From Okamejei kenojei (taxonomy: Eukaryota), in assembly GCA_035221665.1 (NCBI GenBank), contig CM069160.1, positions 1,302,001-1,366,000 on the forward strand: a stretch of DNA of 64,000 bases, in the 5' to 3' direction. Position 1 is the stretch's first letter. Each line of letters begins with the position of its first letter. Positions 1 to 64,000 of the stretch are shown here, piece after piece. Position numbers and translations under genes: made by a program. The notes under the pieces are model-generated. The model had not been told where the DNA came from, searched no databases, and saw only the letters and a program-made list of their open reading frames with translations.

Positions 1-156
1 TCACCACTCTCCAGCCCCTCCGCCTCTTCCACCTCCCTCTCCGCGCCCCCTACCTTCCCGTCCACCTCCCCGCTCCCTCCCCCTCCACTCCCTCCCCCCT
101 CTCTTGCCCCCTCCCCGTCATCTCCCCCTCTCACCCCCTGTTTTTCTCACGCACAG

Positions 157-412
157 ACCAGGCATGAGGAACTCCAGGTCTACGTGGTCCAGGACGGCAG
201 CCCGGACAAGCAGTTTGACCTGTGTTGGTGGATGACGATGAGATTCTCTACATGGACTTCAAGCTGAAGAAGGAGGTGGCGCGGATCCCCCGAGTTCCAG
301 GGCTTCCAAACGATGCAGGGAGGAGAGGCGACGATCACGGCTCAAATCGCCATCATGAAACAGAATTTAAATGTTTCAAGAACCTGTCGCACTGGAAGCC
401 CGGAGCGCAAAG
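157..412 (+). CDS. MHC-IIA: MHC class II alpha chain exon 2 (alpha1 peptide-binding domain), frameshifted in this assembly
   Basis: Pyrimidine-rich acceptor ...tttttctcacgcacAG at 155-156 and donor AG|GTGAAA at 413. Piecing frames gives RHEELQVYVVQDGSPDKQFDL-LVDDDEILYMDFKLKKEVARIP-EFQGFQTMQGGEATITAQIAIMKQNLNV-FKNLSH-GSPERK, colinear with the recalled nurse shark class II alpha (SPEKHFDV..DGDEIFYMDFNLKKEVARIPEF..MQGGEAGISANIAIVKNNL..NLSGGTPEPK). About 5 indels; correcting them gives 252 nt. Confidence 0.9.
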
Positions 413-484
413 GTGAAACGCGCTGGGGCGGGTAACCCGGGCTGTCCGCTACCGGGAGACAGATATTATTCCCATTTTAAAGCG

Positions 485-800
485 GAATTCCTGGAAATGA
501 ATCTGATTTTTCACCGGGACTGCACGTGACGTCACACACAATCCCCGCCTCGACTAATCGCCGCCTAATCGGGCTCGGGCTCGACGTCAGCGTCAGCGTT
601 CAGCGCGGCGTGCGCCCCGCCCCGCCCCGCCCTCCCGCCCACCGGCTACCCAGGCAACGCGCCTGCGCCGCCGCGGCCCCGCCCCCAGGGTGCAGCCGCC
701 CCGCTCACGTGAGGCGCCGCAACGGCCGCGGGGGCTTTAAATATGGGGAGCGCGAGCGGGAGCGGGAGCGAGGCGGCGATTCGGTGTTGTGAGCTTGGGT
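485..800 (+). promoter_or_regulatory. CpG-island promoter/enhancer-like block in intron 2
   Basis: TTCCTGGAA (GAS, 488-496), overlapping CACGTG/TGACGTCA (523-534), GACGTCA (583-589), tandem GC boxes (613-640), RFX-like GGCTACCCAGGCAAC (644-658), palindromic CTCACGTGAG (704-713), TTTAAATA (736-743). Very CpG-rich. Confidence 0.5.
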
Positions 801-810
801 TTAGTTAAGA

Positions 811-969
811 CCAGACTAAATGGGACCCATTAGATCCCAGTCGTCGCCGGGGAGCAGTGGGGAGAGGGCTGTATATGGGGGCAGTTGGGGGGAGGGAAGT
901 AGAGAAGACGGGGAAGCGTGCGATATTACGGGGGAGGGGGCAGAGGGGAAGTGGTTGGGGGTGCGATGG
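811..969 (-). mobile_element. Helitron 3' end fragment
   Basis: On the - strand: imperfect hairpin GGGATCT-AAT-GGGTCCC, then ATTTAGT-CTGG|T (CTRR end before T); same terminus as the element ending at 6593. Confidence 0.6.
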
Positions 970-1119
970 GGGTGTGTTAGCATGGACATCGTCACTATCA
1001 ATTACAGGTGTACACACATATCATCTACATCCTTCCTCTACCCAAACAAACAGTGAGTGACAGGGCGACCACGTCTCCTGCGCCAGGGTGAGTGCAAACA
1101 GTAAAGCACGGGAATACAG

Positions 1120-3904
1120 GATCACACGGTAATCGCCGTAACGGACCGGCGGCCTGACCAGGGTGACCAGACCGGGTCCGCACCTTGCCATTACCTCCTT
1201 CCCCGACGGGAACAAGCAGGGATGCCGGGGCATTGGTGGGGGCGATGAAGGCATCGGGGGGGGGACGGGCGAAGAGAAGGGCGAGGAAGCTGGAGAAAGC
1301 GGGACCGCAGCCGGGAGACGGACAGGGAGGGAGGGGGGGGGGGGGGGGGGGTGACCCCAGAGGAACGGGCAAAGCACTTGGCCGCGACAGTGGCAGCGGG
1401 GGGGCATACGGAGCCGCGGGGGAGGGAGAGGCTCGTTCATGAGCGGAGATGCTGGCGGGACCGGCAGTACACTCTTCCATCATGGTTTGACAAGGTACAA
1501 ACGAGTGGAACCGGCAGAACCGACGACCACGGCCAGCTTGGAACGGCCAGATGTGGACCTCAATACGGACGACCTGCCCGGGAGAAGAGGGCTTCTGTAT
1601 ACCGTGTTTTTTGGGCAATGCATTTCCGGACCAAGGCAGGTTTAAAGACAGAGGGGGACAGGGACTGTTGAGACACCGGGACCGTGGGCCTCGGGACATG
1701 AGGCGCTGAGCCGGGGAGTCCAGGGCATAGTCACGGGAGATGTTGCGGAGGTTCAGCAGGGCCAGGTAGATGTCGGAGCGGGATAGGCGGCAACGTTCCA
1801 ACAATCCTTTAGCACTGCAGGCCGTTGCTCTGCGGGTATTCGGGGCTGCTGGTATAATGACGAAAGTTCCATCGTTTGGCAAAAGCGCGGAACTCGGCAC
1901 TGTGAACTGGCTGCCGTTGTCCGACTGCAGGCTGGCCGGGGACCCGAAGGTGGTAAAGTGGCAGCGCAACTTCTCGATGACCGCGAAGGAATACAGGGAC
2001 TGGAGCTGGTCAACTTCACACCAGAGTCAACAAGCACCAGGAAGTGCTTTCCGTGCCACTTGAAGATGTCGGGTTGCTAGCGCGGACCAGGGCAGGTTAG
2101 CAGCTGGCTGCTGCAAGAGTGGCTGCCGCTGTTGCCGCGGAGCGAGGCTGTTGCAGGTAGGCACGCGGAGACCCTATCCCAGAAGTAGCGAGGCATGTCA
2201 GACCAGAAGAACTGGTCTGAGCGATGGAAAGGGTCGCTTCGGCCCCGGGATGGCCATGATGAGCGGTTTCGAAGTATTGTTCTCGTAGTGCTGCGGGCAC
2301 CACTGCCTTGTGCCCCTTCACAATCACACCATCACGCAGCACCAACTCGTCACGAACCAAGAAGTAAGGCACCGCTGCGGCCGGCAGGGAAAAATGGCGG
2401 TCTGGCCAAATCCTGCCTGATGATCGCAGCCAGCTGTTGTAGCGATGCGTCAACCGCCGTGTGCTTGGCCAGGGGACATCAACTGACTGGAGGGCACGAA
2501 ATTAACGTTTAGGACTATCAGATTGGATGCCTCGAACGGATGTCGGGTTGTGGATGAGAGAGGCCCCTGAGACAACGTGTCAGCAACAAACATGTCCTTG
2601 CCCTTGCGATAAACCACTGTGGAAAGTGAAGCGTTTGCAGCTGGAGCATCATGCGCTGGAGCCGGGAGGAGGCCATGTGTATCGGCTTGTTGAGGATGGT
2701 GACCAGAGGCTGGTAGTCCGTCTCGACAGTGAAGCAGGTACCCAGGATATAGTCTTTGAATTTAGAGCAGAAAAAGACAACAGCCAGCAGCTCCTTTTCA
2801 ATCTGGGCATAGTGTTCAGCGGTCGTCATTGTGCGGGATGCGTAGGACACAGGCAGTTACACCCATCATGGATCTGCAGGCAGGCGGCCCCGAGGCCAAA
2901 CCTAGATGCATCACATGTGAGAACAATGGGGCGCTGGAGGTCAAAGTACTTCAGCGTTGGCATGCTGATCAGCTTAGATTTGAGGGTGTCAAATGCTTTC
3001 TGGTGTTGCGGGAACCAGGCCCGGGCCCAGGCAGTGTCCTTTTTCTCCAGATCCCGCAGAGGGGCACTCAGTTCGCTCAGGTAGGGGATGAACTTTTCCA
3101 GGTAGTTGACCATGCCCAAGAAGCGCTGTAGGCCAGGCACATCCGCAGGTGCAGGCATCTCGGATATTGCGGCCGTCTTCTGCGGGTCGGGCTTCAGCCC
3201 CGATGCTGTGAAGACATGCCCCACGTAGGTGACCTCAGGGACCCGGAATCGGCACTTCTTCGGGTTGAGCTTCAGGTTGACCTCCCGGGCCCACTGCAGC
3301 ACCTGGCGAAGGTGGTGGTCGTGCTCAGCGACATTCTTCCCATAAACCAGGATGTCGTCGACAATGATGGCACACGGAAGCCCAGCAAACAGTTGTTCCA
3401 TGGTCCTTTGGAACACCTCGCTGGCAGAGTTGATCCCAAACGGCATGCGGAGGAAGCGATACCTGCCGAAGGGCGTGCTGAAGGTCGTCAGGTGCGAGGA
3501 TCGCTCGTCTAGAGGTATCTGCCAGAACGAACTCTTGGCATCAAGAACCGAGAAACAAGGTGGCAGGGCCGACCTGTGCAGCAAAATCCTCCACCGTCCG
3601 CATGGGATAGTGCGGGGCGCCTGATGGCCAAGTTCATTTCCTTAGGGTTGATGCAGATCCGTATTTCGCTCTTGTCTTTCTTCGCAGCGACAACCATAGT
3701 AGAAACCCACCGGGTGGAGTCCGTTACTGGCGCCAGGATGCCCGTGGCCACCATCTCGCGAAGAGCAGACTCGACCTTGCCCCTCATGGCGAACGACACA
3801 TGGTTCGGGGGACGGATGACCGGCGTGATGTCGGGATTGAGGGGAATCTTGTAGCTGCATGGCAACTTCCCCAGCTTCAAACCGGTCTGGGGAATTCGGC
3901 CAGC
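1120..3904 (-). pseudogene. pol: Gypsy pol (RT-RNaseH-integrase), frameshifted
   Basis: FSVLDAKSSFWQIPL, RMPFGI, IIVDDILV, CDASRFGLGA, YAQIEKELLAVVF, HHGHPG, SDNGSQF, C-terminal RTRSG..RPPVRY spread over several frames. Confidence 0.9.
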
Positions 3905-5126
3905 GGATATCGCTGTGGAAGCTCACCAATCCAAGGTCCTGGCAGGCCTCCACGCTGAGCAGGGGGTCACATTTACCGTCTAGCAGGAAGAAAGAGAGGG
4001 GCCGAGAGGTCTTCAGCACCTTGCAGTGGAGAGTGGCCCTCCCCACAGGAACAAGTATGCCACCCCCATAGGCACGCAAAACAGCACTGTCTGTGGAAAC
4101 GGGCTCATTATTTCTTATCTTCCTGAACAGGCTTGTTGACATAACATTAGCAGCAGCCCCCGTATCCACCTTAGCAGAGAAGGCCATGCCATTCACCGTG
4201 ACTCGGACGGTCGGGTCCGTTATCAGAGCAGCTGCACCTCGCAAGGAAAACACACTCAGTTCGCTCTGAGAAGAGTCAGAGTCAGACAGGGGGAGTTCAT
4301 CATGCTGGAGATGGGAACCAGACGCGGTATCATCACGTGTCAAGTAGCGAGACAGTTTCTGCTGTGGCTGTGCAGGGTTCCCACGGGAACGGCATGCTGC
4401 CGAGAAGTGGTTGGGCTTGTTGCAGAAATTACAGGTTTTCCCCAACGCCGGGCACACATTAGAACGGTGTGAAACAAAGTTACAATTCGGACATCGTTGA
4501 GGCGGTCTGAAGCCCGGCGCAGGGCTTGCCCTCTGTCGCCGGGGAGCATTGTACTGGCGACCAGCGAGACTGGCTGCGTGGACCACAGGGTCAGGTACAG
4601 CGGAGGAGACAGCCTCAGCTAAACGAGAGGCATGCAACGCCTCATTGAATGTCAGATCAGGCTTACGCAGCAGCTCAGAGCGCAGCTTATCATCCCGAAG
4701 ACCAAAGACCAAGATGTCACGGGTCAAAGTATCAGGGGTCAGGACATGCAGGTCACATCGGCGAGCCAGTTGGCACAGCGCGGCCATGAAATTGTCAATA
4801 GATTCCCCAGGGTTTTGGCGTCGGGAGAACAGTTTGAAACGCTCTAAGATGTGGTTAGTGGGAAGGTCACACATCGCCGTAAATTTAGCAAGCAGACATA
4901 CCGGGTCCTGGATACTCTCGCCCTGTCCATAGATGAATGACTCCGATTGCTCAAGCGCTTCGGGACCAGCTAGATTCAGCAGAAGGGAAGCCTTGACCAC
5001 GGGGGCCACAGCAGGGTGAGCGATTGTAACATAATGCTCAAAGTCACATCGGAACACACTCCAGCGATGAGTGATGTCTGCATCAAAGACTAGGATGTCA
5101 GGTTTACGACAGGCAGAAGCCATCAC
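3905..5126 (-). CDS. gag: Gypsy gag-protease
   Basis: ORF 3642-5126: CPNCNFVSHRSNVC and CNFCNKPNHFSAAC zinc knuckles, aspartic protease VDTGAAAN; the frame is lost near 3905. Confidence 0.88.
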
Positions 5127-5205
5127 GGCACAGGGAGGGGGTACTGGGACTAAGAAAATAAAACGCGATAAACCGGAGACGCAGGAAGAAGAACTTCTGA
5201 TGCCA

Positions 5206-5406
5206 TGTAGAGATGGTACACAGACACCTTAAGGTCTTCGCTACTTTATTAATCATACATCATATAGCCCTAGCTGTACGTGGTCTGTCACAATCACCAG
5301 AGAGAGAGCTGGGGGCGTGTGGGTTACAATTATACTAACTGGTGGGGGAGTGGTTAGCATGGACATCGTCACTATCAATTAAAGGTGTACACACATATCA
5401 TCTACA
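5206..5406 (-). repeat. 5' LTR of the Gypsy element (201 bp)
   Basis: TG...CA ends with 6-bp inverted repeats; its end is nearly identical to 970-1029; AATAAA on the - strand near 5245. Confidence 0.9.
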
Positions 5407-6310
5407 GTCAGGTAAGCACTTACTATGGCTGCTAGTACAACGGGCCTGTCTTCTGTCCCAGCGTCCGGACTCCATGCTGACTAGTTCCACACTCGCGGAC
5501 TCCGGGCCGCCTGTCCCCACGGGGGGGGTGGGGGGTTTGGGCCGATGCAGTGCGTGTCAGTGACTTTGGGTGTGTGGATGGACTAGACTGTCCAAACTAT
5601 GCGGCAGCTGACGGGGATGTTGCCAGGTGATCGGGGGAGGGGGGGGGGGGGTTGCTCGGAGTGCAGGTGCAGCGCAGTCAGTGACTCTGGGTGGGCAGAG
5701 GGACCAACTCTGCTGCAGTGTTTTTCAACATTGCCGGATTTTCGTCCCTGTGTGTCCGCTGCCAGGAGCCGCGGCCCCGCTCTACCCAGTCCCGTGTGCG
5801 GGCACTGCCGACCCACAGCCGCGACAGTGCGGCCGCACAGGGGGAGACGGGGTGGAGGGCGGCCGTGGCCAGACAGCACTGACCCCGGGGGGAGAGTGGG
5901 GGCTCTCTCGAAGGATGCGCTCCTTCGGCCGCTTATAACTTGGTGCTCTGGTTCAGAGCAAAGATACGAGAGCATTTGGTTCAGAGTGCTCAGTCACCCT
6001 CCACAATTATTTACAAAACAAAAATTGACCAATTCTGCAGTTTTTAACAGGTACGAAAGTGTGCGTTTCGTGTGCAGTGTATGCCGGAGGCTGCTATGTC
6101 CTCCAGAAAGATTGAGTAGCTCTGTGCATCATGCCCTTTGACCTGAAGACCTTGCGTGCAACCCCCTATTTATCTTTTGGGGGATATTTCACAACATGTG
6201 CGTTAGAAAAATTCTAAGCTTCTGTTATGTAAACTATCAGCAGAAAGCTTGAGAATCACTTTCAATTTATTGAAAATGGAGGACCCCCGGAAACCCCACC
6301 GGGGGGCTGC

Positions 6311-6382
6311 CCCTGGACCCCGCCGGGGACCTAGCCAGCCTCCTGGACCCCGCCGGGGACCTAGCCAGCCTCCTGGACCCCC
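6311..6382. repeat. 30-bp tandem repeat (~2.4 copies)
   Basis: cctggaccccgccggggacctagccagcct repeated, probably within a DNA-transposon remnant. Confidence 0.75.
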
Positions 6383-9300
6383 GGCCAATACTTCCTACTT
6401 TTTTTCTGGAGGTGATTATCGTGCTTAGTACACATTGCTTAAAATTAATAATATATATATATTAATAATATAGTACAATTCAATGCAAAATAATAGTTAA
6501 AATAAAAATTACATTATTAAAGTATCATGTAGGCTAGCCGTAAACTAAACAACGTTCAAACTAAGGATGTTTCATTCTAAATATATTTAATACTAGACTA
6601 AATGGGACCCATTGGGTCCCAGGATCACACGGGAAGGCTGGTCCCCCAACGCAATATTTCACCTCTTCACCAATTCCAATATTGGTGGCCAGTGGGTGGG
6701 GTGGGGGTGCTTTCTGGAGCGCTAGTATGGGTGTTGTGCACTGATGGGACTGGTTTCCAGAGGGCTAGTATGGACATTGTGGGCGAATGGATTCTTGGTC
6801 TTGTGGCTCAGTCACTCAAGCCTCAGTCACTCACTCACTCATGGCTGGTGGGCTCGCAGTTGACTCACGGCTATTCCTTGAATCCAATTTCAAGCCGGGT
6901 GCATGGGCACCAAATTCAAGTGTAGTTTCGTACCATTTCAAGCAGGGTAATAGGCCACTAAAGACAGCGAGTCGTGACCTCTCCCTCCCCCATCTTGCAG
7001 AGACTGAGCCACGCCCACACTTCCGGGTTTTATAGTCTCCCCCTCCCTCCCACCAGAAGGGGTGTGGCCTTCGTGGTGTGATTGACAGGAGAAAGAATCT
7101 CCACATTTATAAAACACTAATAACTCTTATTTTTCATCGATTGGAAAATTCCTCGGCACCAGACGAGCAGAGGGGGACTGAGTAAGATCGCCAAAAATTA
7201 CAGCCGTACACGTTCTTTCAAAAATCAATATAAAGCGCAAACAGGAAGTGGTCAAGATTAGACTTTTAATTATATAGAAGGCAAGGAAGGTCTAATTAGG
7301 CAAGGCAGCTCTAATTAGGCAAGGCAGCTTGCTTTAGTACTTTCAAAACCAAAGGCAACACAGCTTGCTTTAGCACTTTCAAACCAAAACACACTTTTGC
7401 ATTTTCAAACTACATCTTCAAACCACATCAAGGTAACTGACAGATCAGTAAAACCACACACAGTTTAGTAGACATGTGCTCAGCGTTATTCACAGCTCAG
7501 ACTGAGAATTGCGACCATCTTACAGAGAACTGAGGCACCTCCACACTTCCAGGTTTTATAGTCCTTCCGGAAGGGGCGTGGCCTTCAGGAGAGAGAATAA
7601 CATTTTTTAAACACTAATAACTCTTTTATTTTACACCAATGGGAAAAATCCTCTGCACCTGATGAGCGGAGGGGGACTCTGATTAGGATGGCCAAAAATA
7701 GTAAGATTAAACAAGAACTTACCAGTTTGAAGTTTGATCGTTATTTTATGAGGAGTTACGATGAAGGATTACGTGAAGAAGGCTGTCCCCACGCATGCGC
7801 GTCAATCTTCAAAGCAGCGGTGTGAAATCACAGATAACAGTTGTTGAACTAACATAGTAAGATTATAGAAGACTAGAACTACCAGATGATCGTTAAGTTA
7901 TGAGGGTAGGGAGCGGAGGGCATGCAATCCCTCATCGTAACGCCTCATAAAATAATGATCAAACTTCAAACTGGTAATTTCTCATTTAATCTTACTATTT
8001 TACTTCGGAGTCACGTGAGTGACTATGTGAAGACTTGAAGGTCTGTGATTTCATGCCGTGGAAAAACGAGTCCACACAGTCACGACTGCATCAGTTGACC
8101 ATAGATGAGGGAAACATCATAATGCATACATACATGACATAGATTTAAAAACATGCTGATGCTGATAAAGAACAAACAATAATAACAGTAACACCTCTCA
8201 ACCGAGGGGAACTATAAATTGAACCTAAATAGAGTTGGCAAATACCCCTGGTCTGGCAATGGGTTAAAATAAATGTTGGATACCTCGTTTGTTAGACCAT
8301 CCTGCAGTAGACAGGATGTGGTCCAGTGGCCGCACATAACCCTTGCTGTTTGTGTTGTAGCAGCCCTGGTGGAGTGAGATTAGAAATCAGTATCTACTCC
8401 TGTATAAGCCAAACCTTGCATAACCACCTGGAGATGGTCTGAACTAGTATCAGAGCCTCTAAGGCTCTAGATGATCTTGACGTAATGATGTAAACGTGTG
8501 ACCACATGTAACCAAAGGTGCATGGAGTATGTAAACATGAATTATGATATTGCAGATGTAATGATCCTGTCCATTCGCAATTTATGGAATGACTGGACCC
8601 GTGCGCTGAGGGCAGTGCCAGGGAATAACCTACCTATGAGAGCCGAACCAAAGATAGAGATATAGCTGGAGCCCCATAGTGAATAAATGTTAACACAATG
8701 TCAATATCCAATACTTCCATGTACTTGGGTCTGGAAGAACTTGTGTTAATGATATCCTAAATACTGATGGTGAAACCCGAGGGAGCAGGTCCCACTTGCT
8801 GCAGCAAATATGAGGAGAAGCATGTTGGGTACAGTTAATGGGACTACAACTTAATTTATTGTCAACAACCCATAGAAAAAAAAATCTAAGACGTCAGTGT
8901 ACGTGTCGTACTATATGTAACATAACATTTAACAGGAAAAACACTTCCCATTTCCTGAAGAGGCAAAGTACTGCTTTTTTGGTTGCTATCCTTGCATACT
9001 GCAGTGAGACATACATGGATCAGTCTAGCGGTCTTCTCAGATTCTGTAAAGCAATGAATTGATTAATCATGCAGAGACTGGTTCCCTGAATCCCAGGCTG
9101 AACCAGCAAAGTTTAATGATTAGAACCCCATATAAGGTTCTATATTATTCCCAACATTTTGCGTAGGCCAGTCAGACAGTCCGAGAACCCTGAATGCGGG
9201 ATCTTGCTGAATATTGCAAGCCCCAACTGATGAGGCAAAATGGAGAACCACATAAAGGAACATTCCTCCCCTGAGTTGCAAGAATGAGCCTGCATGCAAA

Positions 9301-10819
9301 CATAGCGATAGTGGGGGGTGCCACCGAGCCATAGATCCTGAAATGCTTTGTGATCCAGCATCCAAACTGTGTTGTCATTGACGTTGTATGATGATACACC
9401 AGCGGCAACAAAGGTTGGGTAAATTATGACAGGATATTTTGACTTTATTGCATCCATGTGACTAACATATGCCACCACCACAGTGTATCAACTTGGAACT
9501 AAGCATGCAGGTTTTGCATATTCGCACAATAGCCCTTTAGCCCATAGTATACACCTAGTGCCTATAGGTAATTAATACCAATAACTGAAGAATTGGTGAT
9601 TCATGCAAATTCCATCCGCCTTCATTACTAGAGATGGCATTCGTGATTGTCCATCTTAGTTCTAGCACGTGTAAGTAATATAACTGAAGATAATATGACC
9701 AAACTACTGGAGCAATACGGAATGTAGTTCGACCATCATTGTGACCATGGTAGCTTCAGCTGATAATAGCATAGGTCTGTTAACAATGACCTATATGGCA
9801 CTTGAGAGGTTAATACTTGCATGTTGAAAGTTCTAATGATGCAAGACCCAATTGCACAGCTGAAACACAGCTGCTATAGCCAATTACCCTTAATAACTAG
9901 AAGACTGCTTTGTTACAGGCTTCAATTAATTCCAATCTGTTGCCCCAGGGCAGAATCACAGGTAATTAATAGTTAACGGTAAACCCGATAAACCACAACT
10001 TCCAGTTGGTATCAACTTAAATTAGATTGGATGGCTGAAACGGTTGATTTAAGCAAAACACAGCTTAAATATCCTCCAGACCAAATTGAAATGTGTCCGG
10101 TGACCTCCTGTGAATGGGTCCTAAACAGTATGCATCTAAACAATATGCATGCCATAAAGATCCTAAGTAAATAATTAATTAGACAGTAGAGAAATTCCAT
10201 ATACTGAAAGCTATGTTGCACATGGGAATAAATGAAATATTAACCGGCATCTCGCCATCTTTCACAAGGAACAAGCCGCGCCATAATTCCGTGCCGCCTT
10301 GTATGCAGCTGTGGCCATACTACTGGCCTGCCTTAAAGCTGCTCCGGCATTCTGAGTCTGCCTCAAGAGAGAACTCTGGCCATATTAACGTCTCTGGCCG
10401 CCATTCCAAGCCATGTTTGTATACTGTGTAATAATTACCCATCATATGTCAACATTTTCATTTGTACCAAACAAGTGTAAATATTACAAACTTGTGAATG
10501 GTCCACTTACCCCACGTTTCGAACGAACCAGACCCACCTACCTCCATGGCTACCGGTGGTCTTATGGTAAGCCCAAAGGCCCGTGATGTGGGTTCCATTC
10601 CCATCCTTGATTTCCTCCCTGAGACCAGCTTGGCCCAGCTTTCAAGCGCCCATCAACTTCAGCGAACTGCTACTGCTACTGCGTGGGGTGTCATTGCCGA
10701 CATGATGGTTTAATTTGATCACTCTGTGCACTGCCTGCACTTGTAACGTCAGGGAATCTGGCCACAGCCGGGTTTTTTTGCCTCATCCCTTGCAAGTATG
10801 TCCTCTCACTCCCCCTCCA

Positions 10820-11140
10820 CCGAGAGGGAGACTTGTGGACAGCCCTGACAGGTGCTGCCGCAGGCCCCTGAGGATACCTGCACTGACATGGCCCCTCGGA
10901 CCTATATCAGAATATGAGTCTGGGCCAGAGCGAAACTGACCCCTGGTGCTCCCCTCCTCAGAGAGGGAGACATTGTGCAGCCCTGACAGGTGCTGCTGCA
11001 GGCCCCTGAGGACACCTGCGCTAACATGGCCCCCCCGGACCTATATCAGAATATGAGTCTGGGCCAGAGCGAAACTGACCCCTGATGCTCCCCTTTGCAG
11101 AGAAGAAGTCTTTGTGCAGCCTAACAGGTGCCGCTGCCTA
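10820..11140. repeat. 138-bp direct repeat within the DIRS ORF1 region
   Basis: cagccctgacaggtgctgc..gagcgaaactgacccct starts at 10840 and 10978, with a partial third copy at ~11118. Confidence 0.85.
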
Positions 11141-11344
11141 CGGGTTATTCATAATACCCGGGCTCAGATAGCTCTCTTCTGGAGCACATCTCTCTGGAGC
11201 AACCTCATTAGGTGCCTATTCCAGGTGGGTTTTAGGCATTCACAGACGCTACCCATAGGAGGGGGGAACCTCCTGGCCCGACTCGACCAAGTCCCAAGGC
11301 CTGACCAGCTTCCTCATGGTTTAACCCCTTTCCTGGGGAACCTG

Positions 11345-11960
11345 TGAGTTGCTGACCCCATAGGTAATGACTTGGTCTCGAGACCAGCTTACTGCCAGTT
11401 TTCCCCTTATTTAGAAAGACCTAAACAGTCTGGGAGCTGCTGACCCCATTGTCAGTGACTGCAGTAGCGTGACCAGCTTACTGCCAGTCTGACCGCTTTC
11501 TCTAGGAAGTCCTAAGCGGTCTGGGGGTTGCTGACCCCAATGTCCGAGACTGGGGTAGCTAGACCGGCTTGCTGCCAGTCTAACCCCTATTTCTGGGGAC
11601 CATAATGGTGTAGGAGCTACAGACCCCATAGTGAATGGCTGGGGTTGCAAGACCGACTTGTTGCCATTCTTACCCCTTCTGCTAACCCCCTTAACAGTGA
11701 CTGGGGTAGTAAGACTGGCTGACTGCCAGTCTAACCCCTTCTCTGGGGGAACCATTGTGGTGTGGGAGCTGCAGACCCCATAATGAATGGCTGGGGTTGC
11801 AAGACCGGCTGACTGCCAGTCCAACCCCAACTCTGGGGGAACCATGCGATGTGGGAGCTGCTAACCCCATTTAACAGTGACTGGGGTAGGAAGACCGGCA
11901 AACTGCCAGTCTAACCCCGTTCTCTGGGGGACCATAGCAGTCTGGGAACCCATACTGGGA
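11345..11960. repeat. ~89-bp degenerate tandem repeat (~7 units) in the DIRS 5' region
   Basis: Recurring gctgacccca..gtgactgggg..gaccggct..ctgccagtctaaccc..tctggggg. Confidence 0.8.
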
Positions 11961-12599
11961 GAACCCCCACTCGCATTCCCCTCCTGGGTGTCGCTGACCT
12001 CCTTGCCAGTGACTAGGGAGTGAACCCGACGGTGGCCGGCTAACCGCAATACCGCAGTGCAGACCGGGATTTACCCACGGTCCATAACCGGTTTCCCGCG
12101 GCCCGTCCAACTTCGCCCCGAATTCAGCAGGCAATCCTGCAAAACAAAAAACATCCCTAGAAATAAGTTAAAACTTACCTTCCAGGTTCAAAAATATACC
12201 GCTGGCAGGAACTGCGCGCCCACCAGTCAGTCTTTGCGCAACGCGTCAGACATAATGATGCGCATGCGTGGGGATGGCCTTCTTCACGTAGTGACTCACG
12301 TGACTCCGAAGTAAAATCACAGCTGTACGTGGCAGCACTTTTTCTAAAATCAATATACAGAACAACAGGAAGTGCTCAAGATCAGACTTTTAGTAATATA
12401 GATAAAAGTATTATAACTAATGTAAAACACTATTAACATTTATGACAGAAATTAAAATTTGTGGTGATCTGTTGTGGAACTACCCTATTAAAGAAGATAA
12501 CAGTGGTTACCCAGACCTTGTTGCTGGTTGTGAAGGGGTCCTATAATAGCTCAAGCTTCAGGGCCCCAAAAATGTAGGTCCGCCACTGGGCCCACAGTA

Positions 12600-12830
12600 A
12601 CTCACACCCTCCCCGCAGCCTGCGGACTGGGCTGGTGCTGGTGAAGATGGACTGGATGCCCTGAAATGAGGAGCCGGTGATAGACTGGGCTGTTCACCAC
12701 TCTCTGCAGGGCCAGGCGGTCGAGCAGTTGCCATACCAGGCTGACATGCAACCTATCAGAATACTTTCCCCACCACAACCGTAGAAGTTTCACACAATCC
12801 TTGTTGACATGCTGATGAATCTTCTCAGAA
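12600..12830 (-). mobile_element. Rex1/L2-like LINE 3' fragment
   Basis: - strand SILIGCMSAWYGNCSTAWPLQRVV-type C-terminal region typical of fish Rex/Babar LINEs. Confidence 0.6.
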
Positions 12831-12864
12831 TGGGTACGTAAATTTACTGATAAACCTCCTGTAA

Positions 12865-13845
12865 GGACTCCATCCCCTACTCCCAATTCCTCCGTCTGCA
12901 CCCAGGATGAGGTGTTCCACAGCGGGGCATCGGAGATGTCCTCATTCTTTAGAGAACAGGGGTTCCCCTCTTATACTATAGATGAGGCTCTCACCAGTGT
13001 CTCTTCTCTACCCCGTAACTCTGCTGTCACTCCCCCCCCCCCCCCCCCACTCGTAACAAGGGCAGAGTCCCCCTTGTCCTCACCTTCCACCCTACCAGCC
13101 GTCACATACAACAGATAATCCTCCGACATTTCCGCCACCTCCAACGGGATTCCACCACTGGCATCTCCCATCTCCTTCCCTTTCGGCTTTCCGCAGAGAC
13201 TGCTCCCCTCCATAACTCCCTGGTCATTTTGTCCCTTCCCACCCAAACCACCCCCTCTCCTGGTACTTTCCCTCGCAACCGCAGGAAATGCTACACTTAT
13301 AACCATATAACAATTACAGCACGGAAACAGGCCCTCTCGGCCCTTCCAGTCCGTGCCGACCATTTGTTTTCCCCTAGTCCCATCTACCTGCACTCAGACC
13401 ATACCCCTCCATTCCCCTCCCATCCATATACCTATCCACTTTACTTTTAAATGTTAAAAGCGATCCTGTCTCCACCACTTCTGCTGGAAGCTCATTCCAC
13501 ACAGCCACCACCCTCTGAGTAAAGAAGTTCCCCCTCATGTTACCCCTAAACTTCTGTCCCTTAATTCTCATGTCATGCCCTCTTGTCACTTGTCACTTTA
13601 CCTCCCCCCTTGATACCATCCAAGGACCTAAGCAGTCTTTCCATGTGCGACAGAGGTTCACCTGCATCTCCTCCAACCTCATCTATTCCATCCACTGCTC
13701 TAGGTGTCAGCTGCTCTACATCGGTGAGACTAAGTGTAGGCTTGGTGATCGCTTCGCCCAACACCTCCGCTCGATTCGCAATAACCAACCTGATCTACCG
13801 GTGGCTCAGCACCTCAACTCCCCCCTCCCATTCTGAATACGACCT
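12865..13845 (+). mobile_element. Penelope-like element fragment (GIY-YIG endonuclease), interrupted by CR1
   Basis: IPYSQFLRL..., then QGPKQSFHVRQRFTCISSNLIYSIHCSRCQLLYIGETKCRLGDRFAQH...PVAQHLNS. Confidence 0.85.
13300..13585 (-). mobile_element. CR1 LINE 3' end
   Basis: TRGHDMRIKGQKFRGNMRGNFFTQRVVAVWNELP plus 3'UTR; a noisy relative lies at ~63230-63600. Confidence 0.85.
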
Positions 13846-14703
13846 TTTGTAAGGCACGATCTCCCACGTACAACACCATGCTGTCTATCCTTAATTAGGC
13901 ACCGTCCATCTACATCTTATCCCTCAGAATCCCCTCCAGTAACTTGCCTACCACAGACGTTAGCCTCACTGATCTATAGTTCCCAGGCTTTTCCTTCTTA
14001 AATTGAGGCACAACATTAGCCACTTTCCAGTCTTCTGGAACTTCACCCATATATCTCAGCCAGGGCTCCTGTAATTTATTCTCCAGCTTCCCACAGTGTC
14101 CTTGTATGTATCCAGTCAGACCTGGGAGATTTATCTATCTTCATACGCCTTTGGATGTGTAGCACCTATTGCCATAGTTTGCAAGAATGGTTGAGGACGT
14201 GATCAGAAAGTAGTCTCAGTACCTTATTTCTCAGATCATCCAATTTTTGACTGAACCAGCCAGAGGGCTTGCCTGTTCACAGACTCGGTGGTGAGGTCCA
14301 TGAAGGCCCTGCATCTGAGCCTTGAATTTGTCTTGTTGCTGTTGGGCCCTGAAAATCAGGTCTGTTGTGCCTCTGGCTGGGCATAAGCTGCAGTGGAATT
14401 GGGGCAGGATTTCTTCAGGCAGTGGGAAGAGTTGGTTGGAGAGAACTACAGCCGATTATCTTTCCAATACTGACAGAAGTTAGATGCCCCTATGGCTTCC
14501 ACAGTCTGTCCTGTCCCCCTTTTTATGTATGATGACAATCCGGGAATCTAGGAAATCATTGGGTAGAATTTCATTCTGCCAGATGTTTACCATCAGTGCC
14601 CATATTCTTCTTGTTCCTCTTCTTCAGGATGGCATCTGCTGACTTCCTGTAAGCTCGGAGGCTCTTCCATATTCTCCCTTATGGGGCTCTGGGCGATGCA
14701 TGA

Positions 14704-15110
14704 TACTATACGATAGAACTTTATTTATCTCAGGAGGGAAATTGATCTGCCAACAGTCATTAAACACAAAATACATGAAATATGAAATTAATGTGATGAG
14801 TGGAAAGGATTGGGGATGTGCAAAGATTGGGGAGGGGGGGGAAGTCAGTCTCCCCCATGATAGGAGTTGTACAGTTTGATAGCCACAGTCAAGACAGATC
14901 TCCTGTGGTCTTGGAGGGGAGGATGCTCCACAGTTTGAGGAGCATCCTCCCCTCCAAGACCACCTCCCATGAATCCAACTCCGCCCCCAGGACGGAGCCA
15001 GCCTTCCTGATGAGTTTGTTAATCCTATTGGCGTCCGTGCCCTGCTGCCCCAGCACACGACAGCGAAGAAGTTGGCACTCGCTACCACCGATTGGTAGAA
15101 CATTTGCATG
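14704..15110 (-). mobile_element. Rex1/Babar-like LINE 3' end
   Basis: MFYQSVVASANFFAVVCWG..ANRINKLIRKAGSVLG, then AATAAA and a tatcgtatag tail. Confidence 0.75.
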
Positions 15111-15420
15111 TCCTCGGGGAGCCATGTCTCCGTGAAAACACATCACACTACTCTCACTGTTTTCCCTCTGTGTCCTCACTAGTGCAGCTAGCTCATCAAT
15201 CTTGTTAGCCAGCGATCAATGGATTGTGCTGGAAGGCAAGTATGGCTTGTACCTCCTTTTCTCCGCACATCGTTTTACTCCCGACCGACATCCCCTGTAT
15301 TTCCTCCTCCGTTCCTTGGGGATTTCTGATGTAACCCTGGTGAAGCCCGCTGGTCGGAGAGGTTGAAGCTCCAGCAGTTGATCTCTGGTGTAGACAACAA
15401 AGAGACCAGATCCTTGATGT

Positions 15421-15715
15421 TACATAGAAACATAGAAATTAGGTGCAGGAGCAGGCCATTCGGCCCTTCAAACCTGCACCGCCATTCAATATGATCATGG
15501 CTGATCATCCAACTCAATATCCTGTACCTGCCTTCTCTCCATACCCTCCTGATCCCTTCAGCCACAAGGGCCACATCCAACTCCCTCTTAAATATGGCCA
15601 ACGAACTGGCCTCAACTACCTTCTGTGGCAGAGAATTCCACAGATTCACCACTCTCTCTGTGAAAAACGATTTTCTCATCTCAGTCCTAAAAGACTTCCC
15701 CTTATCCTTAAAACT
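15421..15715 (-). mobile_element. CR1 LINE 3' end
   Basis: FFTERVVNLWNSLPQKVVEASSLAIFKRELD and (tttctatg)n tail. Confidence 0.85.
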
Positions 15716-16187
15716 TCCCCCTTATCCTTAAAACCTCCCCCTTATCCCCCTAATCCAGTGATTGTTCAGAGATACGCTGAAATAGTATTCCCCGAGGAGA
15801 TAAAAAGTTTCCCCACCACAACATGGTGGAAACAAAACGAACTAACCAAAAGACACAAAATAAATAGGAATTAAGTAAGTAAAAATAAAGGAAAAGATGA
15901 TCGACTGTTGCGTGGCTGCCGTGTGCACAGCGCCGGAAACCGGAAGCAAAAATGGTGGATAACCTCCATGTCAACAGTTATTTCCCAGTTAATCAGCTCT
16001 TCAAAGTGTTCTCACCATTCATAAATGATTGCTCATCCCCCTTCAGAAGAAGTTTGTCCATCTTTTGAGCACAGGCTGTTGTGCCCATGCTGGATGGGGC
16101 CATAGCTGGCCTTGGTGACATTGAAGAGAGCCTGGTGTCACTGAGTCAACATCACAGCTCCACCAGCTTGGCAAACTGGTGTCACAG

Positions 16188-16531
16188 ATTCTTTCTGCTA
16201 TCAATACCCTGAATGTGGTCCTGAAAGTTGGCCTCACAAATATCCGACTTGTAATGGAACCAGACAGTCACCAATCGATATTAAGACCAACACCACAATA
16301 ACAATGGATCAACTTGGTCCCTTCTCCTTCCAAGGCTACAACGAATCCAATCTGCTGAACATCAAGCACACAAAGAAGACCATTAGGGTGACCCTAGCCT
16401 CGGGAATGAAGGTGATGGGCGGAGGTCTCCCGTGGACTTATCTCCCCGTGCAGTTTCATCTTCACTGGGGGAAGACTGTGGCTTCGGGAGGATCAGAACA
16501 CAGACTGGATGGACAACAGTATGGAATGGAG
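16188..16531 (+). pseudogene. Alpha-carbonic anhydrase (CA4/CA15-like) N-terminal fragment, apparently partly processed
   Basis: Open frame DSFCYQYPECGPESWPHKYPTCNGTRQSPIDIKT...LGPFSFQGY...HTKKTIRVTLASGMKVMGGGLPWTYLPVQFHLHWGKTVASGGSEHRLDGQQYGME, then donor GAG|GTGAGG. Contains QSPIDI, QFHLHWG and GSEH motifs; the rest of the enzyme is not in the window. Confidence 0.9.
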
Positions 16532-16603
16532 GTGAGGGGGGAGACAGAGTGGGGGGAGATAGAGAGGGGGAAGAGACAGCGGGGAGAAAGGGGGAGAGAG
16601 AGG

Positions 16604-16868
16604 GTGAGAAAATCGATTTTCACACAGAGAGTGGGGAATCTGTGGAATTCTCTGCCACAGAAGGTAGTTTGAGGCCAGTTCGTTGGCCATATTTAAGAGG
16701 GAGTTGGATGTGGCCCTTGTGGCTGAAGGGATCAGAGGGTATGGAGAGAAGGCAGGTACAGTATATTGAGTTGGATGATCAGCCATGATCATGTTGAATG
16801 GCGGTGCAGGCTCGAAGGTCCGAATGGCCTGCTCCTGCACCTAATTTCTATGTTTCTATGTTTCTATG
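16604..16868 (+). mobile_element. CR1 LINE 3' end attached to the CA fragment
   Basis: FTQRVGNLWNSLPQKVV..., 3'UTR hairpin region and (tttctatg)3 tail ending at 16868. Confidence 0.88.
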
Positions 16869-17827
16869 CTGGATCTCTCGAGATTGTATTGGTGCACCAT
16901 TTGCTTTTCAGTTCCCTCATTCAGCACTGGACATTAGCCTTGGCTCTGGAATGCAGTTCCCTTTTGCCCTGGCATTTGATGCGATTCTGCCAGGAACAAA
17001 ACGTTTTCCCTTTCAATTTCAGTGTCATTGTCGTCACGCCAGTGCTGATGTTTTTGGTTTTGGTGCCAATGATGTTGCTGTTGGCATCAAGAATGGTTGT
17101 CTTTACCATATCCTGATGCTTCTCAATATCATTGGGATATTCTATAGGTAGATTCTGATTGAGGGCAGCTTGGAAAAGTTGCTGTATCTTAATATCTTCC
17201 TGGCTCTCAATATTAAATATAGGGCCAGCTCAGTTTCTTCTGCAGCTTTTTGTACAGTTCTAGTCACCACACACTATGAAGGATGTGATTACACTCCAGG
17301 GAGTGCAAAGGAGATTCACGGGATTTATGTTGCCTGGGTTTATGGAGATAGTGAGTTACAGTGGGAGTCATGGTGATTGGTGATTGGGGAGTTTATAATG
17401 GTGAGCATCATTGTGATGGGGATGATGTGATGGTGGGTTTACATTGATGTGACAGATTATGGTTTTGAGAGGGATTACCGTGATTGAGGGTTATTGTATT
17501 GGTTGATGTGGGTTGACGATATCACGACCAAAGTTCCTGCCCCAGCCCACACCTCCAGCTCCAGGTGACACGTCCACTAACCCCGGGGTTTACTGATGGA
17601 ACTCACTGCCGGTGAAGACCACAGGACAGGTGCTGGGACACAAATAAACCAACCATTTATCAGCTTCCACTGTTGGTTGTAAATCTGTGATTGCATTTCT
17701 GCTCTGCCTGTTAGTTGTGAACTAGTCCTGGTCTCTGCTGCCTACATTCCCCACCCACACTCATTGCATTCTGGTTTTCAGTGTCCTGTCACCTTGGTTA
17801 ACCTGTTCTCACCCTGTCTGCCCACAG

Positions 17828-18109
17828 TGCCTCCTCAGGCTGCCATGTACCCCGAGGATCCCGTGGAGTGGGGTCAGCCCAACACCTTGATCTGTCTGGC
17901 TGATGGATTCGCACCCCCACGCATCAACATGAAGTGGAAACGGAACGATGAGCCTGTGACCGAGGGAATCTACACCACGGAGTATTACATGAAGAGAGAT
18001 TACACCTTCCAGAGGTTCACCTATCTGAGCTTCATCCCGAGCCCGGGAGACATGTATTCCTGCCACGTGGAGCACGAGGGTCTGGAGAGGCCGACCACTG
18101 TCTTCTGGG
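17828..18109 (+). CDS. MHC-IIA: MHC class II alpha chain exon 3 (alpha2, Ig C1 domain)
   Basis: 282-nt phase1/phase1 exon, cccacAG|..|GTCAGT. (V)PPQAAMYPEDPVEWGQPNTLICLADGFAPPRINMKWKRN...YTFQRFTYLSFIPSPGDMYSCHVEHEGLERPTTVFW, with both C1 cysteines and the YxCxVxH motif; intact. Confidence 0.97.
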
Positions 18110-18849
18110 GTCAGTATGAGCCAGGTTAACGGGGCCGATTTCTACGCGTGATTGGGACTGGTTGGTGGCAGGTCCTGCATTCACCTGGTCCAGTAGCAAG
18201 GCCTCAGCTTTCTGTTCCAGCTACAAGCAGGTGGAGTGCTGGGTACCACTGTGTACCAGTGAGTGTGTCCTGCTCACGGAGTGAGTGTGGCTGGTGCTGT
18301 CTAACCAGGGTGGGTGATTGTAAAACCTGTCTAGACGCTGACAAAGGGCACCTAGAGCTGTCATTGTCCATCTTCTCCATACAGTGATGAGGAGGGCACT
18401 GTGTCCCTGGCATGATTGGATTCCCAGTCGGTAATGAAACGGGCTTGGTTGTCAGAAACCACAGACGAGGACCAGACTCACATTCCTGGCCACATCCTGG
18501 GGCAATGTTCAGGACCTATTCTGACTGCACATTGTGGATGTTCTGATTAGATTGTTCCCTGGGCAGTTGTCCATCTTGAGTCTCCAGACCATTTCAATCC
18601 TGGGATTTTAGTGTATTCTGACAGAGTGCCCATAATAATGAATCTTTCCTGCTGGGAGATTTACTCTGAGCTGCTGCAAATTGGGATACTGCATCCAACA
18701 CAGCAAAGTCTTCACGGGTAATGCACAATCATTGATTGAGCCAAACCAATGAGTTTACATCATTCATACTCTTTCTCCTTACAATTAATGGGGGATCGCA
18801 CTCTCCAATTAGTCTGTTAACTAATCTCACCCTGGATTCTATCCCTCAC

Positions 18850-19042
18850 CCACACTTTGGGTAATTTACAGCAGCCGCTAAACCTGCCAACCCACATGTT
18901 TTTGAGATGTTCAGGGAAACAGCAGCACCCAGTGAAAACCCGCACAGTCACAGGGAGAAAGTGCAAAGTCCACACATACAAGGTTACGATTGAACCCAGG
19001 TTCTTGGAGTTGTGAGGCTGTGGCCTTACCCACTGCACCACT
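18850..19042 (-). mobile_element. tRNA-derived SINE (HE1/V-SINE-like)
   Basis: Reverse complement of the ...gggttcaatc...gcactttctccctgtgactgtgcgggtttt... core. Confidence 0.65.
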
Positions 19043-20029
19043 TTGTCACCCAAAGTTAATCCCCTTGGTTTATCAGTGGATAAAATTGCTTCTATTGGCT
19101 TTTGACAGCCTTTCATTGTACAACACAGAGAATGGGCACCTAAAGACAAAATGGGAATTAAGGACTAAACAGAAATTAACAGAGAGAAATTCTGTCTTCT
19201 GATCACTTCTTTTGCTGCCCATTCTGTCAGATGCAGAGAGATCCATTTTCTATGTTTCTCTGCTGTACAATGAACATTTTGCTTGCTCCAGACTCATAAG
19301 ATATGGGTTCTTTCACATGGGTATAAAAAAATTAATAAACTGGAGGGCATAGACATATATGACAAACAAATCAAATTATATATAAAAATAAATTATACAT
19401 AAATTACACTCAAAATTAAGCAAGCTGCGCAAAAAAAGGGTTAGTGCAAAACGCAATTACAGTTTGTCTCGCTGTCGCTCTTTGTCTTTCTCAGCCATTC
19501 CCCACCTCCTTCTATCACTCCCGCCTCACTCGTACTTGTCCTTTTTTTCTTTTCTCTCTGCTCCCCAGCTCCATCTCTCGCCTCTTTTCTCTCATCCTCT
19601 CTCGGTCTGTCTCTCGCATCCTTTCGCTAATTCTTTCTCGCTCTGCCTCTCGCCTTCTTTCACTCATCTTCTCTCGCTCCTTCTCTCAACCCCTTTCCCT
19701 CTCTGCACCATTTATTGTTGTCCTCATAACACCACACCTGTAGAGTCAACAAAGATCCTCTCTTTCCCCGTCTTTAAATGCATTGGCTACGTTTGGACTA
19801 AGTAACGCACAGAAACCTGGTTAATAGATTCAAACATAATGGGATTAGAAACAACATGAATAAACCATTACATCAAAGGGAGAAAACAGAGGGATCTGGT
19901 GAGTGGAAAAGAAAAATACAGGCGACCTGGAAATCTGAAATACTGGATTCAGTCAACAGGAGATAGAGGAACAGATACAAGGGTGTTTACCAGAGTAATA
20001 TGTTAAATGGTGTTATGATGCTAGATTTC

Positions 20030-23000
20030 ATACTTGGAAAATTATGGGACACCATTTTTGAGTTTTTTGCAGGAGAGATTTTGACATGGTATATCGTAGA
20101 CCAATGAGGGAGGGAGCATTAGGGGACTGTAACTGGTCAATTTTGGAGATAGGGTCATAATTTTCTAATAATTTAAAAGTGATTCTGGAAAAATACAAGA
20201 AAGGAGCAGGAATAAAGGACTTAATTTTTGGGGACATCTGCATCTGCACAGTGGGAAGCATTCATAGGAGAAATAGTAAAGTTCAGGACCAATATGTTCC
20301 TGTGAGGGTAAAAGCCAGGGGATATTGAGTGCTGGATAAACAAAAAAAAAGGAAGCATATGACACGGAAAGGGAACTAATAACACGGTGCCTGTCAAGAG
20401 TATAAAGAGTGTCAGGAACAGCTTGAAGCAGAAATTGGACAGGAAAAGGTCATGAGAAAACACTGGCTGACAGGATTGTTAAGTTGGAAAGTCTATTGTA
20501 AGTGGGAAGGAGAGATGGGTGAATTAATAGAAAATTGGTTTAATAGAAAAAAGCTGAGGGTGATGGTGGAAGGTTGTTTTTCGGATTGGAGGCCTGTGAC
20601 TAGTGGTGTTGCCTCAGAGTTCAGTGGTGGGGCCTTTGCTGTTTGTCATGTATATCAATCATTTGGATGAGAATGTACATGGTATGATTAGCAAGTTTGC
20701 ATATAGAAAATTGGTTGGCAGACAGGAAACGGAGTAGAGATTAACAGGTCCCTTTCAAAATGGCAGGCAGTGACTAGCGGGGTACCACCAGGCTCAGTGC
20801 TGGGACCGCAGCTATTTACAATATACATTAATGATCTAGATGAAGGGATAAAAAGTAACATTAGCAAATTTGCAGCTGAGTGGCAGTGTGAACTGTGAAG
20901 AGGATGCTATGAGGATGCAGGGTGACTTGGACAGGTTGGGTGAGTGGGCAGATGCAGTTTAATGTAGATAAATGTGAGGTTATCCACTTTGGTAGAAAAA
21001 AACTGGAAGGCAGATTATTATCTAAATGGTGTCAAGTTGGGTAAAGGGGAAGTACAATGGGATCTGGGGTGTCCTTGTTCATCAGTCACTGAAAGTAAGC
21101 ATGCAGGTACAGCAGGCAGTGAACAAAGCGAATGGCATGTTGGCCTTCATAACAAGAGGAGTTGAGTATAGGAGCAAAGAGGTTCTTCTGCAGTTGTATA
21201 GGGCCCTAGTGAGACCACACCTGGAGTATTGTGTGCAGTTTTGGTCTCAAAACTTGAGGAAGGACATTCTTGCTATTGAGGGAGTGCAGCGAAGATTCAC
21301 CAGGTTAATTCCCGGGATGGCGGGACTGTCATATGTTGATAGAATGGAGCGGCTGGGCTTGTATACTGGAATTTAGAAGGATGAGATGGGTTCTTATAGA
21401 AACATAAGATTATTAAGGGTTTGGACACGCTATAGGCAGGAAACATGTTCCCGATCTTGTGGGAGTCAAGAACCAGGGGCCAGAGTTTAAGAATAAGTGG
21501 TAAGCCATTTAGAATGGAGATGAGGAAAAACTTTCACACACAGTTGTGAGTCTGCGGAATTCTCTGCCTCAGAAGGCGATGGTGGCCGGTTTTCTGGATG
21601 CTTTCACGAGAGAGTTAGATGGAGTTCTTAAAGATAGTGGAGTTAGGGGATAAGGAGAGAAGGCAGGAACGGAGTACTGATTGTGAATGATTGGCCATGA
21701 TCACAATGAATGACGGTGCTGGCTCGAAGGGCCGAATGGCCTCCTCCTGCACCTATTGTCTATGACACTAAAACGGGTGGTAATGTAGATAGTGAAGAGG
21801 AAATGTTGCATTTTAACCAGGGCAGGTTGTCAAAAAATTGCAGCAGGATTTTGATCAGTTTGCCAGGTGAGCTGGGGAATGGTTGATGACATTTAAAAAC
21901 AGATAATTGTAAGTGTTACATTTTAACCAGGGCAGGACCTACACAGTGAATGGTAGGGCTCTGGGGAATGTTATAGGGGGATCTAGGAGTGCAGGTACAT
22001 AGTTCCCTGTAAGTAACATCACTGATAGATAGGATAGTCAATATGGCTTTTGGCACATTGGCCTTTATAAGTCAGAGTATTGATTATGGAAGTTTTAAGG
22101 CCATGTTACAGTTGTACAAGACATTGTTAAAGCCACATTTAGAGTATTGTGTTCTTATAGAGTATTGGGCACCATGTTCTAGGAAAGCTGGAAAAGGTGC
22201 AGAGATGTTATATGAGGATATTGGCAGGACTCGAGGAGCTGACCTATAGAGAGTGGTTGAGCACAGGAGAAAGTGTGGTGATCTAATACAGGTGTGTAAG
22301 ATAATGAGAGGAATATAAGGGTCAGTGCATGGTCTTTTACCCAAAATAGGAGAATCAAGAACCAGAGGGCATAGGGGGAAAATATTTAATAACTTGAGGG
22401 GCAATTGTTTTATACAAGCGGTAGCAGGTATATGGTATGTGCTGCCAGAGGAGGTAGTTGTGGCAGGTACAATCGCAACATTTAGACAGGTTCATGGATA
22501 GGATAGGTTGAGAGATTTAGGGTCATTTAGGAGATTTAGAGGTTTAGAGAGATATGGGCCAAATGCGGGCAGGTGGGACTAGTGTAGATGGGGCATGTTG
22601 GTTGGCGTAGGCAAATTGGGCCGAAGGGCCTGTTTCCACGCTATCTCACTCTCTGGCTTAAAGTTGAATAAATCTCTAAAATAGGATAGGATTTATCCCA
22701 GGCTGCTATGGGAGGCAAGGGAAGTGATTACGGCTCATATTTGTAAATGCCGCTGTCCATGGTGGCTTATGCATAGAATTGTAGTGGTGAAAGGGTGTTA
22801 TTCTGGCTGGAGGTCTGTGACTAGTGGAGTTCCACAGGGATCTTTGGTGAGACCTCTGTTGTTTGTGATTTATGTATAAACCACTTCGATGTCATATAGA
22901 TGGTTTGATTAGTAAGTTTACACTTGACACCAAAATTGACAGAGTTGTGGAAGTGAGGAAGGCTGTCAAAGTATGCAGTGGAATATAGATCAGCTACAGA

Positions 23001-23160
23001 GGTGAGCAGAGAAATGGTGAATGGACATTAATCCGAGCGAGTATAAGGTGTTGCACTTTGGGAGCTCAAATGTAAGGGGAAAGTATATAGTTAATGGCAA
23101 GACCTTAACAGCTTTGATGTACAGAAAGATATTGAGCCCAAGTTCACAGCTTCCTGAAAG
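20030..23160 (+). mobile_element. Cluster of nested CR1 LINE fragments
   Basis: RT segments (WRPVTSGV, VRPHLEYCVQFW, TRG...FFTQ, 3' tails at ~21760 and ~22645). Confidence 0.85.
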
Positions 23161-24689
23161 TGATATAATAGTAAAGAAGTTGTCCACCACTCTCAATGGG
23201 TACATTTCCTCTGAAGTCTCTGACTGTCTCGCAATCTCAACTCGTTTATCATCAGGAAAACTTGGAAACGTGACATATGGCCCCTTCATTGATACAGATC
23301 ATGAATAATTTGGGCCAGAGCACCAGTCCCTGCTGAACCGATAATTCACAGCCTGCCAGCCCGGGAACAGCCTGGTGATTCCCACTATGTACTTTCTGTC
23401 CAATAACCAATTCTCAGTCCATGTCGTGTTTGTCCATGTGCACCTCCATTGATGATTAAACCTGTGTTGGACTTTATTGAAATACCCCAATCCACTGGTC
23501 CCCCCCTGACATATTTAACCACTCAGTCTTGGAGAACTCCAATTAGGGAGTGGAAACTCTTCCTATTATGGCCATGCTCCAAATCCCAGCGCCTGTGACA
23601 TCACTTCCACCTTACGGAAATCAAAGACAAAATTCTTCCTTGGTGAGCAGGAAGCCAGGATGACCTTGTTGATGGCAGGGATTGGATATGGTCACCTAGA
23701 AAGATTCCGTGGGAGGAAGTTGAGAGTCAATGTGGTCTTGACCTCCACAGTAAACATGGCAGATGGTTTTCATACAGTGTGTCTATAACCTGGTGAGGAC
23801 AGCCTGGGGAACCTGAGCCTGGAGTACGCAGATGCTCAGGATGGAATGTGATGTTTCTCAATCTGCTGTAAAATGGGCTTCACTAATGAACATGTCTGTG
23901 TCTTCCAACCTGAGGTCCCATCCACCCCGAGTGTCCAGTCACAGCCATACTGACACCCTCAGTGAAGGAGGACTTCTCACAATGTCTGCACTGATATTCA
24001 TTGACTGAGTATCTCAGCAGCTAAGTTCCATCAGCTCAGTCCATGGGCTTTGGAGGGTGTGTGAGCTGTCTTGGTCACTGCTGAATCTGCCCAGTCAGGT
24101 CCCAGCAAATCTGTGGTAAAGTGGGAAGAGGGTGCTCCTGTAAAGTGGGAAACAGCCGAGCCTGTTTCCTGATGCTTTGTGTGTGGGGCCTGAGCTCGTA
24201 CTTATGCTGCCACAGGTGGGAAGGAGCCCTGTACAAGCAGTGACTTCATTGGGTGTGTTCCCAACTGGATGAGCCTCAGGATTCGGTGGATTATGACAAG
24301 TCCAATGTTGAGTGACGTGGTGTCACTGGGAGATGAGGGGGAGATTCAGTTTCATAGAATATAGGTTAAATATTCTGTATAGATCTATATAGTTTTTTTC
24401 TCATTAAATGAAAGGACAATTAGCCGATCAAGTCTATGCCAACTGTCTGAGCAACTCTGTTAATTCCCTCCCTCTCTTTTCCCTGTCATTATCCTGCCTC
24501 ATGTGCCCATTAACAACCCCAGATTCTACTATTCACCCACACACTTTGGGTAATTAATCCACTAACCTGCATGTCTTTGGGATGTGGGAGGAAACCAGAG
24601 CACGTGGAGGAAACCCACGCAGTCACAGGGCGAGTATGCAAACTCCATACATTAATGGGTGGGTTTACAGGGCAGCTTGGTGAGCAGCC

Positions 24690-25100
24690 ATTAGTGAGAG
24701 ATTACACTGAGAGGGGGAGGGAGGGGAACAACACATTGAATGTGAGGGGGAAGAACAGAGAGAGAGAGAGTGGGAGGTGAAAGACACACAGGGAAGGTGG
24801 GGGGAGTCATGCAGAGAGAGAGTGGGGGGTAGAAAGTGCAGAGAGAATGGGGGGGAGGGACATGCAGAGAGAGTGGGGGAGGGTGAGGCGAAGGACGTGC
24901 AGAGAGAGTGGAGGGATGGAGGTGAAGGACACACAGAATGAAGGGAGGAAGGGGGAGGGAAAGGACAGTGAGTGGAGGGATGGAGGGAATGTACACAATG
25001 AGGGAATGACAAGGGAAGGGACTGAGATAGTGAGGAAAAGGATTGAGGGGAAGGAGGGAAAGTACACACTGAGAGGGTGGAGAGGAAAGAATGAGGGAGA
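24690..25100. repeat. GA-rich low-complexity tract
   Basis: Purine-rich gagggg/gagaga runs. Confidence 0.8.
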
Positions 25101-25304
25101 TGTACAATCTCTATACCCTAGAGGGGTTCAATTCTCCACACAGAGAAGTTCACATTATTCTCAAACACTGACTTTGACAACCATCCAGTATTGGTGCTTG
25201 ATCTAACTTCTCCATTTGACCCGTCCATTTGATCGGAACCTCTCCTTAGTTTAAAGTTCTCTGTTGCCTCTCAGCATTTGTTCATGATTCATGTCATAGA
25301 CACG

Positions 25305-25495
25305 GAATTAGGCCATTCAGTCTACTCCACCATGGCTGATCTATCTTTCCCTCTCAACCCCATTCTCCTGCCTTCTCACCATAAATCTTGACATCCTTAC
25401 TAATCAAGAACCTGTCAATCTCCGCCTTAAACATACCCAATGTCTTGGCCACTTTTGTCTGTGGCAATGAATTCCACAGACTCACCACCCTCTCA
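25305..25495 (-). mobile_element. CR1 LINE 3' fragment
   Basis: Reverse complement of agggtggtgagtctgtggaattcattgccacag and the 3'UTR. Confidence 0.7.
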
Positions 25496-26464
25496 CAGGT
25501 ACACTATTTGGGAGTGCAAACTTAATACCACGTTTCCATTGCTTTGTAACAACCCCAGACCAATTCCATTCTCCTCATTCTCCCCCAGATCATTCCCAAA
25601 CTAATCCCATTTCCCACACTCTCCACCTGATCATTCCTAGACCAATCCCATTGCCCACACATTCCCCACTTGATGTCCCAGACCATTCCCACTCCTCTGC
25701 TCTCCACATAGCTCCAGTTAAGTCTGAAGTGAATCCCACAGGTGTGCAAATTTCCTACAGTTGTAACAAGGTAGATCTCATCCCGCTCTCTCCTCAGTTC
25801 CTGCGATCAGATTCTATTTTACCGATTTGTCCAAACTTTACATACATGTTCGCGGGGCTCTGGTTCAACAATTGCCGTGACCTCAGACAGCTCCCCCCGT
25901 GTATAAGCTCTGATGGTGCCCATCTTACATTTCCAACCTTCCATCACTCTCGTGTGGGATGTGTCTCCGAGGCAGAGAAGATTGGACAGGTGTATGTGAT
26001 GAAGTCTTGATCATGAGGGGCTCTCACACAGCAGACAGGTGAAGTTGTTTCTGCCGCCATGGGTCAGGAACCAGACGAGATGGATTTAAGCCAAGTGAGA
26101 TTTTCAAGCAGCAATCTCCTGTGATCTGGAATTCCCTGCTTGAATCTGGAAATAGGTTGAATAATTATACTAGATAATGGGATAAAGGGCTGAAGGAAAT
26201 GCCATGTAGTTGTAGGACAGGCTGGATGCTGCTTTCACATCGCTGGTAGAATGGGAATGTTGAACGTTTGCTGTTTGATAGTGTGAGTATTTCACACAGA
26301 TCAAGGAGTTACTGACATGTGGGAGCAGGGTTTGCCAACGTAAGTGTGTATTGGATGTGGGACTGGCTCCCCTCCACCCAGGTGGGCTTAGTGCCCCAAC
26401 TCTCTGCTCTGTGTTCACCCCGGGCTCTCTGTTGGATCCTCACCCTTCCCTCATCTCTCCCCAG

Positions 26465-26610
26465 AGCCCGAGGTACCCGAGGAAGCGTCCGGCCCTGGAA
26501 CCGTGATCTGCGCTCTGGGAATCACTCTGGGAATCATCAGCGCCGTGGTGGGAATCATCTTACTGATCAAAGAGAGGCAGCGGCTGCAGGCTCAGCAGCA
26601 GGGCATCTAG
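26465..26610 (+). CDS. MHC-IIA: MHC class II alpha chain exon 4 (connecting peptide, TM, cytoplasmic tail, stop)
   Basis: Acceptor ...catctctccccAG at 26463-26464. (E)PEVPEEASGPGTVICALGITLGIISAVVGIILLIKERQRLQAQQQGI*, with the class II alpha C-x2-G-x3-G-x6-G TM pattern. TAG at 26608-26610, then CG|GTGAGT donor at 26613. Not in the ORF track. Confidence 0.96.
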
Positions 26611-27144
26611 CGGTGAGTGCGGGGCCGGTGATGATCACAGTCTCTGCCCGATCCCATCACTGGGGGAGATTCTCCATCAGAAACTCCCAAGGCTGCTCCT
26701 TGTTCACCCCTCTGGTACCAGGGCTCCACCGTTCACCCACCAACCAGACACATTATCCAAACCTTCAGTGAAAATGGAAATCCAGGGAGGTTTAAATCTT
26801 GGAAGGCCAATTTCATTCAATAAGGGAAGACCTGACAAAGGTAGAGACACAAGAGACTGGAGATGCTGGAATCTGGAGCAACACACACGCTGCTGGGGAA
26901 ACTCAGGCTGATACAGGGTTTCAAGCTGAAATGTCAACCATTTCATTCTCTTCATGATGCTGCTCAACCCGTTGAATTTCTCCAGCAGTTGGTTTGTTGC
27001 TCCTGGCACAGGATGTAGTCTACATCTACACAGTGGGATGGGAAGCATTCAAGGGAGAAATAACGAGAATTAGCCCAATCAATCACCAGACCAGACACCC
27101 CATCATTGACTCCATCAATGATTTGACTCCACCACTGACATGAG

Positions 27145-27430
27145 GGCGACACAATGGCACAGTGGCAGTGTTGCTGCCTTACAGCGCCATATACCTGACT
27201 ACAGAGTTTATACGTTCTCCCTGTGTCCGCGTGGGTTTCCTCTGGTTGCTCCAGTTTCTATCCACACTCCAATGAGTGTGTAGGTCAAGTTTGTAGGTTA
27301 ATTTGACTTCTGTTAATTGTAATTGTGTGTATGCCTAGTGTGCAGGATAGTGCCAGTATACGGTTACTGTTGGTCGGTGCAGACTCTGTTGGCTGAAGAG
27401 CCTGTTGCCATGCTGTATATTCGAATGTCT
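27145..27430 (+). mobile_element. HE1-like SINE
   Basis: tggcacagtggcagtgttgctgccttacagcgcc...gttctccctgtgtccgcgtgggtttcc...ggctgaagagcctgtt. Confidence 0.7.
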
Positions 27431-28929
27431 AAAATAAAGTAAAGCCACACATGCTGCCTCAAGAAAGCAGCAAATATAATCTGAAGCAGGGTCTCAACTC
27501 GAAATATCGCCTATTCCTTTTCTCCAGTGATGCTGTCTGACCCGCTGAGTTACTCCAGCTTATAATCAAAGACTTGCCCTACCCCGGTCATTCCTTTTTT
27601 CTCCCTGCTCCTATCCAAAAGAAGGTACAGAAGCTTTAAATTGCCGCAGCAGACTCAGGAACTGCTTCTTCCCCTCTGTTATCAGGCTACTGAACAGGCC
27701 TGACGGGCTTCCTTCCAAAAGCTAAATATGTCCAATTCATCTCTACCCTATTAAGACATCGGATTTTTATGTTCCATTCCCCTCTAATTGTAATGCAACA
27801 CTATTGCAATATAAACTCTTAGGGCTAAAGGAATCAAGGAATATGGGGAAAAAGCAGGAACGGGGTACTGATTTTAGATGATCAGCCATGATCATATTGA
27901 ATGGCGGTGCTGGCTGAAAGGGCCGAATGGTCTACTCCTGCACCTATGTTTCTAGGTTTCTAATGGTGAGAACTATATTCTGCACTCTGTATCTTCCCCT
28001 TTGCTCCATCTATTGTACTTGAGTTTGATGTTTGAATTTATTTATGGCATATCTCATCTGATTGGACAAAGCAAATTGAATAATTGAATTGAATCATTAA
28101 AGTACTGTACCTCAGTACACGTGAGTGTAATAAACCTAACCGAAACTTAAATATGCCCCATTGAGGGGAAAAACAGAGGCTACAAGTATGGAGAAGCTGG
28201 ATTTAGAGGGGCCATTGAGAGTTAGATTAAGAGTGAAAAGATGGCATGTGACAGTTATAGGGGACTATAAAACTATAGGAGATGCTTCAAATAGACAAAC
28301 TATGTCCAAAACTAGCAGCAATCATAGATAGAGTGTAGGTAGAGAGTTGTTATTTTTAAGACTGAGTACTGGTGTTCCACAGGGATTGGTGCTGCTATCC
28401 TGGCTTGTAATATATGTCAATGACTTGGATGTGGGTGTAATGTTCGGTAAATTCGTGGATGAAATGAAGATTGATAGAGCAATTTGGTCGTGTGGAAGAT
28501 AGTCATAGAAACATAACATAGGTGCAGGAGGAGGCCATTCGGCCCTTCGTACCAGCACCGCCATTCATAGTCAGGTGGCAGAAAGATGCCAGTGGTTAAA
28601 TGGGCTGATAAATGCAGATGGTGTTTAATTCAGACAATTCAGTATTGAGGGACCTTGCAGTACATCCATAGATCCCAGACATGACATTACACGTAGTTAA
28701 CATGGTTAGGAAGCCCTATGCTATACTGACTTTCATTAGTCTGGGCACTGAAATCAGATATCAGGTGGTTATGCTCTACCTCAGCTAGGGCAGTGCATGC
28801 AGTTCTGATCATCTTGCTGCATGAATAATCTGATAGCACTGAGGAAAATGCACAGCAGATTGACCAGGAGTTTGCCTGCGATGGAGCAGGTCAGTTATCA
28901 GGAACATAATATATAAGGGAGTGCAGTAC

Positions 28930-29530
28930 AGTGACAGGCCCTTTGGATCATGTAGTTGATGTCAAATTAAACTAATCCCTTCTGCCTGTACATAATGCAT
29001 ATCCTCCATTCCCTGTATATTCATGCGCTCATCTAAAAGCTCTTAAATGTCACTATTGTATCTACTTCCACCGCCACTCCCAGCCAGGCACCCACCAATC
29101 TGTGTGTAAAGAAACTTGCCCCGTACATCTCCTTTACAATTTCTGAACTCTAGTCATTCACATTTACCTCCTGGGATAAAGGTTTTGACTGTCTACCCTT
29201 TCCATAACTTTCCACAATTCTCAGAATTTTATATACATCTATCAGATTTCCTCTCAATCCTCGACACTCTTGAGAAAACAGTCCAAGTTTGTCCAACTTC
29301 TCCTTACAGTTTATACTCTCTAACCCAGGAAGCAACCTGATAAACAAACCTGTTCTGCAGCCTCCCCAAAGTCTCCACATAATCTCTGAACTGCACACAA
29401 TATTGCAAATGCAGTCAAACCAAAGTCCTGACTAGTTTGACTTCCCAAAATGCAGCACCTCACACTTATCTGCATTAAACTCCATTAACCATTCCTCAGC
29501 CTACTTGCCCAACTGATCAATATCCTGTTG
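28930..29530 (-). mobile_element. CR1 LINE fragment
   Basis: RLLPGLESINCKEKLDKLGLFSQECRGLRGNLIDVYKI. Confidence 0.7.
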
Positions 29531-29699
29531 TAATCTTTGATATCTATTTTCGCCATCTACAATACCACCATGAAGCTCTCAACCATTTCCACATCTGCAC
29601 CATTGATGCTGATTGGGGCATGTACTCTATCACACGTTCTGAAGTCGATAACTCACTCCTTTGTCTTGCTGACATTGAGGCACAGGTTGTTGTGTAGTT

Positions 29700-29990
29700 T
29701 CGTTTAGAGATACAGTGTGAAACAGGCCCTTCGGCCCATTGAGTCCACGCCAACCAATGATCGCCCATACGCTAGTTCCCATCCTACACAGTAGGGACAA
29801 TTGACAGAAGCCATTTAACCCACAAACCTGCACGTCTTTGGAACATGGGAGGAAACCAGATCACCTGGAGAAAACCCATGCTGTTACAGGGAGAACATGC
29901 AAACTTTGTACAGCCAGGACCTGTGTTCAGGATCAATCCAGTGTCTCTGGTTCTGTAAAGCAGCAACTCCACCGCTGCGTGACTGTGCTG
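29700..29990 (-). mobile_element. HE1-like SINE
   Basis: Reverse complement of the SINE head, core and CR1-like tail (tgggccgaagggcctgtttc). Confidence 0.7.
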
Positions 29991-30924
29991 TCCCTGTGCC
30001 TTTACACCATGTTACCAAGTTCTCCATCATTTCCTGTACTCTGTCTCATCATTATTCATGATCCAGCCCACCACAGTGATGTCATCTACAAATTAGATGG
30101 AGTTAGAGTCAAATTTGGCCTTGCGGTCCTGAGTATATAGGGAGTATAGAACGGGACCGAGGCATTTCTTTGTGAATGTCCATCCACAGACTATTAATAG
30201 CAGCATGACCGGATGATTGGGGTTAAAAAGATGCATGGAATATTTCCTTTATTAGCTGAGGTGTGGAATATAGAGCAGGGAAATTCACATTCACCCAGGG
30301 AAATATCTATAATACTAGTCACGCTAGCTTCACACTGTGTATGGTTCTAGTCACCACATTGCAGGGGAGTTTTGACTGCATTGGGTGGGAGATCTACTGA
30401 AGGAAGACTGAATAGACGTGGGCTGTTTCCTTTACAACGGAGCAGAATGAAGGAAGACCATTGAGGGAAATAGTTCACGAGGGACCGAGAGAGTCAATAG
30501 GAAGGACTGATACCTATTAGCAGAGGTGAAGACACAAAGTAATTGTGAAAGATGGAGAGCAGATATGAGGAATTTTTTCATCTGTGGGTAGTGGAGATTT
30601 GCCCTCAAAGGGAGCAGAAAGCAATGGCAGGTGTCCCTGTGACTATGACCATCTAGACTGGCTCCCCTCTCCACCCCTCCCTCTCTCCAGATTCTCTCAG
30701 CCCTCCTCCCTATTGATCCACTGCACTCTCTCCCCAAGCCCCTCCATCAAACTGTTTGGCAAGTTAGTGGATGATATGAAGATAAGTGGAGAGGCAGGTG
30801 GTATTGAGGAACTAGAGAGTCTGCAGAAGAACTTGTAAAGAATGGGAGATTGGGCAAAGAAGTGGCAAATAGAAAACAGCAAGCCAAGTGTATCGTCATA
30901 CACGTTGGTAGACGGAACAGGGGT

Positions 30925-32034
30925 GGGGGTGGCGCAGTGGCCCAGCAGTAGAGTTGCTGCCTTACAGCGCCAGAGACCCGGGTTCAACCCTGACTACGGG
31001 TGCTGTCTGTATGGTGTTTGTACGTTCTCCCTGTGACTGTAAGGGTTTCCTCTGGGTGCTCCAGTTTCCCCCCACACTCCAAAGATCAACAATCAACTAT
31101 TAGTTTTATTCATCACATTACACATGAAGTGCAAGTGAAATGAGTTTGCCAGCAGCGGTACAATGATAAAGAACACACAGAACACAATAAAAATGTAACA
31201 CAAACATCCACCACAGCATTCATCACTGTGGTGGAAGACACAAAATTTGGCCAGTCCTCCTCCATTTTCCCCCGTGGTCGGGACCTCAACCCCCCGCAGC
31301 CGTCGCTGCGGGCGTCCAGATGTTCAGACATGGTAAAGTCCAGGTAAGTCCTGGATTGGTGCTTCCCCACCGGAGACCGCGGCTTCAGGTTGGTGTAGGC
31401 CGCAGACCGGCGGTCGCAGATTTAAAGTTCCCGCCGCAGCCAGAAGCACCGCAGATCGCAGGGCCGACGGTCGAAGCTCCTCTCCAGGGATCCCCGGTGA
31501 GGGACCCCGCTCCTGATGGTAAGTCCCCGCCGCGCCCTCAGTAGAAGTTGGCCGCGGGCTGGTGGTTGGAGCTCTTCTCCTCCCGGGTCCCCCACAAGGG
31601 ATCCCAGGCTGCGGACTCCACGCCAGCTGGAGCTCTGCAGACCGTGGCTTCAGGCTGCCGCGGGCCAGCGAAACGGAGCGCTCCCCTCCATGCTGAGAGT
31701 CCACGCTGCGCCCGCCGCTGAAGCCCCGGGCACGTCTCCGGAAAAGCCCGATCCTCATTGTTAGTCCCACGGGGGAGGGGACTTGGAAAAAGTCGCCTCT
31801 CCATCGAGGAGGCGACCAAAAACGGTTTCCCCCTCACCCTCCCACAACACCCCCCACACAAGACGCACAAAAGAAACATTAAAAACATACTTTAAAACAC
31901 ACAAAAAAAAAGTTGAAATGACTAACACGCTGCTAACAGGGCTGGCGGCTTGCAACGCCCCCACCGACCCACCGACTAAAAGATGCACAGGTTTTGTAGG
32001 TTAATTGGCCTCAGTAAAAATTGTAAATTATCCT
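30925..32034 (+). mobile_element. HE1-like SINE split by a LINE-derived insert
   Basis: SINE 30925-31086 resumes at ~31978 (aaagatgcacaggttttgtaggttaattgg). Confidence 0.72.
31087..31977 (-). mobile_element. Short non-autonomous LINE-derived (Rex/RTEX-like) element
   Basis: GC-rich body, AATAAA plus (gattgtt)-type tail on the - strand, AAAGAT repeated on both flanks. Confidence 0.55.
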
Positions 32035-32037
32035 TAA

Positions 32038-32344
32038 GGGGCTGTCCCACTGTCCGAGCTAATTCAAGAGTTCTCCCGAGTTTCCTCTGATTCGAACTCG
32101 GAGAATTACGGTAATAGCTGCTCGTAGGTACTCTGGGCTCTCGTGAAGATTTTTCAACATGTTGAAAAATCTTCACGCGTATTCCCGAGCTTACCGCGTT
32201 TCCCTAGTACCTGCCATTAGCGTTACGAGTCGCTAAGAGATGTCCCAAGCTCCGACGAACCCGCTACGTATATTCTAAGTACTTACCACGAGTTCGATTT
32301 TTTTTTTAAACTCGGGAGAGCTCTTGAATTACCTCGTACAGTGG
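32038..32344. mobile_element. PIF/Harbinger-type MITE, right TIR cut by the ERV
   Basis: TAA|GGGGCTGTCCCACTGT...ACAGTGG|LTR; a complete relative in inverted orientation at 45829-46134. Confidence 0.75.
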
Positions 32345-32990
32345 TGTGAGATACCCTTTATGCTCACAATTAATACTCAAAGACTAAATCCTGGAAGCAA
32401 GAGATTTCTTTATTTTACGAGTCTGCAGACCGGGTGCCTCTCCAACTCGAGACACACCGAAGCCAGAGAGATCATCCCCCTTTATACACAAAATCTTACA
32501 TTCAATCTCCCCTCCGGACCTTTCTCCAATCAGGGTCGGAGGTGCACAATCTGTAGGTACAACCCACCGTACATCCCCTCGCACCTCCCATATCATACAT
32601 TGCATGTTCAAACATGTTCATGGTAATGAGCAATTTCTTGACCAGGGGTGTGTTGTAATATTCATTCATTCTATTAAGCATGCTCAATTGCTCATGACCT
32701 GGCCCAGTTTTACTCACCTCCTAGTGAACCCTCTCAGTTTTCCTATATCAGTACTAAAGCTAAGCTATAGTGACAGGGGTCCCGTCTATCACTCCTTTCC
32801 ACTGATAGGGATCTCTCTACATCACCCCCTTCTCTAGCTATACAATGAATCTCTTCTTACTCAAGGCCTCAAGGATGGGTCTGGCAACCTTCAGACACTG
32901 CTGTCAGAATCCTCTCTCCAGCCCCTCTCTGTTTGAATTCTCTTTAAAAACTCCTTTCTTTAATAGGGTTTAATCACTTTATCCCTCACA
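32345..32990 (-). repeat. ERV 3' LTR (646 bp)
   Basis: TGTGAG...CTCACA termini, PPT AAAAGAAAAAGGGAGGAT at 32991-33008, TATAAA at ~32481-32486 and AATAAA at 32409-32414 on the - strand. Confidence 0.9.
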
Positions 32991-33024
32991 ATCCTCCCTT
33001 TTTCTTTTGCTACGCATACACTGA

Positions 33025-34826
33025 TTAAACCCTCATTTTAAGTTCCTTCAATTCGAACTGACGTAACATCGTCCTAACCTTCTCCTCCTGTAAATCATAA
33101 ACTTCCCCTGGCCGCATTATCATTATTTTCTGTATTTCCCCTTTCTCTCCCATAGGCATGACTACAGCCTGCATCTGACTTATACTTCTGGTAATAAGTT
33201 CCCTAAAACAAGGGATACAACAGGGGATAAAGATCAGTCCAGCCACTGCACATAGAAACACAAGTCCCACCGTTCTCCACCATGTTCCTCCGAGGATAGA
33301 ATCCCACCATTGGGTTCCCATAATCGAATTCCACTTTTGTATTGGAACATGCGCCAACTTCCGGATCCCTTCTGATATGTCCATCACTGCCTGTCCATTA
33401 TCATCGATGTTCAAACAGCAATTAGAGAGGTTGAATTTCCCGCATACCCCTCCTTCTTCTGCCAGGAGATAATCTAGGGCTAACCTGTTCTGGTATATTG
33501 CTGCTCTCATCTGCATCTGCTGCTTTGCCAGCATCTCCAGCGCCCCCGCAGTTTGGTTGGTAATTACCTCCAGTACGGCCTGAAGCCTTATGATCCGGTT
33601 TAACATGTATACTGGTGTTCGGTAGCCCCAGGATCCATCCTGTGCCCAAGTTGGCTGGTCCGTAGTATGAGATGATCCTTGCTGGTGGCCACTCATCATC
33701 TTCCCATTCTCCAATGTCTATTTTCCTCTTTTTCCGATATAGGTCATCAAATACAGGTGTTCCTAACGACCGGCCTTCTTTGGGGTTTAACAGGAAGAAT
33801 CCAGGTTGTACCAGTCCAATAAAACAAGTCCCACTCCAATTCATCGGTAACACCGAGTATGCCTTGTATCCGCATATCCATAACAATCCTTCAGGGGCCG
33901 GTCCACTAGAGGCAACCTTGTATCTCGCAATACTGGGATCCCCTGATAAGGGTTATTCCCGGTGCAGTTCCATAGTCCGGCTGATTCCACTCCATCAATC
34001 TCCATCCGGATAGCGCAGTTTTTCCCATATTTCTTAGTTAGATACCATTTAGGCTCCTCTGGCCACCACACTCGGGACTGATTTGGCCACTGGGTGACGA
34101 TGCGCTGGCAGGGGCTGCTGCCTACTAGGACGGCATCCTTTGCCCAGGGGCCTAGCGATACACTCAGTCCCGACCGGAGCATCTGTCAGGACCCATACCT
34201 GGGGATCTCGGTCTTGTCCAATTGTCAGGTTCCACCCCATCAGGTCCCATATTTCAACAATGGATCCTCTCCATGGCCAGCGTGAATTCATCAGTGGTCC
34301 TCCGCAGACCCAACAGTTAGTCACATTCAGGGTCCCAGCTACCGGGGTGGCCAAGTCAACAAAACAGGTTTTTTTCTCCTTCAGGGATTTCGATCTGCTT
34401 CTTGATTTCTTCGTACAGTGTCTGGTGCACTTGAGGCTGAGTATGTGGGGGAGGGGGAGGCTTAGTGACTACTACCTTAGTAATCTCTTTCACTACTTCC
34501 TCCTTCGTCTTATCTATTGCCCCTTTTATGATCTGAGAAGGGAAAACTAACTGTACACAAACCCATCTCTCTCCCCTTGGGCAGGTAACGGCCCCAAACT
34601 TCCCTATATACCCCCTATTGCCTGCCATCAAATACTCCTTTCCCCCCTCTTTACAAATGATTCTATTCTTTCGGTCATGGCATGCTTTATTCACATGGGA
34701 ATGATAGGTAAATGATCTGGTTATTACCCCTCTGTATTGAATAGGATGATAACATTTATCACAATTATTAATACCTTTTACAACAATTACATACAAAGCA
34801 AACAATACCACAACTGCTCCTTTCAT
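33025..34826 (-). pseudogene. env: ERV envelope (ERV3/HERV-R-type), several frameshifts
   Basis: Signal peptide MKGAVVVLFALYVIVVKG, CWVC (CXXC), furin site [46 protein letters not shown]7CC, TM helix. Confidence 0.93.
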
Positions 34827-34834
34827 ACTGTCAG

Positions 34835-37800
34835 TTATACATTCAATGCTTTTCTTTTTAAAATTACTGTTAGGGGTTTACTTCCCGGCTTCACCGTCCA
34901 CTGTTCCTCCTCCTCAGGAACGGGTGGATCGACGGGTCCTTTAACCTGGATCGCGTGGGTCCACCCTTTCTCTTTTGTTCGTATTGCTGTCTCGGTTGTC
35001 AGTAATACTAGGTACGGTCCAGTCCACCTGGGCTGGAGTTTCTCCTCCTTCCAATTTTTGACCAGTACCCAGTCGCCGGCCTTTACAGCATGTATTGGAA
35101 AGTCAAGTGGCGGGCTTTGAGCCAATAATCCTTTCGCTTTTAATTCTGTAAGGGAACGGGACACTGCCAGTAAATAGTTCCTCAAGAATACATCACCTCC
35201 CTCAAAGGTTGGTGTGCCTTCCACCTTCCCAAATAAGATAACCCAAACAACATTTCATAGGGAGACACCGCAATATCCTTTCGTGGTGCCGTCCGTATTC
35301 GCAATAGAGCAATTGGTAGACATTTAGTCCAGGGTAACCCCGTCTCCTCCATTAATTTAGTTATCTGTATTTTTAGAGTGGCATTCATCCGCTCCACTCT
35401 CCCCGAACTCTGGGGGTGCCATGGAGTATGCAGCTTCCAGTTTATTCCCAAGGCGTGACAAATTAATAGGTGCACCTTGGAAGCAAAATGTGTTCCTCGA
35501 TCTGAGTCTATGGATTCAATTACTCCATATCGTGGGATGATTTGTTCCAGCAATATCTTAGTAACTGCCTGGGCAGTGGCATTTATCGTGGGAAATGCCT
35601 CTACCCACCTGGTGAAGTGATCCACTATAACTAGAAGATATTTCCACTGCTGTACTTTTGGTAATTCTGTGAAGTCTACCTGTATTCTCTGGAAGGGTCT
35701 AATGGCCAATTGTTGTCCTCCCCCCTGGGACAGCTCTCATTACCTTCTTATTCACCTTCTGACACACTACACAACCAGACACCGCCTGCTTGGCTAAAGT
35801 ATAAATGCCTCTACAGGCATAAGTCCGTAGTATCTGTCGCACAGAGCCTGAACTCCCCAGTGCGATTGCGAATGTAGTTGTCTAATCAAATCCCTCGTCA
35901 ATCCTTTAGTAATTATTTGTTTTTTGTCTGGCGTCCACCACTTCCCGTCCGTGGAGCGCCGGGCACCCAACTCATTCATTTTATCTTCCTCCTCCCGCGA
36001 GAATACAGGTATCTTCTCTATTCCCTCTCTCAACGATATCAGAGACAGCATTTTTTACCGTTCCTTCTGTCGCTGCTGTCTTAGCGGCACTATCGACTGC
36101 CCTGTTCCCTCTAGCTTCCAGCGAATTCCCTCTCTGGTGGCCTGCTTACATGGACCACCGCTATTCTTTCTGGCAATTTTAGTGCTTCCAAAGCTTTCTC
36201 AATTAACTGTTCATGAGCCAACTCTTTCCCTCTGGCTGTAATCATCCCTCTTTCTTTCCAGATTTTCCCAAAGGTGTGTACCACCCCAAAGGCATACTTG
36301 GAGTCCGTATACACAGTTCCTTCTTTCCCTTTCAATAGTTCCAATGCCCTCAGTAATGCATACAATTCACACGTTTGCGCGGACCAACTTCCTGGTAACC
36401 TGCCTGCTTCCACTTTTTCAAACCCTTCTCCGGTTATTATAGCATACCCACTATACCTTTTTCCGTCTATGCATCGGGAAGAACCATCAATAAACCATCT
36501 TTCCCCTGTCTCAAGCGGTCGTTCTTCTAAATCTTCCCTACTCTTTGTCTGAAGTTCTATTATCTCACTACAATCATGTTCTGATAACTCCCCTTCCTGC
36601 TCAGCACCTGCCGAGTACAAAAACTGAGAGGGATTTAGGTTTTTATCCGTTACTATGGTCAAATCATTCTTTTCCATAAGTATAACCTCATACTTCAAAA
36701 TTCTAAAATCCGTCAACCACCAACTGGACTTCTGAGTTAGTATCGTCCGGACCGTGTGGGGAGTGGACACCACCAGAGTTCCTCCAAACGTCAATTTTTC
36801 CTACTTTCTTCCACTAACACTGCTGTGGCTGCTACCGCTTGAATACATACTGGCCATCCCCGCGATACTGGATCCAAGAGTTTGGAGAGGAACGCAACGG
36901 GCTGCCGCTTCCCTCCTTTCTCTTGGGTTAGTACTCCCAGCGCAATTCCATTTTCTGCGTTCACAAAAAGATGGAATGGCTGGTCAATAGACGGGAGAGC
37001 CAGTACAGGGGCAGTGATTAAACTGTTCTTTAATTTCCTAAACTGGTGTTCGTCCCTGGATTCCCACTTTACTTTATCATTTTCTTCACTTAATTTATCA
37101 TATAGAAACCTAACCTGTCGGGTATCTATCCATAATCTACAATATCCAATCAGTCCAAGAAACTTCCTAATCTCCTTCTTATTCTTCGGCATTGGCAGTC
37201 CGGTAATTCCCGCTATCCTTTCTGGGTTTATTCTCCTTTTCCCATCGCTTATCAGGTGTCCTAGATATTTAACTTCTCGTTCTACAAACTGTAATTTACT
37301 TTTAGACACTCTCAACCCCTTTTCCCCCAGAAAGTTCAGGAGGGTTATTGTTGCATCCTTAACTGCCTCCTCTTCTTCCCCTGATAGTAATAAAATCGTC
37401 CACATACTGCAACAGCTGTGTCTCATCAGTCCTCGGGACGTCCTCTAATACTTGTTCTAATATCTGTCCAAACAGGTTCGGGGACTGTAAATCCCTGAGG
37501 GAGTGCAGTCCACCGATACTGCTGTTTCCTTTGGGTCTCTGGGTTTTCCCATTCAAACGCAAAAAGGTCCCTGCTCTCTTCAGCCAGGGGACAGCTCCAA
37601 AAAGCGTCTTTTAAATCTACCACACTGAACCATTTGTGATTCGGGGGTATCCGTCCCATTATGGTATACGGGTTCGGGACTACCGGGTGTCGCGTTCTAA
37701 CTACCTTATTTAATTCCCTGAGATCCTGGACCAATCTGAACGTCCCGTCGGTCTTCCTTACGGGGAGTACGGGGGTGTTATATGGGGACATACAACTCTC

Positions 37801-38373
37801 TAATATACCATCTTTTAGTAAGTTCTCTATAATTGGCTGAAGTCCTCTCCTTCCTTCCATAGAAATTGGATATTGCCTTACCCGTACTATCTCACTTTCT
37901 TTTTTCAGAGCTATTTTCAAGGGTGGGATCTGCAGCCCACCCCGGTTTCCTTCCTTGGCCCACACCTGCGGGACTATTCTTCCCTCGTCCTCAGTGGTCA
38001 ATTTATACAATTGGACTATTATCTGTCCCCCTACGGGGGCTGTTCCCATTCTTAATTGAATTTGTAAGTCTCTTCCCATCAAATTTATCCCTGCCTGGGG
38101 TACCAAGATTAAATCTTCCATAGTTTCCCGATTCTCATATTTCACCACCACCCCTTCTACCTCGGGTAATGTCATCACTTTCCCTTCTACCCCTGAGATT
38201 CTAACTTGTTTTTTACCCAATCTCATTCCTTCTGGTACCTTAGTTACACTTGATCTCTCTGCTCCCGAATCTACCATAAATATCATATCCTCTCCCTGGG
38301 GTCCTAATCTCAAGTTTACCAGAGGTTCCCGTGTGTATCCCATACACCCCAGGGAGCAGGACCCCTGACTCCC
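34835..38373 (-). pseudogene. pol: ERV pro-pol (PR-RT-RNaseH-IN), frameshifted
   Basis: FMVDSGA, VVDLKDAFW, LPQGF, YVDD, WFIDGSS, YTDSKYAF, HSQSHWG, QVDFTELP, IDSDRGTHF, SSGRVERMN, WTGPY. Confidence 0.93.
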
Positions 38374-39170
38374 CTATTCTTCCTCCATGAGTGCGTACGA
38401 CTGCACCTCCCGTCGTCGCTTAGGACATTCCCTCTTGAAATGACCCTCCTCTTTACAATAATAACACCAGGGTGGCCCCGTGTACCACCCTCCTGATCCT
38501 TGTTCCTTGTTCTCCCGGGGACCCCAACTTCGGTCCCTCCATTCACCTCTTCCTCGTCCTCCAATACTACTTGCTGTACTGCTTGCAACATCATTTTTGC
38601 CTTTCCCTTCTGTTTCTCCTCATCCCGTCTTACATATACCTTTTGAGCCTCTGTTAACAACTGATTCAATGGTTTTTCATTCCAATCTTCCAATTTCTTT
38701 CTAATATCTGGCCATGATTTTGTTACAAAATTAACCTTCAACAACTGCTGACCTGCGGTCGTATCAGGGTCTATCCCCGAATACTGCTGGACATTTTTCC
38801 TTAATCTTTGTAAAAACACTGTCGGAAGTTCGTCCTTGTTCTGCTGATTTTCAAAAGCCCGTTCGAAATTCTGTCCCTTGGGAACGGCTTCTCTAATTCC
38901 CTTGATTGTTATCTCCCTGAGATCTCTCACACTTCTTCTGTTTGGTTACTCCAATTTGTGCCGTAATGGGATATTTTACTGCTCTCGCTTTAATCCTGTA
39001 ACCCCTTCTCCTGCCTGTCTGACCATCTGTCTTTCTTCTGAAGTAAACAAACTTCCCCTTATTGACATCATTGTCTGCCAACTCCTTTTTTTTTCTGGGC
39101 CCCATTAATTTATTACCCTTCTCCAACCAGAATGTTTATCTAAACAAACCATAAAAGCTGCTTGTTGTTC
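38374..39170 (-). pseudogene. gag: ERV gag C-terminal part (capsid, nucleocapsid)
   Basis: QQNKDELPTVFLQRLRK, FVTKSWPDIRKKL, CYYCKEEGHFKRECP knuckle, amber stop at 38374-38376. Confidence 0.85.
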
Positions 39171-41112
39171 AGCAACCAACCAGAAGGTGGTGAATCTGAG
39201 GAATTAATTGCCACAGACGACTATGGAGGCCAAGTCATTGGGTATATATAAAGCGGAGATGGACAGTTTCTTGATCAGTAAGGGTGTCAAAGGTTACAAG
39301 GAGAGGGGAGGAGAATGGGGTTAGGAGGGAGAGGGAAAGATAGATCAGGCGTGATAGAATGGTGACGTAGACTCGGGCCAAATGGCCTAATTGTGCTCCT
39401 CTCACATCACATCCCCCAAAAACCCATGCTCACCCCTTGCTAAGAACGTTATCTGCTAGGTTTCAATCAGATCCACCCTCATCCTTCTAAACTCCAGGGA
39501 GAACAGGCCCAGAGCCATCAAACGCTCCTCCCACAATAAATCAATCATCCCTGGCATAATTCCCTTTCCAACACCTGCGTATACTTCCTCAGATATGGGG
39601 CCCGAAATTACCCACAATATTCCAAATGTGGCTTCATCAGCGCCTTATAAAGCCTCAGCATTCCATCCCCGTTTTTTATATTCTAGTCCTCCTGAAAAGA
39701 ATGCATTTGACTTCCTTACTACCGATAAAACCTGCAAATTAAGGTTTTGGTAATCCTGCATTACCACTCCCAAGTTCATTTGCACTAATTTCTGTATCCT
39801 CTTCTCATTTAGAAAATAGTTGATGCCTTTACTCCTGCACCAAAGTGCATGACCACACACTTAGTTACACTGTATTCCATCTGCCGCTTCTTTGTCCACT
39901 CTCCCAATGCGTCCAAGTTCTCTGCAGACATCCTGCTTTATCTACATTACCTGCCTCTCCCCTTATCTTTGTCTCATCAGAAAACCAAGCCACAAAGCCA
40001 TCAATTCCATCATCTAAATCATTAACATTCACTGTGAAGAGTAACAACCCCAGCAGCAACCTCTGCAGAACACCACTAGCAGCCACTGTCACTGGCAGCC
40101 AACCAGAATAAGCCACCTTTACAGCCATTCTTTGTGTTCTGCCATCCAGCCAACCTTCTGACACCATGGGGTCTCGTCGTGTTTAACAGGCTCACATGCC
40201 TTTTGAAAATCCAAGTTAAAAACATCCACTGACTCTCCTTTGTCTATCCCACTATTTACATCCTGAAAGAATTCCAACAGATTTGTCAGGCAAGATCTCC
40301 CCTTCACAAAACCATGCTGTCCATGGCCTATTTTATCACGGGCTCCTAAATACTTGGAAACATCCATAGTAATGGACTCTAAAATCATACCAACCACTTA
40401 AGTCAGGTGAACGGGCCTAAAGTTTCCCCTGTTTTGCCTCGCTCTCTAGTTGAAATTTGTAGTTTCCCAGTCCTCTGGAACCACTCCTGACTTTAGTGGT
40501 TCTTGAAAAATTACTACTAATACCTCAACCATCTCTAAAGCAACTTATTTCAGAACCTGGGGTGTAGTCCATCTGGTCCAGGAGACTTATCCACCTTCAG
40601 ACCTTTCAGCTTCCCAGGTGCCTTCTCCTTAGTAATAGCAACTGCACTCCTTCTGGCCCCTGACTCTTAAAATTCTGGCACATTGCTGGTGTCTTCTATC
40701 TGTGAAGACTGATGCAAAAAACGTATTCAATTTGTCTGCCATTTCTTTATTCCCCATTATCACCTCAGCTTTATTATCCAGTGGTCCAATGTCCACTCTT
40801 GCCTCTTTTACTCTTTACATATCTGAAGAAACCTTTGCAATTCTCTTTAATATTATTGGCTAGCTTATCTTTACATTTCATCTTTTCTCCCTGTATTGCT
40901 TTTTTATTTATCTTCTGTTGTTTTTTAAAAGCTTCCCAATCCACCAGTTTCCAACTGATGTTTGTAATATTATACACCTGCCCTTTTACTTTTATGCTCT
41001 CTTTGACATCCTTTGTCTGTCACAGTCACCTCATTCTCCCCTTGACTATTTCTTCCTCATTGGGATGAAAGGATCCTGCATCTTCCAAGTTACTCCATGA
41101 AACACCTGTCAT

Positions 41113-42544
41113 CAGGGCTGGCCTTAGGAGGTGCGGGTCCCAATTGGGAACAATTTTGGTGAGCCCCAGGTTCCCAGCCAAGGTCTGTAGAGTCATAGAA
41201 ATAGAAATAAAATCTATTATAGACTTTATATTTCTATGGTAGAACGGCAAGTAATCAAAATGTGCACTTAAAAAGTGCTTGAGAGTTAAAGGACCAAATA
41301 GTTTTGACACGCTAGAGGCAGGAAACATGTTCCCGATGTTGGGGGAGTCCAGAACCAGGGGCCACAGTTTAAGAATCAGGAGTAAGCCATTTAGAACGGA
41401 AACGAGGAAACACTTTTTCTCACAGAGAATGGTGAGTCTGTGGAATTCTCTGCCTCAGAGGGCGGTGGAGGCAGGTTCTCTGGATGCTTTCAAGAGAGAG
41501 CTGGATAGGGCTCTTAAACTGGCAAAAAACAGGAAAGCAGACTATTATTTAAATGGTGGCCGATTAGGAAAAGGGGAGATGCAGCGAGACCTGGGTGTCA
41601 TGGTACACCAGTCATTGAAAGTAGGCATGCAGGTGTAGCAGGCAGTGAAAAAAGCGAATGGTATGTTAGCTTTCATAGCAAAAGGATTTGAGTACAGGAG
41701 CAGGGAGGTTCTACTTCAGTTGTACAGGGTCTTGGTGAGACCACACCTGGAGTATTGCGTACAGTTTTGGTCTCCAAATCTGAGGAAGGACATTATTGCC
41801 ATAGAGGGAGTGCAGAGAAGGTTCACCAGACTGATTCCTGGGATGTCAGGACTGTCTTATGAAGAAAGACTGGATAGACTCGGTTTATACTCTCTGGAAT
41901 TTAGGAGATTGAGAGGGGATCTTATAGAAATTTACAAAATTCTTAAGGGGTTGGACAGGCTAGATGCAGGAAGATTGTTCCCGATGTTGGGGAAGTCCAG
42001 GACAAGGGGTCACAGCTTAAGGATAAGGGGGAAATCCTTTAAGACCGAGATGAGAAAGACTTTTTTCACACAGAGAGTGGTGAGTCTCTGGAACTCTCTG
42101 CCACGGAGGGTAGTTGAGGCCAGTTCATTGGTTATATTTAAGAGTGAGTTGGATGTGGCCCTTGTGGCTAAGGGGATCAGAGGGTATGGAGAGAAGGCAG
42201 GAACGGGGTACTGATTGGGGATGATCAGCCATGATCACATTGAATGGCGGTGCTGGCTCGAAGGGCCGAATGGCCTGCTCCTGCACCTATTGTCTGTTGT
42301 CTAGATCTAAGCTACATTTTAATATAAAATTGCACACATGTAAGCCTACAAGTAACAAACAAAATGTGTAGATCACCTCTGAAAAGTACATAGTTACAAT
42401 ACCACTTGTTTTAGTGTCTGTGAAATGAAAAAAAAAAACTAGATCGTGGAAAACCAATAACTATTGGCGAAAAACCAGTCCAGGCATTACATTTTGGGCT
42501 TCAGCCCCATCCTACCCTTTGGACTTCTACCCCATCCTAACTTA

Positions 42545-42581
<37 letters not shown>

Positions 42582-43698
42582 TAGTTGTGTGTATGTTAGT
42601 TGTCTGTGCGTGATGTGTGTTAGTTGTCTGTGCGTTTATGTGTGTGTGTGGGGGGGGGGGGGGGGGGGAGAGAAGGGAGTGTGGGAAGTAGAGAAGGGAG
42701 GGAAGGAAGGAAGGAGAGAAGGGAAAGGAGAAATGGAAGGGAGGGTGGGAAGGGAAGGGAAAGAGAGAAGGGAGGGAGAGGGCTGGCGGCGGGAGCGGAT
42801 GCCGGGGTTCGGGCGGACGAGTGTGAGCTGAGGCCAAGGTTTGTAAATGTTGCTCCAACCCCTGGCCGGGCCCTCCCTGATTTGTTCACTGCGTCTCCCC
42901 GGGGTGGCGCAATGAGAGAGGGGTGGAGCCGGGGCTGTGCGCATGAAGCACGGCGACTGGAGGGGCGGGAGCGCTGCCCGGGACCGTGAGGGAATGATGC
43001 ACCTCCCCTCCACATTCCCCCTCGCACCCCCTCCCCATCTACCCCTTTCTTCCCCATCTATCCCTCTACTCTCCTCTCTCCCCCCTCCACCCGGGGTAGA
43101 TCTACCGAGCCGAGAGTATTTTACTCCAAAGCAAAGCTGAGAGATTAAAGGATAGACACAAAATGCAGCGGGTCGGCGGCATTTTGGACAAAAGGGAATA
43201 GGTGACATTTCGGGTCGAGACCTTCTTCAGACGGAGTCGGGGGAAACCATCCTGAAACGATCCTCCTCCGACACGGGCACGGAGCGATCGCTGGCACCTC
43301 CTTTCTTTTGGTAACCATCAGGTTTTCAGGAAATCCTTCGGGTTTTTTTTTTCCTCCTTACCATTTCTGTACTTTTTTCGATGGCTGCCATGACCCATTT
43401 GACGTCATCCTTCACCCTGCTCAAAGCTGCTCTGGTCTCGGCCCGCACCGAGTCCGGAGGCTGTGTGTGTGTGTGTGTGTGTGTTGGTGGCGGAGGGACT
43501 GAGGGGAGAAGCGCCAGCACCAAGAGCGAGCGAACGTGTGGACAGACGGCCGAAAGCAAACGCTGGTTCAGTTATGCCTCTCGCAGCGTTGCGGGGGAAC
43601 AGTTGCGGAGCTCTAGGATCTTTTGATTACTCTAGCGCAGGGCCCCCTAGGGTTAGGGTTAGGGGCCCAATTGGGAGCAATCGGTCCAATCGGCCCTG
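41113..43698. mobile_element. Non-autonomous hAT-like DNA transposon containing CR1 inserts
   Basis: Termini CAGGGCTGG...CGGCCCTG, subterminal cccaattggg motifs, 8-bp TSD cctgtcat (41105-41112) / cctgccgt (43699-43706). Confidence 0.72.
41300..42300 (+). mobile_element. Young CR1 LINE 3' portion (two fused pieces)
   Basis: Intact 189-aa ORF 41645-42214 (VRPHLEYCVQFWSP...TRGHSLRI...FFTQRVV); junction of two copies at ~41518. Confidence 0.9.
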
Positions 43699-44021
43699 CC
43701 TGCCGTTGTTGCTCCACCATTCATTCATGCTGAGGTCCTTTCCAATCAACTTTAGTCAGCTCCTCCCACATGCTTCTGTTACCTTCTCAGCTCGACTGCA
43801 AGCTGCTCTAAGAAGCCATCTCATAGGCACTTTAAGTTACTTCACTTGGGAGCCAGTACTAACCTGATTTCCCCAGTCTACCTGAATGTTGAAATCCACC
43901 ACGACCACCATTGTCTTTCTTACATGCCGATTGTTTCTACTGATGTCATTTGTTCCCTGTCTGCTGGCTCCTGTTCGGACCCTGTATATAACTCCATCAG
44001 TGTCTTTTTAACCTTGCAGTT

Positions 44022-44190
44022 GGGGTCAAGGAAAGAGTGTTCACGTCGCGGCCGTTTCCACCAATCTTTCCATCGCCACCCACAAGAAAGTGCAAGCGCA
44101 AGACAGACACCATTGTATGCAGTGCCGAGAAGTGTGATCAGCTCCGGCTGAGCAACTTCTAATCTTGTGTGTGGACTCAATAAGAAGAAG
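44022..44190 (+). mobile_element. 169-bp retroposed insertion with (AAG)n tail
   Basis: 11-bp TSD accttgcagtt at 44011-44021 and 44191-44201; ends aataagaagaag. Confidence 0.8.
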
Positions 44191-45374
44191 ACCTTGCAGT
44201 TTCTTAGCTCTACCCACAGAGATTCTACATCTTCTGATCCTATGTCACCCCTTGCTATAGGTTGAATTTCATTCCTTACCAGCAGAGCTACCTCGCCCAC
44301 TCTGCCCACCTGTCGGTCTCTTTGATAGGACGTGTAAACTTGGATATTCAGCTCTCAGCAATGATTCTCTTTCAGCCAAGTCTCTGTGATGATCACAATG
44401 TTGTATCTACCAATATCTAACTGTGCTATTAGCTCATCCATCTTCTTCAGTAGACTGTGTGCATTCAAATATATTTCAGTATTCACCACCCACTTCTCAA
44501 AATTGTCCCATTTTGCCTGACAGACTCTTATCCCTTCTTAAACTTTTGGGAGGGGGGGGTGGGGAGTCAGTCAACCCCACGAAGGTAAAGCTAGCCAAGA
44601 ATATAAAGCAGGATAGTAAAAGCTTCTTTAGGTATGTGAAGAGGAAAACATTAGTTAAGACCAAAGTTGTACCCTTGAAACTGAAAAAAGGTGAATTTAT
44701 GATGGGGAACAAGGAAGTGGCAGATAGTTGAACAGGTACTTTGGATCGTTGGATCTGTCTAATAGATCCGTCTATTCTATAGATTCAGGATCAGTTCCTG
44801 TGGATTGGAAGGTAGCTAATGTTATCCCACTTTTTAAGAAAGGCGGGGAGGCGCCGAGAGAGAAAACAGGTAATTATAGACCAGTTAGCCTGACATCGGT
44901 GGTGGGGAAAGATGCCAAACATCAAAGGGATCTTACAGAAGGTGAACCCTTAGAAAGCAACACCAATAGGGATACACCTATTTGGTGTATCTTAAAAATT
45001 GTGCAGACCAACTGGCTGTAGTTTTTGCAGACATCTTCTCACTACTCAGGTCCGAGGTCCCCACCTGCTCTAGAAGGACTGGTACCTTGACATGGCTGAA
45101 TGACGACTGGTGGGTCCTCACTGGGGTTGGTGAGGGTGGATAGAGTTGTGGGTTGCAGACACCCTGGGGACTGGAGGAATTACAGGGACTGGCAAACCAG
45201 GAGTGGGATCTTCAGGGATGGTCAGTTATATTGTGGCACCGATAATGATTTATTCAAAGTGCCAGGTGGTGTGGAGCCCCTGTTCCCAGTGAGTTACCTC
45301 CAGTTGTTTAGTTGCCCAATGCAGATGCCCCTCCTCCCCAGTTAAACCTCACTAACCTCCTTTTCTTTCTCCAG

Positions 45375-45515
45375 ACATTTCCTTGCCGACGTCACCGGTG
45401 TCTCTGCGTCCAGCCGCTGCGTCTCCACCCGGGAGACCTGTACTTGTTACACAGACCACGGCTACATACTCCGTGATTGGATCCTGTACCAATAAACACG
45501 CAAATTAACCCACCA
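45375..45515 (+). other. MHC-IIA: Probable terminal 3'UTR exon 5 of the MHC class II alpha gene
   Basis: Branch point CTAAC (45352-45356), long pyrimidine tract and cAG (45372-45374), non-repetitive sequence, AATAAA at 45491-45496 and GT/T-rich sequence downstream. Exon 4 ends with a donor just after the stop, so a noncoding last exon is required (as in HLA-DRA). Confidence 0.72.
45491..45496 (+). terminator. Polyadenylation signal AATAAA
   Basis: AATAAA ~115 nt into the putative last exon, followed by 'tctgtctgtttattgttggtt' downstream element. Confidence 0.65.
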
Positions 45516-45828
45516 GCCGCCATCTCTGTCTGTTTATTGTTGGTTAATCATAGTCGTAATTATGTACAGCACATAAACAGGCCCTTTGGCCTAACTCATC
45601 CATGCCAACCAGGGTGTCTTCCAGACCTAGTCCATTTGCCTACTTTAGCCCATAATCTCTTTCACTTTACTCACCCATTGTACCTTTAAATGTTGTTTCT
45701 ATACCTGCCTCAACAACCTCTTCTGGCAGCTTGTTCCATATACACCATCCTCTGTGTGAAAATAGTTCTCCCTTGGATCCTCTCAGAATCCCCTCCAATA
45801 ACTCTGCCAACAGTAATGTTAAACCCAA

Positions 45829-46134
45829 GGGCCTGTCCCAATGTACGAGGTAATTCAAGAAAGCCCTACTGAGTAAAAAAAAAATCAAACTCGTGGGTAA
45901 GTACGTAGAATGAACATTGCGGGTATGTTGGAATGTCTCAGCGGCTCGTAATGCTAACGGCAGGTACTCGGTAAACGCGGTAACCTCGTGGAAGACTAGT
46001 GAAGATTTTTCAACATGTAAAACGTCCATGAGAGTCCCGAGTACCTACGAGCGGCTATTACCGTAATTCTCCGAGTTCGAATCAGGGGAAACTCGGGAGA
46101 ACTCTTGAATTAGCTCATACAGTGGGCCTGGCCC
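45829..46134. mobile_element. PIF/Harbinger-type MITE
   Basis: GGGCCTGTCCCAATGTA...TACAGTGGGCCTGGCCC imperfect TIRs; reverse complement of 32038-32344. Confidence 0.75.
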
Positions 46135-46929
46135 TTCACCTGGCGTGTCTAACTTAAATAATGGTACTATATTCACTGCCATCCAGTGTTCTGGACCTCT
46201 TACAAAAGATGATATAAATATCCCTAAAGGGACACAAAGTGCTGGAGTAACACAACAGGTTAGATAACATCGCTGTCGAGGAGATAGATGATATTTTGAG
46301 TCAGAAACCCTTCTGCAGGACTGATGGAGAGGGGGATTAGGGGAGCAGGGGGGGAGAGCAAGGGTCTGACCCCAAAACTATCCATGTTCTCCGGAAAATT
46401 TACAGGACCATTGGTTACTCTAGCACTTTGTGTACTTTTGTGTATTAAACTAGCATCTGCAGTTCTTTTTCTTCCATACCTTCCCACAAGTCTGAGATAC
46501 ACTTGTCAGGCCCAGGGACCTACGTGCCTCAAGGACTCCTTTGTTAATGTGGATACATTTCAGGACATCACGATTCTCTTGACTGAATTGCTAATTTCCA
46601 CGGACGTTCATAATCTTACAATGTAGAGAATGACAAATATTCTACCTTTTTGGTGAAAAAATAATTTCCTTCAGCTCTTTTAAACTCTTCGTCTGAGAAG
46701 GTTCCTCCTGGGTCCTGGATTCCTCAACAAGAGAAAATATCAAATTGTATGGAAGAATTTAAAACCATTTTTAATGTCCCCCTGTCCTGGTCACCGTTTC
46801 CTGCTGGTTCCACACATCACCTCATTTCCCCTGTCCTCCACGTCACCACGTTTCCCCACGTCACTGTGTCCCACTGTCCGCACATCACCATTTCTGCCTG
46901 TGCCCGCTACTTTGTGCCCCCACTTCACC

Positions 46930-49900
46930 TTCTCCCAACTTCACCGTGTCCACCTGTCGTCACTTCATCCGTGACCCCTGTCCCACCTTCACCGTGTCCC
47001 TGTCCCCACTTCACCGTGTCCCCTGTCCCCACTTCACCGTGTACCCCTGTCCCACTTCACCGTGTCCCCTGTCCCCACTTCACCGTGGTCCCTGTCCCCA
47101 CTTCACGTGTCCCCTGACCCACTTCAGTGTGGCCCCCTGTCCCCACTTCTCACCGTAGTCCCCCTGACCCACTTCACCGTGGCCTCCCAGTGTGCCCAAC
47201 TTCACCATGTCCCCTTGTCCCCACTTCACCTGTGTCCCACTTTCACCATGTCCCCCTTGTCCCCTCTTCACCGTATCCCCCTGTCCCCACTTCACCGTGT
47301 CCCCCCGTACCCATTTCAACGTGTCCACCGCACCCACTTTCTCCGTGTCCCCCTAATGTCCCCACTTCACCGTGTCCCCTCCACCAATTCACCTTGTGCC
47401 CCTGTCCCACTTCTCCTGTGTCCCCCTGTCCCACACCCTTCACCGTTGTCCCCCTGTCCCCACTTCACCGTGTCCCGTGTTGCCCACTTATTTCTTCTAA
47501 CCATGTCCCCTTGTTCCCCCACTTCACCGTGTCCCCTCTGTCCCCTCTTCACCGTGTCCCCTTGTCCCCACTTCACCGTTGTCGTCCCCCTGTCCCCACC
47601 TTCACCGTGTCCCCCTGTCAATACTATCTCTCTATGTCCCCATGTCCACCTACTTCAACCGTGTCCCACTGTCCACACTTCACCTGTCACCCTGTCCCCA
47701 CCTTCACCGTGTGTCCCCTGTCCCCATTCACCGTGTCCCCCCTGTCCCCACTTCACCTGTGTCCCCTGTCCCCACTTCACCGTTCCTTTTGTCCCCAACT
47801 TCACCGTGTCCCCTGTCCCCACTTAACCGTGTCCCCTGTCCCCACTTCACCGTGTCCAACTTGTCCCCACGTCACCGCGTCCCCTGTACCCTCTTCACCG
47901 TGTCCCCATGTCCCCACTTCACGGGGTCCCCCTGTCCCCCTTTCCACCGTGTCCTCACTTACAACGTTTGTCCCCCGTCCACACTTCACCGTATCACCTG
48001 TCCCACTTCACCTGTCACCCTGTCCCCCTTCACTGTGTCCCCCTGTCCACCACTTCACCGTGTCCCCCTGTCCCCACTTCAAAGTCGTCCCTCCCCTGTC
48101 CGGACACTTCACCGTGTCAAACTGGTCCCCACTTTACCGTTGCCCCTGTCCCACCACTTCACCGTTGTTCCCCTGTCCACCACTTCACGTGTCCCCCTGC
48201 TCCCTCTTTCACCGTGTCCCCCTGTCCCCACTCACAGTGTCGCCCACTTCACCGTGTCCCCTGTCCCCACTTACCGTGTCCCCCTATCCCCACATTCACC
48301 GTGTCTCCCTGTCACACACTTCACCGTGTACCACTGTCCCCACTTTCTACCGTTGTTCCCTGTCCCCAAACCCTCTTCACCGTGTCACCTTGTCCCCACC
48401 TTCACTGTGTCACCGTGTCCCCACTTCACCCGATTTCTGCTGTCCTCACTCACCCGTTTCTCCCGTCCCCACTTATCCACTTGTCCCCCCTGTCCCCCAC
48501 TTCACCGTGTCCCCTCGTCCCCACCACTTCACCGTGTCACCCCCTGTCCCCTTCACGTTTCCCCCTGTACCCAACTTCACCGTGGCCCCCTGTTCCCCAG
48601 CATTCACCGTGTCCCCCTGTCCCCACCTTCACCGTGTCCCCCTGACCTCACTCACACCGTGTCCCCGTGTTCCCCCCACATTCACCATGTCCACTTCACC
48701 GTGTCACCCTATTGTACCCACTTCACCGTGTCCCTGTCCCCAACATTCAACCGTGTGCCCGGGTTGGGTTCGTGTGCCCACTTCACCATGTTCCCCCTGT
48801 CCCACTTTCACCGTTGTCCCACCCTGTCCTCAACTTCACCGGGGTTGCCCCCGTTTCCCCACCTTCACAGTGTCCCCGTCCCCACTTCACCGTGTCACCC
48901 TGTCCCCACTGTCAATTGTCCCCTGTCCCCACTTCACCGTGTCCCCATCCCCACTTCACCGTGTCCCCACACTTTCACCGAGTCCCCCTGTCCCCACTTC
49001 TACCGTGTCCCCCTGTCCCAACTTTCACCGTGTCCCCCTGTTCCCCACTTCAACCGTGTCCCCTGTCCCCATTCACCGTGCCCCTGTCCCCACTTCACCG
49101 TTGTTCCCCCTGTCCCCACTTTCTCACGTGTCACCCTGTCCCCACTTCAAGGTGTCCCCCTGTCTCATTACTCCGTGTCCCCCTGTCCCACCACGTCAAC
49201 CGTGTCCCCCTGTCCCACTTCACTGTGTCCCCGTGTCCCAACTTCACCGTGTCTCACTCTCACCGTGTTCCCCCTGTCCCACATCTTCACCGTGTCCCCC
49301 TCCTTCCCCTACTTCAACGTGTCCCCATGTCCACACTTACGTGTCCCCCTGTCCCCACTTCTCCGTGGCCCCTGTCCTCCCACTTCTCTACCGTGTCCCC
49401 TTGTCCCAACTTCACCGTGTCCCCCTGTCCCCACTTCACCGTGTCCCCACTTCACCGTGTCCCCCTGTCCCCACTTCACCGTGTCCCCCTGTCCCCACTT
49501 CACCGTGTCCCCCTGTCCCCACTTCACCGTGTCCCCCCTGTCCCCTCTCACCGTGTCCCACTTCCACCGTGTCCCTGTCCCCACTTTCACGCGTGTTCCC
49601 CCTGTCCCCACCTTCACCGTTGTCCCCTGTCACCACTTCACCGTGTCCTCACTTCACCGTGTCACCCGTCCCCACTTCCACCGTATCACTGTCCCCTCTT
49701 CACCGTGTCCCCTTGTACACTCACCGTGTCTCACTTCACCGTGTCCACCCGTCCCAACTTCACGTTATCCCCCTGTCCCCACGGCCCCCCCCCCTCACCA
49801 GTGTCCCCGCCGTCCCCACTTCATCATGTGTCCCCCTGTCCCCACTTCACCAGTGTCCTCACTTCAAAGTGTCCCCCGTCCCACTATCACAGTATCCCCC

Positions 49901-52900
49901 CTTGTCCCCACTTTAACCGTCCCCATGTCCCCATTCCACTGTGTCCCCCTCGTCCCCATCTTCTCCGTGGTCACTCCTGTACTCCACGTCAACGTGTTCC
50001 CCTGTCGCACTTCTCACCGTGTCCCCATGTCCCCACTTCACCGTGTACCCCTGTCCCCCTTCACCGTGTCCCCCTGTCACACTTCACCGTCGTCCCACCT
50101 GTCCCCATCATTCACCGTGTCCCCCTGGTCCTCACTTCACCGTGTCCCATTCCACGTGTCCCCTCTGTCCCACTTCTCGTGTGCCAGTGTGCACACTTCA
50201 CCATGTTCCCCTGTCCCCAACTTCAACCGTTGTCCCCCCCTCGTACACCACTTCACCGTGTCCCGTACCGCACTTCACCGTGGTTCCCCGTCCCCACTTC
50301 GATCCGTGTCCCCACTGTCCCCAACTCTCTCCTATGTCCCCCTAGTCCCACTTCCACCGTGTCCACCATCTCCCCACTGCACCGTGTCCACCCACTCTCT
50401 ACCGTGTACCCTGTTCCCCCACTTTCACCGTGTCCCATGTCCCTCATTCACCGCTGTACCCCCTGTCACCTCTTACATCAGTGTCACCTGTTCCCCACCT
50501 TCATCGTGGTACCCTCCTGTCCCCATTCACCGTGGGTCACTCCTGTTCCCCACTTCACCGTGTCCACTGTCATCATCACTTCACGCCAGTGTCCCCCTGA
50601 GTCCCACTCACCGCATGTCCCCCAGTCCCACTTCACTGTGTCCCCGTGTCCCAACTTCACGTGTCCTCTACTTCAACGTGTCCCCTGTCCCCACTCAAAC
50701 CGTGTTCCCCTGTCCCCACTTCACCGTGTCCCCTGTCCCCACTTCACGGTGGTCCCCCTGTCCCCCACTTCACCGTGTCCCACCTGGTCCCCTTCACGTT
50801 GTTACCCACTGTCCCCACTCTCACCGTGTCCCCTGTCCCCACTTCACCGTGTCACCCACTTCTACCACAAGTGTCCCCCTTAGTCCCCACTTCCACCGTT
50901 GTCCTCCTGTCCCCACTTCACCACGTGGTCCCCATGTCCCCACTTCACTGTGTCCCCTGTCCCCACTTCACGTGTCCCCACTTCACCGTGGTCCCTGTCC
51001 CACTTCACCGTGTCCCCCTGTCCCCACTTCACGTGTACCCCTGTCCCCCCCACTTAACCGTGTCTCACATTCACCGTGTCCCCCGTCCACACTTCACCGT
51101 ATCCCCCTGTCCCCATTCACCGTGTCCCCCTGTCCCCACTTCACCGTAGTCCTCACTTCACCGTGTCCCCGTCCCCACTCACGTATCCCCTTGTTCCCAC
51201 TTAACGCTTGTGTCCCACGTCACCCACTTCACTGTGTACCCCTGGTCCCATCTTCACCGTGTCCTCACTTCACCGTCGTCCCCGTTCCCCACTTCACCGT
51301 ATCCCCCTGTACCCCAACTTAACCGTCCCTCGTCCCCCACTTCACTGCTGTCCCCCTCTGGTCCCACTTCAACGTGTCCCCTTAGCTCCCCACTTCCATC
51401 GTGTCACCCTGTCCGCCACTTTCTCCGTGTTGCCCCTGTCCCACTTCACCGTGTCCCCATTGTCCTCCCACTTTCACCGTGTTACCCCTGTCCCACTAAA
51501 CCGTGTCCCCTGTCCCCACTTCACCGTGTCCCCTGTCCCTCCACTTCACCGGGTCCCCTCTTCACCGTGGTCCCACTGTCCCCACTTCACCAGTGTCCCA
51601 CCTGTCCCACTTCACCAGATGTCTCCCTGGTCCCACTTCACGTGTCCCCTTTACCCCTTCTTCACCGTGGCCCCCTGTCCCCAACTTCACCATGTCACAC
51701 CGGTCACCCACTTCACTGTGTCATCCAGTGTCCTCACTATAACCGTCTATGTCCTCACTTACCGTTTCCAAGTCCCCACTTCACCGTGTCCCCTGTTACC
51801 AAACTTCACCGTTGTCCCCCTGTCCCCACTTAACTCAGTGACCCCTGTCCCCACTTCACTCGTGTCCCCCTTCTGTTTCCCCATTCACCGTGTCCCCCGG
51901 TCCCCAATTCACCGTGTCCAATCTGTCCCCCACTTCAACGTGTCACCCCGTCCTCACTTCCCGTTCCCTGGTCCCCCGTGTCCCCACTTCACCATGTCCC
52001 CACGTTAACAGCCTGTCCCCTCCTGTCCCCACTTCTACGTTTTCGTCCCCTGTCCCCACTTCACCGTGTGCTCGTGTGCCCTACTTCACCATGTTCCCCT
52101 GTCCCCACTTCACGTTTGATCCCCCTGGTCCCACTTCTCCCGTGTCTCCACCGTCCCCACTTCTCACGTGTCCCCCGAGTCCCCACTTCACCGTGTCCCC
52201 ACTTGTCCCACTTCACCTATGTCCCCCTGTCCCCACTTCACCGTGTCCCCCATCCCAACTTCTACGTGTCCCCACTCTTACTCCGTGTCCCCTGTCCCCA
52301 CTTCACCCGTGTCCCGTCCCCACTTCACCGTGTCCCCCGCATGTCCCACTTCACCCGTTGTTTCCCCCTGTCCCCACTTTCACCGTGTCCCTGTCCCACT
52401 TCCACGTGTCCTCCCCCCTGTCCCCACTTCACCGTTTTCGGGATCCGCGCGTTCGTTTTTGTTCTTGTCACACTGCTCCCCTCTTCACCGTTTGTCTCCC
52501 TGTCCTTCTACTTCACGTTGTCCCCTGTCCCCACTTCACAATCGTCCCCCTGATCCCCACTGCACCTGTGTCCCAGTGTCCCACTTCACCGTGTCCCCCT
52601 GTCCCCACTTCACCGTGTCCCCCTGTCCCCACTTCACCGTGTCCCCCTGTCCCCACTTCACCGTGTCCCCCTGTCCCCACTTCACCGTGTCCCCTGTCCC
52701 CACTTCACCCGTGTTGGTCCCCTGTCCCACACTTCACCGTGTCCCCTTGTCCCCACTTCACCGTGTCCACCCTGTCCCCACTTCTCCGTTTGTCCCCTGT
52801 CCCCACTCACACGTCGACCCACTTCACCGTTGTTACACCCTTGTCCGCACTCACCGTGTCCCCCTGTCCCCACTTCACAGTGTCACCTGTTCCCACTACA

Positions 52901-52960
52901 CGTGTTCCCCTGTCCCCACTTCCAACGTTGTCCCCCTGTCCCCACTTCAACGTGACCCCC
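46930..52960. repeat. ~6 kb minisatellite, 23-24 bp unit CACTTCACCGTGTCCCC(C)TGTCCC
   Basis: Roughly 250 degenerate units; perfect runs at ~49430-49535 and ~52580-52690. Confidence 0.97.
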
Positions 52961-52966
52961 TCGTCC

Positions 52967-55900
52967 GCTAGAGGCAGGAAACATTGTTCCCGATGTTGGG
53001 GGAGTCCAGAACAGGGGCCACATAGTTTTAAGAATCTGGAGGTAAGAAGCCATTTAGAACGGAAACGAGAAACACTTTTTTCTCCACAGTGGAATGGTGA
53101 GTCTGTGGAATTCTCTGCCTCAGAGGGGCGGTGGAGGCAGGTTCTCGGGATGCTTTCAAGAGAGTGTCTGGATAGGGCTCTTAAACTGGCAAAAAAACAG
53201 GAAAGCAAGAACTATTATTTAAATGGTGGCCGCATTAGGAAAAAAGGGGGAGATGCAGCGAGACCTGGGTGTCATGGGTACACCCATGTTCATTGAAGTA
53301 GCATGCCCAGGAGTAGCAGGGCAGTGAAAAAAAGCGAACCATGGCTCTATGTTAGTTTCATTAAAGCAAAAAAGGATTTGAGTACAGGAGCAGGGAGGTT
53401 CTACTTCAGTTGTAAGGGTATTGGTGATGAGACCAACACCTGGAGTATTGCGTTACAGTTTTGGTTCAAAATCTGAGGAAGGGACATTTATTGCCATAGG
53501 ATAGTACGGGATGTGCAGAGAAGGTTCACCAGATGTTTCCTGGGATGTCAGGACTGTCTTATGAGAAAGACTGGATTTAGACTCGGTTTTATATCTCCTC
53601 CTGGAATTTCAGGAGATTTGAGGAGGGGAATCTTATAGAAATTTTACTAAAAATTCTTAAGGGGTTGGATGGCTAGATGCAGGAAGAGTGTTCCGATGTT
53701 GGGGATTAGTCCAGGAACAAGGGTCACAGCATTAAGGATACAGGGGAGAAATCCTTTAAGACCGAGATGAGAAGACTTTTTTCACACAGTGGTGGTGAGT
53801 CTCTGGAACTCTCTGCCACGGAGGGTAGTAATTGAGGCCAGTTCATTGGTTATATTTAAGAGTGAGTTGGATGTGGGGCCCTTGTGGCTAAGGGGATCAG
53901 AGGGGTTATGGAGAGAGGGCAGGTCGGGGTGGGTACTGATTGGGGCTGAATCAGCCATGATCATCATTGAATGGCGGGTGCTGGCTCGAAGGGGCCGAAT
54001 GGCCTGTCCTGCACCATATTGTCTGTTGTCTAGATCGAAGCCTACTCTTTAATATAAAATTGCATACCAATGTAAGCCTAAATGTTAACAAACCAAAATT
54101 GCCGAGTAGATCACCTCCTGAAAAGATACATAGTTACAATCTACCACTTGTTTTTAGTGATTGTGGAAATGAAAAAAAAAAAAAATAGAATCGTGGAAAA
54201 CCAATAAACTGTTGGCGAAAAACCAGTCCAGGCATTCAATTTTGGGCTACAGCCCCATCCTACCTTTGGATAGACTTCTACCCCATATAAACTTAGTTGT
54301 GTGTGTGGTTGTGTGTGTGTATTAGTTGTGTGTGTATGTTAGTTGTTCCGTTTGTGCGTCGATGTGTGTTAGTTGTCTGTGCGTTTATGTGTGTGTGTGT
54401 TTGTGGGGGGGGGGGGGGGGGGAGAGAACGGAGTGAGGGAGTAGAGAAGGGAGGGAAGGAAGGAGAGGAGAGAAGGGAAAATGAGAACTGGGGACGGGGA
54501 GTGGTGGGAAGCGGAAAGGGAAAGAGAGAAGGGAGGGAGAGGGATGGCGGCTGGTAGCGGATGCCCGGTGGTTGCGGGGAGTAGGACGAGTGTGAGCTGA
54601 GGCCAAGGTTTGTAAAGGTTGCTCCAACCCTGGCCGGGCCCCTCCCTGATTTGTTCACTGGCGTCTCCCCGGGGTGGCGCAATGAGAAGAGGGGTAGAGC
54701 CGGGGCTGTGCGCATGAAGCACGGCGACTGGAGGCCCCGGGGGGAGCAGCTGCACCGGGACCGTGAGGGAGAATGATGCATCCACTCCCCCTCAACATTC
54801 CCCCTCGCAACCACTCCCCATCTACCTTTCTTCCCCATCTATCCTCTACATCTCTCTCTCCCCCTCCACACGGGGTAGATCAACCGAGCCGTGAGTATTT
54901 TACTCCAAAGCAAAGCTGAGAGATTAAAGGATTAGACACAAAATGCCAGCGGGTCGGCGGCATTTCTGGACAAAGGAATAGGTGACATTTCGGGTCGAGA
55001 TCTTCTTCAGACGGAGTCGGGGGAAATCATCCTGAACGAATCCTCCTCGACACGGGCACGGAGCGATCTCTGGCACTCCTTTCTTTTGGTAAACCATCAG
55101 GTTTTCAGAAATCCTTCGGGGTTTTTTTTTTTCCCTCCCTTACCATTTCAGTACTTTTTCGATGGCTGCCATGACCCATTTGACGTTCATCCTTCACCCC
55201 TGTCCAAAAGCTGCCTCTGGTCTTCTCGGCCCGCACCGAGACCAGAGGTGATGTGTGTGTGTTTGTCTTGGTGGGAGGGGGGGACTGAGGGGAGGGAAGC
55301 CGGGCCAGCACAAAGGGCGAGCGTAACGTCCCCAGTGGACAGACGCCGAAAGCATACGCTGTTCAGTTATGCCTCTCGCAGCGTTGCGGGGGAAACAGTC
55401 TGCGGACTCTAGGATCTTTTGATTACTCTAGGCAGGGCTCCCCCCTAGCGCCGCTGGGGGCCCAATTGGGAGCAAATGGCGTCACTCGGCCCTGCCTGCC
55501 GTTTGTATGCTCCACCATTCATTCTTGCTGAGGTCCCTTTCCATTCAAACTTTAGTCAGTCCTCCCACATGCTTCTGTTACCTTCTCAGCTCGACTGCAA
55601 GCTGCTCTAAGAAAGCCTTCCTCATAGGCACTTTAAGTACTTCGCTTGGGGCCAGTACTAACCTGATTTCTCCACCAGTCTACCTGAATGTTGAAATCCA
55701 TCCACGACCACCTTGTCTTTTATTACTTGCCGAATTGTTTCTACTGATGTCATTTTGTTCCCTGTCTGCTGGCTCCTGTTCGGACCCTGTATATAAACCT
55801 CCATCAAGTGTCTTTTTACCTTGCTAGTTGGGGTCAAGGAAAGAGTGTTCACGTCGCGGCCGATTTCCACCAATCATTCCACCACACCCACAAGAAAGTG

Positions 55901-56023
55901 CCTAAGCGCAAGACAGACACCAGTGTTATGCAGTTCAGAGAAGTGTGATCAGCTCTGGCCTGAGAAACTTCTAATCTTGTGTGTCCGGACCTCAATAAGA
56001 AGAAGACCTTCTAGCAGTTTTCT
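52967..56023 (+). repeat. Indel-rich direct duplicate of ~41311-44200
   Basis: Same order of CR1 fusion junction, (GT)n, hAT end, CR1 and AAG-tailed insert, with frequent 1-2 nt indels; ends at the N gap. Confidence 0.93.
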
Positions 56024-56522
56024 NNNNNNNNNNNNNNNNNNNNNNNNNNNNNNNNNNNNNNNNNNNNNNNNNNNNNNNNNNNNNNNNNNNNNNNNNNNNN
56101 NNNNNNNNNNNNNNNNNNNNNNNNNNNNNNNNNNNNNNNNNNNNNNNNNNNNNNNNNNNNNNNNNNNNNNNNNNNNNNNNNNNNNNNNNNNNNNNNNNNN
56201 NNNNNNNNNNNNNNNNNNNNNNNNNNNNNNNNNNNNNNNNNNNNNNNNNNNNNNNNNNNNNNNNNNNNNNNNNNNNNNNNNNNNNNNNNNNNNNNNNNNN
56301 NNNNNNNNNNNNNNNNNNNNNNNNNNNNNNNNNNNNNNNNNNNNNNNNNNNNNNNNNNNNNNNNNNNNNNNNNNNNNNNNNNNNNNNNNNNNNNNNNNNN
56401 NNNNNNNNNNNNNNNNNNNNNNNNNNNNNNNNNNNNNNNNNNNNNNNNNNNNNNNNNNNNNNNNNNNNNNNNNNNNNNNNNNNNNNNNNNNNNNNNNNNN
56501 NNNNNNNNNNNNNNNNNNNNNN
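56024..56522. other. Assembly gap (N run)
   Basis: ~500 Ns. Confidence 1.
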
Positions 56523-57174
56523 NCATAGAGAGATCAGCTATTCGCACCGGCGACAACCTACGTTACCATACGTGAGACAACCACGTAACCTGGCGACAAC
56601 CTAGCGCAAAAACCTGGCGACAAATACAAACAGCACTAAGTCCGGAGAGGTCAACGTCAGCGCGCATTTGTGTCAAACCCACCTGTCGCCAACTGTCCCT
56701 CCCATTCCGAAAAAAATCTTCAACCAATTCTCTGAAAACCCAACGGCAACCAGAAAGACCACGACTCTGGGCTGAGACTCAGGAGATTACCTCCCGACCA
56801 TACAGGCGCACACACCGGCAACATACTGCGACAGCCTAGTCGCCTGTAATCCGCCTAAGTGGTACAGGCCCATCAGTGAGTCTATGAATTCTCTGGACTT
56901 AAGATCCTTCTGCACTCAAAACTGTTTTAAGCCGGTCATTAACTGTATACTCTCTCATTACATTTAATCTCCTACAAGAGTGCAATTACCTCACACTTGC
57001 TTGGTTAAACTCCATTTGCCATTTCCCCACCCATATTCCCGCAGCTGGATCTTTAATCCAACTAGTTCACATCCTGACAGACAATTCCTCACAATGAGCA
57101 ATGTCACTCACACCAATTTTAGGTGTCATCAAGCAACTTACCCTTATCAGCTATCTGGTTTACATCCTATTCAT

Positions 57175-57280
57175 TTATTTATATATAATTATATTATATA
57201 TATATACATATATATGTATATATATAATACAATATATATATGATATTACAAATATATATAATAACTATATAGACTAATAT
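57175..57280. repeat. (TA)-rich microsatellite
   Basis: tatatata runs. Confidence 0.8.
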
Positions 57281-58599
57281 AAGATAGCACAAGGTCCCAG
57301 CTACAGATACACACACTGACCTCCGTGGTCACGACTCTCACAACAGAAATCCACCCATGACCATCAAAACACTCCCGTCCTCTAGAATAAGTCCGTCATG
57401 AATCTATACAGACCCAATCACATTTGAATCTATATCACCTAATCTCAAGATGCGTCAGCCATACCTTGAGCGGTCCTTATCCAAAGACCATTACTACATC
57501 TATTATATACAGATATCCGCCGCCCTACTTCCCCGTCCATCCAGCCTCGTTGTTCACACTCCATCTGAACAGAATTCAGTCTTTGATGATCATGACCTGC
57601 CACATACAATGCCTTGGCTTGGCCATGCTGGCACATCACCGAATTAGCCCTAACCCTTTCAAATGGAGTAAATCCTGTCTTGAAGAATTGTCTCCTAATA
57701 GATTTCCACGCCACTGACGTGAGGCTCATCAACCTATAACTCCCCGGATCTCACTCTACTTTCCTTACAAACATCATATATTGACAACTCTCTCAATACT
57801 CCAGTACCTCCACCTCTGGCTAAGGGATGCTACAACCATGATCCTTAGTCAAAACTCAATCAATCTCCTCTCTTGCTTCATCATCAATAACTTAAAGACC
57901 AGGATCTATCCACCATCAGGCAACTTAGACAACATAGAAATTAGGCTGCACCTCTATGCGAGCCTGCACGCCCATTCAATATGATCATCATGACGGCTGA
58001 CTGTCATCCAACTCATATCAACCATACCTGCCCTTCTCTCCAAGTACAACTCTGCTCCCCCTAGCCACATAGGGCCGACCATCTAAACTCCCCTCATTAA
58101 ATATACAAATGACTGCCTCCACTAACCCTCTGTACACATTCATAATATTCTCACACAATCCCAAGTCATCGCCTCCTACTTGATTTAAAACTGCCCTAGC
58201 ATATTTGTATTCTCCGACATTGCATCTCTCTATCTCCCCCAAATCCTTCTCACTCAGTGAATCACAGATGCAAATGTACTTGATTATACCTCAATTACAT
58301 CCTCTGACACGAGCATATATTCTCCTTTTAGCAGGTCCTACCGCTCAACGTCACCGCCTCTATTTTTAATGTACCCTATACAGAAAGCCAATGGGCTTGT
58401 GAGAGTCCTTCTCTGTTTTAGGTGGCACAACTGCACAGCCAACAGTCCGAGTTGCTGCTTAGAGCACATAGACCCAGGTTCGATCCCTACTGCGTGTGCG
58501 CTATCTGTACACGATTTGTCACATTCTCTCCTGTGACCCATGAGGTTTCTTTGGGTCCTTCTGTTCCCTCCTCCCACAGTTCACAGAAGTACAGAATTT

Positions 58600-61200
58600 G
58601 TAGGTCATAAGGAATAGGACGTAAATTGGCGGCTAATCTCGGGCTCCCGATCACGTCCTACTTCGCCATTCAAACTCATGGCTAGATCAATCTCTCTCCC
58701 TTTCACTAACCGCATCCTTCTGCCTTCTCCCTATAACCTCTGACACCTGTACTAAATCAAGGATTTATCTTTACCTTAGAATATCCACTGACTTGGCGTC
58801 CACAGCCTTCTGGGTGCAAAGAATTCCACAGGTTCCCGCACCACTGACAAAATAAATGCTCTCACCATCTCCTTCACACAAAATGTCGCTTTAAATTCTG
58901 AGGCTATGACCTCTAGTTCTAAGAGCCCACCGCCCCACAGTGGAAACATTCCTCTCCACATCCACTCTTTCCAAGCCCTATTCACTATTCCGTATGTTTC
59001 AATGAGGTGTCCCCCCTCATTCTTCTAACAACTCCAACGCGAGTTATACGCCCAGTTGCTGACAAACATTCATCATAGGTTAACCTACAATGAATGCCTG
59101 GGAATCATTCTTCTGAACGCTCCTCTGGACCCTCTCAGAGCCAGTCACCATCCTTCCTCAGATATGGTGCCCAAAAGTGCGAGTCACAATAGCCAAATGC
59201 GCCACCAGTGACTTATAGAGCCCAACATTCATTCCCTGTTTTGTATACAAGCCCTCTTGAAATAAATGCTAGCATTCGTTTTCGCCTTCTTGCATTGACT
59301 CCCGATTCAACTGCATATTATCTTTTGGAATCATGTACCAGCATTCCAATCCCTTTTGCAGCTCCGATTTCTGATTCTCTTCCCATTACAGAAACATAGC
59401 TCGATAGCCTTTATGCCAACGAAAACCAAAATGGCATGACCCCCACACTTTCGCCGCTCTATCTCCCATCCTAGCCCACTGTTCTCTCGCCTCACCTCTC
59501 CCCACTGTCCAAGCTCTTCTCGCAGAGTCCCTGCTTTCCCTCTCTAACACTACTGCCCTCTCCACACTATTTTCATATCACCTCCGAACTTTTGCCCATC
59601 CAAACGCCTTCTCCTTCGTCCAACATCACTAATATACAACAGAAGAGTGGCAAGAGCCCCAAGCACCACGATCCTACAACCTCCACTTGTCAAATCGGCA
59701 GCCACCAAAAACACGACCTCTCATTACATTGCCACTCTTGTCTGCTATCCATGCTTGCGTCCTGCCTTTGCTACCATGGCTTCATCTTCCTAAGCAGTCC
59801 TACAACGTGTGGTACCGTTACATCATTAGGCACTTTCCTGAAACATTCTAAATGAACAACATCTACTGACTCTCCTTTATCTGTCCTGCTATTTACTTTT
59901 CAATGAATTCCATTCCAGCAAACTTTTTCAAGCAAGACATCCCTCTTCATCAAAAGCCATGCTGACTTACAGCGCCTATTTTATAAACTTGAGACTTCTA
60001 AGTTATCAAGGCTATCCTTTATAATGTCGACTCTAAAATTGTTACAATCCGCCCAAAGTCAGACCAAACCGACCTATAGTTTTCCACTAATCCTTCTGCT
60101 TCTCCCATTTTTGAGCAGGTGATAGGTAATATTGGTCATACTGCGGCGTCCTCAATCTTTGGACCAATCCTGACTTCTAGTGATCTCCGAAATTATATTG
60201 TCATTTACTCCACACATTTCCTAAAGCGCCACCTCTTTACAGAACCCTGGCGGTGCAGTCCATCCAGACCAACCCCCCTTATCCACTCCCTTCAGGTTCT
60301 TCTTTTTTTCTTAACCAAGGCACCTTCTCCCTCTAATAGCCACTAAACCAATCACTCATTCACACTCCAACCCCCTGACTCTCCCTGGAATTTCAGGCAC
60401 GTTGCTGGTGTGAAACCGAAATGGGGCAAAAGGTTATTCTCTTATATTTCTTTATTCTCCATCTCTGCACTTCTCCTGCCATCAATTTCACAGCAGTCCA
60501 ACTTCCACTTGCCTCTTTGAGTTGCTCCTATATATACTGAAGAAACTCTATTAATATTATTGCAGCTTACCTTTGTTTCCAATCTTTCTCTTCCCATATT
60601 GTCTTATTAGTTAACCTCTGCTGTTCTTAGTAAAAAACGTCCGCAATGCCTCGCGGCTTCCTACTAATCTTTGCTATGTTAATACACTCTTCTCTCTTTA
60701 ATTTATTCTGTCCCATGGACTTCCCTTGACAGCCACAGCACCTCATTTCTGCTCCTTTGAATCTTTTTTCCTCTTTGGAAATGAAAAGACATCCTGCATC
60801 TTCCGATTATTCCAAGAAATTCTGACATTGCAGTTCACTGTCACACCTGCTGAGGGTCCCTTTCCCGTCAACTTTGGCCTGCATCTCCCTCATAGCCTCT
60901 GTAAGTCCGCTTTGCCAGCTGCAATCCAACACATCTGTTATCACCTTTTCCCAACTCAAATTGTAAAATTAAAACTTAGCATATTTGTGGTCGTTATTTC
61001 TTATGGTTTCACTTTATCTTGAAGTTCCATTATCAAATCCGGTTCATAAACATAAGCAACTAAATCCAAAATTCCTCTTTTCACTGTTAGCTCCACTAAA
61101 GCTGCTCTAAGAATCCATCCTACAAATCTCCCTTTCTTGGGTTCAGTACCCGAACACCGTGATTATTCCCCAGTCTACCTGCATATTGAAATCTCCCTCA
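58600..61200 (-). mobile_element. Noisy CR1 LINE
   Basis: Recognisable CR1 3'UTR and RT sequence on the - strand, parallel to 39450-41100, with dense indels. Confidence 0.65.
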
Positions 61201-64000
61201 TGCCTTTATCTACATGAGGTAATGGACTTCTGTAAGCTGTAACAATGTCCCCAGTGTGTGTAGGTTAGTGTATGCAGAGATTGCTGGTCGGCGGCAGACT
61301 CAGTGGCACTGTATCTCTAAAGTCAAGCCTCACCAATTCCAATTTCGACCCTTCCTAATCCACCACAACTTGAAGTCTTTCCTACTGGCTTCTATTTTTC
61401 CTCATAAAGCGCCGTCTGATGCCATCTTCCTAAACCTGACATACACTTCCTTTTTCTCCTGACAAGTTTACAACCTCCCTGGTCATTCCCATCGTTTCCC
61501 TCTTTCCGATACCTTATTCCGCTCTTCCTCAGTAAACCATGCTCATTCATACTTTTATCAACACCCTTTTAATTATCTTCCACTGTCATTTGTGGATTTA
61601 CCCCAATAACAACTGTCTTCCTAAACTGCTCCCAAACTGTGGGTCCTTATCTCCTGCGTAAATGACGATTTGTAAACTTCCTGCGTCAATTTAAGTCACC
61701 TTCCCCCAACATCCAGACATGCCCTATTTTAAAACAATCACTTACAACTATTATGGAGTTCTGATCACTATCCCCAAATTCTTCTTTCACTGCAACGAGC
61801 ATTCAGACAGTAGCCTCAGCCTTTCCCAATACAATGGGCCTAGTATGGCTCCTTCCTCGAGTCAAGACTATCTACAAACTATTTTTGGAAATATAGCTTG
61901 AATACCACCTAACAACGTTCTGCTGCTCCATCTTAATCCTTCTTCCCCTGATAAATCCCAGTCCAAATATTGCGGAAAAGACGATAACATCAACCACTAC
62001 AACAACCCTGTGGTTCTTACATCCTATCTGTAATTGTGTACATATGTGATCCTCCAGCTGGCTTATCAATGTACATGTAATTCGCTCTTTTCTTATTTTT
62101 ACGATCCTCATAGAAGCCTCAGTATCATACCCTATACATATTGGCCTCTTCCTGACCGACCATTGGACATTCACCTGATTAGCAAGGTCCAACCCACACT
62201 TTTACCCCCCATCCTGCATCTCATTCTTAACCATTGACAAACCAGACACTTGCTATGAGCTGCCAAGTTGTGGTCATCTCGCAACCCGACCGTGTCTGTA
62301 CTTTCACCTTTACTTACTGTTTTACTACACACACTCGATAAAAATGGTCAAAACAGATTCTCCGAGTCTATGCGACGATACATCAGTGGTCACCCTCTGT
62401 CATCCGCTACACACCACACTATCCTACAAGACTAGACATGACAATCTTATCAGAACGCTCAATTACCTACAAGACCTGTATATTCTTCTGGAGATGTGGG
62501 AGGAAACCACGGAGACTACGGAAACAATCTGCGGTCACTGGGAGAACGTACAAACTCCATACACACAGCACTCCGTTCTCTCCAGACCAGAACCCGGTCC
62601 TGCAACTCTGCACTGTGTCACCCTACATTATTTCTGTATTGGACACAGCATCATAATTCCAAGCACTAATCCAGATTCTCAAGTCACATCAGCTTTCCAA
62701 TAAGAACGCTCTGAAGTAAAACAAACGCACTTCAGCCTTCATCATTATCCCCACATTCTATGAACATCTCCCTGCCCTATCCTCAGCTTTACTTTACCTA
62801 TCATAACGTACTACTGTCCATCTAGTCCTTCCCTCCTGCTATACCTGCTGCCAGCTGAGCGCGCTCCCCCCTCCACCATTTGCCATTCTGGCGCTTAAAC
62901 CCTATCCAATAACCTCCCTGCCAGGATATTGGCGTACCCTCAGTCTCTAGGTGACACTATGTCCCGCACTTGTGTCAGGTAATCTCCACTGGCTTTCCAG
63001 GATCTCTACACACTCTATGGAAAAGTGCACAAAGTACTCTCTGGCATCTGCAGCATCACCTCTCCCCAAAGCTAGAACAAGACCCAAAGGTTGATCAGGA
63101 AGCTCCCGACCATCTCGCCTCCTCTGCATCCCATACAAACTCCTTGAGAGGCTGATCCTTCGGAGCGTATCAACCCCACTCATAGACCCTCAACTACCCA
63201 CTAGTAGGCTGTTTCCGCCAAGGTAACCATCTTAACCATATACAACAATTACAGCACGGAACAGGACCCTCATCTCGGCCCTTCCAGTCCGTGCCGACCA
63301 TTTTGTTTTCCCTAGTCCCATCTGACCTGCACTCACCCTCAAACACCATACCCCTCCAATCCTACACAGTCCATATACTCTTCCACTTTACTCTTAAATG
63401 TTACAAATCGATCCTGCCGTCCACTCACTCTCTGCTGGAAGCTGACCCCACACACCCAGCCCCGCTCTGAGTCACCGAAGTCCCCCTCACGTTACCACCG
63501 ACACACCGAGCGATAGATCCCTTAATTCTCATGTCATGCCTCTTGTGTTTGAAACTTCCCTACCCTCATGGAAAAACGTATCCACGTCAACTCTGTCTAC
63601 ATCCCTATGAGCGTCGAGCCTAGATTAAAGACCTCAATCAGTCCCACCCTCTAACGTGTCTTTCCTGCCGCTCCAAAGAATAAGACCTAACTGGGGGGGG
63701 GGAATGCTAGGGGGGGGGGGGGATGGTGTGAGGTGGGTTGTGGACTGCCATGATTCAAGCGAACCCATCTCTCTGTAACATGTTGCTGGCGACCCTGGCA
63801 ACATTCTAGTGAAATCATCCTGCTGTGTACTCACTCTCTATTAGTTGATTAGATAGACATCCCCTATAACTAGGCGACCAAAATTGTACAAACCCCCATA
63901 CTCCAGAATTGTCTTACCAATGCTTGTACAATTACTTACACATACTTCCCCTACTCCCTATACAATCAATGCTCTGAATTGTATAAAAGGCCAGCACACC

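Follow-up and report, generated by a model that had tools for sequence, protein, structure and literature searches.

A spliced but unfinished carbonic anhydrase transcript copied into a skate MHC class II alpha intron, likely by CR1 priming at an intronic tail

The window (the whole 64,000-nucleotide stretch of Okamejei kenojei DNA analysed here, C30:1302001-1366000) covers much of a gene for an MHC class II alpha chain, the second intron of which harbors, on the same strand, a 720-base insert (window 16149-16868) that copies a spliced but unfinished transcript of a carbonic anhydrase 4-like (‘CA4-like’) gene. The bounds of the insert are 16149/16152 and 16865/16868, with a 3-nt ambiguity at each end; its parts and surroundings are collected in Table 1. 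The closest named protein to the host gene is a skate class II alpha chain (86-89%), and its alpha1 exon was detected only when skate-like proteins were used as queries; the Pfam MHC_II_alpha profile returned no match genome-wide, nor in the 87 scanned of 98 listed upstream frames. The alpha2 exon has a single match in the genome, which makes a consensus error a likelier reason for the alpha1 frameshift than a pseudogene, and which led to the rejection of a paralogous MHC intron as the empty site described below. The presence of class II alpha exons on both sides of the insert, in its own orientation, agrees with the original prediction, made from the letters of the window, that a cassette had landed in an MHC intron.

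Table 1. Features at the insertion locus (window coordinates; C25 is the contig that carries the parent gene)
Feature	Position	Strand	Basis or remark
MHC class II alpha, most upstream exon found	-11702 (relative to window start)	+	protein match
MHC class II alpha, alpha1 exon	about 160-411	+	skate-like protein match; frameshifted in this assembly
Old LINE relic, left of insert	15953-16151	-	related loci; ACA 16149-16151 also fits insert
Parent exon 1	16149-16187	+	match to C25:271517-271481 and 322483-322445, GT next in parent
Parent exon 3 (30 nt, DSFCYQYPEC)	16188-16217	+	parent C25:266928-266899
Parent exon 4 (165 nt; 168 in parent)	16218-16382	+	parent C25:266203-266036
Parent exon 5 (149 nt; FHLHWG, SEH, ME)	16383-16531	+	parent C25:264674-264526
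Parent intron 5 start, retained (donor GTGAGG at 16532 + GA-rich DNA)	16532-16604	+	
5'-truncated CR1-type 3' end from parent intron 5	16605-16868	+	parent C25:264443-264188
Old LINE relic, right of insert	16866-17274	-	related loci
MHC class II alpha, alpha2 exon	17827-18108	+	~960 nt downstream of insert
MHC class II alpha, transmembrane exon	26464-26607	+	

The open frame at 16188-16531, which had been read as carbonic anhydrase in the original prediction, matches the alpha-carbonic anhydrase family (Pfam PF00194, E 1e-28, profile positions 1-109); its best solved-structure relatives are CA IV, its closest named protein is a little-skate CA4-like protein (88%), and it is the only one of 47 genome matches to hold positions 1-109 in one piece. 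A DNA search of the genome with the insert gave nine matches: the window itself and eight pieces on contig C25. On the minus strand of that contig, tblastn with the skate protein located a complete parent copy, comprising the signal-peptide exon and all later coding exons (267131 to about 261300), in a region that is interrupted by two gaps and also has noisy, partial duplicates. One parent copy (C25:93538-97334) is rearranged: it breaks in exon 5, after which flanking sequence of intron 5 and a longer CR1 follow in inverse orientation; this rearrangement may be real, as a contig from a public DNA run (X1) breaks at the same place.

The numbering of the parent exons is inferred from sequence: a 73-nt exon with an ATG and a signal peptide has a good acceptor, and is therefore ranked as exon 2. 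The segment at C25:271517-271481 (37-39 nt), which ends at a GT, has no acceptor upstream and is preceded at 34-39 nt by a TATA-like TACATAAA, is likely, on these sequence features, to be a non-coding first exon. The 39-nt head of the insert is identical at 39/39 positions to C25:322483-322445, which replaces the ‘~45 nt’ of unknown sequence of the earlier description with parent exon 1; likewise, the start once placed at 16142 moves to 16149/16152, because 16142-16148 is flank of the old LINE.

Three joints within the insert, all at exact GT/AG ends, mark the removal of 4552, 695 and 1361 nt, with ambiguities of 3, 3 and 0 nt, respectively. The first connects exon 1 to exon 3 and so skips exon 2 with its start codon and signal peptide, while the second and third correspond to the introns between exons 3 and 4 and between exons 4 and 5. 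DNA end-joining does not account for the exon 4-5 joint, which has zero microhomology. The earlier claim that two introns had been removed was right in that the parent has introns at both fused junctions, and too low in its count, since three joints are spliced. When each exon is set against its nearest parent copy, a single substitution and a single 3-nt deletion are the only differences over 383 exonic bases, and the copy is thus young.

From exon 5 to the CR1 tail the insert aligns with the parent without a break (492 columns), and beyond the tail there is no homology. The donor GTGAGG, the GA-rich DNA and the CR1 3' end with its intact triple 8-nt tail are all present in the window, as had been reported, and the parent intron after ‘ME’ opens with this GA-rich DNA and continues into this 5'-truncated CR1, as had been foreseen. 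The 17-nt junction between intron and CR1 occurs at two places in the genome (2.76 Gb), the parent and the copy (reversed control, 0), and neither an exon search nor a junction-pattern search of the genome revealed sibling copies. Near the copy there are no other CA exons, and the insert shares no flank with the parent locus; a nested gene or a DNA duplication, both named beforehand as alternatives, were rejected on these grounds. The insert, on contig C30 as opposed to the parent on C25, with its introns exactly removed and with an empty site in other samples, is an RNA-based duplicate (a ‘retrocopy’).

One of the three joints has a second possible history. In run X5, exons 3 and 4 (window 16185-16382) are contiguous in a 599-nt DNA contig (depth 68), the 695-nt intron being absent, and the flanks on both sides are unlike those here; runs X1, X10 and X13 show exon 4 alone. 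The exon 3-4 joint was thus possibly inherited from an intron-less allele, which leaves the other two joints unaffected. An exact loss of this intron from the parent gene is possible in the X5 sample and, given the 3-nt microhomology at the joint, could have proceeded by cDNA conversion or by end-joining. The joints between exons 1 and 3 and between exons 4 and 5 appear in none of the contigs listed from the four DNA runs, nor elsewhere in the genome.

The CR1 part of the insert consists of the end of ORF2, a predicted hairpin at about 16803-16841 and a tail, (TTTCTATG)3, at 16845-16868; we take it to be CR1 from that tail and from its ORF2 motifs. The combination of a hairpin and the 8-nt repeat TTTCTATG fits a CR1-type ending, the predicted hairpin being not much more stable than shuffled sequences (z -1.5). 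The family is large and young: there are 292,946 candidates in the genome, the best 150 of which show 89-96% amino-acid identity (the query itself aside), with open frames of up to 917 aa and an RVT_1 match. Its members are 90-96.5% like the insert CR1, and the parent CR1 is no closer than these, with seven substitutions and one indel over 256 nt. A G at 16793 is common to copy and parent and absent from 8/8 other copies compared, and the base at 16819 is private to the copy. The complete parent carries two tail units, and both the rearranged parent copy and the insert carry three, so slippage at insertion is not established. The skate repeat may be set against that of amniotes, given as ATTCTRTG (PMC8665684).

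Two further observations concern this family. If intron 5 is retained, translation of the parent would continue in frame at C25:264675-264280 from exon 5 into the last ~50 codons of CR1 ORF2, for which the chance is 1 in 3. Within another LINE-like relic, at window 15419-15678, the minus strand carries a further CR1 3' end of this family, inserted independently.

Both flanks of the insert belong to a single old LINE, which resembles its relatives at 60-70% and is presumably of the RTE clade, to judge from its motifs (RVT_1 was found in 3/5 frames of related loci tested). In most of 17 related loci the left and right parts stand ~10 nt apart, in keeping with the earlier view of a LINE split by the insert. 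The expected empty site exists: a joint of 16151 to 16866, with 714 nt skipped, occurs in three of the four public DNA runs (X1, X5 and X13, from three studies and two organism labels, with two samples of organism A and one of C), and is absent among the contigs listed from X10. In those animals, therefore, one haplotype at least is without the insert. No filled junctions occur among the contigs listed from the four runs, which leaves this assembly, where the sequence at the insert is clean, as the one source for the filled allele.

The joining of 16151 to 16866 means that ACA is common to the target and exon 1, and ATG (16866-16868) to the target and the CR1 tail, so that each end of the insert has 3 nt of microhomology; there is no target-site duplication. 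The alignment of the relatives takes 9 nt at the target where the window keeps 7, which, together with the length of the X5 record (236 = 204 + 30 + 2), points to a loss of ~2 target nucleotides. The 10-mer CTGGTGTCAC is found both in the target LINE (16132-16141) and in parent exon 1 (16176-16185), and both occurrences predate the insertion; this match, noticed after the fact, may have helped the cDNA end to find its target.

The insert is the copy of a partly spliced, exon-skipped CA4-like transcript, and was likely produced by the reverse transcriptase of an active CR1 elsewhere, which primed on the hairpin and repeat of intron 5. Transcription would have started from the CA4-like promoter suggested by the TATA-like box; with its start 34-39 nt below that box, the copy would lack little or nothing of the transcript's 5' end if the promoter is rightly placed. 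The upstream introns would have been spliced out first, with intron 5 still in the RNA, after which a CR1 protein from another locus would have bound the intronic hairpin and 8-nt repeat, primed there and placed the cDNA in the MHC intron, at the probable cost of the two or so target bases. Priming within a longer RNA is suggested by the parent intron 5 itself (670 nt), which contains neither AATAAA nor ATTAAA and continues for 330 nt past the CR1 tail, and a supply of the enzyme in trans by the length of the CR1 fragment, only 264 nt. The event presumably took place in the germ line or early embryo, and the RNA first engaged by the enzyme may have been a nascent pre-mRNA rather than an mRNA.

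Published work describes stringent LINEs as starting at their terminal repeat (UnaL2, PMC1636434) and attributes to ZfL2-2, another such LINE, short truncations, blunt joints and microhomology at both ends (PMC2666801). Chicken oocyte nuclei are similarly described as rich in partly spliced RNA that is released at envelope breakdown (PMC11602149); that such RNA served as the template in the skate is speculation by analogy. The central proposal of the original prediction, that a CR1 tail had captured a partly spliced transcript, gains support from every check that was run upon it (parent introns, the GA-rich and CR1 match, flanks and empty site).

Several familiar classes of duplicate do not accommodate the insert. 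An L1-type processed pseudogene was rejected for want of a poly(A), an mRNA 3' end and a target-site duplication, the insert ending instead in (TTTCTATG)3 within intron 5; a CR1-tailed SINE, because there is a single spliced copy rather than many with an internal Pol III head; and an LTR-mediated retrocopy, because both flanks belong to one old LINE. In a survey of the ordinary processed-pseudogene background, the GAPDH profile gave no match, even to the GAPDH gene itself, and RPL21 gave one exon.

Three other routes to the same product deserve to be weighed. The enzyme could have begun on an ordinary CR1 RNA and jumped to the CA pre-mRNA within the homologous intronic CR1, which would make the intronic tail a landing pad rather than a recognition site and would leave a product that looks no different. 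Template switching is documented for stringent LINEs by the work on U6-L2 chimeras (PMC4476161), and two of the eight places at which the copy CR1 differs from its parent have states found in other family members; yet the parent-only variant at 16793 confines any such switch to the last 75 nt, and two RNAs are invoked where one is enough, so that we hold this course to be unlikely. A different enzyme (L1/Tx1, RTE, or RNA-templated break repair) that copied an RNA fragment ending by chance at the CR1 tail is very unlikely. L1-type enzymes can prime internally, and the missing target duplication would suit them, but the insert ends exactly on the CR1 8-nt repeat, one place in a transcript of >10 kb, and has no poly(A), and the target LINE is an old relic (60-70% diverged) and thus no source of enzyme. 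Also on the side of a different enzyme is the plenty of retrocopies in cartilaginous fishes, 14,081 of which make up the set of a 2026 preprint survey (10.64898/2026.06.26.734816) that credits them to CR1 or Tx1 by correlation only.

Least credible of all is duplication at the DNA level, from an intron-poor allele or an older retrocopy, or else an artefact of assembly. The X5 contig with exons 3 and 4 joined, the absence of the filled allele among contigs listed from other runs, and the noisy duplicates and gaps of the parent region speak for it; against it stand the two remaining joints, seen in no listed DNA contig and nowhere else in the genome, as well as the lack of parent flank, the clean sequence at the insert and the microhomology with a real empty site at both ends. 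Priming by a CR1 enzyme on the intronic tail is the likely reading.

The copy lacks the start-codon exon and its frame halts at ME, the third histidine being at the beginning of parent exon 6. A functional alpha-carbonic anhydrase retrogene was rejected, since there is no start codon and the third zinc ligand is missing (the histidines being the zinc ligands of alpha-carbonic anhydrases). With no promoter, no start-codon exon and half a domain that stops just before that ligand, the copy is predicted from its sequence to be dead, and it is probably without function. An in-frame MHC-CA fusion was likewise rejected, because the 344 nt of 16188-16531 begin in phase 1 and end in phase 0, and the MHC exons on either side are in phase 1; nor is a strong acceptor evident. 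The suggestion that such events offer a route to ‘exon shuffling’ keeps its force as a possibility, while this copy, dead, 344 nt long and unable to keep the MHC reading frame, does not show it.

The source element lies in the parent, and the host sequence upstream of it is co-linear with the insert after splicing; the insert is a variant of 5' transduction, carried out with a stringent LINE, and has the anatomy of human SVA 5' transductions. The latter (LINC02916 and UQCRC1; PMC12593883) likewise combine a host promoter, canonical upstream splicing and read-through into the next intron, and terminate where a non-autonomous intronic element has its 3' end, with an enzyme supplied in trans; in the skate the promoter and the supply in trans are predicted. 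They differ in their poly(A) end and in their relaxed L1 enzyme, whereas the handle in the skate is a dead CR1 end of 264 nt with a predicted hairpin and an 8-nt repeat, neither a poly(A) nor a target duplication is present, and the RNA probably did not end there. In RAP1GDS1/L1PA2 and other mRNA/LINE-1 5' chimeras (10.1101/2025.02.02.635956), too, an intronic LINE with no promoter of its own is borne on a host transcript together with spliced first exons; in contrast to the insert, in which the intron start is kept and the element is non-coding, these chimeras are spliced into a nearly complete coding L1 acting in cis, and 15 of 17 parent loci are without an intronic L1.

CR1- and L2-tailed SINEs and U6-L2 chimeras resemble the insert in that a passenger RNA is moved by the tail of a stringent LINE, but they have (PMC5729268, PMC4476161, PMC3747384) small Pol III RNA heads joined by template switching, while the insert has a spliced Pol II head, a join already present in genomic DNA, and a single copy. 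Partially processed retrogenes (PMC5470649) share with it the loss of some introns and the keeping of one, and LTR-mediated retrocopies (PMC5131818) the fact of RNA-based duplication outside mammals; unlike them, the insert has no 3' exons or poly(A) and no LTR on either side. Reviews hold that the need of CR1 for its own tail limits the RNAs that it copies (PMC5470649). The literature searched, which covers few subscription papers, yielded no published example in which CR1 joins spliced host exons to an intronic source; for stringent LINEs it gave only SINEs and U6 chimeras.

The locus thus represents a source-resolved case, for which parent, junctions and empty site are all in hand, and it suggests that a stringent enzyme is able to start inside a longer, unfinished RNA. 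More tentatively, and with rather less confidence than doubt, we propose that dead, sense-oriented CR1 3' ends in introns might act as general handles for CR1 priming within unfinished nuclear transcripts, so that CR1-rich genomes would contain a hidden class of retrocopies without poly(A), in which the 5' exons of a gene are kept and its 3' end is missing, a pattern that mirrors that of L1 retrocopies. Such cDNAs could also erase introns from their parents, as is hinted by the intron-less exon 3-4 contig of one sample. A testable rule follows: in the intron at which a copy breaks off, its parent should carry a CR1 tail in sense orientation.

Apart from the insert, the window has a weak GIY-YIG match, below the cut-off, at 13519-13833, possibly a Penelope-like relic, and a 5.9-kb array with a 24-nt unit at 46933-52807.
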